Shown one piece after another: positions 1 through 64,000 of a DNA stretch of 64,000 bases. The position numbers were made by a program, and so were the translations under genes. The DNA is from Promethearchaeota archaeon (GTDB lineage Archaea > Asgardarchaeota > Lokiarchaeia > Sigyniarchaeales > SOKP01): contig JBHLNS010000003.1 of assembly GCA_048941285.1 (NCBI GenBank), forward strand, positions 3,914 through 67,913, given 5' to 3'. The number at the start of each line of letters is the position of its first letter. The first letter of the stretch is position 1. Under the pieces are notes generated by a model. The model did no database searches and was not told the DNA's origin. It saw only the letters and a program-made list of their open reading frames with translations.

Positions 1-211
1 ATTATTAAATTTTACAGTAAAAAAAATGTTCCTTTGGATATATTTCGTGAAGAATTTAAATAACGAAATATTCTATTAATTTTTATTTTAATATATTAAT
101 AGATATTATTATAATTTAGTATTTATAATTCCTTTGTGATATTTTAACTTTTTGCCTAAACTAATTATAACAAAAATAAGACTTTGTCATTTATGAAAAA
201 CATAAAATAAT

Positions 212-451
212 TCATTCAAACTCAATATAAATTTTTCCAAGTCTAATTTTATAATTACACCATAAAATTAATTTACTGTACCTATCTCCAATATGTCCTT
301 CTCGAATAATGAAATTTATAACATCTGAGTACATAATTCTTCTTCTCCCTTTTATTTTCTTCTTAAGTATTTCAATAATATGTTCTAATATTTTAGAATT
401 ATTGATTGAAAGATTTTTAATTTGATTTAAATTATTAGATGTCTGGCTCAT
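212..451 (-). CDS. hypothetical small basic protein (79 aa)
   Basis: Uninterrupted ORF in the track with a KKKIKGRRR basic patch. No family recognised. Short ORFs are unreliable in such AT-rich DNA. Confidence 0.3.
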   Translation of the reverse strand: MSQTSNNLNQIKNLSINNSKILEHIIEILKKKIKGRRRIMYSDVINFIIREGHIGDRYSKLILWCNYKIRLGKIYIEFE

Positions 452-482
452 TACAATTCAGGTCTATTGGGTAATTTTTTTT

Positions 483-504
483 CATGTTAAATCAACATGT
501 TAAA
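483..504. repeat. direct repeat CATGTTAAA (483-491 and 496-504), which also forms the palindrome CATGTT..AACATG
   Basis: Read directly as ttCATGTTAAAtcaaCATGTTAAAatt. It lies in the divergent intergenic region between 212-451(-) and the TFB paralog at 686-1708(+). Confidence 0.5.
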
Positions 505-685
505 ATTAATATAGATCTCAATTAATACTTATAAATTACAAGATTTTTACTTTCAATCTTCTCTCTCATTCTCTAAATAATTTCGTTTTATTTAATAGGA
601 AAGTAGTGCTTACTGAAGGGTTTGTTATTCTCCAAAATCAATATAACACAGTTTTAGAATCTTAAACTTAATACAACACTTAAAC

Positions 686-1708
686 GTGATGAAAATTAGC
701 TCGATTAAAAGTTATAAAGAAGAAAATGATAAATGTCCTGAATGTGAAGGAAAAGTAATTGTAAATAGCTATGAAAAAATCTGTAAAGAATGTGGCTTAG
801 TTATCAATAACTTTTTTAAAGAATCTGCTTTCATTTTTAATGATTTAAAAATTAAACATGGTTTAAATAAACAATATGTTGCCTTAGGTGAACGAACTGA
901 CTTCATCGGGGGCTTGGGTTCATTTATTGATTTTGAAAAGTCCAAATATTTAAAAGATAAAAATGGAAAACTTCTTCCTCCGAATGATCAAAAATTATTT
1001 AGGAGATTAAAAAAACATTACGCTCAATTTTTACGTATTAAAAACCATGAAACAGAATACAGAGTGTTTAACATTTTAAACAAAATTACATTATTTCTTA
1101 ATCTTAATAAAAACATCCGAAATAATGCTGCTTACTATTACAAAAAAATAATCAAAACTGAAGAAAAAGTAATCAATAATATATCTTTGATTGCGTTTTG
1201 CATTTTTTTTGCAGCAAGAAAAGAGTTCCATAATGCTCCTATAACTATTAATGAAATTTCAAACGCGTTTCAAAATTTTGGGCATCGGGTAAACCCGCGA
1301 TTAATTTTAAGGGATGGAATAAGGTATAAACGTCATTTAAATCATGATACAACACCTCATAAAAGCGAAGATTATCTCATCAGATTGATAGATGAAGTAA
1401 TAAAACATAAATCACTAAAAGACAGATTAATAAGAAAAGAAGTAATATGGTCTGAAAGTGAATTTCAAAATCAGTTGATTATGAAATGCCGTGAAATTTT
1501 AAAAGAATTACCCATATGGCAAAGAGGTGGCCGAAATCCTTTTATTTTAACTGGTGCGATAATATATTTAGCAGATAAATTATTAGCTAAAGATTATGCC
1601 CAAAAAACGATTCTCACGCAAAAAATTATCTCAGAAGCTACTAAAATTGCAGAATATTCAATAAGAGACCACTATGTAAATCTTTTAAAGCCAATGTTTA
1701 TTGGGTAA
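686..1708 (+). CDS. divergent TFIIB/TFB-like transcription factor paralog (340 aa)
   Basis: N-terminal zinc ribbon CPECEGK...CKECG is followed by about 300 aa of helical sequence. This is the same layout as the canonical TFB at 24290-25177, but the sequence is much more divergent. The start is ambiguous between GTG at 686 and ATG at 689. Confidence 0.65.
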   Translation: MMKISSIKSYKEENDKCPECEGKVIVNSYEKICKECGLVINNFFKESAFIFNDLKIKHGLNKQYVALGERTDFIGGLGSFIDFEKSKYLKDKNGKLLPPNDQKLFRRLKKHYAQFLRIKNHETEYRVFNILNKITLFLNLNKNIRNNAAYYYKKIIKTEEKVINNISLIAFCIFFAARKEFHNAPITINEISNAFQNFGHRVNPRLILRDGIRYKRHLNHDTTPHKSEDYLIRLIDEVIKHKSLKDRLIRKEVIWSESEFQNQLIMKCREILKELPIWQRGGRNPFILTGAIIYLADKLLAKDYAQKTILTQKIISEATKIAEYSIRDHYVNLLKPMFIG

Positions 1709-1874
1709 CTCACATTCTAATAATTTTATTAATTTTCAAATAGTTTTAATCTACTTCTCAATTAATTACGATGAGTGATTGACCGAAATAAAAGATGAAG
1801 TTAGAGTGTATCAAATTTTTTAAATTATATAAATTTAATATAATTAGCGTTATAGAATAAAATACACATTTTTT

Positions 1875-1986
1875 GCTTCTGTAGTGTAGCACGGTCAATC
1901 TACTATAGTTTCCTTTGGACTATGGTTTGGATTACGCATACGAGGCTCTCACCCTCGGGACCCGGGTTCGAATCCCGGCAGAAGCA
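1875..1986 (+). tRNA. intron-containing tRNA, most likely tRNA-Glu(CUC)
   Basis: Acceptor stem GCTTCTG/CAGAAGC plus discriminator A. T arm is CCGGG-TTCGAAT-CCCGG. Anticodon arm is CGAGG-CTCTCAC-CCTCG, with anticodon CTC at 1948-1950. The gene is 112 nt long, so about 37 nt of extra sequence sits between the D-loop and the anticodon stem. Confidence 0.7.
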
Positions 1987-2070
1987 TCAATTTACTACAA
2001 TTATTGTTATGAGAAATTTTGAAGTTTAGTTATGTCAATTAATAAATAGATCTAAAAGATATTTATATGA

Positions 2071-2478
2071 TTATTTTTCTCTATAGATGGAAATTTTATT
2101 AAGTATGTCAAGACAATTTAATAAAATATTTGTATAACTTTTAATTACAGATAATTCAGTTTCACTACTCAATTTTATAGTAATTTTCTCTATTTTCTCA
2201 AATACAACGGATTCTAATGAGTTTAAAGACTCAATTTTTCTATTATTGAGATGATTTTCTTGTTTTTTTTGATAAATATCTGCTTTTTCGACTACATTTG
2301 CTTCATTTGAATTATCTTTGACCATTAAAACAGTTCTATTGCAGGTTGGGCAAAACTTATTACCATCCTTATTACGGAAAATTGGGTTGTTACAAACAGG
2401 ACAAGCGATATTTAGCATAGTATTTCCAGATCTAAGAAGTTCTGCCATTTTTTTGATATTTTCGTTTATTCTGATCAC
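2071..2478 (-). CDS. zinc-ribbon protein, UPF0148 / autoantigen-p27-like
   Basis: N-terminal MAELLRSGNTML..CPVCNNPIF..GNKFCPTCN pattern followed by a coiled-coil-like tail. The family was recalled from memory of this motif. Confidence 0.5.
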   Translation of the reverse strand: MIRINENIKKMAELLRSGNTMLNIACPVCNNPIFRNKDGNKFCPTCNRTVLMVKDNSNEANVVEKADIYQKKQENHLNNRKIESLNSLESVVFEKIEKITIKLSSETELSVIKSYTNILLNCLDILNKISIYREK

Positions 2479-2536
2479 TACCTTTATTATTATTGCAATT
2501 TAAATTAAAGAATGAGATTATCAAATTTACTTAATT

Positions 2537-2731
2537 TTATTCATTTTCTCGAATTTTTAATAAATTTACAATATACCCTGAGATTCGATTTCTTAAGTGT
2601 TTTGAATCTACTTCGAGATATTTATCTAACAGTCTCTTGTTATTTTCAAAATCAGTTGTAAACACATTTGGGTATTTGTTTATTAATTCTTTCGAGACAT
2701 TTTTAATTAAAACAGTTCTTACTTTACCCAT
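2537..2731 (-). CDS. rps17e: 30S ribosomal protein eS17 (64 aa)
   Basis: The internal Met starts MGKVRTVLIKNVSKELINKYPNVFTTDFENNKRLL..RNRISGYI, a typical eS17 N-terminus. The 46 codons upstream in the track ORF look non-coding. Confidence 0.8.
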   Translation of the reverse strand: MGKVRTVLIKNVSKELINKYPNVFTTDFENNKRLLDKYLEVDSKHLRNRISGYIVNLLKIRENE

Positions 2732-2838
2732 CTGAATTGCATCTATTAATCTTTTCTTATTTTGAAAATAAATATTTGATAAAATAAAATTTTTTGGAAT
2801 TATTTGAGTTTTTATAGTTTTAGCTAGAACATTATGGT

Positions 2839-4062
2839 GTGAAGAAAAGATATTTAGTGATACTCCCAATCTTAATATTAGTAGAAATTTTAAGTGTTAT
2901 TAATTTAGTAAATGCTTTTGATTGTAATCTAATATGTCTAAACACAAATAAAACCAAATATTATAGAGATGAATTTGTTAAAATAAATGCCTCTTGGATT
3001 ATGAATTACGATGATAAAACAGAAATTGCTTATACCCAAATTCATATAACGGATTTTTTTGATAATTTTGTTTGGAATTCATCAAAATACTACCAAATTG
3101 GATTACATCAAGGGAATTGGACTGTAAATTTCGAAGATTTGAATTTAAGTATAGAAAATTCATCCCATATTCTTTTTATAAAATTTTTTGTATCTTTTTT
3201 TCATATTGATACTTCAAGTACAATGTGTTATTATCTTGAAACAATAGAAATTAGAGTTATGAAAAGAAATATATCATGTGAATTAATTGGATATAAGGAT
3301 CAGATAAAAGTAGGCGAAGATTTATCTTTAATAGCTAAATTTTATAGTAAATTTTCTGAACATAATCAATTATTAATTAATCAGACAATAGACTTTATGG
3401 TTTCTTTTAATGATTTAATTATATATCAAAAAAATTATATGACAAATTCATCGGGTGTTATTCAGATTTACCTGATTTCACTCAAGCATTTAAAGCTTGG
3501 GAAGAATATTTTAACTTTTTCAATCACAAATAACAATTTATATAATGATTCAAAATTTGTATATGAAATTTACGTCGATAAATACGACTTAGTCATTGAA
3601 GTTGTTGATTTTAATAATAGAATAGAAATTGATGAAGATTTGGACATAAAATTATCTCTCCATTATAATATTAATCAATCAGATATAATTTTAGTAAATT
3701 ATAAAATATTGATAAAGATTTTTGATAATAAATCATTAACATTCATCAATGAATATTGGACTGATAAATCTGGAGTTTTAGAAATCTCAATTTCTCAAAA
3801 TTCCTTTAATTATAATCAAGAGATAAAAGATTTCATCATTAAAATTTTTTTAAATGAATCAAATTATTTTAATAATGAAACTTTAATATTGAATCTTGAT
3901 GTACATCAAAATATTTATTCAAAAATATTAAATTCATTTCAAATGAAAATTTTTTCTTTTACGTCAATTCTTATTGCCATTCTAATATTTCTCTCATATA
4001 TAATCATTAACAAAAAAAGTAAAAATGAAAAAGCGCTTACCGAATTGATCATTAGATATTAG
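2839..4062 (+). CDS. secreted, C-terminally membrane-anchored surface protein with two Ig-like repeat modules
   Basis: GTG start. N-terminal signal-like segment KKRYLVILPILILVEILSVINLVNA. Many N-x-S/T sequons. Two similar beta-rich modules (..VGEDLSLIAKF...TNSSGVIQIY.. and ..IDEDLDIKLSL...TDKSGVLEIS..). C-terminal TM segment plus a basic tail. Confidence 0.5.
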   Translation: MKKRYLVILPILILVEILSVINLVNAFDCNLICLNTNKTKYYRDEFVKINASWIMNYDDKTEIAYTQIHITDFFDNFVWNSSKYYQIGLHQGNWTVNFEDLNLSIENSSHILFIKFFVSFFHIDTSSTMCYYLETIEIRVMKRNISCELIGYKDQIKVGEDLSLIAKFYSKFSEHNQLLINQTIDFMVSFNDLIIYQKNYMTNSSGVIQIYLISLKHLKLGKNILTFSITNNNLYNDSKFVYEIYVDKYDLVIEVVDFNNRIEIDEDLDIKLSLHYNINQSDIILVNYKILIKIFDNKSLTFINEYWTDKSGVLEISISQNSFNYNQEIKDFIIKIFLNESNYFNNETLILNLDVHQNIYSKILNSFQMKIFSFTSILIAILIFLSYIIINKKSKNEKALTELIIRY

Positions 4063-4258
4063 ATTAGATAGAAAGGTCATTAAAATTATAAGTTCTCTAT
4101 TGTTGTTGTAAAAACAAATTATTCTTGTATCAAAAGATTTTTTTTAAAAGAAATTGTATTTTTCTTTATTATAAATTCAGAATTTAATGTTAAAAAATTA
4201 ATACTCTGTCTTTTCTTATAAACGAATGGTTTCTTAAATCTCCATAAAATCCCATTAT

Positions 4259-5473
4259 ATGAATTATATACATATGGAGTACTTTGAAGAATTATTAAAA
4301 AGAGAATCATTGTTCAAGGACGAAGGTAAACTTGATATAAATTATATTCCAAATAAATTACCTCATAGGGATAAGGAGCTTTCATTGTTGTCCCAACTTT
4401 TTCTAGGATTAATTACTAATCCAAATTCAATATCGAGAAAAATATTAATAACCGGAAAAACTGGTATAGGAAAAACTGTTACTGTAAAATTGTTTGGGAG
4501 AATATTAGAAAATGTTTCAAAAAGACGAGATATAAATATAAGATATGCTCATGTCAATTGTAGAAAAGAAAGAACTAGTTATAAGGTCTTAATCCGGTTA
4601 ATCCAATTGTTAAATTCTCAATTTCCAAAAAGAGGTTATTCTTTACAAGATTTATTAGATGTCTTAATTGAAATTCTTAATCATTATAATATACATATAT
4701 TAGTTGTTCTGGATGAATTAAGCTACTTAATAAACAAAAATGAAGATTTGATTTATTTGTTAACAAGAATCAATGATGACAACTCTAATGGTGACCAAAG
4801 ATTATCAATAATCGGAATTGTAAGAGATCTCTCATGTTTGAATAATTTAGATAACAGTACAATGAGCACACTACAAAGAAATATATTAAAATTTGAAAAT
4901 TATTCTGAAGATCAGATTTTTAATATTTTAAAATACCGAGTAGAAGATAGCCTTAAAAAAAATGTATTATCTGATAAGTTGATAAAAATGATAGCTGAAA
5001 TAACTTCTCGTTCGGGGGATGTAAGACACGGATTGAATATTATATGGAGGTCTTGTAAAATTGCTGAAAGTAAGAATCTAAAATATATCAATGCTGAATG
5101 TGTTAGATTGGGAAACCAAGATCTACTCCCTTATTCTACATTAGATGTTTTAGAATACATGAGTTCTCAAAAATTATCATTCTTACTTGCTATTACCAAA
5201 GCTTTATATAACCATGATAATATTAAAATCACTTTTAATGAAGCCTTAAAAAGATATTACATGATATGTGAAAATATTGGACTAAAACCAAGATCTAATT
5301 CTCAGCTTTGGAACTATCTACAAGAATTTAAAAAAGATAATCTTTTAGAAACCAGAATTCTTAGCGAAAAAATTAAAGGTAGGCAGACTATCATCGCAAT
5401 TCCTGATTTAAGTTTGCCTAATTTAGAAAGAAACACAATAGAAATGCTTAACTCCAAAGGCTTTAAAATATGA
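4259..5473 (+). CDS. cdc6: Orc1/Cdc6 replication initiator
   Basis: LPHRDKEL motif, Walker A GKTGIGKT, Walker B VVLDELSYL, and a C-terminal winged-helix-length tail. Confidence 0.9.
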   Translation: MNYIHMEYFEELLKRESLFKDEGKLDINYIPNKLPHRDKELSLLSQLFLGLITNPNSISRKILITGKTGIGKTVTVKLFGRILENVSKRRDINIRYAHVNCRKERTSYKVLIRLIQLLNSQFPKRGYSLQDLLDVLIEILNHYNIHILVVLDELSYLINKNEDLIYLLTRINDDNSNGDQRLSIIGIVRDLSCLNNLDNSTMSTLQRNILKFENYSEDQIFNILKYRVEDSLKKNVLSDKLIKMIAEITSRSGDVRHGLNIIWRSCKIAESKNLKYINAECVRLGNQDLLPYSTLDVLEYMSSQKLSFLLAITKALYNHDNIKITFNEALKRYYMICENIGLKPRSNSQLWNYLQEFKKDNLLETRILSEKIKGRQTIIAIPDLSLPNLERNTIEMLNSKGFKI

Positions 5474-5763
5474 TTAATAACCAATTAAAAAATAAAAATT
5501 TAATTGAGGATTTATTAGGATCAAGAGCTAGAGTTAAAATCTTAAAAATTCTGGCTAAATTTGATGAATTAACAATTTCATTAATTATTACAAAAACCAG
5601 GTTAAATTATTCCTGTGTTTTAAAACATCTAAATTTTCTAATATTGCATAACTTAATTCAAGAAAAGAAGTTTGGTAGAATAAAAATCTTTAGGTTTAAA
5701 TTAGAAAATATGAAAGCGAGGAGTCTTAAAAATTTTATAGAAATTTGGGAAGGTGATTATTAG
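5470..5763 (+). CDS. small winged-helix (ArsR-like) DNA-binding protein
   Basis: Pattern LGSRARVKILKILAKFDELTISLIITKTRLNYSCVLKHLNFLILHNLI..KKFGRIKIFRF. Its ATG overlaps the cdc6 stop as ATGA at 5470-5473. Confidence 0.6.
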   Translation: MINNQLKNKNLIEDLLGSRARVKILKILAKFDELTISLIITKTRLNYSCVLKHLNFLILHNLIQEKKFGRIKIFRFKLENMKARSLKNFIEIWEGDY

Positions 5764-5766
5764 TAT

Positions 5767-6437
5767 ATGGACTTATTGATTTTATCTTTAACTATAATAT
5801 ATTTAAGTATAACATTTTTCATAACTTCGTATTTTGATATTAAATATCGTAAAGTCCCAAAAAAATTTTTTAAGTTAGCATTTGTCTGCATTACTTTTCT
5901 ATATATAATTGAATATTATAGAGCTCCGCATCATTTCTTATTATTTATTTTTGTCAAATTTTTTTTTTTTTAATTGTTTTTATCCTTTCTTTTCTCTTAT
6001 TTATTTTAAAAATAATAGGCGGAAGTGATGGGAAACTTATAATTATGATTTTTTTAATTCACCCTTTAAAATATGTAAATCTGTTTTTTGTTTTTTCATT
6101 TTTTTTATGGTTTTCATTATTTTTTATTATTTTATTCTTGCAGAACTTTATTTTAAACTCTTTATTTAAAAATAATATTGTATTTATATCGTTCTTTGAC
6201 TTATATTCAAAATTCTCAGTCTTTAAGAGATTATATATCAAAAGTTTTTTCAAATTCTTAAATTATTCAAAATTGAGTGATTACAAAGAAGAAAAAATGT
6301 TCCTTAAATCTCTCTTGTTAGTTTTTAATAATAGAGAAAAGAAATTTCAGGTATTAATTCAATATAGACCTCCACTTATTTTATTAATTATCTTTACATA
6401 CTTCATTTCTTGGTTTATTAGACTAGCGATTAATTAA
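5767..6437 (+). pseudogene. A24-family archaeal prepilin/preflagellin peptidase (PibD/FlaK/TadV-like), split by a frameshift in a T13 tract
   Basis: ORF 5767-5973 carries the first Asp motif, SYFDIKYRKVP. The frame open from 5922 to 6437 carries the second, KIIGGSDGKL, upstream of the track's ATG at 6045. The two frames meet in the T run at 5959-5971. Joined length is about 222 aa, which is normal for this family. Confidence 0.65.
5959..5971 (+). repeat. homopolymer T13 at the peptidase frameshift site
   Basis: Counted directly in the sequence. Confidence 0.9.
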
Positions 6438-6517
6438 TAAATATCGAATTAATTTTAAATTTAATAATTTTTATTAGATTAATGAACCATAATAATTTTT
6501 AACGGGAAAAATAAATA

Positions 6518-6910
6518 ATGGAGATAGAAAAAACTCGAGAAACATCATGGAAAATTCAACTAAAGAATAAAAATGAAAATATTGAAATTACTTCTGTTGA
6601 AATTAGTGGTGAAGTTCGCATAATTAAGTTGGCACTCCTAAATAACGATAAAACAGTTAAAGTTGAGATGAATAAAGAAGAATTTTTTAATTTTCTATCT
6701 TTAATCTCTGCATTTAAAGATGTGGTTATCGGGGAAGAATCTCTTACAATTGAGGAAGAGCTAGAACTAATTGATGACCGTCAAAGCGAAATTCAACAAG
6801 AAATCCCAAAATTAGATGATAATTTATATCAATTACATACTGATACTGCTGAAAAAAACTATGAAAATGAAGATGAAGAATTAAACCCGGAAGAATGGGA
6901 TCCTTGGTAA
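6518..6910 (+). CDS. hypothetical acidic protein (130 aa)
   Basis: Clean ORF with a very acidic C-terminal half ending in NPEEWDPW. No family recognised. Confidence 0.45.
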   Translation: MEIEKTRETSWKIQLKNKNENIEITSVEISGEVRIIKLALLNNDKTVKVEMNKEEFFNFLSLISAFKDVVIGEESLTIEEELELIDDRQSEIQQEIPKLDDNLYQLHTDTAEKNYENEDEELNPEEWDPW

Positions 6911-6915
6911 AAATT

Positions 6916-7404
6916 CTACTTTATTTTCTCAATTTTATACTCGCAGAATTCTAAGTTTAGATCCTCTAAACAACATTGAGTTTCAGAAACATTTACTTTA
7001 TAAAGGGCAAATTCTCCAATGCCTGATAACATTCCCGTTATAAAATAGCAAAAATATTTAGATTTGTTTTCCAGTTGTGATGAAATATTATGAAAGAGAT
7101 TTAAGATAATTAACTCCTCAGTAATTTGTTTTGGCACAAAACGACCCCATCCATGATTACTTAATATATTACAGCATTGATTAATTAAATCTTCTAAGGT
7201 CTTTGGTTGTATATTTTCATCCCAATCTTGTATTAGATTCCAACCAGCCTTCTTGCCAAGCCAAACTAATAATGATTTTACCCCTTCTCCGTAAATAGAT
7301 GATAAGATATCAATTACTTGAGGAGGAAAAAACACAAATCGATCATTATAGAGGTGATATTTACCTTTATTATATTTAAGTCCTTTTAATTTTAAACCTC
7401 TCAT
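6916..7404 (-). CDS. V4R (4-vinyl reductase / TRAPP Bet3-like) domain protein
   Basis: Pattern ..LSNHGWGRFVP....CYFITGMLSGIGEFAL..VNVSETQCCLEDLNLEFCEY, which matches the remembered V4R signature (GWG ... C.f..G.l.G ... E..C...G...C.f). Confidence 0.55.
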   Translation of the reverse strand: MRGLKLKGLKYNKGKYHLYNDRFVFFPPQVIDILSSIYGEGVKSLLVWLGKKAGWNLIQDWDENIQPKTLEDLINQCCNILSNHGWGRFVPKQITEELIILNLFHNISSQLENKSKYFCYFITGMLSGIGEFALYKVNVSETQCCLEDLNLEFCEYKIEKIK

Positions 7405-7564
7405 AATTATTATCAGCTTTTTTTCTTATATAATATTTTCTAACACTGCTACTATTTATAAAAAATTGATTTTCAAGTTTATAAAAATAATTTTGAATAA
7501 TTAAATTTATTAAAAATAATAATACGAGCCCTTTAAATAATTTCTAGAGCATATTGTTCAAGAA

Positions 7565-7864
7565 ATGTTAGAATTTAATATCTTATTATTTGAAATTTTA
7601 TTAATTTTAAGTATTTTTATTTTTATTTTCATATATTCTGCATTTTCTGTTGATATGCTTACAACCTTAGTTTCTCTTTTAATTTTTCTAATTCTATTAA
7701 TTCCTTTTTACATAGGACTAGAAAGATTGGAAGTTATAATATATATAAACGATTTAGAATCTATAAATTTTTTTAAGTTAATTTTCTTTTATTCAATACT
7801 CATAAATATCTTTATTGGATTATTTCTAGTTGTTCAAACCATTTACCTTATCGGTTTTTCTTAA
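7565..7864 (+). CDS. hypothetical small membrane protein
   Basis: Three hydrophobic segments. No family recognised. Confidence 0.35.
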   Translation: MLEFNILLFEILLILSIFIFIFIYSAFSVDMLTTLVSLLIFLILLIPFYIGLERLEVIIYINDLESINFFKLIFFYSILINIFIGLFLVVQTIYLIGFS

Positions 7865-7882
7865 TAATATAATAAGGCTGCT

Positions 7883-9409
7883 TTAAAAAAAATTCAATGC
7901 ATTAATGTAAGAAGAAATAAAGGTTAGAATAAAAATTAGGTTAGAAATAATAATAATAAGAAGCTTATTCTGATAATTAATTACTTTCAAGAAATAATTA
8001 GAAGTAATTGAAATACTTGATATAAAGACAATAAAAATCAATAAAGTATAGTAAAAATTCGCCATATTGCTAAAATCAATTAAAAATGTAGGATTAATTG
8101 AATTAATATTCCTTGTTATTAATAGAAAGAAAGGAACCATACCTGATATTCCCCCAATTAATATTGGTAAAAGAAAAATAAAGAAAAATATTTTAAATTT
8201 CTCTCCTTTCATTATAATTTCGAGTTTTTTTTCAAGCCTTTGATGATTATAAAGTATATTTAATATTTCTGTAATTTTTTCGTTGGAATAATATGGATTT
8301 TCTGTAACAAATTTTTCGATAAGATCTAATATTAATGAGCATCTTTTTGAGTTTAATTCTAGTTTAAAATATTGTATCATTTCATAGAAGGAACAATTGA
8401 AATTCAATAGCCGAGATAATTGATTCTTAAGAGTTTTCCCTAATACTAGAAATAAATTTTTATTCTGTGAATATGATTTTAGGAAGGCTTTTTCAGGTGA
8501 AAAATTATTCTTTAAATTTGCAGCAAAACTACTTAAAAATAGTAAAAATTCTTTAAATTTTTTCTTTTCTACACCAGAATAGTCATTTAAGACACCAATC
8601 ATATAGGAATTTACTTTTATAAATTTTCGGCATAAAAAATTTAAAATTAGTAAAAAGGAAGGAATTAAGACCATTAGAGTGAATATATTTACTAATTGAA
8701 ATAGAATCAAAAAACATAGGCCAATTGGAAAAAAAACACCAATAAAAAATAAAATGCTTATTTTTGATTGAATCTCTTTTAAATAAATTCTAAAATTCTT
8801 TTCTAACATAGTTTCTTTATCTTTATCAAATGAATAGTCAAAATCAAAATTATTAATCAATAGATTGTTCAAGTATAGATTAAAATCCCTTGATGGTGTT
8901 AAAATTCTCATCAGTTCGTTTTCAGGGATTTCGCCTTCATGAATTTTGACCAAAATATTTTTGAATTGATTCTGAATTGGAAGATTATATTCTTTAATTA
9001 ACTTTATAAAACTTAAATGAAAATCAGAATTAGATTTTAATGTTTTCCTTACTAAAGAAAAATGTATTTTGATTAAATGAAGCATAGCATTAATTTCTAC
9101 CTCTTTTTTTTTAATATCATGGAAAATGATTAAATTGAATCTATAGGAGATAAATAAACTGAGGATTATTGAATATAATATTATTATGAGAATATTGAAT
9201 TTTATAATAATGATTGATAAAAAAAACGAAACACTAAATGATATTATGCAGATTATAAAACTTGCTCTATTAACGTCATCTTTATCAATTTCATATAAAT
9301 TTCTGTACAATTGACTATAATGTTCATTCAACTCCTTAAATTTTGTCTTAGGTAAATAAGGATTTTTGAACTTTTTACAAAAATTAACGTAATTCTTAAG
9401 AGACTTCAT
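7883..9409 (-). CDS. polytopic membrane protein, FlaJ/TadC/PilC-like platform candidate
   Basis: Multiple TM clusters separated by soluble helical domains. It lies in the same operon directly downstream of the secretion ATPase. The assignment rests on architecture and context only. Confidence 0.5.
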   Translation of the reverse strand: MKSLKNYVNFCKKFKNPYLPKTKFKELNEHYSQLYRNLYEIDKDDVNRASFIICIISFSVSFFLSIIIIKFNILIIILYSIILSLFISYRFNLIIFHDIKKKEVEINAMLHLIKIHFSLVRKTLKSNSDFHLSFIKLIKEYNLPIQNQFKNILVKIHEGEIPENELMRILTPSRDFNLYLNNLLINNFDFDYSFDKDKETMLEKNFRIYLKEIQSKISILFFIGVFFPIGLCFLILFQLVNIFTLMVLIPSFLLILNFLCRKFIKVNSYMIGVLNDYSGVEKKKFKEFLLFLSSFAANLKNNFSPEKAFLKSYSQNKNLFLVLGKTLKNQLSRLLNFNCSFYEMIQYFKLELNSKRCSLILDLIEKFVTENPYYSNEKITEILNILYNHQRLEKKLEIIMKGEKFKIFFFIFLLPILIGGISGMVPFFLLITRNINSINPTFLIDFSNMANFYYTLLIFIVFISSISITSNYFLKVINYQNKLLIIIISNLIFILTFISSYINALNFF

Positions 9410-9422
9410 ATAATTTAGAATA

Positions 9423-9845
9423 TTAATATAAGATAATTAAATTAATTTTGATAAAAGACAAATAATGGGAGATATTCAAAAGATATGACCCTGGAGTAAT
9501 TTCTTGAAAGTTTTGCTTGACAAAATACCCATCATATTCTTTAATTTTAACACAAAGTTGATTTTCTATTAAAAATTCATATCTGGCAATGTTAGAATAT
9601 AATGTCAAATTTAAATTAGATGGATATTCTATATTCCGCAAATATGTCTCATCTTGATTTTCTATTACATGATTAATTCCTTGGTCAATTTCGTTAATAA
9701 AAAACATATAATCTTCTAATTCATTTCTTCCATTTTGATTAAATTCTACTATAGTCCCTAAGAAAGGAATTAATATAGAAGAAAAAATTGTAAGTGTAAA
9801 AATCCCAAAACCTAATAATAAGCTTTTTTCAATCAGATTTGTCAT
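9423..9845 (-). CDS. N-terminally membrane-anchored small protein (FlaF/FlaG-like or pilin-like accessory)
   Basis: A single N-terminal hydrophobic helix (LLLGFGIFTLTIFSSILIPFLG) followed by a beta-rich soluble domain. It sits between the ATPase and platform genes. Confidence 0.4.
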   Translation of the reverse strand: MTNLIEKSLLLGFGIFTLTIFSSILIPFLGTIVEFNQNGRNELEDYMFFINEIDQGINHVIENQDETYLRNIEYPSNLNLTLYSNIARYEFLIENQLCVKIKEYDGYFVKQNFQEITPGSYLLNISHYLSFIKINLIILY

Positions 9846-9861
9846 ATATTTGAATAACTAT

Positions 9862-12042
9862 CTATGAATTTAAACCTCGATTCTTTTTCCAAGTATTCCA
9901 AAATTGTTTTAATGCGTCAAGCGAGATTGTTGAATAGTATGAAATTCTATGAAAGAATTCAATTAATTGGAAATTATCTATTTTTTCAGATTTTAGTAAA
10001 AAATCAAAGATTTCATTATATATTTTAATTAGGTATAAGAATTTGTCCATCGTTAAATCCTCATACTTTTTTATATCTAAAAATATATTTGTTTCATTAA
10101 GAGCTTTTTTTAAGGTCCATTTATCTGTTTGAGGATTGTATTCGAAAATAGTATTGAATAGTTTGCCTTTAGATTTGTTATATTTATTTATTTCAAAAAT
10201 TCCTACGATTTTTCTTTCACTATAATTTTTTTTCATCAATATGATAATATCTAAATCATTAAGGCATGATTTATTTATTTTGAAGTGATAAAGGAAACGA
10301 TTCATAAGGGAGTTAATATTTTTGGAATGTATCGTCTGGAATCCTCTTAATCCGGCTGCTAAACATTGGAACATTGCTTCAGTTTCCTCTTTTGTAAGAA
10401 TTTCGCCCAAATATATAATATCCGGTGTTCTATGTAGAAGGGTTTTAATCTGGTTACTTTTTGAATATTTTTCTATGATCGATTCTTCTAATGAATCTAC
10501 TTTATATTTTAACTGATGTTTGCCAAATTCAATTTGGTTTAAAGATTCAGTAATATTTTCAACATAAATCTTTCTAAATTCTTTAGGGGTTAACAGATCT
10601 AAAGCATTAATTAGAGTTGTTTTTCCAGTGTCAGTTTCACCTGTGACAGTGATGTTTCTTCTACGAAGTAAATTGAAATACAAAAATGCAGCTATTAAGG
10701 GATCTATCGTCTCATTTTTTAGTAGATCTTGTATATTGAAAATATTTTTATTTAATTTTCTTATATCTAATGCAAAATTATTGATTTGAATTGGCTCAAT
10801 ATCAATAGAAAATCTGCAATAAAAATATTTATTCTTAATAACAAATTTAATTATAGGATTCTTAAAATCAAGCCTTTTTCCACTATATAATCTAATCAGT
10901 GCTTTAATACGGTCAAGTTCTTTTAAATTAAATATTATATTCGTTCGACAACGACCATAAAGTTGATGATTTATGTAAATTTGGTCCTTAGGAGAATCTA
11001 AAAATATCTCTTCTATGAAATCGTCAATTAGTAATGGAAAGAGTTTGTCTAGGTTCAGTTTCTTTATAGCTGTTAAAAACCCAATCTTTTTGCTAACAGA
11101 ATTTGAGAATTCAAATTTTGATTTTAATACTTTTAAAGATTCATTCTCATAGAATTCTATTAATTTTTCAAGTGGGACTATTTGATCAAGTTCAATAATC
11201 TCAATATTTTGACAGAGATCTTGTATTATTTTTTCAAAATAATTCTCTTGCGCGCCCCCCTTAAAGAAAAAGTCGACACTGTAACTTTTTTCAATTTCAT
11301 GTTCTGTCTCAAAAATAAGGACATTAAAAATATCAGAGCTACCGAGATAATAATTATCTAATAATTTATTATTTCTATTTAAAGCTCCGTTTCGAATTTC
11401 TTGAATATCACTTATTAGTAATGAGGATCCTGAAAAAAGATATTCATAAAAATTCTTGTTATTTTTATCTGTTTTTGTTTCTACTTTAAAATTTCTATAT
11501 TTTTGAATAATACTTAAATCATTTAATATTTTAAGAAGGAATTTTATAGAATTTTTAATTATATTATAGCATTCTTGACAAAATGGATTATTAATACTTT
11601 CTTTCTTTAGATTTACGATCTCTTTTTCATAGATATCATAAATTAAAATTGGATTGAAATATTCGATTTCTCTAATTTTGTACATAGAGGAAATGTTTGG
11701 AAAAACGTTGCATTTAAATTCCTTATAATGACACTTTTGGTTCCTAATTTTTTCAATTTTAGACTTGGTTCTTTTAATTATTTTTAAAATTTTGAAATAA
11801 TCTAAAATTAAATTAAATTGACTAGAATTAATTAAGAGGCTATTCCATAATATTGATATATAATGAAACTTTCGATTTCTATATTTAAATAAAGTCTCGA
11901 AAAAGCATTTCATACATTTTTTAGATTTAAAGAAATTGCTCTCCTTTTGGGCACAATTATAACAATCTAGAATTAAAGTTATTTCTTTTTTCCCGGTTAA
12001 ATTTTCTTTTTCTCTAAAAAAACTTGATTCTTTCAAAGACAT
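9862..12042 (-). CDS. type II/IV secretion-family ATPase (FlaI/PilB/TadA-like) with an N-terminal Cys-rich extension
   Basis: Walker A VTGETDTGKTTLINAL, an Asp/His-box region RTPDIIYLGEILTKEE...AGLRGFQTIHS, and N-terminal CYNC...CMKC plus CQEC motifs. Confidence 0.85.
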   Translation of the reverse strand: MSLKESSFFREKENLTGKKEITLILDCYNCAQKESNFFKSKKCMKCFFETLFKYRNRKFHYISILWNSLLINSSQFNLILDYFKILKIIKRTKSKIEKIRNQKCHYKEFKCNVFPNISSMYKIREIEYFNPILIYDIYEKEIVNLKKESINNPFCQECYNIIKNSIKFLLKILNDLSIIQKYRNFKVETKTDKNNKNFYEYLFSGSSLLISDIQEIRNGALNRNNKLLDNYYLGSSDIFNVLIFETEHEIEKSYSVDFFFKGGAQENYFEKIIQDLCQNIEIIELDQIVPLEKLIEFYENESLKVLKSKFEFSNSVSKKIGFLTAIKKLNLDKLFPLLIDDFIEEIFLDSPKDQIYINHQLYGRCRTNIIFNLKELDRIKALIRLYSGKRLDFKNPIIKFVIKNKYFYCRFSIDIEPIQINNFALDIRKLNKNIFNIQDLLKNETIDPLIAAFLYFNLLRRRNITVTGETDTGKTTLINALDLLTPKEFRKIYVENITESLNQIEFGKHQLKYKVDSLEESIIEKYSKSNQIKTLLHRTPDIIYLGEILTKEETEAMFQCLAAGLRGFQTIHSKNINSLMNRFLYHFKINKSCLNDLDIIILMKKNYSERKIVGIFEINKYNKSKGKLFNTIFEYNPQTDKWTLKKALNETNIFLDIKKYEDLTMDKFLYLIKIYNEIFDFLLKSEKIDNFQLIEFFHRISYYSTISLDALKQFWNTWKKNRGLNS

Positions 12043-12168
12043 TTAAATATTGTTCTTTAAAAAAAAATTTAAATATCCCTATTTTAGCTCTAAGCGATAA
12101 AATTAGATTTAAATGAAAAAATTTATTTATTTTGTAAAATTCATTTTCAAAAGTAAATGTGATAGACA

Positions 12169-13188
12169 ATGGGTCATAGGAAAAAACACGCACCAAGGCA
12201 CGGATCATTAGCATTTCTGCCCAGAAAAAGGGCTGTACAAATGAAAGGCCGAGTTCGAAATTGGATTGATGGCCTAGATGAGGTTAAATTTCTTGGTTTT
12301 GCAGGATTTAAAGCAGGTATGACTCATATTACATATATAGAAGACCAAAAAAACAGTCCATACTATGGAAAAGAGTTAATGAAGCCTGTAACCGTCATTG
12401 AAGTCCCTCCATTAATTCTCATAGGAATTAGAGTTTATAATGAAGATGAGTATGGTAAATACATTATTGCAGAATTATATACTAATGAATTTAATAATTA
12501 TTTATCACGAAAAATAAATCTACCAAATTTGGAGAAAAAAGCGAGTAAAGATACAAAAAAAGAAATATTGAAAAATTTGAATGAAACGAGTGAGATTAGA
12601 GGAATTTTTCAAACACAACCAAATAAGACGTCAATCCCTAGAAAAAAACCTGATATTATTGAAATAAAAATAAATTCAACAAATCAACCAAAAGAAGAAT
12701 TTAATTTTGCATTTAAAAACTTAGGGAAAGAAATTAAAGCTCGAGATGTTCTAACTGAAGGAGAATTAATTGACGTGATTGCTGTAACTAAAGGAAAAGG
12801 ATTCCAAGGCCCTGTGAAAAGATTTGGAGTAAAAATACTTACTCGAAAGAATAGCAAAATAAGAAGAGCTGTTGCATGTATTGGGCCTTGGCACCCTGCT
12901 AGAGTCCTCTATACCGTTCCACGAGCAGGTCAATTAGGATTTCATCAAAGAACAGAATATCATAAAAGAATAATGCAAATAGGTGAAAATGAAGAAGAAA
13001 TAAACCCCAAAGGAGGGTTTATTAGATATGGAAAGATTCGTGGAGATTATATCTTACTCTTGGGGTCCATTCCAGGGCCTAAAAAAAGATTAATTAGAAT
13101 AAGAAAAACGATAAGACCATTAAGATCTTTTGATGTAAACGCTCCGGAAATTACGTTTATAAGTCGAGAAAGTCAACAAAGAAGATAA
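12169..13188 (+). CDS. rpl3: 50S ribosomal protein uL3
   Basis: MGHRKKHAPRHGSLAFLPRKRA.., ..GKGFQGPVKRFGV.., ..GPWHPARV...PRAGQLGFHQRTE. Confidence 0.95.
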   Translation: MGHRKKHAPRHGSLAFLPRKRAVQMKGRVRNWIDGLDEVKFLGFAGFKAGMTHITYIEDQKNSPYYGKELMKPVTVIEVPPLILIGIRVYNEDEYGKYIIAELYTNEFNNYLSRKINLPNLEKKASKDTKKEILKNLNETSEIRGIFQTQPNKTSIPRKKPDIIEIKINSTNQPKEEFNFAFKNLGKEIKARDVLTEGELIDVIAVTKGKGFQGPVKRFGVKILTRKNSKIRRAVACIGPWHPARVLYTVPRAGQLGFHQRTEYHKRIMQIGENEEEINPKGGFIRYGKIRGDYILLLGSIPGPKKRLIRIRKTIRPLRSFDVNAPEITFISRESQQRR

Positions 13189-13210
13189 TTTTAATAATTC
13201 TGGTGATATT

Positions 13211-13999
13211 ATGGAAAAAATTAATGTTTATAATTTGGATGGAAAGAAAAAAGGACTTATCGATAAGCCAAAAGTATTTGATGTAAAACCTCGAGTTGAT
13301 CTCATTCAAACGGCAAGTTTGATATCGCAGAGTAAAAATAAACAAATGCAAGGAAGAGATAAAAGAGCAGGACTAAGAAATACTGCTGAGGGGTGGGGGA
13401 CAGGACATGGAATATCGCGAGCTCCTAGAATAAAAGGTAGTGGATTTGTAACAGCAAGAAATGTAGGAAGGGTACCATTCGCTAAAGGAGGTAGACAAAC
13501 ACACCCTTTAAAAACAGAAAAAAAAATTAAAAAGAAAATAAATAAACAAACAAATAAACTCTCTATAATCTCAGCAATTTCTGCTTCTGGTGATATAACT
13601 TGGGTTAAGAAAGGGGGTTGTATTATTGAAAACGTTCCCGAAATTCCTTTAGTTGTGGATGATAAAATCCAAACAATAAGAAAAACATCAGGGGTCTATT
13701 CAACCTTATGCAACCTTGGATTAAAGGAGAATCTACTTAAAATAAAGAAAAATGTAAAAATTAGGGCAGGAAAGGGTAAATCTAGAGGTCGTAAATATAA
13801 AAAAAAGAAAGGGCTTTTAATTGTAATAAAAGATGATTTTGGAATTATTAAAGCTTCAAGAAATATTCCGGGAATGGATGTTATTAAAATTGAAAATTTA
13901 TCAATTAACAATCTAGCACCTGGTGGGACATCAGGGAGATTAATACTTTGGACTCAATCGGCTATTAATGAATTACACAATTATGAGGCGTTTGTATAA
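13211..13999 (+). CDS. rpl4: 50S ribosomal protein uL4
   Basis: ..QGRDKRAGLRNTAEGWGTGHGISRAPRIKGSG...GGRQTHPLK.. It follows rpl3 directly. Confidence 0.9.
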   Translation: MEKINVYNLDGKKKGLIDKPKVFDVKPRVDLIQTASLISQSKNKQMQGRDKRAGLRNTAEGWGTGHGISRAPRIKGSGFVTARNVGRVPFAKGGRQTHPLKTEKKIKKKINKQTNKLSIISAISASGDITWVKKGGCIIENVPEIPLVVDDKIQTIRKTSGVYSTLCNLGLKENLLKIKKNVKIRAGKGKSRGRKYKKKKGLLIVIKDDFGIIKASRNIPGMDVIKIENLSINNLAPGGTSGRLILWTQSAINELHNYEAFV

Positions 14000-14263
14000 A
14001 TGGAGACGTTTTATAAAATTATTGAAAAACCATTAATTACTGAGAAAACTTTTGATTTAATTGAAAAAGAAAATAAATTAGTGTTTATAGTAAAAAGAAA
14101 AGCAAATAAAAATCAAATTAAAAAAGCCATTGAAAAGTTGCATAATGTAAAAGTAATAAAAGTCAACACGATGATTACCCCTAAAGGGGAAAAAAAAGCA
14201 TTTGTTAAACTGCATCCCGAATATTCAGCTCAAGATATTGCAATTGACTTAGGGATTTTTTAA
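14000..14263 (+). CDS. rpl23: 50S ribosomal protein uL23
   Basis: ..[59 protein letters not shown].. Its start abuts the rpl4 stop. Confidence 0.9.
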
Positions 14264-15381
14264 TTAATATTTCTTCTAAATTCCTTAAAATTAAAATTTT
14301 GAATTTCTTTTGCATTAATGACTTTAAGTTTCTCTATTAATTTTATAGACTTAATTTTTTGCAATTCCATATTCCCTAAATAATTTAATATTAAAATATA
14401 AATAAAATATTTAGGATGGTATTTTTCAATGATTTTATAAATGTAATTACAATCCAGTTTTTCTAATATTAAAAATAAATAACTTTGCTCAATAACAATT
14501 AAGTTTTTGCTTAATCTTATGTATTCTATTTGATTATTTAACAGATTTTCTTCAAAATTTTTATTCATTTCTAATAAATTATGAAAATCAGATGGGATAT
14601 TAGAATAAAACAAGTCAAAATAATTATTATAAAAAAAAAAAATGTTATTAATTCCCAATCTCCAGAGAAAATTAGAAAATGTCTTAATCTTAATATTTTC
14701 TCTTTTCAATAAATTAGAATGAAAAAAATTGTTAACCTTTTTCTCAATATCAGGAGGGGTGTTTACATCATCAGATTTTAAAACAAAATAAGGTGAAATT
14801 CTAATGTTATCACGATTATCCATTTTAAAATTAAATATTAAATACCCTTCCTGCCCGATATTACTGATAAGATTTAAGAAATTTGATATAAATAATTTTT
14901 TTTTTTCAATTAGATCAAAATCAATTATAAAAAAGTCTAAAACATTTGATTTATTCTCAGTCGATATTACAATAGAGTCAAGACTTTTTGTTATAGTTGG
15001 ATTAGAACTGAGATTTTGGAAAATAATTGATAAAAATCTCTCTTCTAAGACTTTTTCTCTTAAAATCTTAATTTTATTATAGTTCTCCTCTAAAGTTTGT
15101 TTTAGCATATTAAAATTTTTAATTATATTTTCTTTTTTACTCTCTTCAAAATTAAGAATTATAAGTATTCTATTTTTATCATTTGTGTCTATTTGAATAG
15201 AGTAATATTGAATTATTCTACGGATTAGCAGTTTATTTAAGACAGAATCCAATAATTTATAATTTTGACATTCTAAAATTGTAAACGCGATAATTTTGCT
15301 GTTTTCTTTTAAACTCTTGTAATAAATTAAATTATTCTCGATAAGATATGAAAAAAGTTTATATTTAGTCTTTTTTACCAT
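14260..15381 (-). CDS. hypothetical protein (373 aa)
   Basis: Long clean ORF convergent on rpl23, overlapping it by 4 nt. No family recognised. Confidence 0.5.
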
Positions 15382-15565
15382 TTCATTAATATTTCTAACA
15401 AGATTTATAAAAACATAAACATTTTCTTAACAACACTATTATCTAAAATCTATAAGATTCGTGTTTATTAATAAAAAACTAAATCTAGCTTAATTATTTG
15501 ATTAAATCTTAAAAAAAGACTTAAAATCAGGCTCATTTTATAATTAATTAAATTAAACTTGAATT

Positions 15566-16840
15566 TTGGTAATAAATTTGCTAAATGATATAAAGAATTT
15601 TCTTTTTAGTTTAAATCCGGATATAATAGTTCAAGCACCTTCACGGATTAACTTAATCAATCCTTTAGATGCTGTAGAGGGGGATTTTTGGATGCCATCT
15701 GTAGCTATAAATGGGCTAAAAAACCCTCTATCTGTATTTTTATATATCAAAAAAAGTGAAGGAGATAGCCGATTAAAAGTATATAATATAAAAAAAATGA
15801 AACGCAGATATTTCTTTGAAGTAGGAAGTGAGGAAATTCTTTCAAAAAATATAAAGGATGTCAAATCTAAACTTAAAGGACAAAATAAACTGATTTATGC
15901 TAGCATTTATAGATTTTGTAAAATGAGTTCCCATTTTAAAAATTCTTTTTTAAAATCAAATATTGAAATTGGATTAATGACCACCATTCCTGAAAAAAGC
16001 GGTCTCGGTGGGAGTGCGGCTATAATAATTGCTGTGATCTTTGGATTAGCTCAATTTTTTGATTTATATAATAATATTTTAAAGTTAAAAAAAAATGAAT
16101 TCCCAATAAATAAAGATATTATAGCAGAAATGGCCACAAAAATAGAGGATGAAGATTTAAAAATTACCGCAGGGTATGGAGACAGATATGTAATAAGTAG
16201 AGGAGGTCTAAGTTTTTGTTCCTATTATGGAAAACTCTATCATAAAAACATAGCAAAAGAGCCACTAGCTATCTACGATAGAATCGATGATACATATGAA
16301 CTAAATGAGATTCCGATAATCATATGTTATTCTGGAGTGCATCATGAGAGTGGAGATGTACACCGTAAATTAAGAGAAATTTATTTGAAAAATGAACCAC
16401 TCTTTTTAAATAGTTATAAAAAGTTGGCAGAAATTGCTTGGAAATCTAGATTTGCATTAATGGGACATGATTGGCCTAAACTAGGAAAATATTTCAAAGA
16501 AAATACAAGAATTATGAACTCTTTAATGGAAGAAGCTGGATTTGAATATGGAATTGGATTAGTAAATAATATTTTAATAAAGGTAATAGAAGACCATCCA
16601 GATGTCTATGCTGCTAAATTAACAGGCGCAGGAGGAGGTGGGTCTGTTTTTGCTCTAGTTAATCCAAAGAGTATAAAAGTAATCGTAAAATATTGGCAAG
16701 ATAAGTTAAATGAATTAGTCAATGATAAAGTTATCTTTGCATCAAAATTTTCATCATATCCCATAGAGATAATGAATAAATTAAGAAGTACTCAATTTTA
16801 TCTAATAAAAATTGATAAGAATGGAGTGAAAAAGTTATAA
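15566..16840 (+). CDS. GHMP-family sugar/small-molecule kinase
   Basis: TTG start. GHMP motif II PEKSGLGGSAAIIIA and motif III KLTGAGGGGSVFAL. Substrate not assignable. Confidence 0.75.
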   Translation: MVINLLNDIKNFLFSLNPDIIVQAPSRINLINPLDAVEGDFWMPSVAINGLKNPLSVFLYIKKSEGDSRLKVYNIKKMKRRYFFEVGSEEILSKNIKDVKSKLKGQNKLIYASIYRFCKMSSHFKNSFLKSNIEIGLMTTIPEKSGLGGSAAIIIAVIFGLAQFFDLYNNILKLKKNEFPINKDIIAEMATKIEDEDLKITAGYGDRYVISRGGLSFCSYYGKLYHKNIAKEPLAIYDRIDDTYELNEIPIIICYSGVHHESGDVHRKLREIYLKNEPLFLNSYKKLAEIAWKSRFALMGHDWPKLGKYFKENTRIMNSLMEEAGFEYGIGLVNNILIKVIEDHPDVYAAKLTGAGGGGSVFALVNPKSIKVIVKYWQDKLNELVNDKVIFASKFSSYPIEIMNKLRSTQFYLIKIDKNGVKKL

Positions 16841-16882
16841 TTCATTAAAAATTATATAATTCAAATTTTTTGGAGATTTAAA

Positions 16883-17059
16883 TTGAGTAAATTCGAAAGA
16901 TATTCAAAAAAAGCTGAAATTTATATATACCCTCATAAACATTGTAAAAAATGCGGAGAAATGATCACTGAGGCTTTTACTTATTGTGATAAATGTTATA
17001 CTAGTTTAAAAGAAAAGAAAAAAAGAAGATTATTTAGAAGAAAGAGTAAAGAATCCTAA
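16883..17059 (+). CDS. small zinc-ribbon protein (58 aa, DUF2116-like), TTG start, absent from the ORF track
   Basis: My own translation gives (M)SKFERYSKKAEIYIYPHKHCKKCGEMITEAFTYCDKCYTSLKEKKKRRLFRRKSKES. A GGAG motif lies 7 nt upstream of the TTG. Confidence 0.45.
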   Translation: MSKFERYSKKAEIYIYPHKHCKKCGEMITEAFTYCDKCYTSLKEKKKRRLFRRKSKES

Positions 17060-17096
17060 TTAAATATCTGTATATTTTAAATTTCAAATTAAAAAA

Positions 17097-18803
17097 CTAG
17101 AGATTCAATCTCTCTAATAACCAATCTTTATCTAATAAAGCCAAAAAAGGGCCTAGGCGTGGACCACTTTTCTTACCTAAAATTATTTGATAAATTATTT
17201 CAAATAATTTTCTCGGAGGGATATTTACTTCATTTTTTGCTATAGAAAAAATCTTATTTTGAATTGTATTGGCATCTAAATCATCATTTTTTACAAAATA
17301 ATCTCTTAAAAGATGGACCGCTTTAATTTGATTATTATCCATTTTACCCAATATTTTTTCATCTACTTCCTTGGGAATCGTAAAAAACTCTAACTTGCTA
17401 GTTATATCTTTTTTAATTTTAGGATCTTTTTCAGTGTCCAATATTTTTTTTACTTCTTCAATCCAATTACTTGTTTGGGAAAGTAACGCGTTGAATTCTT
17501 GTATAGTTATTACATTACTGAAATTATGGTTCTTCATATAGGATTTTGTTTTTTTGTAGAGTTTCTCTAAACTTAAAATATTTTGAATTTGGGCTAGAAA
17601 TATTAGAAGCTTTAAAGGAATTCTATTTAACTTTATTTTAGGAATATCAGTTATTTGGGTTAATGGAAATATATATTTTAAAAAATTATATTCCTCATTA
17701 TCTTCAGACTTTTCTAAGTCATAATAAATATCTTCCATTCTTTCATAATAATCATAATATTGGGGAATTTCCTCAATCCTAAAAGTAATGTGTTTTAATG
17801 GATTAGTTCTTAAGATTATTGTCCTATATATTCTAGGATCAGCAATTTTTAAATAATTCTTTGGAGTAAATACGTATCCTCTAGATGTCCCCATATCTTG
17901 GTCACCTAATCTTATAAATTCATAGGGTACTTTAACAGGACCTACATAATCATATATTTTTTGGCATAATTCAATTCCTGTATCATAAGCACCTCCTTTA
18001 ACGCTATGGTCTTTACCTGCTGGTTCACATGTAGTTTTAAACAAAGCCCATTTAGCAGGCCAATCCACACGCCAATTTAGTTTTAATCTCCCACTCCAAA
18101 TAGAAATTTTTGCTTTATATCCGCATGCTTCACACTCATATGATACGGTTTCATCGTTTGGAAAATATTCTTTTATTCTATTGGGCTTAATAGATCCTTC
18201 TCTATCTCGATGTTGAATTCTATTACAATTTTCACATATAGCCATAACAGGCATCCAATCTTTCTGCATTTCAATGAATTCTGCTTTATCCTCTTCTTTC
18301 AATGTAGGAATTATGTACTTTCTTAATATTTTTTTAATTTTTTCAGTGTTTTCTAAGGCAATTTTGATTTTTTCTTGCATTTCTTTGGTTTTATATAATT
18401 CATGTGTCCAAATTATTCTAATTTTAATTCCAAAATCAGGAAATACTCCTAATAATTCATTCCCAAAATGGTGAGCATAACTCTCACATTTACAATTATC
18501 GTAAGGACATGGAATCATGGCAAAAGGCTTCCCTAGGTGTTTAGTTTGAAATTTCTTGTCGATATATGGAGGAAACCGTTTAGCTGCATCCAAACTGTCA
18601 AAAAATAATAGGTTATTAACAATTTTATTATCTTTTTCAAAAATTCTTCTTAAAGCATCACAAATTATTATTTCCCTTAATATTCCTAGATGGATGTGAC
18701 CTGAAGGAGTTTTACCTGTTGATAGAGTGATTTCATTAGGTTTACGTATATTAATTTCTTTGATAATTTCTTCAAGCCAATGAGTTGAAAAATCTTTATT
18801 CAA
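17097..18803 (-). CDS. lysK: class I lysyl-tRNA synthetase
   Basis: HWLEEIIKEI...TGKTPSGHIHLGILREI (HIGH-type motif), a Cys cluster, and about 570 aa, typical of archaeal class I LysRS. Confidence 0.9.
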   Translation of the reverse strand: MNKDFSTHWLEEIIKEINIRKPNEITLSTGKTPSGHIHLGILREIIICDALRRIFEKDNKIVNNLLFFDSLDAAKRFPPYIDKKFQTKHLGKPFAMIPCPYDNCKCESYAHHFGNELLGVFPDFGIKIRIIWTHELYKTKEMQEKIKIALENTEKIKKILRKYIIPTLKEEDKAEFIEMQKDWMPVMAICENCNRIQHRDREGSIKPNRIKEYFPNDETVSYECEACGYKAKISIWSGRLKLNWRVDWPAKWALFKTTCEPAGKDHSVKGGAYDTGIELCQKIYDYVGPVKVPYEFIRLGDQDMGTSRGYVFTPKNYLKIADPRIYRTIILRTNPLKHITFRIEEIPQYYDYYERMEDIYYDLEKSEDNEEYNFLKYIFPLTQITDIPKIKLNRIPLKLLIFLAQIQNILSLEKLYKKTKSYMKNHNFSNVITIQEFNALLSQTSNWIEEVKKILDTEKDPKIKKDITSKLEFFTIPKEVDEKILGKMDNNQIKAVHLLRDYFVKNDDLDANTIQNKIFSIAKNEVNIPPRKLFEIIYQIILGKKSGPRLGPFLALLDKDWLLERLNL

Positions 18804-18942
18804 AATCTGTTCACTAAAACACTATTTCTTTAATGAGGTAATATTTTCTATTACAAAAATTTTTCTATTATGCTTAATTGTATATTTAACGGAAATATAT
18901 CATATTTTTTATTTTTACTTTTGCTTAAAAGTGAATTTCATA

Positions 18943-20775
18943 ATGAGAATTGCTGTTTTAAATAAGGATTTCTGCAAACCTGATAAATGTAGCCCTTTTG
19001 GAGAGAAACCATGTATAAAATACTGCCCAAGAGTAAGAACGGGAGATAAAACAATAGTTTTGAGCCCAGATGAGAAATCTGTTATAATAACAGAAAGTTT
19101 ATGCTCTGGAGAGGGTATTTGTATTAAAAAATGTCCTTTTAAAGCTATTAGCATTGTAAATTTGCCGGATCCTTTGGAAAATCAAATGACATATAGATAT
19201 GGAAAAGATCAATTTTCGTTATTTCGAATTGCAATCCCGAAGAAGGGAAAAGTTCTCGGAATCATAGGACAAAACGGTATTGGGAAAAGTACTTTATTAA
19301 AATTACTTTCAAATGAATTAAAAATTAATTTTGGTAGATTTGGTGAAGATACACCAGATTGGAAAGAAATAATTGAACGTTATAAAGGCTCTGAACTTCA
19401 TCAATATCTCGCTGAACTTAAAGATGGTAAACTTAAGATTATACATAAACCTCAAAACATCACTGTGATTCCTAAATTTGTTTCTGGGAAGGTAATAGAA
19501 CTTTTAGAGAAAAATGATGAAGAAAAACAGCTAGAATTTATATCCGAAAAACTTAATCTTAGTGAGATATTACAAAGAGATATTTCCATATTATCTGGAG
19601 GAGAACTGCAAAGAGTTGCTATTGCTGCTGCTTACCTCAAAAATGGAGATATTTATTTGTTTGATGAACCAAGCTCATACTTGGATGTAAGTGAGCGAAT
19701 CAATATGGCAAAATTAATTCGAACTTTATCAGAAAAAAATAAGACTATAATTGTCGTTGAACATGATCTTGCTATTTTAGATTATTTGAGTGATTATGTT
19801 TCGATTTTATACGGACAACCTGGTGTATATGGAATAATCTCCCATCCTCAGGGTGTTAGAGTTGGTATCAATATTTATTTAAATGGATATATAAAGGATG
19901 AAAATGTTAGATTTAGGGAAGAACCTATTATTTTTCATGAACGCCCGCCCCAAGAATCACTATTCAGTTCTGGAGATCTTATTTTTGCTTATGATGATAT
20001 TAAAATTGCGTTAGGGACATTTCATTTAGATGCTTCTGGAAGTGAAATTCATGCTGGTGAAATAATTGGGATTTTAGGCCCAAATGGAATTGGAAAAACT
20101 ACTTTTATTAACACTATAGCGAATAAAATAAATAATGATAATACTAGTATAATTGATGATACTGATCTTTTTCATAAAGATTTATCCCATAAATTACAAG
20201 TTTCAATAAAACCCCAGTATATTAAAATTGAAGAAGAAGGCCAGGTTTCTAATCTTATTACAAAAATTAAATTAGCTCCCCATTTGAGTCAATCTTATAA
20301 AAATAGATTAATTAATTATTTAAACTTAGAAAATATAAAAGAACGAAATCTTTCAGAATTAAGTGGGGGTGAGTTACAGCGAATTGCAATTGCGAAATGT
20401 CTTTCTAATGAGGCAGACATTTATTTATTTGATGAACCTTCAGCATTTTTAGATGTCGAAATGAGATTACAGGTCGCTCAATTGATAAGAAAATCTATTG
20501 AAGAATTAAAAAAATCAGGATTCGTTGTTGAACATGATATCATAACGCAAGACTTCATCGCTGATTCAATATTGGTATTTGAAGGAATTCCTGGAATAGA
20601 AGGAACGGCTTTACCACCTCAAAACTTAAGAGATGGGTTTAATACATTTTTAAAAGTTATGGGGATCACCTTTAGGAGAGATTCTATTACGAAAAGACCT
20701 CGGGTAAATAAATTAGGAAGCAATAAGGATGTGTATCAAAAACGGATAAATGAATATTATTACATCCCCAAGTAA
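18943..20775 (+). CDS. abce1: ABCE1 / RNase L inhibitor (ribosome recycling ATPase)
   Basis: N-terminus MRIAVLNKDFCKPDKC..CIKYCP...CSGEGICIKKCP (FeS domain). Two ABC cassettes (GQNGIGKST and GPNGIGKTT; LSGGELQR twice). The track start at 18931 is an upstream GTG. Confidence 0.95.
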   Translation: MRIAVLNKDFCKPDKCSPFGEKPCIKYCPRVRTGDKTIVLSPDEKSVIITESLCSGEGICIKKCPFKAISIVNLPDPLENQMTYRYGKDQFSLFRIAIPKKGKVLGIIGQNGIGKSTLLKLLSNELKINFGRFGEDTPDWKEIIERYKGSELHQYLAELKDGKLKIIHKPQNITVIPKFVSGKVIELLEKNDEEKQLEFISEKLNLSEILQRDISILSGGELQRVAIAAAYLKNGDIYLFDEPSSYLDVSERINMAKLIRTLSEKNKTIIVVEHDLAILDYLSDYVSILYGQPGVYGIISHPQGVRVGINIYLNGYIKDENVRFREEPIIFHERPPQESLFSSGDLIFAYDDIKIALGTFHLDASGSEIHAGEIIGILGPNGIGKTTFINTIANKINNDNTSIIDDTDLFHKDLSHKLQVSIKPQYIKIEEEGQVSNLITKIKLAPHLSQSYKNRLINYLNLENIKERNLSELSGGELQRIAIAKCLSNEADIYLFDEPSAFLDVEMRLQVAQLIRKSIEELKKSGFVVEHDIITQDFIADSILVFEGIPGIEGTALPPQNLRDGFNTFLKVMGITFRRDSITKRPRVNKLGSNKDVYQKRINEYYYIPK

Positions 20776-21071
20776 GTTTATTAAAAATATGATATTTTTA
20801 TTTAAATGTTTTCTAATCATTAACTATTTTTTATACTCCTTAATTTCGACTGGAAATTTTTTATTAAATCGACTTAAATCAGACAATTCTAGCTTATTTA
20901 GTTTTTAATAATATTATTTAAATAATTTAAAAGAATAAATAACTGGGCCCTATTCTAAAATTTATTAGATAACCTAACTATACTATTCAAAATTTAAGTT
21001 TGCAGTGGAAAACTAGGAGTCTAATATATTAATATTATTTAATTAACAATTTATAGAATACTAAAGAATAC

Positions 21072-21084
21072 AAAAAAAAAAAAA
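21072..21084 (-). terminator. oligo-T (T13 on the minus strand) one nt downstream of the stop of 21086-21340
   Basis: A13 run counted on the plus strand. Archaeal terminators are oligo-T tracts. Confidence 0.5.
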
Positions 21085-21085
21085 T

Positions 21086-21340
21086 TTAATCTTTAAATTT
21101 CCAAAAAATGAGTGGCCTTCCTCTTTTTCCATCATTACGAGAAAATTTTTCAATTAATTTCCTTTTTTGGAGTTTTATTAAATTATCATAGATGGTTGTT
21201 CTCGGAATTCTTAATTCCTTAACTAAATCTCGTCTTGTTAATGGGCCATCATCTTTCAAAGTTTTGATTAAATTAAATTGAATAGGTGATAAAAAATCTT
21301 TAGTTTCATGATAATTTTCTATTGTGGTTTTGTTAGCCAT
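21086..21340 (-). CDS. small winged-helix transcription regulator (TrmB/MarR-like)
   Basis: LIKTLKDDGPLTRRDLVKELRIPRTTIYDNLIKLQKRKLIEKF. Confidence 0.6.
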   Translation of the reverse strand: MANKTTIENYHETKDFLSPIQFNLIKTLKDDGPLTRRDLVKELRIPRTTIYDNLIKLQKRKLIEKFSRNDGKRGRPLIFWKFKD

Positions 21341-21552
21341 TTAAAATTCCTCCACTCTTAAATTAGATTTAAAAACGACAATTTTACGACGATTTAATTT
21401 TTTATATGAAAAATTTTATTCTTATAATCTAGTAAGTTCTATCTAATATATAAATGATGCTTATTTATGCATTATTATCATCAATTAACATAAGATTTAA
21501 AAATGAATGTTTTTCTATAAATATTGTAGAATTACTTATTTTAAATAATAAA

Positions 21553-21921
21553 ATGACAGAGACTACAAGAACGACAGTTACGCTAAATAAGAGTTATATG
21601 AAATTAATTGAAGAATTAGTAGACGTATTTGGGCCAACAAGAGCGCAAGTAATTAGTAATATTGTTGAATATTTTTTTAATGATAGTAAAAATGATTCAC
21701 TTCTAGAAAAACTAAGAACCAGGAAGACAAAAGAAAAAATTCCTGAGAAAGTAGAACTTGATAATAGGATTAGAAAATATTTGAAAAGAGCAGACAAAAT
21801 TCCATTTAACGTGTTTATAGAACATTTAAAATTAGATAACGAATTCGTGATAAATAATCTAGATGAATGGGGAGAAAAATATAATTTTAGGCTAATTGAT
21901 AATAAAATAGTTAAAGAATAG
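21553..21921 (+). CDS. ribbon-helix-helix (CopG-like) domain protein
   Basis: The internal Met gives MTETTRTTVTLNKSYMKLIEELVDVFGPTRAQVISNIVEYFF (beta strand followed by two helices). The upstream 33 codons look non-coding. Confidence 0.5.
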   Translation: MTETTRTTVTLNKSYMKLIEELVDVFGPTRAQVISNIVEYFFNDSKNDSLLEKLRTRKTKEKIPEKVELDNRIRKYLKRADKIPFNVFIEHLKLDNEFVINNLDEWGEKYNFRLIDNKIVKE

Positions 21922-21959
21922 TATAAATTAATCTTATTACTCAAAAATCATTTACGAAT

Positions 21960-22160
21960 TTACCCAAACAAATTGAAAAAGTCATTAGATAATCCTACTG
22001 TCCAATCTAACAATGAAGTTACTACACCTATTATAATGAAGAATATAAATAAAGCAAATCCAACTAATAGAGCATACTCGATAAAACTGCCACCATATTC
22101 ATCTGAGATGAATTCTTTAATTTTTGATCGAAATCTTTTAATAAAACTTTTAATATTCAT
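21960..22160 (-). CDS. Flp/Fap-type prepilin (66 aa)
   Basis: A basic leader is followed by DEYGG-SFIEYALLVGFALFIFFIIIGV. This matches the G/xxxIEYxL(I/L) Flp processing and hydrophobic-core signature. Confidence 0.6.
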   Translation of the reverse strand: MNIKSFIKRFRSKIKEFISDEYGGSFIEYALLVGFALFIFFIIIGVVTSLLDWTVGLSNDFFNLFG

Positions 22161-22227
22161 TCTAAGTTATTTTATCAGACACTTTTATAAACTCAACTAA
22201 TTTTAAATTAAAATTGAAATGAGTTAT

Positions 22228-22641
22228 TTAACTCTCTAAGATTTCATAAATTTTCGCTAGGTCTTTTTCTGATGCTTGTGTTCTCGGTATTTGAATTTGA
22301 AATTTATTATCATCGAATTTTCTTGGAATTATGTGAACATGAAAATGTTTGATCACTTGACCCGCTGCAATAAAATTATTTTGAAGTATATTATATCCAT
22401 CTACATTTAGAGCTTTACGAATTCTAATTGCCAAGAGCTTTGCTACTTTATAAACTTCACTAAGATCATTATCTGATATGTCCTCTAAATTTGAGTAATG
22501 ATTCTTTGGAATAATAATAGTATGACCATTAGAAATTGGAGAAATATCTAAAAAGGCAAGAGTAAAATCATTTTCAAATATAATCTTTGAAGGGATTTCT
22601 CTAATCACTATTTTACAAAAGATACAATCTTTTTCTTTCAT
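22228..22641 (-). CDS. HIT-family nucleotide hydrolase/transferase
   Basis: CIFCKI.. at the N-terminus and the histidine triad HFHVHIIP. Confidence 0.9.
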   Translation of the reverse strand: MKEKDCIFCKIVIREIPSKIIFENDFTLAFLDISPISNGHTIIIPKNHYSNLEDISDNDLSEVYKVAKLLAIRIRKALNVDGYNILQNNFIAAGQVIKHFHVHIIPRKFDDNKFQIQIPRTQASEKDLAKIYEILES

Positions 22642-22772
22642 GTTTTTTAATCTTTTTTTTAGTTTAAGATATTTTTAATTTAATTTAAATATTTAAATTT
22701 AAAATTAAAAAATCTGTACTCAGTTTTATCATATTAAAACACTCAAACTTTTCCTATTTGCACTCAAATTAA

Positions 22773-23597
22773 GTGATTAGAATGTTATTTCAAGAATTAA
22801 GAGATTTATTAACGAATAAATTATCTCCAAAAGTTTTTAGACTAAACTCAGAGATTTATGGATTACATTTTGATAAAGTTGGATATGATAAACATATAAA
22901 AAAGGTTATGTTAACAATAGATCTTAGTCTAGAAGCAATCCATTTTGCCTTAAAAAACAAAGTCGGTTTAATAATATCACATCATAGCTTAGTTAACAAA
23001 CCAATAAAAAAGTTTAATCAAATTATAATAGATAAATTAACATTACTTTCTAAATACCCAATTTCGATATTTGTCCTAAACTCTTCATTTATAGCGGCAG
23101 AAGGTGGAATTTCAGACACAATAGTCAATGTTCTTTATTTAAAGTTAGAAAATATACTAGATATTAAAAGTCAAGATGGACGAAGAATCCCGATTGGCAG
23201 AATTTGCACATTACTTAACTATCCAAGCGAAAAAGTCCCATTTACTTTAGAAGATTTATTAAACCGGATAAAAAGGAATTTAAATTTAAAATCAGTTCCA
23301 TTTGTAGGTGATCTTGGAAGAACAATAAAAAAATTATGTGTTATAGGAGGAGACATATCAAATTTTAAGCTTATTAAAAGAGCAATAAATCTTGGTTGTG
23401 ATTCTTACATTTCAGGAAAGATTAATTACTTTGATGCAACAATTGCTAGAGATCTTGGGATAAATCTTATAGAAGTCTCACACTATAAAAATGAAATTAT
23501 TGCGATGAAAAAATTGGGTCATTTTTTAAGTTTAGAGTTTCCTCAAGTTGATTTTGTTTTATTTGATTCTAAAGATCCTGTTAAAACCTATATCTAA
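22773..23597 (+). CDS. NIF3-family (dinuclear metal centre) protein
   Basis: ..KKVMLTIDLSLEAIHFALKNKVGLIISHHSL.. and C-terminal ..LIEVSHYKNE.., with the typical length. Confidence 0.65.
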   Translation: MIRMLFQELRDLLTNKLSPKVFRLNSEIYGLHFDKVGYDKHIKKVMLTIDLSLEAIHFALKNKVGLIISHHSLVNKPIKKFNQIIIDKLTLLSKYPISIFVLNSSFIAAEGGISDTIVNVLYLKLENILDIKSQDGRRIPIGRICTLLNYPSEKVPFTLEDLLNRIKRNLNLKSVPFVGDLGRTIKKLCVIGGDISNFKLIKRAINLGCDSYISGKINYFDATIARDLGINLIEVSHYKNEIIAMKKLGHFLSLEFPQVDFVLFDSKDPVKTYI

Positions 23598-23693
23598 ATA
23601 TGCTAAATAAAAATTTAAATTTCTTAAGAAATAAATTGAATTTAAATAGTAAAAATTATACCTTATTTTTATAAGAATTTGAGTGAATAATCA

Positions 23694-24275
23694 ATGCCGA
23701 TATTAGAATATAATGGAAAAAAACCTAATATTAGTCCAAAAAGTTATGTGTCGCCAATGGCAACACTCATTGGAGAAGTAATCGTTAATGACAATGTTAT
23801 AATATGGCCTGGCGCAATTATAAGGGCAGAAAATTCACCAATTAATATCGGTGAGTATACAACTATTTTCGATGGTGTAATGATGTTTACACGTTCTCAA
23901 AAAAGTTCTATTAATATAGGGAGATATTGTATAATTGAATCAGGAGTTACACTTTTAGGTTGTTTTTTAGAAGATTATGTCCAGATAAAAGAAGGAACAT
24001 TAATATATGATGAGGCATCAATAGGAGAAGGAGTAATCATCCTAAATCAAAGCCAAGTTCCGCCTGGCCTAACAATTCCTGCCCGAGTAGTAATGAGAGG
24101 AATTCCAGTTGAACCAGTAAGAGAACAAACGCGTAATGATGTACTTAAGCAAAAGGAAAAAGCTGAAAATTATGCTCAATTATTTATGAAAATTAAAGAT
24201 CACTTACCCAATGCTCAGAGTTACCTATTAACTTTACCAGATTTTATAAAAATATTGTTAAAGAAAGAAGATTAA
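23694..24275 (+). CDS. left-handed beta-helix (hexapeptide repeat) protein, gamma-carbonic-anhydrase/PaaY-like
   Basis: ..KKPNISPKSYVSPMATLIGEVIVNDNVIIWPGAIIRAE..INIGEYTTIFDG... The canonical metal-binding His residues are not obvious. Confidence 0.7.
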   Translation: MPILEYNGKKPNISPKSYVSPMATLIGEVIVNDNVIIWPGAIIRAENSPINIGEYTTIFDGVMMFTRSQKSSINIGRYCIIESGVTLLGCFLEDYVQIKEGTLIYDEASIGEGVIILNQSQVPPGLTIPARVVMRGIPVEPVREQTRNDVLKQKEKAENYAQLFMKIKDHLPNAQSYLLTLPDFIKILLKKED

Positions 24276-24289
24276 AAAAAAATATTTAT

Positions 24290-25177
24290 TTAAACCATTA
24301 TATTTAACATTTTTACAAGTTCTTTATATCTTGAACGAAGAGTTACTTCAGTTACACCAACTAGGTTGGCAATATCTTTCTGAGATATCTTTTTATCTTT
24401 CTTTTTACATACTAAATATAGTGCTCCAGCGCATAAACCTTTTGGATCTTTTCCACTTGTAGAAAATTTAGATGTAAAATTTTGTAAAATCTTTATTGTT
24501 GCATTTTCTGCGTCAGCATCTAATTCCAGTTCTGCTATAAATCTTGGAATAAGAGAAATAGGATCTGTAGATGGGGCTTTTAAATTTAATTCTCTAATTA
24601 GCGTTCTATAGCATCTCCTCACATTCTTTGCACTTATTGAAGTTTGTTCTAATATTTCTTGTAATGTTCGTGGGATTTTTCTTTCCCTACAAGCAAAATA
24701 CAAACACGCAGCCACCATTCCATTAATAGATCTACCACGTAGCAACTTCTTTTTAAAAGCATCTATATATAGCCGAATTGCTGCCTTTTTAACATGATTT
24801 GGCAAATTGAGATTACTTCCAATTCTTTTTAATTCTGTTGTGGCGATCAACATATTCCTCTTATCCCATGTCATGCGAGAATTCCATTTAGCAGCTCTTT
24901 TTAAATCAGGGCTTTTAATATTTGCTTTATCGATAATCGTACTTAATCCCATATCTGGTAATAATATTGAAATTGGAGATCCAGTTCTTTCTCTACTTTC
25001 TTTTTCTTGTTTAGTAAAAGCTCTTTTCCCACTATGTGAAATATCAACAATTCTCTCGCTTATAACTAAACCACACTGTCCGCAGACAGTTTCACCCTTC
25101 TCATGAAGTAAAATAATCTTACCCCCACATTCGGGGCATAAATTTGAAAAATTACTTAAATCTGATTCAACTTCCAT
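24290..25177 (-). CDS. tfb: transcription initiation factor TFB (canonical)
   Basis: Zinc ribbon CPECGGKIILLHEKGETVCGQCGLVISE, B-reader/linker, two cyclin repeats, and C-terminal ..VTEVTLRSRYKEL. Confidence 0.95.
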   Translation of the reverse strand: MEVESDLSNFSNLCPECGGKIILLHEKGETVCGQCGLVISERIVDISHSGKRAFTKQEKESRERTGSPISILLPDMGLSTIIDKANIKSPDLKRAAKWNSRMTWDKRNMLIATTELKRIGSNLNLPNHVKKAAIRLYIDAFKKKLLRGRSINGMVAACLYFACRERKIPRTLQEILEQTSISAKNVRRCYRTLIRELNLKAPSTDPISLIPRFIAELELDADAENATIKILQNFTSKFSTSGKDPKGLCAGALYLVCKKKDKKISQKDIANLVGVTEVTLRSRYKELVKMLNIMV

Positions 25178-25425
25178 AATATTAACCCTATTTTATTTTT
25201 AGAAGTATAAAAATTCCCAATATTCAACTATTGAAATTTTCCAAGCAAATTTTAACCCGTGTACCGAATAAAATATTGTTTTTAGATTGAAAAACTATAC
25301 GTGACTGAAACTCAAATATATTCTTTGATGCAAATAATATAAATATAAGTATATTATATAAATGTTTCGCTCAGAATCTGACTGTATTCCGAATTTGTAA
25401 TACAATTTTCGTAAAAATTAGTTTT

Positions 25426-26058
25426 TTATAAGAAAAAGGGAAGACAAGCGTTAAATCCAAATAAAATGCCTTGCATAACACCAGAAATTAACCACAAAAA
25501 TACATTTTTAGGATTATTAATCAAACGGTTATTATTAATTAAATACCATACACTTATTAATACCGTTAGCAAGGCCATTAAAGATCCAAAAGAAAAACAG
25601 TAGTATATAGTTACTTCATGGGGAAATTGAGAAGCGCTAATATCAGCAATACGATTTAAATAATAAGGATCGATTCCACTAAATTCAAAGAAATTATAGA
25701 TTAATCTATCAGGTAGAGGATCCAAAATCCAAATTAAAAAGTATGTTATATAATTAAATAAAATACCAAAAGCTAGAACAATATAAGAACATCCTAAGAT
25801 TAATCTTGGTTTCATGAATAGATCTTCTTGTTTTTCCTTACTAATTAATCTAGATTGTCGATAAACACCCCTTAATCTTAATAAAGTCAAAATTCCGATA
25901 GTTAAGATAATAAAAACAAAAATATATTTCAGGTATTGACATAAAATTAAAAAAAAATTGTTGAAAGCAATACAGAAATTCTCAAGTCCTTCAATGATAT
26001 CTTCAAATACATCTCCTGTAGAGGTAATTTTCTTAATGAATTGTCCATAAAAAAGCAT
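25426..26058 (-). CDS. hypothetical polytopic membrane protein
   Basis: About five hydrophobic segments. No family recognised. Confidence 0.45.
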   Translation of the reverse strand: MLFYGQFIKKITSTGDVFEDIIEGLENFCIAFNNFFLILCQYLKYIFVFIILTIGILTLLRLRGVYRQSRLISKEKQEDLFMKPRLILGCSYIVLAFGILFNYITYFLIWILDPLPDRLIYNFFEFSGIDPYYLNRIADISASQFPHEVTIYYCFSFGSLMALLTVLISVWYLINNNRLINNPKNVFLWLISGVMQGILFGFNACLPFFL

Positions 26059-26114
26059 TACATAATAATATTAAAGATAGCGTATTTAAAGTCTACAAAA
26101 TCTCTAAAATTAGT

Positions 26115-26546
26115 TTATGTAATTTTTTCACACTCTTCATTAATAACTTTTATTGTTGCGTTGAAATCTTGCCACCAATCTTGTCCTTGCTGTGAAACTA
26201 ACATAGGATCAACTTTTCTTGAATCTAAACATCTTATTTCCTCTGTATGGGCTTTAATTTTTCCTTTCCATATTTGAGAGATGATGTTTTGAAGATTAAT
26301 TTTTACTTTTTTAACTAGTTCTTCGTAGGGAACCGAAACATCTTCTGTTTTTTGCAGTCTTTGAAGTTGGTCAAATTTTACTTTTTCTTTTGCCCGATTT
26401 AAATCACTGCAACTAATTTTAATAGAAAAGGGTTCATCTGATCCAAATTTGCAATATTTTTGAATATCGCATAAAGAACAATAGCTTTCAAAGCTAATTG
26501 TATAATCCTCTAAACCTACTATTGAATAATTTAAAATTCTAGGCAT
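26115..26546 (-). CDS. hypothetical protein (143 aa)
   Basis: Clean ORF with several Cys in the N-terminal half. No family recognised. Confidence 0.4.
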   Translation of the reverse strand: MPRILNYSIVGLEDYTISFESYCSLCDIQKYCKFGSDEPFSIKISCSDLNRAKEKVKFDQLQRLQKTEDVSVPYEELVKKVKINLQNIISQIWKGKIKAHTEEIRCLDSRKVDPMLVSQQGQDWWQDFNATIKVINEECEKIT

Positions 26547-26683
26547 TGCTAATTAATATAAAATACTACGTTTTATCTATTATATTTTAGGTCAAAAAAT
26601 TTTTTAAATACGATTTATTAAAATTAAACATCATTAAACGTTTTCAAAAATATAGATTTTCATACTGGGAACATTCCCGCTTA

Positions 26684-26757
26684 GGGAGAGTGGCTTAGCC
26701 TGGTATAGCGCACGGCTGATAACCGTGAGGTCGGGGGTTCGAAGCCCCCCTTTCCCA
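26684..26757 (+). tRNA. tRNA-Ile(GAU)
   Basis: Acceptor GGGAGAG/CTTTCCC, D stem GCTT/TAGC, anticodon arm CACGG-CTGATAA-CCGTG, T arm GGGGG-TTCGAAG-CCCCC, discriminator A. Confidence 0.9.
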
Positions 26758-26832
26758 TTATTTTTAGCTTGAATTAATTTCAAGAATATTCATTTATTTT
26801 TTTAATTATCTTACTCTATTATAAATTTAGAT

Positions 26833-27426
26833 ATGAAAAATATTATAATCTCTGGAACGCCAGGATGCGGAAAAACCTCAGTAGCAAAAGAAATATGCAA
26901 TTTTTTGTCAGCTAAAATGCTTTCTTTGAACGAATTAGCAATTTCTGACAATTTTTCCTTTGAATATGATGAAGAAAGGAAAACCTATATAGTAGATTTT
27001 GAAATTTTTTTACCCTTTGTATTGGAAAAAATCAATGAGCTTCAAAAAGCTAAGCTACGATTTCTAATAATAGAAAGTCATTTCTCTGATATTATTCCAG
27101 AAAATTTAATTGATTTTGTTTTTATTTTAAGATGTGATCCAGATGTATTATACAAAAGATTAGAAAAAAAAAATTACACTCAAGCAAAAATTATAGAAAA
27201 CATTCAAACAGAAATTTTAGGTAATTGTGCAAATTTTTTTATCCAAAAACAGCCTAAATTTCCACTTTTTGAAATTAATACAACAAATCTTAGTATTAAT
27301 TCAACAGCAAAAATTATTGTAGATATCGTGCTTGGTAATAAAGATGGAAATTTATATAGAATAGGTAAAATAGATTGGCTGGAAAAACTTTTTCAAGAAA
27401 ATCGTTTAGAAAAATTTTTTGATTAA
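26833..27426 (+). CDS. Fap7/AK6-type adenylate kinase (NTPase)
   Basis: P-loop IIISGTPGCGKTSVAKEI and about 190 aa, typical of the archaeal Fap7 family. Confidence 0.75.
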   Translation: MKNIIISGTPGCGKTSVAKEICNFLSAKMLSLNELAISDNFSFEYDEERKTYIVDFEIFLPFVLEKINELQKAKLRFLIIESHFSDIIPENLIDFVFILRCDPDVLYKRLEKKNYTQAKIIENIQTEILGNCANFFIQKQPKFPLFEINTTNLSINSTAKIIVDIVLGNKDGNLYRIGKIDWLEKLFQENRLEKFFD

Positions 27427-27453
27427 ACATTTAACTTAATCGAGGGGCAAAAT

Positions 27454-29100
27454 ATGAAATGGGAGATCTCAGATTTTGATGCTTTAGGAAGAATTGGTAA
27501 ATTAAATGTAAATAACAAACAAATGACTACCCCCAATTTATTTCCTGTAGTTCATCCATATAAAAACGCTATTTCAACTTCAGATTTCAAGAAGATCGGA
27601 GCTCAATGTGTCTTTACAAATGCATATATTATTTATCAGAATCCTCAAGTCCGTGAGGAAATTTTAAGAAAAGGTTTACATTCGCATTTAAAATTCGATG
27701 GAATAACGGCTACTGATAGTGGTGCTTTTCAAAAGTACATGTATAATAAAGAGAAATTGGATATTCAAGCGGTAGATATAGAAAAGTTTCAAGAAGATAT
27801 CGGTACGGATTTTGCTGTAATTTTAGATGAACCTGTCCAACCTGATGATGATTATGATATCGCTAAAAAGAAAATTGAAATCACTTTAAATAGGGCTAAA
27901 GATAACATTAATAGAAGAATTAAAGACAACTGCCACTGGTTTGGCCCAATTCACGGCGCTAAATTTGATGATTTATTAAAAACAAGTGCAATTGAAATGG
28001 GTAAATTAGATTTTGGAGTTTATGCGATAGGGGGTTTAGTTAAATCACTTTTAGACTATAGATTTGATTTAGTGATTAAAATTCTTCTGAATGTTAAAAA
28101 AGATATAGTATGGAATAAACCCATTCACATGTTTGGATTGGGTTTACCTCAATTCTTTTCCTTAGCTATTGCATGTGGTTGCGATTTAATGGATTCCGCT
28201 GCATACATTTTATTTGCAAAAGAAAACAGATATTTCACTTTATCTACAGGAACGAGGAAATTAGATGAATTGGAAGAGTTTCCTTGTCATTGCCCTATAT
28301 GTTGTGAATATAACCCTAAGGAAGTGTTAAATTTCGATGAAAGTTTGCGAACTCAGCTACTTGCTAAACATAATTTATACTTATCTTTTTCAGAGTTAAG
28401 AACAATTCGACAAGCGATTAAAGAAGGTAACTTATGGGAACTTGTTGAACAACGGATTAGAAATCACCCAGCACTAGTAAAAGCGTCAAAATTGATTAAA
28501 CACTATTTAATATTATTTGAAGAACATGAAAAATTGTATAAAACGCACGGTAGGTTATATTCCTCTCCAGAGAGCGTAGAAAGACCGCTTATTTATCGCT
28601 ATGAGAAAAAATTATTATATAATTATAGAGTTCCAAAAGATGCAAAATTTTTAATTATATTGCCTGAATTAGATATAAAGGGAGAAAAATCTCCAAGCAT
28701 TAAATATTGGTTAGAAAAAATTAATAATAACTCAATAATCCCTAGAAAATTTATTCACGTAGCATTTTTTTCTGATATTTATGGAATTATACCATTTGAA
28801 CTTAGCTCATCTTTCCCTATGGGACAATATGAATCAATAGATCTATCAAATGAAAATGATATAATATATCAAAATTTCATGCAAAAAGTAGATCTCTTCT
28901 TTAAGAATTATTTCCAATATTATTCAAAATGTGGGATAATAATTCCTGAAGAATTTGTTAATCAATTTAATGAGACTGTTCATTTTTCTAAAAAAAATCT
29001 CTTAAATAATATAGTTGATAAATTTAAATCTAAATACAAACTAGAGATTACTATAAGTAATGAAGTGGACTCCCTCCTTAATTTCTTTAAAAGTGATTAA
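27454..29100 (+). CDS. tgtA: archaeosine tRNA-guanine transglycosylase (ArcTGT)
   Basis: ..DALGRIGKL...TPNLFPVVHP.., ..TATDSGAFQ.., zinc site CHCPIC..., ..HNLY... Whether a C-terminal PUA domain is present is unclear. Confidence 0.85.
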   Translation: MKWEISDFDALGRIGKLNVNNKQMTTPNLFPVVHPYKNAISTSDFKKIGAQCVFTNAYIIYQNPQVREEILRKGLHSHLKFDGITATDSGAFQKYMYNKEKLDIQAVDIEKFQEDIGTDFAVILDEPVQPDDDYDIAKKKIEITLNRAKDNINRRIKDNCHWFGPIHGAKFDDLLKTSAIEMGKLDFGVYAIGGLVKSLLDYRFDLVIKILLNVKKDIVWNKPIHMFGLGLPQFFSLAIACGCDLMDSAAYILFAKENRYFTLSTGTRKLDELEEFPCHCPICCEYNPKEVLNFDESLRTQLLAKHNLYLSFSELRTIRQAIKEGNLWELVEQRIRNHPALVKASKLIKHYLILFEEHEKLYKTHGRLYSSPESVERPLIYRYEKKLLYNYRVPKDAKFLIILPELDIKGEKSPSIKYWLEKINNNSIIPRKFIHVAFFSDIYGIIPFELSSSFPMGQYESIDLSNENDIIYQNFMQKVDLFFKNYFQYYSKCGIIIPEEFVNQFNETVHFSKKNLLNNIVDKFKSKYKLEITISNEVDSLLNFFKSD

Positions 29101-29538
29101 ATGAGAACTTTAGAAAAGATTTACGCTTTTGGCCATGAAAATATCTTAAGCACTCATAAAACAACGATAGAACTTACAAAAGCTAAGTCATTAACAAAGA
29201 GAGGGAATTGCATAATAGGGATTAACGCTACAAAAGCTTGTTTTGATTTAAATTCTATTTTGAAAGAAAAAATAAACAATGGAAAAAAAGTAAAGGTCAT
29301 ATTAGAAGTAGATGATCTCCAAGACTCCTTCCATGGTTTTGGAAATAAAAATTTAAGATTATTAGATAAAGATGATATAGTATTTCGTAAAAGTGGTCAT
29401 ATATGTAATAGAACTGTACTTATTAACTGTTCAAAATCATCAAACGATATTAATCGTGAATTAATTGAAAAGCTAAAAGTTCCAGGAAAAAAATTATCAA
29501 TAATATTTGAGATGAATGAGACAGATGGATATCAATAA
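29101..29538 (+). CDS. DUF371 (COG2090-like) archaeal protein
   Basis: ..GHENILSTHKTTIELTKAKSLTKRGNCIIGINA.. matches my memory of DUF371. It starts immediately after the tgtA stop. Confidence 0.5.
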   Translation: MRTLEKIYAFGHENILSTHKTTIELTKAKSLTKRGNCIIGINATKACFDLNSILKEKINNGKKVKVILEVDDLQDSFHGFGNKNLRLLDKDDIVFRKSGHICNRTVLINCSKSSNDINRELIEKLKVPGKKLSIIFEMNETDGYQ

Positions 29539-39383: not shown

Positions 39384-39653
39384 TTATTTGCCTTTTGACT
39401 TAGAAACTTCCGTCTTTTCCTCTGTTTTCAAATATCCCCGGAGTAGATAATAACATAAAAGGATTGAGATAAGCTCGACAATAATACTAACAAATGAAAT
39501 GATTGGACCATTATATCCTAAATATCTTAAAAAAATGGCACATGCTAAACCACTAGATGCTAAAATCACAAGAAATAATGCTTTAACTATCTGTGAAAAG
39601 GAACTTATTATATATCCAATTTCTTTTTTAATCCATGATAATACTGAAGCCAT
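39384..39653 (-). CDS. small two-TM membrane protein (89 aa)
   Basis: Two long hydrophobic segments and a charged tail. Same strand as, and downstream of, the giant ORF pair. Confidence 0.4.
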   Translation of the reverse strand: MASVLSWIKKEIGYIISSFSQIVKALFLVILASSGLACAIFLRYLGYNGPIISFVSIIVELISILLCYYLLRGYLKTEEKTEVSKSKGK

Positions 39654-39781
39654 AAGAATCCAATATTTGTATCTAATTTTAGTAAAGTAAGGAAAGAATA
39701 TTTTAATATGTTTTTTATTTCAAGATTAAATTTCAAAATAATATGTAAAAGAATTTAATCATATTATCTTCTTGAAGAGAA

Positions 39782-42172
39782 CTACTTTTTACTTTTAAAC
39801 TTGGTGTACAATGCTTTATCTAGGAACTTTCCAATTTTTATAGCAACCTGATTACCAATTTCATATCTTTCTCCATCGAGTAATTCCTTCTTTTGTCCAG
39901 GAGAAGAAGCAATATTAAGCCTTTTCATTAAAATTTTTTCCGTAATATCAATAACCATTGCTTTAATCTTTCCATAATCAGGTAATTTAATACCTGGATC
40001 AAAATTTTTAATTTTATCTATCGCAAAGTTAAAAAATTCAGAGATTAATTCAATTGGGTCTCCTTTTAATTCACTATGAAGTTTAATATTGTCAGTGGCT
40101 ATTTTCGTGTCTTTTTCCTGCCAGTATAATTGGTTTGGGTTAATTCCAGGACTATTAATTCTCATAAGAGAACTAGTGATTCTCCGTTCAATCCAGTTTA
40201 AAGTGCTTATTTCTTGAACTTCTCGGATTTTTTTAGCCTTCTCCTCTTTTATTTTCTCTTTAGTTTCAATTATACGTTCAACTTCCGCTTTACGACTTTC
40301 TTCGAATTTTTCAAATCTTTTAATTATATCATATCCAATACAATATGATATTGGAGAGATAATGTCAGATTTTAACTTTAATTCCGCAACATCTTGATAT
40401 ATTAAACTGACATTATTTCTTAATTCAGAAACTGCTTCTTTTAAAGAGCTTTCCATCACTCTTGCTAATATAAATCCATTAACTAGAAAAGGTTGGTTGT
40501 TGGCATCAAATACAGTAACTAATTCTTCTTGTCTTTTATTTAATCGCTTAATTATCAATTCCTCAAGTTTTATTTTTATCCACTCTTCTGAATCAGTAGT
40601 ACCGTCAATTTTTTTTAATGCTAACAAAAATAAAGATCTATCATTGGATACCTTAGAATAAACTTCTATTATCCTACTAAGCTGTCTTAAAATCTTAGAT
40701 AAAATATAGAAGAAAATGTCTTTTGCGATTCTGTTTATAATCTCTTCAAATTCTAAAATGAATAATATATGACTGTAATTTTTGAGTTGTAATTCACCTA
40801 AAAAGACTTTATCAATCGCTTGTTTTTTTCTAATGTACTGACGCAAGTTATTAATGTTTATTCCTGCTTTTTCTTCTAAAATTCTTAATAAAGTTTGAGT
40901 TTTACTTGGATCTTGACTCAATATGTTTAATAAATCGAATTCGGAGATCTCTTCGGATTTATTTATAATTTCATTAATATCTTGGAAACACCTCTCAGAA
41001 ATGGCCTTTTTAGCTAAATATATTAAGTTTTGGTCAGCATCATTTAAAGATACTATATCTAACTTTTCTATATTGTATCTAACCAAATTTCTTTTCACTT
41101 GGGCTGTAAGATCTTCATCAACATTTAATAGATGTAGAATGTTGAATACACCATATTTTTTTAGAGTATATATTATATCATCAAATCCACATTCATTTAT
41201 ACATTGTAGGAAGTAGATAAAATCATTCGGCTTTTCTTTAAGCTTTTTAATTAATGTAAATTTTAGAAAATTAAGGATCTTGATTTCAAACTGGTCATAA
41301 TCGATTTTTTCCTCAAGGGCGCTTTCAATTTTATATATAAGATCTTTTTTAAGATTATTTGCTTCAATAAATACTTTTAATCCAGGTATTGAAATGGGAA
41401 ATTTGTTAAAATTATAGTCAATGACTTTTCTCTTTATCATTCTTACAGGCATTGCTTCAATTTGCAGTTCTTTATACGATTTAAATTCAAAATCTGTTCG
41501 GATTTTATCTATCAGTCTTTGTAAGGTTGCTAGTTCTATGAATTTATCTTCCTTTTCTTCCAATTCCAGTTTTTTCTCTAATTCAACAGATATATCTCTA
41601 AAAGCAGCAGATTCTTCTAATATTTCTCTTTTAACTTCATTACCGAGACCTATTAAATCACCTATTAAATCATAAAAGTAGAATTGGGGATAATTTAATA
41701 TGATTTCTTGCAGTTCCCTTTCAAAGTAATCTTCAAGATCTTTCAACATTCTTTGCTTTTGAATATCTTGGATTTCTTCCTTTCTTTCTGCGATCAAAAA
41801 AGAAATAAATCGATTTTCTAAGTCATTTATTTTGTTTAGAAGATTAATTTCTAAACTTAAGGAATTCTTTAATAGTGAATTAACCTCATCTATAATAATT
41901 TCTTTTTCATTGAGTTCTAAACTTTTAGTTGAGTCGTATGTAAATTTATCCTTATCTGTAAGCTTCTGAACTCGGATTCCTAAACTGTGATAAATATGAA
42001 TACTAGCAGTAGCAATCAGTAAATCATTAAAGCTAGTTTTCTGACTAACAAGCTCAAAGATTTTATTTTTGTCAGCTTCCCTTTTAAAATGTGAAATTAT
42101 TAAATCAACGGTTTGAAAAAATCTAAATGTACTTTCAACTGCATCTTTTTTCCTTTTAACACCACTAATCAT
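39782..42172 (-). CDS. orphan large helical protein (796 aa from the second ATG)
   Basis: The ATG at 42172-42170 overlaps the upstream stop as ATGA. A GGTGA SD motif lies 7 nt upstream. No catalytic motif recognised. Confidence 0.7.
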   Translation of the reverse strand: MISGVKRKKDAVESTFRFFQTVDLIISHFKREADKNKIFELVSQKTSFNDLLIATASIHIYHSLGIRVQKLTDKDKFTYDSTKSLELNEKEIIIDEVNSLLKNSLSLEINLLNKINDLENRFISFLIAERKEEIQDIQKQRMLKDLEDYFERELQEIILNYPQFYFYDLIGDLIGLGNEVKREILEESAAFRDISVELEKKLELEEKEDKFIELATLQRLIDKIRTDFEFKSYKELQIEAMPVRMIKRKVIDYNFNKFPISIPGLKVFIEANNLKKDLIYKIESALEEKIDYDQFEIKILNFLKFTLIKKLKEKPNDFIYFLQCINECGFDDIIYTLKKYGVFNILHLLNVDEDLTAQVKRNLVRYNIEKLDIVSLNDADQNLIYLAKKAISERCFQDINEIINKSEEISEFDLLNILSQDPSKTQTLLRILEEKAGININNLRQYIRKKQAIDKVFLGELQLKNYSHILFILEFEEIINRIAKDIFFYILSKILRQLSRIIEVYSKVSNDRSLFLLALKKIDGTTDSEEWIKIKLEELIIKRLNKRQEELVTVFDANNQPFLVNGFILARVMESSLKEAVSELRNNVSLIYQDVAELKLKSDIISPISYCIGYDIIKRFEKFEESRKAEVERIIETKEKIKEEKAKKIREVQEISTLNWIERRITSSLMRINSPGINPNQLYWQEKDTKIATDNIKLHSELKGDPIELISEFFNFAIDKIKNFDPGIKLPDYGKIKAMVIDITEKILMKRLNIASSPGQKKELLDGERYEIGNQVAIKIGKFLDKALYTKFKSKK

Positions 42173-44475
42173 AATTCCTTCACCCATTCCCTATATACTT
42201 CCTTAAAATTATCTGACAACTCGAACCGAGCATTATTATGCCAGAATCTGAAATCTAGCACATGATAAAGATCACTATTAAATAATTCTTTTTCTTCATT
42301 TGTTAAAATATGTTTTAAAATTACTGTTAACGGTCTCGGTACTAATTTTGAAAAATATTTAAGTTCTGTATTTTTTATATAATCATAATACGTCTCATTC
42401 TCATCCAGATTTAAAAAGTTTAAAGGTAAAATATTTTCTGGTTGAGAATTTAGATTATTTAGATCATTTTTTATATTACTTTTCACATAATTCGGAAATT
42501 CGGTATTAATATCAATACTCAGTTCATAATTTTTATAAAATTCAAACAACAAATTTCTCTCTTCTGGATTGGTTAGCTTTGCGATATATGTATCTAAAAA
42601 ATTTAAGAAATTTTCGATTTTTTGCTCATTAGATTCTCTTTCTTCAAAATATCCTATAAAATCATAATAAACTTCGTCTAATGTCCATGCCCTTTGTTCT
42701 TCTGGTCTTAGATACTTTTTAGAATAATCAATGATCCAATTTAGAACATAAAATTTCCATTCTAGATTGATTCCACCTATTCTCTTTTCTAAAAACCTGT
42801 GAAACCTATTTGAAAAGCTAACGGGGTCGCTAATTTCTTTATCAGGTTCTTCTTTTATATAGCGATTTATTGTAGAATGCCTTAAAACGTAACTTAACAA
42901 ATAATTTAATTCGGTTGAAAATTTCTTAAATTTTTCAATATGATTTTTTATGCTATGTATTTTAGATTCCATTTGAATTTCCGCAAAAGAGATTAAATCT
43001 TCTATTTTCAGATCAATATCATTAAAAAATGTATCAATACTCTTGTTAACTAGGAAATTAAACTCTTTTATTAGTTCGCTCTCATTAAATTTAAGATTTC
43101 TATTTAAAAGAAGTGGATGAGTTTCAATTTGGTTAAACAGAAATATCTTAAACTTATTTATTAGCTTTTGTCCTAGATTTTTTGCTGGTTTTTGTTCTAG
43201 GTTAAATTTTTCAAAGATTTTAATCATTAAATCTATTATTAGAGTTTTCAATCGTCGATATGAAAGATATCTTGGAAGAGATACTCTGATTAGATTAAGG
43301 CCTTTATTTATAATTTCTGAAAAGTAGCTAAAAACTGAGCTTAATTCTACTATTCTTAGACTCACTTTTTGAGTCATTGACTGCTTTATAAACTTTTTTG
43401 CTATTTTCCAGATCGGATAAAAATCTATGCTTTCTAATTTTCCTTTATTCAATATAAAGTATTCAAATTTGTTTAATAAATCATCAAGATCCCCCATTTC
43501 CCCTGTGCTAAGAAAATTTTTAGAGTATTCTAGGAATTTATTTAAATGTGTCTCTAGATCAATTAAAAATGAATTTACATTAGAAACAAACCATTCTGCC
43601 GTATGTGGTTCATTTATATTTTTTATTTTTAGTGTAATGTAATTAACTATGAATATAATTATTTCATCCAGAGATTCATCTATAGTACCAGTATTTGCCA
43701 AATTGATTAGATTAGTTCCTAAATTTAATGTCTTATCAACAATAAAATTAACACTTGGCTCTGATATTGAGAATTTAAGATGCTCGATTGCCTGTTGGCC
43801 ACTGAAAGAAGTTTTTATTTTTTGAAATTTTGAATTATACAAATTAATTTCCATAGGCTTTTTATACCATATAAACTCAACATCAGATACAATTCTAGCA
43901 TAGGTGTTTAACAATTCTTCTTCAGTTGGTAAAGTTTTACTTATGCCAATTAACTTCTTGTTCCATTTGTCTTCAACTAGTTCTCCATAAAGTTTCTTAT
44001 TAAATCTCGAAGCAAAGTTATTATATATCTGTTTTTTATTTTCTTTATTTAATTCTGGACGATCAGAAAATTCTTCTACTTCAAAAAAAAGTTTACTTAT
44101 ATTATTCAAAGATTCTCTCGATTTGTGCATATCTAAAACACCAGTCTCTGGTTTCAAAGCAAGTAATAGACTTTCACAATCTTTATATCCACCCGGCATG
44201 AAAATCATTGATTGTGGGTAAATATTTATCCGAGCACTCTTTTCATCAACATTGTATAAATCAAACTCAATACTGAATACTTCTGACCCTGTATAATCTC
44301 TTAAAATTGCATTATACATAGTTAAATATTTAATAACTTCTTGAGATAGTTCATTTACTTTTTCTCTTGTAAGTCTTCCAGGACCAATTACATCTCCAAC
44401 AATCACATCATTTGGAGAAGAATAACCAAATATCAGAGAATACTGATAACTTATAAATTCGCGTGTTGTTATCAT
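42169..44475 (-). CDS. orphan large protein (768 aa): N-terminal alpha/beta segment plus a long helical body
   Basis: 2.3-kb uninterrupted ORF. The first ~120 aa alternate strand-like (SLIFGY, VIVGDVIG, VFSIEF, INIYPQSMIFM, SLLLALK) and helix-like segments. No catalytic motif recognised. Confidence 0.7.
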   Translation of the reverse strand: MITTREFISYQYSLIFGYSSPNDVIVGDVIGPGRLTREKVNELSQEVIKYLTMYNAILRDYTGSEVFSIEFDLYNVDEKSARINIYPQSMIFMPGGYKDCESLLLALKPETGVLDMHKSRESLNNISKLFFEVEEFSDRPELNKENKKQIYNNFASRFNKKLYGELVEDKWNKKLIGISKTLPTEEELLNTYARIVSDVEFIWYKKPMEINLYNSKFQKIKTSFSGQQAIEHLKFSISEPSVNFIVDKTLNLGTNLINLANTGTIDESLDEIIIFIVNYITLKIKNINEPHTAEWFVSNVNSFLIDLETHLNKFLEYSKNFLSTGEMGDLDDLLNKFEYFILNKGKLESIDFYPIWKIAKKFIKQSMTQKVSLRIVELSSVFSYFSEIINKGLNLIRVSLPRYLSYRRLKTLIIDLMIKIFEKFNLEQKPAKNLGQKLINKFKIFLFNQIETHPLLLNRNLKFNESELIKEFNFLVNKSIDTFFNDIDLKIEDLISFAEIQMESKIHSIKNHIEKFKKFSTELNYLLSYVLRHSTINRYIKEEPDKEISDPVSFSNRFHRFLEKRIGGINLEWKFYVLNWIIDYSKKYLRPEEQRAWTLDEVYYDFIGYFEERESNEQKIENFLNFLDTYIAKLTNPEERNLLFEFYKNYELSIDINTEFPNYVKSNIKNDLNNLNSQPENILPLNFLNLDENETYYDYIKNTELKYFSKLVPRPLTVILKHILTNEEKELFNSDLYHVLDFRFWHNNARFELSDNFKEVYREWVKEL

Positions 44476-44893
44476 AATCTAATTTCATTCACTTATATAA
44501 TTGTTAAATTAATCAATTCAAAGGATAATTAACCTAGCTATAAACCTTTAAACTAAATTTATTGCCATGTTAAATATTTTAAGTTTATAAAGTAATAAAA
44601 TTTATTTTTGAATACTAAATAAAGTACGCGTTTAAAAATATTATAGAAGAAATAAGACATTTTTCTAATTAGTTATTCAATCTTTTTTTTTTAAACTAAC
44701 CTAAATTCGATCTATGATTAAAAGAACAAGAGTGCTGAATCACATAATCCATAATTATGATGGCTCTCCAAGTTTTAGGTAATGATGCTCATAATTAAAT
44801 AAAACTTTTAGTTTCGAAAATAAAAATATAATAAGATAAAAATTATTATATTTATAATAATAATAAAATCTAAAGCACAAAAGGTGTGGAGAT

Positions 44894-45298
44894 ATTCAAT
44901 TTGGGTCTGACTTAGGAATCAACCAAGATGATATCGAAAAAATTAGTCCTCAAATTACTTTTATAACTTCAAATGCAGATATTGAGGCCATTGCCCTTGT
45001 ATCTCAAGAAGGTTATCAAATAGCATTTAGTGCATTACCACAATATCATGTTGATGGAGATCAATTTTGTGGGCTCTCAAGTGCCTTATTAATGACTGGA
45101 AGATCAACTATTCAGACATTATTTCAAGAAGATTTGAGTGAAATTATAGTTCGAGCACAAGATGGTTATATAGTGATTACAAATGCAGGTAGATTAGTAA
45201 TTGTGTGTGCAGGAACTATTATTGATACTTTAATGAAAACTGTGAAAGTTATGAGGATTGCTGCTAAAAATCTTTATAAAATTTTCGAAGATCGCTGA
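44894..45298 (+). CDS. Roadblock/LC7 (MglB-like) domain protein, probable non-canonical ATT start
   Basis: The frame is open from 44867. Translation ..IEAIALVSQEGYQIAFS....GDQFCGLSSALLMTGRSTI...EIIVRAQDGYIVITNAGRLVIVCAG fits the Roadblock pattern. The only in-frame ATG (45092) would remove half the domain. GGTGtGGAG lies just upstream of the ATT at 44894. Confidence 0.6.
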   Translation: MQFGSDLGINQDDIEKISPQITFITSNADIEAIALVSQEGYQIAFSALPQYHVDGDQFCGLSSALLMTGRSTIQTLFQEDLSEIIVRAQDGYIVITNAGRLVIVCAGTIIDTLMKTVKVMRIAAKNLYKIFEDR

Positions 45299-45435
45299 TT
45301 TAATTTACTTTTTCAATAATTTAGCAGATTTTTCTAATATTATAATTCTCTAGACGTTTGAAAATCTTATTGGCCAAGAAAATCTTAAAATTAAAGCATC
45401 TTTTAATAATTAAAATTATTTTAATATGATCATTT

Positions 45436-46464
45436 TTGAATGCTCTTTCGATAATAATTCTTAGTTATTTATATGTTTACAGCATAATTATTCTCTATAT
45501 TACTTATTTAGCAAAAAAGAAAAGAGAAACTGGTGCTTATATAAATAATTTAGTCAATGCCTTAATTCTTATTATATCTCTCACAATAAATGTAATTCTA
45601 ATAAACATATTTAACCTCTATGACAGAGAATTCATTAACTTTCCCTTTAACATTTTAACGATTGCATTTATCTTATTTTTTTTACCAATGTTTTATCTAT
45701 TTATTTATCGAGAAAAATCTAAAATTAAAACCAACAAAAGAAGGAATAGGTACCTTGAATCTCAACAATTCACAGAACTACCTCTCAAATACGATATATA
45801 TAGAAAATTAAGCCATTTTGTTGCATTAGGAATAATTTTTTTCTATTTTACTTTAGGGTTTATACTTCAAAACTTTTTAATAATTGTCGAAGGAGATATA
45901 ATGATTTTTTCCCAGTCCTTAGTTGTCTTTTTAGTAATGATATCTTTGATAGGCCTTTTAACCGCTGATTTTATTCGGATATTAACGCCTAAATTTTATC
46001 CATTAAAACAAGTTAATCAAATATTAAGAGAAAAAGAACTACATATGAGGTTAGGCCCTCATATTTCTATGAGCATCGGATGTTTTTCAATAATTTTATT
46101 ATTTGGCATAATTCAACCCATTGGGCCCATAATAATCTGTACTTCTATGGCAATGTCTATTTTTGGAGATGTTACAGCAAATTTAGTAGGACGAACTATA
46201 GGTAGCAGAAAGATTAGAAAAACAAACAAAACTTATGAAGGTTTGATAGGGGGTATAATTGCTGCCTTTTTATCAGGCGTGATTGTGTTATTAATATTAA
46301 GAAATTATTATAGATTCAGTATTTTAGGATTATTACTAATTCCTTTTATAGGAATATTAATAATTGGAATAATAGATTATTTGGATTTAGAGATTGACGA
46401 CAATTTAACATTTAATTTTTGTGTATCGACAATATTATTTTTTTGTTCATTTTTAATATTATAA
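45436..46464 (+). CDS. CTP-dependent polyprenol (dolichol) kinase / cytidylyltransferase-family membrane protein
   Basis: TTG start. Polytopic. The C-terminal signature ..FGDVTANLVGRTIGSRKI..TNKTYEGLIGGIIAAF resembles the CdsA/Sec59 family motif. Confidence 0.5.
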   Translation: MNALSIIILSYLYVYSIIILYITYLAKKKRETGAYINNLVNALILIISLTINVILINIFNLYDREFINFPFNILTIAFILFFLPMFYLFIYREKSKIKTNKRRNRYLESQQFTELPLKYDIYRKLSHFVALGIIFFYFTLGFILQNFLIIVEGDIMIFSQSLVVFLVMISLIGLLTADFIRILTPKFYPLKQVNQILREKELHMRLGPHISMSIGCFSIILLFGIIQPIGPIIICTSMAMSIFGDVTANLVGRTIGSRKIRKTNKTYEGLIGGIIAAFLSGVIVLLILRNYYRFSILGLLLIPFIGILIIGIIDYLDLEIDDNLTFNFCVSTILFFCSFLIL

Positions 46465-46505
46465 GAGAATTATCATAAATTTTTTCAATCAAGATAGTTT
46501 TTTTT

Positions 46506-47018
46506 ATGAAAATGTTAGAAGAAAAATTGAAAATTGATAAAATATCTAAGGGTACAGTTATTGATCATATAGATGCCGGATATGCTATAACAATACTCAA
46601 TCTTACTGGCTTGGATGAATCTAAAAATTTAATGACAATTGGGGTTAATGTTTTATCAAAAAAATATCAAACAAAAGATATAATTAAAATTGAGAATGTT
46701 TTTTTAAATGAAACTCAAATGCAACAAATATCTATATTATCTCCTAATGCTACAATTTCCCTAATTGAAAATTATAAAGTGATTGAAAAAAAAAAGGTGG
46801 AACTCCCCCAGATAATTAAAAAATTAATCTTATGTGTAAACCAAACATGTATTACTAATTCAGAAAAAGAGCCTATAGACACTGAATTCTTAGTTTTAGA
46901 AGAAAAACCTTTAAAAATTCAATGCATTTACTGTGAACGTATATATAAATTAGAAGAAATCGTTTTCACTTCAAAAGAAAAGAAAGAAATGAAAGTAAAA
47001 CAAAGAATTCAATTATAA
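46506..47018 (+). CDS. pyrI: aspartate carbamoyltransferase regulatory chain
   Basis: ..LKIDKISKGTVIDHIDAGYAITILNL.. and the C-terminal zinc domain CVNQTC....CIYCER. Confidence 0.8.
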   Translation: MKMLEEKLKIDKISKGTVIDHIDAGYAITILNLTGLDESKNLMTIGVNVLSKKYQTKDIIKIENVFLNETQMQQISILSPNATISLIENYKVIEKKKVELPQIIKKLILCVNQTCITNSEKEPIDTEFLVLEEKPLKIQCIYCERIYKLEEIVFTSKEKKEMKVKQRIQL

Positions 47019-47035
47019 AGAGAAATAAAATAATT

Positions 47036-47476
47036 CTATAAAAAAATTTCAAGAACAGAAGAAAAATTTGGAATAAAATTAAGTATTGTATGAAAAAGCA
47101 CACCCACGATCATAAATAAGAAAAAAAAAATACCAATCCCTGGCTTTATAATATTCTTCCAATTCCACTCTTCTTTGTCGTATTCATATTTTAGAATATT
47201 AAAACTAACGATAAACGGGAATAAAAACCACCATAATAACATCCACATTAACATAAACCAACCAATTAATCCAAAAAATAAACGCCCTACAAATGCACTT
47301 AACGCTCCAGTAAGCGCTCGAATCCAATAAAGTTTTGTTTCTCTCTCAATTCGTAGATCAAATGATTTTAATGGTTTCTTTTCAACTTGAATTGATTGTT
47401 TTTTTTGTTCTTTCCTTTTCTCTTTTAAAAGGCGTTGTCTTCTTTTCTTAATATCTATCTTCTTGCGCTTTCCCAT
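47036..47476 (-). CDS. small membrane protein with a basic N-terminal tail
   Basis: Lys/Arg-rich first 40 aa followed by 2-3 TM segments rich in W/F/G. Confidence 0.45.
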   Translation of the reverse strand: MGKRKKIDIKKRRQRLLKEKRKEQKKQSIQVEKKPLKSFDLRIERETKLYWIRALTGALSAFVGRLFFGLIGWFMLMWMLLWWFLFPFIVSFNILKYEYDKEEWNWKNIIKPGIGIFFFLFMIVGVLFHTILNFIPNFSSVLEIFL

Positions 47477-47548
47477 AATTATTATTATAAATATTATTTA
47501 TTATAAAAATCATTATGCATTATTAATAAACTACAAATCAAACCTAAT

Positions 47549-49600
47549 ATGATTACTCCATCTACAGAATTTACTAATTTTGACGTATTTGCTATTGTAA
47601 AGGAATTAGATTTAATATTATTTAATGCTACGATTCTAAATATATATGAAGTAGAAGATATTTTGATATTAAAAATCAATACTAATATTGGGAAAAAAAA
47701 TTTAATTATCAAAAAGGATTCAAGGATTAATTTAACTGAATATGATTATCCTATCCCCCAATATCCAAGTCAATATATAATTTCGCTAAGAAAGTTATTG
47801 AAAAACCGCAGAATCTTAAAAATTTCGCAATATCAATTCGATAGAATCATTATAATTGAATTGAGTTTCGATTTAGCCCGATCATGGAAATTTGTTATAG
47901 AACTATTTAACAAGGGTAATTTCTTGTTATTGGATGAAAATAATATTATAAAAGTGGCCAAAAAATATAGAAAGTTTAGAGATAGAGATATCCTACCTAA
48001 TAAAGAATATCTTTTTCCTAAATCTCAAGGAAAAAATTTTCTAACTTTAAATAAGGAAGAATTTAAAGCTTTATTTAACAGCTCTGATCTGGAAATTGTC
48101 AGGGATCTCTCAAGAAGTATACATATTTCTGGATTATATAGTGAAGAAATATGCCATAGAGCTAAAATAAATAAAATAAGCCTTGGAAAAGATTTAACTG
48201 AAGAACAGTACGAAAATTTATATGATTCCTTCAAAAAGTTAAGAAATCAATTATTATTTGGTGAAATAAATGCCTATATTGTATTTGATAAAAACGATAA
48301 TCAAATTTCAGTTCTACCCTTTGAAATTGAAATTCTTTCACAAAATAACAAAGAATATTTTCCGTCATTTAATGAAGCTGTAGACAAATATTTTTCCAAA
48401 ATTGATTCTGAAGCTCTAAAAGGGCCCAAAGATCAAAAAATTGAAGACCAAATTAAATCTCAAGAAAAGATATTAAAAAATCAAGAAGAATATCTTGAAG
48501 AACTCAAAAAAAAAAAAGATGATTACTATAAAATTGGCGAATTAATTTATGCTAATTTAAATTCCTTAGAAAAATTAAAAGCTGTAATCTTGGACGCAAA
48601 AGAAAAAGGGTATTCATGGGATATTATTAACAACAAACTTAAAAGCGCAAAATTAGAAAATTTAAATGGTACCGAATTTTTTGAGAAAATATTCCCATCA
48701 ACTAATGAATTTTTGATAAATGTTAATGGCAATAGTGTTTATCTGGATTTAAAAGAAAGTATTGGAGAAAATGCGAATAAAATCTATTCTAAAGGAAAAA
48801 AAGCGGATAAGAAGTTAAAGGGAACTATTACTGCTATTGAAAAAACTAGAAAAAAAATTGAGAAGTTAAAGCTTGAACGAGAATTAATAGAAGCTGAAGT
48901 TGATTTCTTGATTAAGAAGCCTAAGAAAAAATGGTATGAGAAGTTTAGATGGTTTTTATCGTCTGATGGATATATAGTCATAGGGGGAAGAGATGCAAAC
49001 TCTAATGAAATTATTTTTAAAAAGCATATAGAGCAAAATGACTTAATTTTTCATACAAATTTTCCAGGATCTCCATTAGTAGTAATTAAAAATCCAGATA
49101 ACAAGAAGATCCCTATAAGTACTATTGATGAGACCGCACAATTCGTTGCATCTTATTCAAGGGCATGGAAAGAAAACTGGGGGGTAGTTGACGTATATTA
49201 TATTCATCCAGAACAAATTTCAAAAAGTCCTCCCTCAGGGGAGTTTTTGCACAAAGGTTCTTTTATAATATCTGGTAGGAAAAATATCATCAAAAATGTT
49301 AAAACTGAATTGACGATTGGACTAAAATTTGACGAATTAGAAGCAGAATCTAAAAATGATCATAAAATATTTTATCCTAAAATCATTTCTGGTCCAAAAT
49401 CTGCTGTAACAGCGCAGACCAAAAACATTTTAACAATTATTCCATCAAAATCAGATGGTTTAACGAAAGGAAAGTTAGCTAAAGAGCTCTTGTCGAAGTT
49501 CCACAGAAATTTAGAAAAAGAATTAAGAATTTGGATTAAATTATTATCTATAGATGAAATTCTTCTTTCTTTACCTAGTGGCATATCAATAATTAAGTGA
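47549..49600 (+). CDS. NFACT-family protein (Rqc2/NEMF/FbpA homolog)
   Basis: NFACT-N-like start FTNFDVFAIVKELDLILFNATILNIYEV, a central coiled coil, and the NFACT-R/DUF814 segment ..GGRDANSNEIIFKKHIEQNDLIFHTNFPGSPLVVIK. Confidence 0.85.
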   Translation: MITPSTEFTNFDVFAIVKELDLILFNATILNIYEVEDILILKINTNIGKKNLIIKKDSRINLTEYDYPIPQYPSQYIISLRKLLKNRRILKISQYQFDRIIIIELSFDLARSWKFVIELFNKGNFLLLDENNIIKVAKKYRKFRDRDILPNKEYLFPKSQGKNFLTLNKEEFKALFNSSDLEIVRDLSRSIHISGLYSEEICHRAKINKISLGKDLTEEQYENLYDSFKKLRNQLLFGEINAYIVFDKNDNQISVLPFEIEILSQNNKEYFPSFNEAVDKYFSKIDSEALKGPKDQKIEDQIKSQEKILKNQEEYLEELKKKKDDYYKIGELIYANLNSLEKLKAVILDAKEKGYSWDIINNKLKSAKLENLNGTEFFEKIFPSTNEFLINVNGNSVYLDLKESIGENANKIYSKGKKADKKLKGTITAIEKTRKKIEKLKLERELIEAEVDFLIKKPKKKWYEKFRWFLSSDGYIVIGGRDANSNEIIFKKHIEQNDLIFHTNFPGSPLVVIKNPDNKKIPISTIDETAQFVASYSRAWKENWGVVDVYYIHPEQISKSPPSGEFLHKGSFIISGRKNIIKNVKTELTIGLKFDELEAESKNDHKIFYPKIISGPKSAVTAQTKNILTIIPSKSDGLTKGKLAKELLSKFHRNLEKELRIWIKLLSIDEILLSLPSGISIIK

Positions 49601-49606
49601 AAAAAA

Positions 49607-50350
49607 TTAAGCTGAGGCAACCCAACTTTTAATTGTTGTTATATTTGCATGGTTATCAAATAAGATACCATTAATACCCATATCAATTAACCATTTAATC
49701 TCAAATATTGGATCTTTGTAATGTATAAAATCCCATGCTAAAGCTTTTATTTTATAATCATGACAAATTTCAATAAATTTTTTAGAAGTTAAATTTGATC
49801 TTAAACTTATAAAATCAGGTTTAATCTTGAATTTTGTAGGACTATCAAATTTCAAAAATTCACTTATATCAAAATCTAAACCTTTAGTAAGATTATAACA
49901 TATTCGACTATTGTGGTAAACTTTCTTTATTTCACCTAATTCATTTAAGTTCCTCCCACTAAAAATGCAATCTTCCAACAAGTTATAATTTTTAACAATA
50001 CTTAATACCTCCTCTTTTATATTATCATCTTTCAATTCAATCATAAATAGCGTTTTTCCTTTTAATAAGTTTAGCACCTCTGATAAGAGAGGAATAGTGT
50101 TTTTATGGTTTTTAGTTGATATATTTTTTATTTCACTATAATAAAGATCTTTTAACAAACCTGAACTATTTGTCGTTCTATCTAATTTAGGATCATGTAG
50201 AATCACCAGTTTATTATCTTTAGTCCTTCGCACATCAAATTCTATACAATTAGCGCCATATTCTATCGCTTTTTCAAATGCATTTATTGTATTCTCATCA
50301 AAATGCGTTCTAGTACCTCTGTGTCCTACGTATAAAAATTCTGATTTCAT
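49607..50350 (-). CDS. glycerophosphodiester phosphodiesterase (GDPD)
   Basis: ..VGHRGTRTHFDENTINAFEKAIEYGANCIEFDVRRTKDNKLVILHDPKLDRTTN.. Confidence 0.85.
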   Translation of the reverse strand: MKSEFLYVGHRGTRTHFDENTINAFEKAIEYGANCIEFDVRRTKDNKLVILHDPKLDRTTNSSGLLKDLYYSEIKNISTKNHKNTIPLLSEVLNLLKGKTLFMIELKDDNIKEEVLSIVKNYNLLEDCIFSGRNLNELGEIKKVYHNSRICYNLTKGLDFDISEFLKFDSPTKFKIKPDFISLRSNLTSKKFIEICHDYKIKALAWDFIHYKDPIFEIKWLIDMGINGILFDNHANITTIKSWVASA

Positions 50351-50375
50351 AGCAGAACTTTTAATAATTGTTTTT

Positions 50376-50789
50376 TTATTCTTGAATTAAAAATAGGTAT
50401 ATTAAAATAATTGATATACCAATTAGAGTAAGAATAAAAACAGATGGGTTCAATAGAGTCTGGCCAATAGAAAAAATAACCATTAAAAGTAAATCTTTCC
50501 AATTTAATCTTTTACCGATTAATTCTTTATAATTCGCATAACTAGTAATAATAAATAGAAAAAACAATAAAACAACAATTACTTTTATGGTAATATCAAT
50601 AAAAGTCCATAATAAATCAATATTCATGAAAACTGTTATTATTTCAGCATTAAAAATAATTGACACTATAAAAGATACGCATCCAAAAATGGCTGATATA
50701 ATTATTGATCTAAACGCAAAATTTTCATCAGACCGATAATTCTTATTTTTTTTTTTATTTATTGGAGGTTGTTTGGGTATTTTTGACAT
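50376..50789 (-). CDS. hypothetical membrane protein (137 aa)
   Basis: Three to four hydrophobic segments. No family recognised. Confidence 0.4.
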   Translation of the reverse strand: MSKIPKQPPINKKKNKNYRSDENFAFRSIIISAIFGCVSFIVSIIFNAEIITVFMNIDLLWTFIDITIKVIVVLLFFLFIITSYANYKELIGKRLNWKDLLLMVIFSIGQTLLNPSVFILTLIGISIILIYLFLIQE

Positions 50790-50790
50790 G

Positions 50791-51591
50791 TTATTTTCTA
50801 TATTTTTTTATATTTTCTTTTAGTTTAAAAATTTTATAAATGTAAAAAATTAAAACAAACCCTAGAATGCTAAATACTATTATAGTTAATATATAAACAA
50901 CAATATTGATAATTGAAGGTATTTCCGGGGATAATGATTTAATATTGATGAGAACTATTGTACTTTTTTTAATTCCATGAGGGTATATTGGTGTATCTCC
51001 ATAGGTAATATTGAAAGCATATCCACTTCCAAAATCTAATGCCGCATCATCCGCATTTGCATCGTATCCTTTAATAGGTAAAGCAAACTCGTAAGTAGAA
51101 GTGAGATCTTCTAATTCAGCAGCTCCCTCACCATTTATTTCTGTATCGATTAAAAAAACACCATCAGTAACATTATAATCATAATAATTATATTGATTTA
51201 CAGATATGTTGGTGAACTGAATTATTTTAGCATCAATAAATTCTTCTTTATTCTCAGAAGAACTATTTGACACGATAAGTCCTATAAACTCATTTATACT
51301 GTGATGCCCGAGCAACAATTCGAACTGAACAGAAATATAAAGATTTATATCATCTTGCATAACCCATAATTTGATAGGTAAATCCTCTAATAAGATATCA
51401 GTTTTATAAGCCTTGTTCCACTCTTTTGTTGAGAGATCGATATACCCATCAATTACGGGAGATTCTCCATATTTTGAGTTGATTTCCTTAGTGGCACAAT
51501 AACCGTTCGCTAAAAAAAATAGGGACACTACGGTTATATTAATAAGCACAATACAAGTTAATACTTTAAAAAACTCTTTCTTCAAGATCAA
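50791..51591 (-). CDS. secreted protein with a C-terminal TM anchor (possibly CBM9/DOMON-like fold)
   Basis: Signal-like N-terminus, ..PVIDGYIDLSTKEWNKAYK...DDINLYISVQ.., and a C-terminal TM segment plus basic tail. Confidence 0.45.
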   Translation of the reverse strand: MILKKEFFKVLTCIVLINITVVSLFFLANGYCATKEINSKYGESPVIDGYIDLSTKEWNKAYKTDILLEDLPIKLWVMQDDINLYISVQFELLLGHHSINEFIGLIVSNSSSENKEEFIDAKIIQFTNISVNQYNYYDYNVTDGVFLIDTEINGEGAAELEDLTSTYEFALPIKGYDANADDAALDFGSGYAFNITYGDTPIYPHGIKKSTIVLINIKSLSPEIPSIINIVVYILTIIVFSILGFVLIFYIYKIFKLKENIKKYRK

Positions 51592-51777
51592 ATAGCCATT
51601 TATTTTTAAAAACTTCTATTTTCTGTAATGCTAAATATAAAAATTGATAATTAAAATTTAATTTAATATTTTTCGTATAAATTTTGTATATTACAAAAAA
51701 TTCGACATCGAATTTCGCATTTAAAATAAATATTAAAATTTTAACGCTCTCATTAACCTACTTAAAAAATCTTTAAT

Positions 51778-52257
51778 TCAGTTAAAAAAATTTGGAAGCA
51801 AAACAATACAGTTAAATTTATTTAGATAAACTATAATATAATTCATCAGACGCTTAATATCTCGCCTAGCTTCTAATGAGTTCTTGTCATTGTACTCAGC
51901 GAAAGGTTTAGGACCAATAGCAACCAATATACCTGATAAATCTTTTTCTCGTTTAATGAAAAACCAAAAAGGATTTTGTTTTTCATTATCTTTTACTAAT
52001 ATGAGCATCCAAGGATTTTGCGTCCAGTCTTCATCATTAGGACCAATTACTTTTTCAATTGTTTTCTGAATTTGATACTTTTTAGTCATTTTTATTGTTT
52101 TAGTTAACGCATTAAAATAACTCCGTTTTATTTTTAAATAACCTCCAAAATATCCTTTAGCATCAAACAATTCTAGCTCTTTCTTTTCTCCATCTGGTAA
52201 TTTCAAAAATACTCTCCAATTATCAATCATAGTTTTATTCGTGTTTTTTAAGTCCAA
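51778..52257 (-). CDS. hypothetical protein (159 aa)
   Basis: Clean ORF overlapping the upstream gene end. No family recognised. Confidence 0.4.
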   Translation of the reverse strand: MDLKNTNKTMIDNWRVFLKLPDGEKKELELFDAKGYFGGYLKIKRSYFNALTKTIKMTKKYQIQKTIEKVIGPNDEDWTQNPWMLILVKDNEKQNPFWFFIKREKDLSGILVAIGPKPFAEYNDKNSLEARRDIKRLMNYIIVYLNKFNCIVLLPNFFN

Positions 52258-52669
52258 TTTCTTCTATTTTTATTTGTTTAAATATCTTTTTAATCTTATT
52301 TAAAGATGCTTTTAGCCCAATAGCTTTAGCTTCATCTAAATTTAAATTCAAATAACATTCATAGTAAAGTTGGTTTTCAATAATTATAACTCCTGAAGTA
52401 TGAATAAGCTGACAATTTTGAAGAATCTCAGAAATTTTAGCAAACATTTCATTAGAAAATTTAAATGCTGAAAATGTTACCTTTATGACTTTATCTTTTT
52501 TTAGTGGATATATTGAGAGTTTCATAGAGTTCTCTATAATTGATTGAATTATTAAAAGATATGGATTATCCTCTAAGTTTTTCATGTCTAATAATGAAAG
52601 TTTTAAAATACTTCCTGATAGATCTCTAATACGTTGTATATGGGCTTTAGTTAAATTGTATACCTTCAT
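52235..52669 (-). CDS. hypothetical protein (144 aa, ACT-like?)
   Basis: Clean ORF downstream of the RNase P protein genes. No family recognised. Confidence 0.4.
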   Translation of the reverse strand: MKVYNLTKAHIQRIRDLSGSILKLSLLDMKNLEDNPYLLIIQSIIENSMKLSIYPLKKDKVIKVTFSAFKFSNEMFAKISEILQNCQLIHTSGVIIIENQLYYECYLNLNLDEAKAIGLKASLNKIKKIFKQIKIEEIGLKKHE

Positions 52670-52695
52670 CTTTATTTAAATAATTAATTTTTAAT

Positions 52696-53034
52696 CTAAA
52701 TCAATTTTTTCTTATCAATTCTCTTTTTTAGTGAGAGAATCGTACCTGAAGTTTTATATGGTGATAGAATAACTCTTATTCCATCGATTTCTTTTACAAG
52801 ACTTAAAGCAGAAATTAATGTTTCTTTCGTCTGGTGAGAACATCTAATTATTCCAAATTCTTTATCCAAATTAAGTTCTATTAACCATAATCCAATTTTA
52901 TTTGCCTCCTTTAATCCAAAATATCTCCAGATGGATTGCCAAATTGATTTTAAAAGTGAATTTTGAGAAATTTCTATTTGATTTTTTTTAATTATTTTAA
53001 AAAAAATATATCTTTGTCTTTCTTTTCGGCCGAT
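52696..53034 (-). CDS. rnp2: RNase P protein component 2 (Pop5/Rpp14), no canonical start codon
   Basis: My own translation of the frame open from 53040 gives LIIGRKERQRYIFFKII...FGIIRCSHQTKETLISALSLVKEIDGIRVILSPYKTSGTILSLKKR. RYI.F, IIRC and SGTI are Pop5 hallmarks. The gene is absent from the track because the first ATG/GTG/TTG is at codon ~58. GGTGAT lies 5 nt upstream of the ATC at 53034. Confidence 0.7.
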   Translation of the reverse strand: MGRKERQRYIFFKIIKKNQIEISQNSLLKSIWQSIWRYFGLKEANKIGLWLIELNLDKEFGIIRCSHQTKETLISALSLVKEIDGIRVILSPYKTSGTILSLKKRIDKKKLI

Positions 53035-53036
53035 TA

Positions 53037-53756
53037 TTAATCACCATCTTTAATTAATCTAATTTCTGGTTCAAGTATATTATTCCCGTGTTTTGCGACG
53101 CGTTCCAACAATAAAATTGGGTTTAACCTAAAGATTTTTTTTGCTTTGTCTAAAGAAACATCTAAAAGAGAATTGCAGATGCTTATTAAAGCTCTAGGGT
53201 GTCTAAGATCATATAAATCATCAAAATTTCCACTAACGATGCAATTTGCTTTATATTTTAAAGCTAACTGAATAAATCTATAGAGATTTCTGAAATTTTT
53301 TGATTGGTTTGCTTTGTTTGATATCATGATTGAAGCTAGCGAAAATTCCAAAAAAGAGTTATTCTGTTTAGTAAGTGAAATTACTCCTGGAGTTAGTGTT
53401 TTAATTATTTGAGGATTAGAAAATGAAATAATATCAACTCTTGAATCTCTCGCTGCCTGTATTTGAACCTCTTTATTAAACGATTCAATTGAAAGGATGT
53501 CTGAAAAGTTATTAAATTTTTTAATTTTTTTTTTAAAATCCTCAAGATTATTTAATCTTAAGTTAATTCGAAAATATATGTTCAGTTTTGAATTATTTTT
53601 TAATTTTTTTTTTATATCTAATGGAATGGTATTCGAATTATCTTTGGGTTCCAAAATAACATTTTTAATCCCTAGCTTTTCGCAAAATTCCAGTTTTTCA
53701 CGAATTTCGGCTTCATTATTGAAATCTAATGGTAGTCTTGATTCAAAATATGACAA
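53037..53756 (-). CDS. rnp3: RNase P protein component 3 (Rpp30)
   Basis: ..AARDSRVDIISF.., ..ALKYKANCIVSGNFDDLYDLRHPRALISICNSL... The conserved Rpp30-Pop5 gene order supports the call. Confidence 0.8.
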   Translation of the reverse strand: MSYFESRLPLDFNNEAEIREKLEFCEKLGIKNVILEPKDNSNTIPLDIKKKLKNNSKLNIYFRINLRLNNLEDFKKKIKKFNNFSDILSIESFNKEVQIQAARDSRVDIISFSNPQIIKTLTPGVISLTKQNNSFLEFSLASIMISNKANQSKNFRNLYRFIQLALKYKANCIVSGNFDDLYDLRHPRALISICNSLLDVSLDKAKKIFRLNPILLLERVAKHGNNILEPEIRLIKDGD

Positions 53757-53880
53757 AAATGTTATAACCTCAAAAACTGCTAAACTTTCTATAATTATCT
53801 TAAGAATCGTAAAAATAAAAAAATTTTATTATAACTAAATATTTAAAATGTTAGTTTTTGAATTCATGTGAGGATTTTTA

Positions 53881-55170
53881 GTGGTTAAAAAAAGAACGCT
53901 TTCAGAAATAAGAAATAAAGTTGAAGATGGTTCCGCTGTTATATTGACTGTTCAAGAATTAATAGATCAGATAAGTGAAGGTGAGAAAGTTAAATTTGAA
54001 GATGTTGATATTGTTACAACAGCAACAAAAGGGCTTATGAGCGGAATTATGGGGATTTTCTCTTTTCGCCTCTCACCACCAAAAACTTTAAGAAAATTTA
54101 CTGAAGTTGATATTAATGGTATACCTGCTTTTCCTGGGCCGTGTCCAAATGAATATTTGGGGATAGTGGATCTAATTATCTATGGAACTACTCAAAGTCG
54201 TACAAAAGATAATTATTGTGGGGGCTCTTTATTTAGAGAAATAGTTGAAGGAAAACCTTTACAAGTCTTAGCCAAGAGTGCAGAAGGTGAAACCGTAGAA
54301 AAAGTTTTAAAGTTAGAAGATATGCAATTTGCTAAATTAGTCGGAACAAGACAAGCAATTAAGAACTATAACGCAATGATTAATTGTGAGACCTATAATG
54401 TTAACACAATTTTCTCATGTCTTCCTTTTCCCCCCAATAAGACAGAAATTACTTTTTCTGGATGCGGAGCCCTTAATCCATTTCAAAATGATCCTGAATT
54501 TGAATCTTTTGGAGTTGGATCTCCTGTTCTTGTAAACGGAAATATTGGATATCTTATGGGTCCTGGAACACGTAATTATATCGAAAAACCTAACATGATG
54601 ACTATCACTCCATTTGAAGGAATGAAACCAGAGTATATGGGTGCTTTCAAAACATCTTACGGATTAGAACCTATTTGTAGTTTAGCCTTACCTATTCCTA
54701 TTTTAAATGAAAATATATTCAACAATATAGTAAAATCTGATAAACTAGTTAAGTTAACTATTTTAAGTCTTGTAGGACGTGAAAAAGTAGGAGAGATTAC
54801 TTATGGTGATGTATGGGATAAAAATTTTCATATGAGGTTTGATCCAAATGCGTGTAAAAATTGTAAAGAATGTAAAGCCATTGATAAATGCCCTACTGAT
54901 GCGTTTATTATAAAGGAAGGTTGGATCTCTGCTATAGACCGATCTCGTTGTTTTAATTGCGGTAATTGTACTCACATATGTTCAGAAGCATTTCAATTAG
55001 ATCTTAAAAAAGTTAATTTCGATGATAATGAGGTTCCAATTGTTTTAAGGCAATCAGATAGGTATGGAGCAATAAAATTAGCAGAGATGTTGAAATCAAT
55101 GATATTAAAAGGAGAATTTCCTCTAAAAAAACCGATTAGTAAATTAAAATTTGCAGAAATAGTAAAATAA
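53881..55170 (+). CDS. DUF39/COG1900 sulfur-insertion enzyme (homocysteine/CoM-type) fused to a 2x[4Fe-4S] ferredoxin domain
   Basis: ..EIRNKVEDGSAVILTVQEL....DVDIVTTATKGLMSG.., C-terminal CKNCKECKAIDKCP and CFNCGNCTHIC. GTG start. Confidence 0.7.
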   Translation: MVKKRTLSEIRNKVEDGSAVILTVQELIDQISEGEKVKFEDVDIVTTATKGLMSGIMGIFSFRLSPPKTLRKFTEVDINGIPAFPGPCPNEYLGIVDLIIYGTTQSRTKDNYCGGSLFREIVEGKPLQVLAKSAEGETVEKVLKLEDMQFAKLVGTRQAIKNYNAMINCETYNVNTIFSCLPFPPNKTEITFSGCGALNPFQNDPEFESFGVGSPVLVNGNIGYLMGPGTRNYIEKPNMMTITPFEGMKPEYMGAFKTSYGLEPICSLALPIPILNENIFNNIVKSDKLVKLTILSLVGREKVGEITYGDVWDKNFHMRFDPNACKNCKECKAIDKCPTDAFIIKEGWISAIDRSRCFNCGNCTHICSEAFQLDLKKVNFDDNEVPIVLRQSDRYGAIKLAEMLKSMILKGEFPLKKPISKLKFAEIVK

Positions 55171-55187
55171 GATTCAGCATATCTATA

Positions 55188-55631
55188 ATGACAGAATTAA
55201 AAATAATAAAGTTCGATCAAATTGGTATCCTTGTTAAAAATATTGAGAAAGCAGCAGAATTCTACAATGCAATACTTGATTTTAATGGAAAGATCAATAT
55301 TGTGCAACAAACCAGCACTGTAAATTATAGAGGGAATGAAGTAGAATTTAAAATGAAAAAAATAATGCAAAACTTTGGTGGGAAACAATTTGAAATTATT
55401 GAAGTATTGGAATCTACTGGCGATCATTTATATTCAGAATTTCTTAAAGAAGGAAAAGTTGGACTACATCACTTAGGTGTTTATATTAAAGATGCTGAGA
55501 TCCTAATTCTCCATTTTAAGAATAAATACAATATAGACGTAATTCAATCAGGAAAAGTTGGAAGAGTCAAATTTTATTATTTGGATACCAAAGAAGTTTT
55601 TGGGTATTATCTCGAATTGATTGAAATTTAA
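55188..55631 (+). CDS. VOC/glyoxalase-family protein (methylmalonyl-CoA epimerase-like)
   Basis: ..KFDQIGILVKNIEKAAEFY.. and ..GLHHLGVYIKD.. paired beta-alpha-beta-beta-beta modules. Confidence 0.7.
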   Translation: MTELKIIKFDQIGILVKNIEKAAEFYNAILDFNGKINIVQQTSTVNYRGNEVEFKMKKIMQNFGGKQFEIIEVLESTGDHLYSEFLKEGKVGLHHLGVYIKDAEILILHFKNKYNIDVIQSGKVGRVKFYYLDTKEVFGYYLELIEI

Positions 55632-55696
55632 TTTAGACTTAATTGTTGAATTTCTTTTTTAATAAACTTTTTTTTTAATTTGTAATAGGTCTAATT

Positions 55697-57433
55697 ATGT
55701 CAAGTCAAATTTTAGATGGCGGTGATTTGGTTGTTAAATGCCTTCTAAAGGAAGGAATTACTAAAATATTTGGTATTGTAGGCGGGGAATTATTAAGAAT
55801 TTATGATGCTATTGAACGATGGGGTAGAGAAAAAGGCTTAGATACAGTAATGGTAAGGCACGAGCAAGCTGGAGGCCATATGGCAGATGCTTGGGCGCGT
55901 GCAACTGGAGAAATAGGTGTGTGCCTAGGAACCGTTGGTCCCGGCGTTACTCATCTTGTTCCCGCTGCTGCAGCAGCTAATTCAGACTCAATTCCTATGC
56001 TTATAATTGGTGCGCAAATAGGAAGAATGTTTGAAGATACTGGAATTTTACAGGGTGGTATCGACCAAATTGCATTAATGAAACCAATAACTAAAGCACA
56101 AATTCAAGTTGAAGAACCAGGGGAAATTCCTCATGCAATTCAAAAAGCTATAAAAACAGCCTTATCAGGAAGAAGAGGTCCAGTATATCTAGAATTCAGA
56201 GAAACTGCATTAGTAAGAAATGCGACAGAAGCGGACTTTAATAAAATTTTAGATCCAGAAAAGTATAGAGCATTGCATAGACCTAGTGGGGCTTCAGCAG
56301 ATATTAAAAAAACAATTGAAATATTAAAAAATGCTAAAAAACCTCTTTTAATTGCTGGTGGGGGAGTAATTGCCTCAGAAGCTTCAGAGGAGATAAAAAT
56401 CTTTTCAGAGACATATATGATACCAACAAGCACTACAATTAACGGAATTGGTTCAATTGGAAGAGATAAAAAGAATTTTTTAGATTCTTATTTAATAAAT
56501 AATGCTTACAGAACTGCTGCTACAAAAGCTGATGTAGTGTTATCATTTGGATGTAAATGGGATTATTCAATATTTTATGGAGCATCCCCAATGTGGAATC
56601 AAAATCAAAAAGTTATCCAAATTGATATAGATCCTAATGAAATTGGCAAAAATAGATCAATTGAAATAGGCATTATTGGTGATTGTAAAGCTGTGATTAA
56701 CCAATTATTAAATGAAATGGAAAAATCCTTACCAAAAGACAAAATATCTGAATGGTTGGAATGGAACATGTATTTACAAGAACTATGCAAGAATCAATTA
56801 AATACGAATTTAAAAATTCTTGATTATAAAAAATTACCAATGAAACCAGAACGATTAATTTATGAGGTTTTCAACTATATCCCTGAAGATGCGCAAATTG
56901 TGCTTGATGGTGGAGATATTGTTGTATTCTCTTATAAGTTTATAAACTTAAAATCTCGTCCTCCAAGATCAACATTTTTCCCAATTTCTATGGGACATCT
57001 AGGAGTTGGAATTCCCTATGCCATTGGTGTTAAAATGGCAAAACCAGATAAACTTGTTGTTTGCGTTAACGGTGATGGAAGTTTTCTGTTTAATGTACAA
57101 GAATTAGAAACAGCAGTACGACTAAATTTGCCAATAATTGTGATTATTGCTAATAATTGTGCTTGGGGAATGATAAAGAGCAATCAAACAAAAGCGTTTA
57201 ACAAAAGGTACTGTGATGTCGATCTACCCTCAATTGATTACTCTGAAATTGCCAGAGGATTTGGATGTTATGGAGAAAAAATAGAAAATCCCGAAGATAT
57301 AAAACTGGCTTTACAAAGAGCTATTGAATCTAAAAAACCTGCTGTTATTGATGTTAGTATTGCCTTTGAAACTCCCCCTCCAATGAAATTGCTAGCGCAA
57401 TATAAGAAAAATAAAGGTTTATTTGGAAAATAA
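55697..57433 (+). CDS. thiamine-diphosphate enzyme of the acetolactate synthase / sulfoacetaldehyde acetyltransferase / oxalyl-CoA decarboxylase family
   Basis: ..GGDLVVKCLLKEGITKIFGIVGGE...RHEQAGGHMADAWARATGEIGVCLGTVGPG.. and the TPP motif ..GDGSFLFNVQELETAVRLNLPIIVIIANN.. Confidence 0.9.
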   Translation: MSSQILDGGDLVVKCLLKEGITKIFGIVGGELLRIYDAIERWGREKGLDTVMVRHEQAGGHMADAWARATGEIGVCLGTVGPGVTHLVPAAAAANSDSIPMLIIGAQIGRMFEDTGILQGGIDQIALMKPITKAQIQVEEPGEIPHAIQKAIKTALSGRRGPVYLEFRETALVRNATEADFNKILDPEKYRALHRPSGASADIKKTIEILKNAKKPLLIAGGGVIASEASEEIKIFSETYMIPTSTTINGIGSIGRDKKNFLDSYLINNAYRTAATKADVVLSFGCKWDYSIFYGASPMWNQNQKVIQIDIDPNEIGKNRSIEIGIIGDCKAVINQLLNEMEKSLPKDKISEWLEWNMYLQELCKNQLNTNLKILDYKKLPMKPERLIYEVFNYIPEDAQIVLDGGDIVVFSYKFINLKSRPPRSTFFPISMGHLGVGIPYAIGVKMAKPDKLVVCVNGDGSFLFNVQELETAVRLNLPIIVIIANNCAWGMIKSNQTKAFNKRYCDVDLPSIDYSEIARGFGCYGEKIENPEDIKLALQRAIESKKPAVIDVSIAFETPPPMKLLAQYKKNKGLFGK

Positions 57434-57456
57434 AATCTAATAAATAGTGATATATT

Positions 57457-58263
57457 GTGATAGAAGAAAAATTTTTGAGTGGAAAAGTAGCTTTAATAAC
57501 TGGAGCTGGTAGTGGTGGATTTGGTAGAGAAATGGCAATAGCTTTTGCAAGTAAAGGGGCAAATATAGTTATAAATGATATCAATGAGGAGGGTTTAGAA
57601 CAAACTCATGATATCCTTCAAAAAGAATATGATGTTGAAATTCTTATAGCAAAAGCAGATATTTCAGATTCGGGGCAAGTACAAAAAATGGCTGAGATAG
57701 TTTTTGAGACGTTTGATAACATTTTCTTATTGGTTAACAATGCAGGAATAGATGGTGGATTATACCCCTCTTTAAAAGCAAAAGAAATGATCTATGATAA
57801 AGTTATGGCTGTTAATTTAAAGGGTGCCTGGAATGTAACTAAAGCCTTCTATAGACAAATGAGACGACAAAAAAATTTCATCCCAATAGCTGGAAAGATC
57901 ATTAATATCGCTTCATGTGCAGGAACAGCCAATGGTACCAATCCTTATTTAGGCGTTTATAGCGCAAGCAAAGCTGGATTATTGGCTTTTACTAGATTAT
58001 GGGCTCTTGAATTAGGTTCAAATAATATTACAGTAAATGCAATTTCACCAGGTGTATTTTTAACTCCAATTTATAACAATGATCCGAAACTTATCAGAGA
58101 TTTTTTAAAAACTAGAGGTGTTAAAATACCTATAGACAAAATCGGCGAAGCTAAATGGGTTGCAGATGTTGCCTTGTTTTTAGCATCACCAGCTGCAGAT
58201 TATCTCACTGGCCAGAATATAATTATTGATGGTGGGATGACTCTAAGTGTAAACAAATTATAA
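57457..58263 (+). CDS. short-chain dehydrogenase/reductase (FabG-like)
   Basis: GTG start. TGAGSGGFG, NNAG and YSASK motifs. Confidence 0.9.
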   Translation: MIEEKFLSGKVALITGAGSGGFGREMAIAFASKGANIVINDINEEGLEQTHDILQKEYDVEILIAKADISDSGQVQKMAEIVFETFDNIFLLVNNAGIDGGLYPSLKAKEMIYDKVMAVNLKGAWNVTKAFYRQMRRQKNFIPIAGKIINIASCAGTANGTNPYLGVYSASKAGLLAFTRLWALELGSNNITVNAISPGVFLTPIYNNDPKLIRDFLKTRGVKIPIDKIGEAKWVADVALFLASPAADYLTGQNIIIDGGMTLSVNKL

Positions 58264-58304
58264 GTTCTTTAATTTTTTAAAGTGAAGGAAAAGTAAATAA
58301 AAAT

Positions 58305-58889
58305 TTATTTACCTCGACCTTTATTAGCTCTAATACTTGGTCTTGTTTTTTCTGAACCCCAACCCTTCTTATGTAATCCCCGAGCTCTTTTTCCCGCAGA
58401 TGTAAGACCACGAGTTACTCTTTTTGCATGTTGTGGTTCAGATATCCAATTAATTTGGGGATCTGACTTAATAACAGGATGATTTGGATCTACTAAAATT
58501 GTCTCGTAATACCAATGTTTACCATCGGAATATACTTTGTAGCTATTAAGGACCTGCATGTTTGGATACTTTCTTTGAACACGTTCTTCAGCAATCCATT
58601 GAAGATTTTTACCAGTTGTGTACTTAGAAACACCCATTGCTCTTGGTTTTCTTCCACGTTTTGGCCGAATTTTATGCATTCCCCCTTTTCTTATTCTAGC
58701 TCTAACGATTATAAATCCTTGTTTTGCCTTATAACCTAAAGTTCTTGCCCGATGTATGTTCGTTGGTTTTTCAATTCTTTGAATTGATTCACCCTTTCTA
58801 TATTCAATTCCACGATACCAATGAGGTGTTTTATAACCTTTTTCATGCTTCTCAAAAGTCTCCTTTACATAACTATATCCAGACTTCAA
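58305..58889 (-). CDS. rpl15e: 50S ribosomal protein eL15
   Basis: ..RIEKPTNIHRARTLGYKAKQGFIIVRARIRKGG...RPKRGRKP.. Confidence 0.95.
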   Translation of the reverse strand: MKSGYSYVKETFEKHEKGYKTPHWYRGIEYRKGESIQRIEKPTNIHRARTLGYKAKQGFIIVRARIRKGGMHKIRPKRGRKPRAMGVSKYTTGKNLQWIAEERVQRKYPNMQVLNSYKVYSDGKHWYYETILVDPNHPVIKSDPQINWISEPQHAKRVTRGLTSAGKRARGLHKKGWGSEKTRPSIRANKGRGK

Positions 58890-59063
58890 TTTCTCACTGC
58901 ACTCTTTTAGATTGTTATATCTTCAAAAATTTACAGAAATTAATTAATTTTATTATTTTCTATTATAGTAAAAATTTTTGGATATTCTCTAATTATATTA
59001 ATTAGTAATTTTTTAATCATCATTCGCTTAAAAAATCAAAAATATATTAGAGATTTTATCACT

Positions 59064-59525
59064 ATGAAAAAGAAAAATAAAAAAGTTGAAATCGATGAAT
59101 CAAATGGTTTAAAAATATCTTACGATAGAGATGATCTTAACAACAAATTTCCTCATTTGACTGAAGAAATTTCACAAAGAAAAAAATCAATAAAAATTGA
59201 GGCTATAGATATGAATGTAGAGCAAATAAGTCACCAAAAACCTCAAGATTCTAATGATTTATGTCCTAATGAATTATATAATCCTGGTGTGATTGACTTT
59301 TTAAGGCGATGTACAAAAATTGAAGAAGCAATTGATATTTTAGATTACTTAATGAAAAGAAATGAGATTAATCATGTAGACTATACTAAATATAAAAATA
59401 TAATTTCGCATGAAGGAGGGTTAAAGCAACTTATTGATCAATATGGTGGTTTAAAAAAACCGGGATATTATATGAGAAAGTATTATAAAAAGGAGACTAA
59501 AAATCAAGAATTAAATAGTAAATAG
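59064..59525 (+). CDS. hypothetical protein (153 aa, possibly DUF2095-like)
   Basis: ..IDFLRRCTKIEEAIDILDYLMKRNEI.....GGLKKPGYYMRKY. Only a weak recollection of an archaeal DUF. Confidence 0.4.
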   Translation: MKKKNKKVEIDESNGLKISYDRDDLNNKFPHLTEEISQRKKSIKIEAIDMNVEQISHQKPQDSNDLCPNELYNPGVIDFLRRCTKIEEAIDILDYLMKRNEINHVDYTKYKNIISHEGGLKQLIDQYGGLKKPGYYMRKYYKKETKNQELNSK

Positions 59526-59539
59526 AATTAATATCAATT

Positions 59540-59612
59540 GACAGATGATGAACTTATGACAAAGTTAGCTACTTGCTCGGTAGCGATGACAATGTCGCCC
59601 CAAACTGATGTC
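59540..59612 (+). ncRNA. candidate C/D-box sRNA
   Basis: C box ATGATGA (59545-59551), C'-like GCGATGA (59583-59589) and D box CTGA (59605-59608). Flanks GACA/TGTC can pair. Internal hairpin GCTAC-ttgctcg-GTAGC. Locally GC-rich intergenic island. The D' box is degenerate. Confidence 0.3.
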
Positions 59613-59880
59613 ATAACATATTAATTCCAAAATCTGCTTCTAGTCTTTTCCAAAACCGAATTCCTTTCTCCGTTAAAAAATATTCATCATTATTTTGATT
59701 AATAAGCCCTAAATCACGCAAAACGGGTATTCTCCCATTTATACAAGAAATTGGCAAACCAGAGAATAATTTTATTGTTTCAAAATTTTTTGCCCCATTA
59801 TTAATAGCAACTAGTATTTCAATTCCCATGTAACCTAAAAGATTTTTTAAATCTTCATGAGTTTCTTCATTTTTTGGCAT
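59611..59880 (-). CDS. small winged-helix protein (89 aa)
   Basis: ..FETIKLFSGLPISCINGRIPVLRDLGLINQNNDEYFLTEKG.. (helix-turn-helix plus wing). Downstream of the 403-aa gene. Confidence 0.5.
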   Translation of the reverse strand: MPKNEETHEDLKNLLGYMGIEILVAINNGAKNFETIKLFSGLPISCINGRIPVLRDLGLINQNNDEYFLTEKGIRFWKRLEADFGINML

Positions 59881-59912
59881 TATTATCCGTTCTTATAAGA
59901 TTATTTTCTGAA

Positions 59913-61124
59913 TTACTTTTTTTTAGAATTTTTCCCTTTTTTGTTTTTTGTAGATTTACTATTTTCATTTCTATCTGTTTTATATTTATCTGCTATCACA
60001 GATTCAGTTTCTTTTGGCAGTAATTTTCTCATCCATTCAGGAAATGCTGTTGTTATCTGCAAATTGGTCTTTAAAACTATATAAGTTTCACTGTTATAAT
60101 TTAATTCTTCAATTACATCAAAATTCTTTAAAAATTCGATATTTTCCATTAATGATTCTAAAGACTTTTTAGACACTAATTTTGGTAATTTATCTTTTGA
60201 TATTAATCCATTTCTTAATTCTGATAGAACATTATACTTTTTTGGATCTGCCATAATTTGATACAAAGTGAAAGCATCTTCTTTTATTTCTTCCCGAGTT
60301 TTCTTTTCATACTCACTAAAATATTCTTGAACTTTAGGGAGGAGTAATTCAATCAATTCGGGTTTATCATCGATATATTCAATAATACTATCTGGTGGTA
60401 TTCTTTCAGCATTTACTTCTTTTACTAAAAGTACATACTTCTCTACTAAACCAATTTGATTAATAAAAATAAATTGCCGTTCATCTAAAATTTCAATAAT
60501 TTCATTAAAATCTTTTTCAGGATAATTTTCTATAAACCATTCTCTAAGCCCTTCTAATAAGATAGGACCTTCTGATAACTTCTCTAATGTCATAAATATA
60601 TGCTTGTCATTTAATAAGATAGCAATTTCTTCTTCTTCGGTTTTTTCCCTTGTATCTTCTAAAATGACCCAATATAGATTTTCTACCCAGGCTTTTATCA
60701 AAACCTCATTTTTTATTATTTTTTCCTGATCTTCTTCATCAAAATTATTTATATCATTTATATAAAATGCAGTATAAATTTCTTCATTTGATTGTAACTG
60801 CTCTGAAAACTCTGTATACAGAATCGAGATTTTTTCCTCGTCTTCTGTTGTGATTTGCTGATCGAGAATTATTGAAACCATCAACATTTCTTTATTTCCT
60901 CTTGCCCAATCTGAATGAATCTCAAAATAATAATTCAATGATTTTAGGTTTTCGAAAGAATGTGTAAAAAAACCTTCATTAAATTGCTGATCCATAATAT
61001 TAGCAATTTTTAGTGCTAATTCCCTTTCTAACATGTCTCGCGGATAAGAATAAAAGACTAATGGGCCAATTTTACGATGGAAATACGATAAAGCGATGAT
61101 GGTTTTCAATAAATGAATCTCCAA
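59913..61124 (-). CDS. 403-aa protein: longin/roadblock-like alpha/beta N-terminus plus two or three winged-helix-like modules and a basic tail
   Basis: The N-terminus alternates IIALSYF / GPLVFYSYP / helix LALKIANIMDQ / FFTHSF / LNYYFEIHS / MLMVSIILD / helix. Later come ..LEGLREWF...IIEILDERQFIFINQIGLVEKYVLL.. and ..VLSELRNGLISKDKL...FDVIEELNYNSETYIVL... The fold assignment is a guess. Confidence 0.55.
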   Translation of the reverse strand: MEIHLLKTIIALSYFHRKIGPLVFYSYPRDMLERELALKIANIMDQQFNEGFFTHSFENLKSLNYYFEIHSDWARGNKEMLMVSIILDQQITTEDEEKISILYTEFSEQLQSNEEIYTAFYINDINNFDEEDQEKIIKNEVLIKAWVENLYWVILEDTREKTEEEEIAILLNDKHIFMTLEKLSEGPILLEGLREWFIENYPEKDFNEIIEILDERQFIFINQIGLVEKYVLLVKEVNAERIPPDSIIEYIDDKPELIELLLPKVQEYFSEYEKKTREEIKEDAFTLYQIMADPKKYNVLSELRNGLISKDKLPKLVSKKSLESLMENIEFLKNFDVIEELNYNSETYIVLKTNLQITTAFPEWMRKLLPKETESVIADKYKTDRNENSKSTKNKKGKNSKKK

Positions 61125-61316
61125 TAAGATTTAGTACTTAAATTGAAAGAACAGCTTTTTTTTCTTTACAACCTAGAATAAATTAATATTGAAGATTATA
61201 TATTATTAAAGATAAATAAATTTATCTTAACTTAACATCTAGTATCTTAGAATACTTAATATTAGCAACAAACATAAATATTTTTAATGAATTTTTGATA
61301 AAGTTAGAATCTGAAT

Positions 61317-62069
61317 ATGAGTCCTATAAAATTAATTGGGTTTGACCTAGATGATTGTCTTTTTGATTCAACCGGATTGTCTGAAAGAGCTAGAATTAAA
61401 GGTATTGATGCGATGATTAATTTGGGGTTAAATATAGATAAAAAAAAAGCAATTCGGATATTGAAGGAAATTGTGAAAGAATATGGTTCAAATTCATCAA
61501 AACATTATAATTATTTCATTAGAAGACTGAACCAAATGGAGGATAATATAGAATATATCTCATACAATGATCGATATAAATTTATAGCAGCAGCAGTAAT
61601 GGCTTACCATGCTGAAAAGGTTAATTCAATCACTCTTTATAATGATGTAGAAGAAAGTTTAAATAAAATCCAGGAATTGTCAATAAAAACAGCGATTGTA
61701 ACTGATGGAATTCCCATAAAACAATATGAAAAGATTTTAAGGCTTAATATCGATAAATTAATTGATTTAGTTGTTATTTCAGATGAAATTGGTATTAAAA
61801 AACCAAATCCAGAACTTTTTAATTACTGCCTAAAAAAATTTGGTGTTAAAGGGCGAGAAACAATATATGTGGGAGATCGTATCGATAAAGATATAATTCC
61901 TGCTAATTTGAATGAGATATATAGTGTATACCTTCATCGTGGAGGCAAATATGACACTTATCATTCTGAAGATATTATTCAAAGAGATATAAAACCAAAT
62001 TATGAGATTACCAATTTAAATCAACTATTTCATATAATAGAAGAGATTAACAATAAAGAAAAAATCTAG
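61317..62069 (+). CDS. HAD-superfamily hydrolase (subfamily IA-like)
   Basis: Motif I GFDLDDCLFDS, ..VTDG.., ..KKPNPELF.., and motif IV VGDRIDKDI. Confidence 0.85.
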   Translation: MSPIKLIGFDLDDCLFDSTGLSERARIKGIDAMINLGLNIDKKKAIRILKEIVKEYGSNSSKHYNYFIRRLNQMEDNIEYISYNDRYKFIAAAVMAYHAEKVNSITLYNDVEESLNKIQELSIKTAIVTDGIPIKQYEKILRLNIDKLIDLVVISDEIGIKKPNPELFNYCLKKFGVKGRETIYVGDRIDKDIIPANLNEIYSVYLHRGGKYDTYHSEDIIQRDIKPNYEITNLNQLFHIIEEINNKEKI

Positions 62070-62080
62070 TAATATTTAAA

Positions 62081-62899
62081 ATGAGAGTCGCTTGTATTCA
62101 ACCAGAATTATTTAAAAATAGAACAAAATGTTATAATGAAATAGAACAAATTCTAAAAGAATTACTAGAATCTCAGAAATATTGTGATATTATATGTCTC
62201 CCCGAAAGATGGGTTCCTTATCTTAAAAACCCAACTCAGAATTTCCAAGAACAAAGAGGTACTGATTATTCTTTTGTAAAAAATTTAGCTAAAGAATATA
62301 ACATAAAATTTATATCTGGTGGAATTTGGGAAAAGAGAACTAGTTCAAAAAAACCTGCAATCACTTGTTATTTTTTTGATGAAAATGGTGAAGAAATTGG
62401 AAGACAGGATAAAATCCACTTATATGGTTATGAACGGGAGCAATTTGAGCCAAGTAAAGAATTACAACTGTTTAAGTTTAATGATTCCTACTCTTTTGCA
62501 ATTCTTATTTGTTTTGACATGGCTTTTTTTGAAACACCTAGATTAGCGGTTGAAAGCGGGGCGGATATTTTATTTTCACCCACTCAAATAAGAAATGATG
62601 GAATGGAAAATTGGAATGTATATTTAAAAGCACGTGCTCTTGAAAATCGAGTTCCTATTGTGGCTTGTAATACTTTTGGGCATTATTTAAGAAGAAAATT
62701 TCTAGGTAACAGTAAAATTATTTCTTTTTATAGAGGAAATATATCTCCATCTAAATTAAAAATAATGGAAGGACCAAAGAGCTCAAGTGGTTTTATTATT
62801 GATGAGATAGACTTAAATTTTCCAAGAAAATTACGAAAAATTCGGTTTAAAGAAAAAATCGATAAATCAAAAATAAAAGTTAACATAGCTAATAAATAA
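62081..62899 (+). CDS. carbon-nitrogen hydrolase (nitrilase superfamily)
   Basis: E-K-C triad contexts CLPERW, DKIHLY and AILICFDMAF. Confidence 0.85.
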   Translation: MRVACIQPELFKNRTKCYNEIEQILKELLESQKYCDIICLPERWVPYLKNPTQNFQEQRGTDYSFVKNLAKEYNIKFISGGIWEKRTSSKKPAITCYFFDENGEEIGRQDKIHLYGYEREQFEPSKELQLFKFNDSYSFAILICFDMAFFETPRLAVESGADILFSPTQIRNDGMENWNVYLKARALENRVPIVACNTFGHYLRRKFLGNSKIISFYRGNISPSKLKIMEGPKSSSGFIIDEIDLNFPRKLRKIRFKEKIDKSKIKVNIANK

Positions 62900-62927
62900 A
62901 TGAATTCAATATTTTCCTATAAATGAT

Positions 62928-63884
62928 ATGAACGAATCAAGAGATTATAAAAAAATACTATTTTGTGGTTTAGAAAATGGTGGAAAAACATCAATTTTAT
63001 TAATATTAGATAAAAAATTTAGTTTACTAACTACTGTTAAACCGACTATAAAAGCAAGAAGAACTATCCACACAAACTCATTATTAGGCACCACTATTGT
63101 CCGGTGGGATTTAGGTGGTCAAAAAGTTTATAGAAAAATATATTTAGGGGATAAGAGTAGGTATTTCACAGAAATGCAATCAATTTTTTACGTTATTGAT
63201 ATCCAAGCACCTAAAAAATTTGAAGAAGCTATAAATTTTCTTAAAGATATAGTAAACATCACCTCAGATTCGCGCCCCGATAATTTTCAACTTTTAATTT
63301 TACTTCATAAATATGATCCAGACATTAAAAACAATAGTAATATTATAACTAACGTAAAATTTTTAGAAAATGAGATTTCATCAATTATTAAAAACATTAA
63401 ATATTCTATATTGAAAACCTCGATATATGATGAACCAAGTCTGTTAAAGGCTTTTTCTGATGGTGTTTTTTATGCCACTCACAAATCTGAAATGTTCCAA
63501 ACTTTATTAAAAGATTACATGGGCAAAACTTATAATAGCTCTACGCTATTATTGGATCAGAATTGTTTTATTATTGCTAGTAGAAGTACAAATCAAGCTT
63601 ATCAAGAAATATGTGAGTCTATAGCGCCAAGGTTAACTCAAGCATTAGAAAAACTAGAAGAATGGGATATAAATACAATAGATATTGTAACAAACATAGA
63701 ATTTCCAGAAAAACATTCAGAATTTCAAAAAGAAGGCATTATTTTTCTTAGAAAATTAGATATTGGAGAAACTCGACTATACTTGGTCGCACTTTGCTTA
63801 AATAAGAAGGTCAAAATTAAATCCTATGAATATTTGCCATTATTAGCAGAAAATTTAAAAAATCTTTTAGAGAGTTTTGGTTAA
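62928..63884 (+). CDS. Rag/Gtr-family small GTPase with a C-terminal roadblock-like domain
   Basis: G1 GLENGGKTS, G3 WDLGGQ, G4 LLHKYD (the HKxD variant typical of Rag/Gtr). The segment LKTSIYDEPSLLKAFSDGV parallels the RagA TSIWDETLYKAWS region. About 140 aa of C-terminal alpha/beta sequence follow. Confidence 0.75.
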   Translation: MNESRDYKKILFCGLENGGKTSILLILDKKFSLLTTVKPTIKARRTIHTNSLLGTTIVRWDLGGQKVYRKIYLGDKSRYFTEMQSIFYVIDIQAPKKFEEAINFLKDIVNITSDSRPDNFQLLILLHKYDPDIKNNSNIITNVKFLENEISSIIKNIKYSILKTSIYDEPSLLKAFSDGVFYATHKSEMFQTLLKDYMGKTYNSSTLLLDQNCFIIASRSTNQAYQEICESIAPRLTQALEKLEEWDINTIDIVTNIEFPEKHSEFQKEGIIFLRKLDIGETRLYLVALCLNKKVKIKSYEYLPLLAENLKNLLESFG

Positions 63885-64000
63885 TTTTAGATTTTAATTT
63901 TAAGTTAAGTTTTTAAAATCTGATTTTCATCTTAGAGCAACTAATTATGTCAGATTTATTGTAACTTCTTAAAATTATGAAAAACATCAATTTTGAAACA

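Follow-up and report, generated by a model that had tools for sequence, protein, structure and literature searches.

The window analysed here, a stretch of 64,000 nucleotides, contains two long open reading frames (ORFs) on the minus strand, gene A (42169-44475, 768 aa) and gene B (39782-42172, 796 aa). Both had been recognised in an earlier sequence-only reading, with which the ORF coordinates agree. The TGA stop of A overlaps the ATG start of B in an ATGA tetranucleotide at 42169-42172, and a Shine-Dalgarno-like GGTGA motif is located at 42180-42184 on the same strand, 7 nt before this ATG; both features are present in the sequence as had been described. The motif sits within the last codons of A (W-V-K), where the coding of the conserved REW residues of this gene sets part of its letters. 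B would be 801 aa long if its start were placed at 42187. However, residues M1-I2-S3-G4-K6-R7-K8 of the 796-aa version, whose N-terminus reads MISGVKRK, are conserved in an alignment of homologues, which indicates that the overlapping ATG is the true start of B. On the same strand, 128 nt after B, lies an ORF for an 89-aa protein (39384-39653) with two hydrophobic, transmembrane (TM) helices, as previously noted, and a charged C-terminal tail. It is faced by a convergent plus-strand gene (38637-39365, 242 aa) of the PD-(D/E)XK / Cas4-like nuclease fold, assigned by a PADLOC match to a Cas4-like nuclease (E=2e-5) and a weak PDDEXK_1 match that is below the cutoff (E=0.0019). Upstream of A, at a distance of 418 nt from its start, a Roadblock/LC7 gene is transcribed divergently (44894-45298, plus strand; Pfam Robl_LC7, E=3.9e-8), its start being a near-cognate ATT codon according to a start-codon survey. 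A variable 1204-aa ORF with no assigned function is also found near the pair.

The earlier reading had described A and B as orphans. This description does not hold, since database searches retrieved 297 related sequences for A and 345 for B, with 60-88% identity and an almost invariant length, and A is carried by the genomes of 122 GTDB species. All homologues are annotated as hypothetical proteins and have no Pfam domain. The pair was found in 83 of the 83 related loci examined, usually as a single copy that occupies a fixed site on the chromosome with housekeeping genes around it, and it is also present in the cultured Ca. Lokiarchaeum ossiferum (NEF87_002840). In a lineage with 54% GC, an abutting pair, A'-B', was identified with hhalign probabilities of 99.5% for B and 97.8% for A. 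In the family-wide alignment, the identity of A falls to 14-20% and only P87, R157 and W573 are near-invariant; still, the order A-B is kept. The genes flanking the pair change between lineages, so that the pair alone is constant. Conservation across the Asgard genomes examined, for which a test had been proposed, was thus observed, with several lineages keeping the pair and related Lokiarchaeial loci being syntenic, and the pairing of A with B is ancient within the Asgard archaea. In three Helarchaeales-type loci, A was found without an adjacent B, and therefore A is apparently able to exist without B in cis. Histone genes are located near A in Hel loci and near the pair in A'-B' loci.

The junction was compared among 81 Lokiarchaeial loci. 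A and B overlap by 4 nt in 65 of them, and the 4-mer at the start of B is ATGA in 68, while the loci without this overlap show spacings of -7, -1 or +2 nt. With a -4 overlap in so many loci, the ATGA junction exceeds chance. An SD-like 4-mer was detected at most 18 nt from the B start in 44 loci. In Thor-, Jord- and Frey-type loci, a B-like ORF begins -4 to +6 nt past A. The proposal that this arrangement reflects a stoichiometric complex is consistent with these data, as Lokiarchaeia, the Thor, Jord and Frey types and the 54%-GC lineage all have A followed by B with -4 to +6 nt between them.

Neither A nor B gave a significant match in Pfam, NCBIfam, PADLOC, PHROGs (sub-threshold noise only) or PDB sequences, and no relative of either was found among IMG/VR viral contigs; the 89-aa protein had no PADLOC match either. 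In Foldseek searches against PDB the best hits had E=0.07 for A and E=0.18 for B, with TM about 0.1 and a B model of moderate confidence, and a search against BFVD gave no fold match for A (best E=0.07). Regular expressions for Walker A (P-loop), HExxH and CxxC motifs found none in A or B. The earlier by-eye impression that both proteins lack a P-loop, HExxH and Cys cluster and resemble no known family was therefore confirmed, and confident matches to an unrelated viral or defence family, which would have spoken against the reading, were absent from Pfam, PDB, PHROG, PADLOC and Foldseek results. No domain shared between A and B was detected by hhalign, and segment-versus-segment comparisons revealed no internal repeats (probability of 26% at most). 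Overall, A and B are real, conserved, chromosomal, usually single-copy and coupled genes without detectable relatives in known families.

The AlphaFold2 (AF2) model of A (pLDDT 71, pTM 0.71), together with the conservation profile of its homologues, shows a conserved N-terminal region of mixed alpha/beta character (residues ~1-220), a helical core (~230-700, pLDDT 80-95) and a small, beta-rich C-terminal domain (~711-755). The assumption that A is helical beyond its N-terminus was roughly right, although it missed this last domain. The alternation of strand-like and helix-like segments described for the N-terminus fits the sequence, but the AF2 model has a pLDDT below 50 over the first ~170 aa. 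B (pLDDT 65.5, pTM 0.52) is predicted to be all-helical, the model having no strand as long as 3 residues; its variable insert at ~390-450 is missing in relatives of 734 aa. The most conserved segments, A 1-190, B 175-241 and B 509-559, are modelled with low pLDDT, which could stem from the shallowness of the alignment alone (Neff about 2).

Nearly all Lokiarchaeial loci have the gene for the 89-aa two-TM protein 3' of B, and in loci with an inverted block (L067, L070) it has stayed beside A-B. At the equivalent position L. ossiferum encodes a 94-aa two-TM protein, and in the three Helarchaeales-type loci a small two-TM protein is found directly 3' of A. The small TM proteins of different lineages display no detectable mutual sequence similarity and opposite tail orientation, and may be unrelated; in Thor-, Jord- and Frey-type loci, no small TM gene is found consistently 3' of B. 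The 89-aa protein is a probable third component of the system, acting as a membrane anchor.

Tentatively, we favour the view that A and B form an ancient, vertically inherited, obligate and Asgard-restricted two-subunit complex with a non-enzymatic scaffold or structural role, probably tethered to the membrane, a reading that falls somewhat short of probable. We infer the complex itself from the junction and its conservation, the scaffold role from the lack of catalytic motifs, the few invariant residues and the largely helical nature of both proteins, and also from long inserts (~100-150 columns) in the A proteins of Thor, Jord and Frey types, whose Pfam matches are of coiled-coil type only. 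The link to the membrane, where the complex may reside, is drawn from the two-TM gene, since it follows the operon, moves with it upon inversion and recurs in L. ossiferum and Helarchaeales-type loci. A would be translated from its own promoter, and ribosomes ending at its TGA would start anew on B from the overlapping ATG, so that both chains would be made at about 1:1 and assemble during emergence. The conserved segments A 1-190, B 175-241 and B 509-559, which AlphaFold could not fold in isolation, are likely surfaces for contact between the subunits or with partners. The two-TM protein of Lokiarchaeia, with its charged cytoplasmic tail, would tether the soluble A/B complex to the membrane on its cytoplasmic side, or recruit it there, and the complex could then serve as a platform for other factors, be it in trafficking, in the cytoskeleton or in signalling. 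CATCHR and HEAT/alpha-solenoid scaffolds are similar in size (~770-800 aa for A and B), in their largely helical multi-bundle build and in probable membrane recruitment, here via a small membrane protein, and a HEAT/adaptin-like gene lies immediately 3' of B in Jord-type loci; however, A and B gave no Foldseek match to them and no hhalign repeats. In their database records, A and B resemble other uncharacterised conserved families specific to Asgard archaea. With this, the A/B family is delimited as a coupled two-gene unit present in several Asgard classes and with a cultured representative, L. ossiferum.

A different role for an elongated assembly of coiled coils or helical bundles, in cytoskeletal or chromosome/nucleic-acid organisation and maybe together with the PD-(D/E)XK protein, seems unlikely to us. 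Long helices are predicted by AF2 in B (609-671) and A (375-425), and the coiled-coil-type inserts of Thor, Jord and Frey A proteins, a CxxC...CxxH zinc-ribbon insert in Thor-type B, the basic N-terminus of B (KRKK) and the histone genes near Hel and A'-B' loci would fit such a function. The PD-(D/E)XK gene adjoins the pair in nearly all Lokiarchaeial loci, including L. ossiferum, whose counterpart is 36% identical (E=3e-48). Nevertheless, this gene runs towards the pair instead of sharing its orientation and does not adjoin A-B outside Lokiarchaeia; its membership in the unit is uncertain. Moreover, profile and Foldseek searches gave no similarity of A or B to SMC, kleisin, Rad50 or known cytoskeletal families, neither protein has an ATPase motif, and the two-TM partner, found repeatedly, speaks for a role at the membrane instead.

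The sequence-only reading had proposed a GTPase-regulatory scaffold, in which a longin/roadblock-type N-terminus of A would act with B, the Roadblock protein and a Rag/Arf-like GTPase as a GEF/GAP platform, a prokaryotic counterpart of the Mon1-Ccz1, FLCN-FNIP or GATOR1 type. We consider this improbable. Its neighbouring genes were correctly named: the divergent Roadblock/LC7 gene is there, as is a Gtr1/RagA-like GTPase at 62928-63884 (Pfam, E=4.7e-23). The alignment of A 1-167 suggests the element order beta-beta-alpha-beta-beta-beta-alpha-alpha, which is that of longin domains, and AF2 reproduces alpha-beta-beta-beta-alpha-alpha for A 1-190, at low confidence (pLDDT <50) and with the first hairpin missing; the hydrophobic pattern can also be recognised by eye in the aligned Thor, Jord and A' sequences. 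Like the longin heterodimeric GEF/GAPs (Mon1-Ccz1, FLCN-FNIP, NPRL2-NPRL3, C9orf72-SMCR8), A and B are two large subunits that would be made together, and part of the Lokiarchaeia have Roadblock and Rag-like genes in the wider neighbourhood. Yet neither profile nor structure searches connected A or B with longin, Roadblock, DENN or any GEF/GAP family: A and 40 family members gave no longin-type or DENN Pfam match, Foldseek matched no longin structure with A, and hhalign of the A N-terminus against the Roadblock family of the window reached a probability of 0.4%, in a comparison of low power, since its positive control, Roadblock versus the Rag C-terminal domain, also failed. The helical bundles and small beta domain of A differ from a DENN/tri-longin architecture, and all-helical B lacks the second longin domain; with no beta structure in the B model, the defining longin-longin heterodimer is missing.

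Gene neighbourhood does not rescue this proposal. The Roadblock gene adjoins A in about 80 loci, limited to one Lokiarchaeial subclade in which A is at least 47% identical, and belongs there to a block collinear over more than 15 kb that includes PyrI, NFACT, GDPD and unrelated housekeeping genes. It is not adjacent to A or B in L. ossiferum, in Hel-, Thor-, Jord- and Frey-type loci or in A'-B' loci, so the expected conservation of this neighbour across Asgard genomes was not observed, and the gene probably lies outside the A-B unit. In MglB/Roadblock-small GTPase modules the proteins are small and encoded with their GTPase, whereas here the Roadblock gene, although an immediate divergent neighbour of A, forms a transcription unit of its own, lacks an adjoining GTPase gene and is unlinked to A-B outside that subclade. 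The Rag-like gene is 18.5 kb away from A-B in the window and about 8 kb downstream in many relatives, with L15e, HAD and nitrilase genes in between. A Ras/Arf-like GTPase gene 1.1 kb past B in Frey-type loci and the HEAT/adaptin-like gene of Jord-type loci could also be cited in favour of a GTPase platform; however, Asgard genomes encode small GTPases in very great number, and chance alone would fairly often place one within 10-20 kb.

It is quite improbable, too, that A and B are functionally independent neighbours whose overlap reflects genome compaction. Overlaps of 4 nt are common between unrelated adjacent prokaryotic genes, A stands without B beside it in Helarchaeales-type loci, and overall synteny is high in this Lokiarchaeial clade, but the A-then-B order with a spacing of at most 6 nt has persisted in five or more deeply diverged lineages despite the replacement of every other neighbour, which is unexpected for unlinked genes. 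Finally, membership in a mobile element, provirus or anti-virus defence island, to which large proteins of no assigned function beside a Cas4-like nuclease-fold gene and the variable 1204-aa ORF might point, is close to refuted by the lack of PADLOC or PHROG matches for A and B, of a BFVD match for A and of IMG/VR relatives, by the fixed, usually single-copy presence of the pair in all 83 related loci, and by a GC content of the A-B locus that equals that of its surroundings.

The 768-aa ORF A (42169-44475, minus strand) and the ORF B behind it (39782-42172, minus strand) meet at the sequence ...GAA TGG GTG AAG GAA TTA TGA TTA GTG..., in which the TGA stop of A (42171-42169) shares bases with the ATG of B (42172-42170) and a GGTGA motif (42184-42180, minus strand) lies 7 nt ahead of that ATG. 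B comprises 796 aa from the ATG in the overlap and 801 aa if the first ATG is used (39782-42187). Numbered on the 796-aa form, residues M1, I2, S3, G4, K6, R7 and K8 were invariant or nearly so among 51 aligned homologues, which indicates that B truly begins at the overlapping ATG and that the 801-aa annotation extends too far. In NCBI the two proteins are ACFFA4_01795 and ACFFA4_01790; each is annotated 'hypothetical protein', and their Promethearchaeota contig measures 149 kb. An 89-aa ORF (39384-39653, minus strand), located 128 nt downstream of B, encodes the two-TM protein, in which two hydrophobic helices are accompanied by a charged tail. A Roadblock/LC7 gene (44894-45298, plus strand; Pfam E=3.9e-8) is divergently oriented 418 nt upstream of A, and a Gtr1/RagA-like GTPase is encoded at 62928-63884 (Pfam E=4.7e-23). 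The window has a GC content of 26%, with no compositional break around the A-B locus. A semi-conserved AT-rich element is found upstream of A at about -40 to -22, which in a 26%-GC genome is not decisive as a promoter. When we rechecked the coordinates of the sequence-only reading (both ORFs, the ATGA overlap, GGTGA, the two-TM ORF, Roadblock and the Rag-like GTPase), all were correct, and its remark that P-loop, HExxH and Cys clusters are lacking also held, as no Walker A, HExxH or CxxC motif was present in A or B.

That reading had considered A and B to be orphans, a description that had to be abandoned: at E<=0.001, 297 relatives of A and 345 of B were recovered from a 5.8-billion-protein collection. 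Identities were 60-88% for the best 120 of each set, nearly all A relatives were exactly 764-768 aa long, and the mean column identity of the A and B alignments was 76-77%. A scan with one genome per GTDB species placed A relatives in 122 genomes, all Lokiarchaeia-type MAGs. Among these, some phylum labels were inconsistent and one genome was mis-binned as an actinobacterium. Locus L061 (DATKTW010000128.1), which is of the Lokiarchaeia type, lies within a MAG labelled 'Candidatus Nanopelagicaceae bacterium', and its contig is therefore mis-binned; NCBI labels of JBHL* assemblies are also unreliable, since near-identical loci of one BioProject are called variously Hod-, Thor-, Hermod- and Odinarchaeota. 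Two contigs carried tandem A-B pairs (L069, 5450-17304; L056, 406-8355, with a truncated B in the first pair), which may be either a real duplication or a strain-collapse assembly artefact. When 1.84 billion cluster representatives were searched with a profile, only 99 hits were returned, about 30 of them full-length 50%-identity clusters. Named hits belonged to Lokiarchaeota, Helarchaeota, Thorarchaeota, Freyarchaeota, Jordarchaeales and the cultured Ca. Lokiarchaeum ossiferum (NEF87_002840); none of these named hits, most hits being unnamed, came from outside the Asgard archaea. In the literature searched there was no mention of NEF87_002840, its neighbours or these proteins, and no expression data were found.

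No match above noise was obtained for A or B in Pfam, NCBIfam, PADLOC or PHROGs, and coiled-coil noise was all that came from ten distant relatives of A, ten of B and the full set of 40 sequences in the family-wide alignment. Lokiarchaeia-only and family-wide profiles of both proteins retrieved only designed helical bundles from PDB sequences (E>=0.01). In Foldseek searches of the AF2 models against PDB, the best E values were 0.077 (A) and 0.18 (B), and the A model reached 0.07 against BFVD, with TM values of ~0.1 in both databases. Conserved proteins of unknown function are common in Asgard genomes. Both families are unclassified, and neither the sequence searches nor the whole-model fold comparisons led to a known relative, the B model being of only moderate confidence. 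In separate comparisons, A and B were rejected as paralogues (hhalign probability 0.1%), and no internal repeats or shared domains were found in them.

Within Lokiarchaeia, the order Roadblock(-), A(+), B(+), two-TM(+), PD-(D/E)XK-like(-) was almost invariant in 83 loci. A/B spacing, determined in 81 loci with both gene ends, was -4 in 65, -7 in 6, -1 in 1 and +2 in 8. Loci L067 and L070 have the A-B-TM block in the opposite orientation between its two flanking genes, the nuclease-like gene and Roadblock, and A-B-TM is therefore the unit that moves together. Across Lokiarchaeia, L. ossiferum included (36% identity, E=3e-48), the operon has as a constant convergent neighbour the PD-(D/E)XK or Cas4-like gene (38637-39365, plus strand; 242 aa, with HIDLI...IIDYKPEG; PADLOC Cas4-like E=2e-5, Pfam below cutoff); in locus L131 this gene occupies 15217-16029 (minus strand). 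Next to it in the window, a 1204-aa ORF (34704-38318, minus strand) had no Pfam, NCBIfam, PADLOC or PHROG match. Its relatives adjoin the locus in few genomes only (67-68% identity in L005 and L007, 32-48% in others), so a variable region flanks the conserved block. The Rag-like GTPase lies in many relatives ~8 kb beyond B, past L15e, DUF2095, HAD and nitrilase genes, and an inversion in the window shifts it to 18.5 kb from B. Compared with L001, L003 and L011-L021, the window segment 38637-53000, from the PD-(D/E)XK-like gene to GDPD/Rpp14, is inverted relative to the L15e-DUF2095-HAD-nitrilase-Rag-like GTPase block.

The pair is also recognisable beyond this Lokiarchaeial clade. In 44 Thor-, Jord- and Frey-type metagenome loci, a B-like ORF of ~800 aa starts -4 to +6 nt from the A stop wherever the contig is long enough. 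Thor-type neighbours are an MBL-fold hydrolase upstream and CutA1 and DHDPS-Fae downstream; Jord-type loci have a HEAT/adaptin-like 404-aa gene 1 nt after B and a zinc-ribbon protein, and Frey-type loci have MfnB and then a Ras/Arf-like GTPase. In a lineage of 54% GC, the divergent relative A' (764-770 aa) abuts B' (590-598 aa), with aIF5A and SRP54 as neighbours; hhalign aligned B' to B with a probability of 99.5% and A' to A with 97.8%. In L. ossiferum, A has 785 aa (29% identical to window A in the family alignment), and B (815 aa) comes 4 nt after it. A two-TM protein of 94 aa is next, then the nuclease-like gene on the opposite strand; upstream of A there is an MFS transporter instead of Roadblock. 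In three Helarchaeales-type loci, the gene directly after A encodes a small protein whose N-terminal tail is charged and whose C-terminal part has two TM helices, and no B was present within the locus. Only A-B, or A plus the small TM protein in Helarchaeales, is constant across lineages; Roadblock and GTPase genes are not.

Three further arrangements were observed beside these genes. In Jord-type loci, a same-strand ORF of ~400 aa lies 1 nt (L090, 13016-14230, plus strand) or 45 nt (L091, 13067-14266, plus strand) after B; that of L090 encodes HEAT repeats (HEAT_2 E=2e-28, Adaptin_N E=9e-18) and precedes the gene for a small zinc-ribbon protein, and the ORF is a possible lineage-specific third subunit. 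In the Frey-type locus L084, a 236-aa Ras/Arf-like small GTPase (14278-14988, plus strand) is encoded on the same strand 1.1 kb after B, with the gene for MfnB (4-HFC-P synthase) in between, and L089 (9539-10249, plus strand) has ORFs matched to these by size and position alone. Divergent from Helarchaeales-type A is a gene of ~404-412 aa (L132, 4489-5715; L134, 4570-5808; L135, 4612-5826; all minus strand) that could be a lineage-specific replacement partner; the L132 product, the only one translated, is repetitive, Ser/Gly/Ala- and Pro-rich, and has no Pfam domain.

The AF2 model of A (mean pLDDT 71, pTM 0.71) contains confident helical bundles at ~270-700 (pLDDT 80-95) and a small beta domain at 711-755, while residues 1-190 remain below pLDDT 50. 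B (pLDDT 65.5, pTM 0.52) is helical throughout, with one 63-residue helix. The most conserved parts are those modelled least confidently (A 1-120, 150-180 and 240-270; B 1-30, 150-240, 480-570 and 660-690), which would fit folding on a partner, although the shallow alignment (Neff about 2) could also explain it. Across the family, P87, R157 and W573 are the only nearly invariant residues of A, and in B residues E96, D168, R500, E503, S589, D615 and R619 are invariant, a pattern more in keeping with a scaffold than with an enzyme. Long inserts with only coiled-coil-type Pfam matches precede the C-terminal domain in A proteins of the Thor, Jord and Frey types, and the Thor-type inserts also have proline-rich stretches. 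Thor-type B (e.g. L109, 10604-13063) has a CxxC...CxxH zinc-ribbon insert in its C-terminal third that is absent from Lokiarchaeial B.

The two genes are conserved and coupled, with 60-88% identity and almost fixed length in one Lokiarchaeial clade and recognisable counterparts in Thor-, Jord- and Frey-type loci and the high-GC lineage. Their unusual conservation and large size, together with the lack of non-Asgard relatives among the named hits in the 1.84 billion cluster representatives, mark a core, lineage-defining cellular component. A and B probably form a complex, which would act as a platform for further partners. Since a small two-TM protein recurs in three contexts, membrane tethering through it in Lokiarchaeia and Helarchaeales is a tentative proposal. 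The whole package, in which A and B would make up an ancient scaffold complex of two translationally coupled subunits, restricted to Asgard archaea and serving as a membrane-tied platform, is our leading explanation, at slightly under an even chance. A membrane-bound platform or GTPase regulator would bear on how Asgard cells organise membranes and protrusions, and if the pair is neither, two large families still leave the list of unknowns. Direct testing is feasible, since a homologous pair (NEF87_002840 and the gene after it) is present in the cultured L. ossiferum.

The sequence-only reading had instead put forward, as a hypothesis, a longin-type GTPase regulator (GEF/GAP) for the pair. A lead in its favour is the order of elements read from the alignment of A 1-167, namely beta (about 8-17), beta (23-30), alpha (36-62), beta (64-75), beta (83-93), beta (100-108), alpha (117-137) and alpha (144-167), which would correspond to the longin order and persists in the sequences of Thor, Jord and A' members; the last six elements also appear in the AF2 model, at low confidence. 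However, the searches hit nothing of longin or roadblock type, whether family or structure. The architecture that defines the eukaryotic longin complexes is absent, as B lacks beta structure and neither DENN nor tri-longin modules were found in the pair. In hhalign, the A N-terminus gave no signal against the window Roadblock and Rag-like families, nor did the positive control. The A-B pair is kept in several Asgard lineages, but adjacency to Roadblock is confined to one Lokiarchaeial subclade, where it says little on function because gene order is also shared across unrelated genes spanning more than 15 kb, among them those for a TM protein, PyrI, NFACT, GDPD and RNase P Rpp14. We consider such a regulator unlikely. 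A bolder version, in which A-B and the small two-TM partner would be an Asgard-wide membrane-associated machine of new folds, its longin-like A module engaging small GTPases or Roadblock, is a long shot; if true, the longin-based platforms that regulate GTPases and define organelle identity in eukaryotes would have in it an archaeal forerunner or an independent analogue.

A cytoskeletal or nucleic-acid-organising assembly, perhaps with the constant PD-(D/E)XK neighbour, has a similarly low probability beside the membrane-tied scaffold. It is quite improbable that A and B are unrelated neighbours; B is missing from the three Helarchaeales-type loci, and the near-abutting pair recurs from Lokiarchaeia to the 54%-GC lineage. 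A mobile element or defence function is very remote: IMG/VR viral contigs contained no relatives of the pair, on which ground a viral origin was rejected, and the Pfam, PADLOC, PHROG and PDB-sequence searches together with Foldseek gave no confident match to an unrelated known family, viral or defence, a possibility raised in the sequence-only reading.

In-frame ATG, GTG and TTG codons are all lacking ahead of residue 67 in the Roadblock gene itself (44864-45298, plus strand), yet the first 66 residues of its product are conserved and inside the Pfam match. In 80 Lokiarchaeial loci, the homologous first codon was ATT (29), ATA (20), TTG (13), ATC (8), ATG (5), GTG (3), GTT (1) or TTA (1), and, except for GTT, no upstream in-frame canonical start was present in the loci with these start codons. 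The examples inspected show a strong AAAGGTG-type SD a few nt ahead of this codon. Judged from these codons, the start looks like conserved near-cognate AUH initiation, possibly a form of translational throttling.

What the first reader, a model, noticed from the sequence alone, without database searches (positions are those of the whole stretch)
62928..63884. Rag/Gtr-type GTPase (G domain plus C-terminal roadblock-like half)
The HKxD G4 variant (LLHKYD), WDLGGQ, and the post-G5 segment TSIYDEPSLLKAFS closely parallel eukaryotic RagA/Gtr1 (HKMD; TSIWDETLYKAWS). The ~140-aa C-terminal alpha/beta region has the right size for the Rag roadblock dimerisation domain. Asgard surveys have reported Gtr/Rag-family domains, so the family itself is not new. 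What is notable here is the local inventory: a free Roadblock protein, a longin-like plus wH protein 2 kb away, and orphan giant proteins. That makes this a good locus for asking what an archaeal Rag-like GTPase partners with. No second Rag paralog is visible before the window ends.
Basis: partly seen in the sequence, partly recalled or inferred. Interest (0 to 1): 0.6.

Follow-up and report, generated by a model that had tools for sequence, protein, structure and literature searches.

The report
Lokiarchaeial Rag/Gtr-type GTPase gene
This gene encodes an archaeal relative of the eukaryotic Rag/Gtr nutrient-signalling GTPases (a GTPase domain plus a roadblock tail), a family already known and crystallised from Lokiarchaeota. 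The new lead is that this subfamily almost always sits next to a conserved NPRL2-like "GAP-longin" gene, and is often lost while that neighbour stays.

Summary
It is a Rag/Gtr-type GTPase.

- **Family evidence:** Pfam Gtr1_RagA scores 82 bits against a cutoff of 22. The AlphaFold model (pLDDT 92.5) has a G domain plus a roadblock-type C-terminal domain. Foldseek aligns the full length to LokiRagO (8yl2), RagA and Gtr1. Trees separate it from Arf, Ras and MglA.
- **Selection:** it is under purifying selection (dN/dS about 0.10), and the roadblock half is the more constrained.
- **Novelty:** the family is already described and crystallised from Lokiarchaeota, so this is a new member of a known kind.
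- **Paralogues:** it is the only member of its "G+roadblock, about 318 aa" subfamily in a genome with 86 small GTPases. No Rag paralogue lies on its 149-kb contig.
- **Gene context:** it is the last gene of an apparent HAD-hydrolase, CN-hydrolase, Rag unit. This unit is transcribed divergently from a highly conserved 403-aa protein (p403).
- **p403:** its N-terminal domain carries the Gly-Pro motif and an invariant arginine typical of GAP-type longins (NPRL2, FLCN, SMCR8).
- **Distribution:** the p403/Rag neighbourhood holds in 23 of 23 assessable genomes and in three further metagenomic lineages. Many sister genera keep the block without the Rag gene, so p403 is not a dedicated partner.

The parts
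62928..63884 (+). Rag/Gtr-type GTPase gene (318 aa plus stop), protein P0001
   Evidence: ORF. Pfam Gtr1_RagA 82 bits. AF2 pLDDT 92.5. Foldseek hits to LokiRagO, RagA and Gtr1. More than 120 orthologue clusters at 72-90% identity, nearly all of 318 aa.
62928..63473 (+). G domain (residues 1-182)
   Evidence: Six strands and five helices in the AF2 model. G1-G5 motifs are invariant in the orthologues. dN/dS 0.12.
62967..62993 (+). G1 / P-loop, GLENGGKTS (G14-S22)
   Evidence: G14, G19 and K20 are invariant across 93 family members.
63105..63122 (+). G3 / switch II, WDLGGQ (W60-Q65), including the catalytic-type Gln65
   Evidence: At least 90% conserved in the 93-sequence family alignment. It aligns with WDCGGQ of Gtr1.
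63306..63317 (+). G4, HKYD (H127-D130), the Rag-type HKxD variant
   Evidence: K128 is invariant, and H127 and D130 are at least 90% conserved across the family.
63417..63458 (+). G5 and following helix, TSIYDEPSLLKAFS (T164-S177)
   Evidence: Aligned by HMMER to TSIWDE-TLFKAWS of Gtr1 (8fw5_D).
63474..63881 (+). C-terminal roadblock domain (residues 183-318): helices 185-201, 223-245 and 293-317, and five strands
   Evidence: Secondary structure from the AF2 model. Full-length Foldseek alignments to RagA and Gtr1, which include their C-terminal roadblock domains. This is the most constrained half (dN/dS 0.065). Helix 2 and strand 3 are nearly invariant.
62081..62899 (+). Carbon-nitrogen hydrolase (nitrilase superfamily) gene, 28 nt upstream of the Rag gene; probably the same transcription unit
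   Evidence: Pfam CN_hydrolase E 5.5e-28. Found immediately upstream of the Rag orthologue in every orthologue locus whose upstream flank is present, and in L016 and L062.
61317..62069 (+). HAD-type hydrolase (TIGR02253 family), first gene of the apparent unit
   Evidence: NCBIfam TIGR02253, 179 bits against a cutoff of 169.75. Conserved position.
59913..61124 (-). p403: a conserved 403-aa protein transcribed divergently 192 nt from the HAD gene. Its N-terminal domain has a Gly-Pro motif (G20-P21) and an invariant Arg75 (WARG). It is a candidate regulator of small GTPases.
   Evidence: 566 homologues, none with a Pfam domain. Motifs seen. The N-domain is fused to GTPase domains in paralogues. 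hhalign against the N-terminal domain of long Rag-like paralogues gives probability 83%. Local match to human NPRL2 residues 10-36, z = 7.9. The fold itself was not modelled here.
59611..59880 (-). Small winged-helix protein (89 aa), 32 nt downstream of p403 on the same strand
   Evidence: Pfam HTH_45 E 2.4e-7. It lies downstream of p403 on the same strand in L010-L012 (within 36-56 nt) and L016 (about 2 kb away); in L053 and L057 it lies about 2 kb from p403's start instead.

Best explanation
The gene encodes a functional member of the Rag/Gtr family of Ras-superfamily GTPases.

**What is shown**
- It has an N-terminal G domain with all nucleotide-binding and catalytic motifs intact: P-loop GxxxxGKT, switch-I Thr40, DxxGQ with Gln65, and the Rag-type HKxD.
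- It has a C-terminal roadblock domain packed against the G domain as in RagA, Gtr1 and LokiRagO.
- It belongs to a Lokiarchaeial subfamily of about 318 aa with no N-terminal extension. This subfamily is single-copy in this genome.
- The subfamily is ancestrally located downstream of a HAD-hydrolase / CN-hydrolase pair and opposite the p403 gene.

**What is inferred**
- It works as a GTP/GDP switch.
- Its roadblock domain mediates oligomerisation, most likely self-association, because no partner paralogue is linked and helix 2 plus strand 3 (the canonical roadblock dimer elements) are the most conserved part.
- The roadblock domain also docks onto other platform proteins.
- The gene is probably co-transcribed with the two hydrolase genes.
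- The most plausible candidate regulator is p403, the divergently encoded protein with a GAP-longin-like (NPRL2/FLCN-type) domain plus winged helices. p403 must also have other roles or targets, because it is fully conserved in genera that lack this Rag gene.
For: **Family membership**
- Pfam Gtr1_RagA scores 82.2 bits against Arf 66.3.
- Best PDB sequence matches are 8yl2 (E 1.8e-32) and 8zla (5e-24), then Gtr1 and RagA at about 1e-11.
- The AF2 model has pLDDT 92.5 and pTM 0.90.
- Foldseek: 8yl2, 'homo-tetrameric RagA-like small GTPase from Asgard Lokiarchaeota', E 4e-27. RagA 6s6a_A and 6u62_B give TM 0.74-0.80 over about 320 columns. Arf structures match the G domain only.
- G-domain tree: the Loki Rag-like clade plus eukaryotic Rag form one clade (79/98). 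Joining with Arf is disfavoured (p-AU 0.045). MglA is separate at 100/99.

**Subfamily and function**
- Full-length tree: the orthogroup lies inside a 100/99 subfamily clade, and all other own-genome paralogues fall outside it.
- dN/dS is about 0.10, with the roadblock half at 0.065.

**Gene context**
- Gaps are 11 nt (HAD to CN-hydrolase) and 28 nt (CN-hydrolase to Rag).
- p403 lies within 1-3 kb of this subfamily's Rag gene in 23 of 23 assessable genomes (coordinates), and in the metagenomic lineages L016/L017, L062 and L063, where Rag identity is only 35-39% by tblastn.

**p403 as candidate regulator**
- Its N-domain is fused to an Arf-like G domain in C63:5811-6851.
- It resembles the N-terminal domain of the longin-GTPase-roadblock paralogues (hhalign probability 83%, E 8.6e-6).
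- The GP motif and an arginine finger are the published signature of GAP longins, and a class of Asgard longins also carries them (PMC12290439).
Against: - No oligomer prediction or biochemistry was possible. Crystallised Lokiarchaeial relatives are tetrameric (LokiRagO) or monomeric (LokiRagM), so the oligomeric state is open.
- Monophyly with eukaryotic Rags has only moderate support (UFboot 79), and the AU test against Arf is marginal (0.045).
- Genera g2, g3, g4, g5, part of g6 and f2/g11 keep p403-HAD-CN-hydrolase, and often the Orc1-like gene, without any Rag gene.
- p403 keeps its GP and Arg motifs and the same level of conservation in those genera.
- p403 homology to NPRL2 is not significant at database level (PDB profile E 0.37; hhalign probability 3-6%).
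- The P0121 lineage of the subfamily sits in a different context.
Confidence: 0.8

Rival explanations
1. It is an Arf/Arl-family GTPase, as public annotations call it ('ADP-ribosylation factor-like protein', 'GTPase SAR1 family protein'), with an unrelated C-terminal extension.
For: Pfam Arf also scores above its cutoff (66.3 bits). Source names say ADP-ribosylation factor-like. Tran et al. note that the Rag-like class is also structurally close to Arf. The AU test rejects an Arf grouping only marginally (p = 0.045).
Against: - Gtr1_RagA scores higher, and its match extends past the G domain to residue 225.
- G4 is HKYD, not NKxD.
- Only 6 residues precede strand 1, so there is no Arf-type N-terminal amphipathic helix.
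- The C-terminal domain is a roadblock fold arranged as in RagA and Gtr1.
- Arf structures cover only about 170 columns (TMq about 0.4).
- The genome's own Arf-related proteins form a separate clade with Arf1 and Sar1.
Confidence: 0.06
2. It is an MglA-MglB-like fusion: a polarity-type GTPase covalently linked to its own roadblock GAP. On this view the roadblock domain regulates the G domain in cis and does not serve as a dimerisation platform.
For: MglB is a roadblock protein that acts on MglA (PMC9481161). The genome encodes several MglA-like proteins, two of them just upstream of the window. A monomeric Lokiarchaeial Rag-like protein exists (8zla).
Against: - MglA and the genome's MglA-like proteins form a distinct 100/99 clade away from this protein.
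- The domain arrangement in the model matches RagA and LokiRagO (TM 0.69-0.80), not LokiRagM (TM 0.43).
- Catalytic-type Gln65 is present, as in Rags.
Confidence: 0.06
3. It is a dispensable, decaying paralogue with no specific role: one of about 14 Rag-like genes, on its way to loss.
For: The gene is absent from the otherwise intact syntenic block in genera g2-g5, part of g6 and f2/g11. The G285 copy carries an in-frame TAA. Asgard eukaryotic-signature-protein families are reported as patchy and loss-prone.
Against: - Where the gene is present it is under strong purifying selection (dN/dS about 0.10).
- Length is fixed at 318 aa in nearly all of the 120 listed clusters.
- All catalytic motifs are invariant.
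- The subfamily is retained at the same locus across lineages that share only 29-41% identity.
Confidence: 0.08

Closest known systems
LokiRagO (PDB 8yl2), 'homo-tetrameric RagA-like small GTPase from Asgard Lokiarchaeota', GTP-bound
   Same: Best sequence match (E 1.8e-32) and best structural match (Foldseek E 4e-27, TM 0.69-0.75). Same G-plus-roadblock architecture, same HKxD, DLGGQ and TxIYD motifs, and same phylum.
   Different: Only 28% identical. It belongs to a different paralogue subfamily, whose own-genome members are C35:31299 and C43:24732. The oligomeric state of the window protein is unknown.
Eukaryotic RagA/B and Gtr1 (for example 6s6a_A, 6u62_B, 4arz_A)
   Same: Two-domain architecture with the same relative domain arrangement (TM 0.72-0.80 over about 320 columns). 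HKxD G4, Rag-length switch II region, and TSIWDE-type G5. They group together in the G-domain tree.
   Different: 16-20% identity. No linked C-type partner for a heterodimer. No TORC1 or Ragulator context (TOR is not known in archaea; my own knowledge). Other paralogues in this genome (C28:9378-10577, C1:34606-35562) score higher against Gtr1 and RagA than this one does.
Longin-GTPase-roadblock Rag-like GTPases of Lokiarchaeia (described for MK-D1 in PMC10933270)
   Same: Same G and roadblock modules. Own-genome examples are C35:27061-28563 and C35:36573-38036.
   Different: Those proteins carry an N-terminal extension of about 180 aa that this protein lacks. Here a related domain (hhalign probability 83%) is encoded separately, in the neighbouring p403 gene.
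GATOR1 catalytic subunit NPRL2 and other GAP longins (FLCN, SMCR8), as a comparison for the neighbour p403
   Same: - A Gly-Pro motif before the second strand, and an arginine in the loop before the fifth strand (PMC12290439).
- p403 residues 10-36 match human NPRL2 residues 10-36 at 12 of 27 positions without gaps (z = 7.9).
- It is encoded next to a Rag-type GTPase.
   Different: - No Pfam NPR2 hit.
- Profile-level similarity is not significant.
- No NPRL3 or DEPDC5 counterparts were looked for.
- The fold was not modelled here.
- p403 is conserved where the Rag gene is absent.

Membership tests
Rag/Gtr GTPases (Pfam PF04670 Gtr1_RagA) | Score above the curated Pfam gathering threshold | tested here: met
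   82.2 bits against a cutoff of 22, E 4.7e-23, residues 9-225. This is the top family, ahead of Arf at 66.3 bits.
Rag/Gtr GTPases (Pfam PF04670 Gtr1_RagA) | Complete Ras-superfamily G domain with the HKxD variant of G4 | tested here: met
   GLENGGKTS, T40, WDLGGQ, LHKYD and TSIYD are all present. They are invariant in 40 orthologues and at least 90% conserved in 93 family members.
Rag/Gtr GTPases (Pfam PF04670 Gtr1_RagA) | C-terminal roadblock domain following the G domain | tested here: met
   The AF2 model (pLDDT 92.5) shows alpha-beta-beta-alpha-beta-beta-beta-alpha for residues 185-317. Full-length Foldseek alignments to RagA and Gtr1 give TM 0.72-0.80 over 308-325 columns.
Rag/Gtr GTPases (Pfam PF04670 Gtr1_RagA) | Phylogenetic affinity to Rag/Gtr, as opposed to Arf, Ras or MglA | tested here: met
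   The Loki Rag-like clade plus RagA, Gtr1 and RagC is one clade in the best G-domain tree (79/98). Holding it with Arf costs 26.8 lnL (p-AU 0.045). Support is moderate.
Rag/Gtr GTPases (Pfam PF04670 Gtr1_RagA) | Obligate heterodimer of an A-type and a C-type paralogue through the roadblock domains | tested here: inconclusive
   No Rag paralogue lies on the 149-kb contig. The gene is the sole member of its subfamily in the genome. No multimer prediction was available. Crystallised Lokiarchaeial relatives are homotetrameric or monomeric.
Rag/Gtr GTPases (Pfam PF04670 Gtr1_RagA) | Function with Ragulator/EGO and TORC1 at the lysosome or vacuole | not testable with these tools
   This needs biochemistry. 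Free Roadblock proteins exist in the genome, for example at 44894-45298, but linkage to this gene was not examined.
Arf/Arl/Sar family (PF00025) | NKxD G4, N-terminal amphipathic helix, single-domain protein of about 180 aa, and clustering with Arf/ArfR | tested here: not met
   G4 is HKYD. Strand 1 begins at residue 7. There is a 136-aa roadblock extension. The protein is separate from the Arf1/Sar1/own-ArfR clades.
MglA family | Clustering with bacterial or archaeal MglA | tested here: not met
   M. xanthus MglA and four own-genome MglA-like proteins form a 100/99 clade that excludes the window protein.
LokiRagO / LokiRagM orthologue groups (PDB 8yl2; 8zla/9m28) | Orthology to one of the crystallised Lokiarchaeial proteins | tested here: not met
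   Foldseek identity is 28% to 8yl2 and 18-21% to 8zla/9m28. In the tree, LokiRagO groups with own C35:31299 and C43:24732, and LokiRagM groups with own C4:21406, not with the window protein.
GAP-type 'GP-motif' longins (NPRL2/FLCN/SMCR8 class; applies to the neighbour p403, 59913-61124) | Gly-Pro motif in the loop before the second longin strand, plus a conserved arginine finger | tested here: met
   'FHRKIGPxVFYSYP' and 'WARG' are conserved in all p403 orthologues checked, in both Rag-positive and Rag-less genomes. The motif definition comes from PMC12290439. Structural equivalence of the arginine was not tested.
GAP-type 'GP-motif' longins (NPRL2/FLCN/SMCR8 class; applies to the neighbour p403, 59913-61124) | Longin fold and significant homology to NPRL2, FLCN or SMCR8 | tested here: inconclusive
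   No Pfam hit even at E 10. PDB profile hit to the NPRL2 N-terminus has E 0.37. hhalign against vertebrate NPRL2 gives probability 3-6% over 27-29 columns. The pairwise local score has z = 7.9.

The most novel reading that the evidence does not exclude
The Rag-like GTPase and the divergently encoded p403 may be an ancestral GTPase-GAP pair: a minimal archaeal counterpart of RagA-GATOR1 (NPRL2). It would be expressed from a shared divergent promoter region together with a HAD phosphatase and a nitrilase-superfamily amidase, so that the switch reports or controls a metabolic (nitrogen or nucleotide) state. This would directly answer the open question of which GTPases the GP-motif Asgard longins act on (PMC12290439).
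Probability: 0.15. Interest if true: 0.75.

Novelty: new member of a known kind. Interest (0 to 1): 0.4.

Why it matters
Rag/Gtr GTPases and their longin-type GAPs are the core of eukaryotic nutrient sensing. Whether Asgard archaea already paired these modules is an open question.

The gene itself is an ordinary member of a family that is described and crystallised. It is nonetheless useful for two reasons.

1. It defines a single-copy, strongly constrained subfamily that lies within 1-3 kb of an NPRL2-like GP-longin/winged-helix gene in 23 of 23 assessable genomes. This gives a concrete, cheap-to-test GTPase-regulator candidate pair.
2. Natural presence/absence of the Rag gene inside an otherwise identical gene block, even within one genus, offers a comparative handle on what the switch does.

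The result also corrects the public 'ADP-ribosylation factor-like' annotation.

Tried and rejected
1. **First AF2 run.** An alignment of 40 close orthologues (72-90% identity) gave a useless model (pLDDT 56.8). Only the 93-sequence diverse alignment worked.
2. **Literature search for PDB codes** 8yl2, 8zla and 9m28, and for 'LokiRagO/M', found no paper in the library. The names come from the PDB titles only.
4. **p403 family assignment by sequence.** Pfam at E up to 10, NCBIfam, and a PDB profile search with the full-length alignment gave nothing. The N-domain profile gave only a non-significant NPRL2 hit (E 0.37). hhalign against vertebrate NPRL2 was non-significant; the NPRL2 set retrieved was vertebrates only, so it had low diversity.
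5. **HAD / CN-hydrolase / Rag as an obligate functional trio.** Rejected, because the two enzymes and p403 persist without the Rag gene in many genera.
6. **p403 as a dedicated partner.** Weakened for the same reason, and because its motifs and conservation level are unchanged in Rag-less genomes.
7. **N-terminal extensions of about 100 aa in other Rag-like paralogues.** These show no similarity to the p403 N-domain.
8. **Reference sequences.** They were verified as essentially identical to PDB chains before use.
Full report
**Observation**

The window holds an uninterrupted ATG-initiated ORF at 62928-63884 (+), 318 aa.
- P-loop GLENGGKTS (14-22)
- WDLGGQ (60-65)
- LHKYD (126-130, the HKxD form of G4)
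- TSIYDEPSLLKAFS (164-177)

In an alignment of 40 orthologues these positions are invariant or nearly so. In a 93-sequence alignment of more distant relatives, G14, G19, K20, T40 and K128 are invariant. W60, D61, G63, G64, Q65, H127, D130 and T164 are at least 90% conserved.

**Family assignment**

Sequence searches:
- Pfam ranks Gtr1_RagA first (82.2 bits, cutoff 22, residues 9-225), ahead of Arf (66.3) and SRPRB.
- Against PDB sequences, the best matches are two 'GTP-binding proteins', 8yl2 (E 1.8e-32) and 8zla/9m28 (5e-24). Next come S. pombe Gtr1 (2.7e-11), the Arf-like protein CIN4 (3.6e-11), human RagA (about 5e-11) and S. cerevisiae Gtr1 (about 1e-9). Classical Arf and Sar1 start at about 1e-7.

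Structure:
- A first AlphaFold run on close orthologues failed (pLDDT 56.8).
- A run on a diverse 93-sequence alignment gave pLDDT 92.5 and pTM 0.90. It shows a Ras-like G domain followed by helix-strand-strand-helix-strand-strand-strand-helix (residues 185-317), which is the roadblock topology.
- Foldseek against PDB returned 8yl2 as the top hit (E 4e-27). Its PDB title is 'Homo Tetrameric RagA-like small GTPase from Asgard Lokiarchaeota (LokiRagO)'.
- Full-length alignments to RagA (6s6a_A, 6u62_B; TM 0.74-0.80 over about 320 columns) and Gtr1 followed.
- The 'monomeric Rag-like' LokiRagM (8zla/9m28) matched with a different domain arrangement (TM 0.43).
- Arf proteins matched the G domain only.

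**Phylogeny**

In a G-domain ML tree of 52 sequences, the window protein lies in a clade of Lokiarchaeial Rag-like proteins (80/97) that includes LokiRagO and LokiRagM. The following form separate clades:
- MglA plus four own-genome MglA-like proteins (100/99)
- Ras-like proteins (97/90)
- two Arf-related groups

The Loki Rag-like clade, eukaryotic RagA/Gtr1/RagC and three 'eukaryote-like' own paralogues are one clade in the best tree (79/98). Forcing the Loki clade to join Arf/Sar/ArfR costs 26.8 log-likelihood units (p-AU 0.045). This agrees with published clustering and trees, in which Asgard and eukaryotic RagGtr proteins form one group (10.1101/2024.02.28.582541).

**Place among paralogues**

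The genome (3.55 Mb, 29.7% GC, 101 contigs) encodes 86 Ras-superfamily ORFs by phmmer, about 14 of them Rag-like. Some paralogues (C28:9378-10577, C1:34606-35562) score better against Gtr1 and RagA than the window protein does.

In a full-length tree, the window orthogroup (genera g1 and g6-g9; 97/96) nests inside a 100/99 subfamily of G-plus-roadblock proteins of about 318 aa. All other own-genome paralogues fall outside this subfamily, including the LokiRagO-type proteins and the longin-GTPase-roadblock proteins of about 490 aa. The gene is therefore single-copy for its subfamily.

No Rag paralogue is on the 149-kb contig. Downstream lie a divergent Orc1/Cdc6-like gene, SMC, two small ORFs (284 and 275 aa; the second matches the gene called SMC_ScpB in L012, and the first sits where ScpA would be expected, though neither was scanned here) and a class-I aminoacyl-tRNA synthetase.

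**Conservation and distribution**

- More than 120 clusters at 90% identity are 72-90% identical to the query, and nearly all are 318 aa. They come from Lokiarchaeia/Promethearchaeota MAGs, where they are named 'ADP-ribosylation factor-like protein'.
- At 50% clustering the orthogroup is one cluster. The next relatives are at most 44% identical.
- dN/dS is about 0.10 overall: 0.12 in the G domain and 0.065 in the roadblock domain.
- Orthologues of at least 50% identity occur only in genus g1 and genera g6-g9 of the family.

**Gene neighbourhood**

The local order is:
- p403 (59913-61124, - strand)
- a 192-nt divergent gap
- HAD hydrolase (TIGR02253 family)
- 11-nt gap
- CN-hydrolase
- 28-nt gap
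- Rag
- about 217 nt, T-rich
- Orc1-like gene, then SMC

This order is kept in every orthologue locus whose flanks allow a check.

The same core (p403 divergent from HAD, an optional PPIase, usually CN-hydrolase, then Rag) recurs where the Rag protein is only 29-41% identical:
- metagenomic lineages L016/L017, L062 and L063
- a second family of the order, L041 and L044

Comparing coordinates, p403 lies within 1-3 kb of this subfamily's Rag gene in 23 of 23 assessable genomes. Two more are broken by contig ends. One subfamily lineage (P0121) sits elsewhere, next to a PAS histidine kinase.

Conversely, genera g2, g4 and g5 and one g6 genome (G207) keep p403-HAD-CN-hydrolase-Orc1-like with only 117-286 nt where the Rag gene would be. 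Genus g3 has an unrelated 250-aa gene there. Another g6 genome (G141) has a 786-aa gene on the opposite strand after CN-hydrolase. In f2/g11, CN-hydrolase is followed directly by PyrI.

The simplest reading is an ancestral position at this locus, followed by repeated loss.

**The neighbour p403**

Conservation:
- p403 has 566 homologues and no Pfam or NCBIfam hit. Its orthologues are 74-94% identical, slightly more conserved than the Rag protein's.
- It is present in all genera of the family and, more divergently, across the order and class.

Motifs and domain family:
- Its first roughly 165 residues contain 'FHRKIGPxVFYSYP' and an invariant 'WARG'.
- This N-domain has four paralogues in the genome. 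One (C63:5811-6851) is fused to a G domain that passes the Pfam Arf cutoff. Another (C31:31102-32094) has a C-terminal region that looks like a degenerate G domain by eye, though Pfam gave no GTPase hit for it.
- A profile of the N-domain matches the N-terminal extension of about 180 aa in the long Rag-like paralogues (hhalign probability 83%, E 8.6e-6, 101 columns). Tran et al. call this architecture longin-GTPase-roadblock.

Relation to GAP longins:
- A 2025 paper defines a Gly-Pro motif plus an arginine finger as the signature of GAP-type longins (NPRL2, FLCN, SMCR8, C9orf72). It finds the signature in a class of Asgard longins and asks whether ArfR or Rag/Gtr GTPases are their partners (PMC12290439).
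- p403 residues 10-36 align without gaps to human NPRL2 residues 10-36 (12 of 27 identical, z = 7.9 against 2000 shuffles). By eye, Arg75 sits in a segment resembling the one around NPRL2 Arg78.
- At database or profile level the similarity is not significant (E 0.37; hhalign probability 3-6%), and I could not model the fold.
- Earlier notes of this scan on p403 homologues in other genomes report an NPRL2-like predicted fold. I treat these as leads.

Evidence against a dedicated pairing:
- The GP and Arg motifs are equally conserved in Rag-less genomes.
- Within genus g6, p403 is 67-69% identical to the window copy whether or not the Rag gene is present.

So p403 cannot depend on this Rag alone.

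**Mechanism**

Shown:
- an intact G domain with catalytic-type Gln65
- a roadblock domain arranged as in RagA and LokiRagO
- strong purifying selection, strongest on roadblock helix 2 and strand 3

Inferred:
- The protein is a GTP/GDP switch that self-associates, or docks, through its roadblock domain.
- It is co-expressed with a HAD phosphatase and a nitrilase-superfamily hydrolase.
- Domain-fusion logic and very consistent synteny make p403 its most plausible regulator, possibly a GAP.

The last step is the weakest, for the reasons given above.

**Verdict**

The gene is a new member of a known and already crystallised kind. The added value is the subfamily definition, the conserved pairing with an NPRL2-like GP-longin gene, and the natural presence/absence polymorphism.

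Noticed in passing
window 59913-61124 (-) and 59611-59880 (-): A highly conserved 403-aa protein with no Pfam or NCBIfam hit. It has an N-terminal GP motif and an invariant 'WARG' arginine, as in NPRL2/FLCN-type GAP longins. An 89-aa wHTH gene follows it after 32 nt. The wHTH gene follows p403 on the same strand in the g1 loci and in L016, and lies about 2 kb from p403's start in L053/L057. Fold not modelled here.
   Followed up: partly
own genome G000:C63:5811-6851 (+) and C31:31102-32094 (-), outside the window: Paralogues of the p403 N-terminal domain carry an extra C-terminal region in one chain. In C63 it is a G domain that passes the Pfam Arf cutoff (24.1 bits against 22.3). In C31 it looks like a degenerate G domain by eye, with no Pfam GTPase hit. 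The C63 fusion is Rosetta-stone-type evidence linking this domain to small GTPases.
   Followed up: partly
own genome G000:C28:9378-10577 (-) and C1:34606-35562 (-), outside the window: Two other Rag-like paralogues score markedly better against yeast Gtr1 and human RagA/RagC (84/73/68 bits and 68/61 bits) than the window protein does (47 bits against RagA). They may be the genome's closest relatives of eukaryotic Rags.
   Followed up: no
own genome G000:C32:2102-2713 (+) and 3211-3897 (-), just before the window start: Two MglA-like GTPase genes (93 and 75 bits against M. xanthus MglA) lie immediately upstream of the window. The genome has 86 Ras-superfamily ORFs in all.
   Followed up: no
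L009:2015-3208 (C32, 130 nt beyond the window end): A divergent Orc1/Cdc6-like AAA protein (397 aa; TIGR02928 at 53 bits, far below its cutoff of 181). It lies between the Rag gene and an SMC gene followed by two small ORFs in ScpA/ScpB position, and is conserved in this position across the family whether or not the Rag gene is present.
   Followed up: partly
L041 (G285:C145:8774-9721): The Rag-like gene at the same syntenic position in this second-family genome carries one in-frame TAA. It may be a pseudogene, which would fit ongoing loss, or a sequencing error.
   Followed up: no
L054:2929-3453 (+) and L061:3742-4260 (-): In f2/g11 genomes, a protein of about 172 aa starting 'MIxKLLIFExxGICLFSK' is encoded next to PyrI, just downstream of the CN-hydrolase. 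The start looks like a small longin or roadblock-like platform protein. L016 has a 180-aa gene in the same position, but its sequence was not read.
   Followed up: no
window 44894-45298 (+): A free Roadblock/LC7 protein (Pfam E 3.9e-8), 18 kb from the Rag gene. The ORF listing listed no ORF of at least 100 aa at these coordinates. An earlier first-stage note says the frame lacks a canonical start codon.
   Followed up: partly
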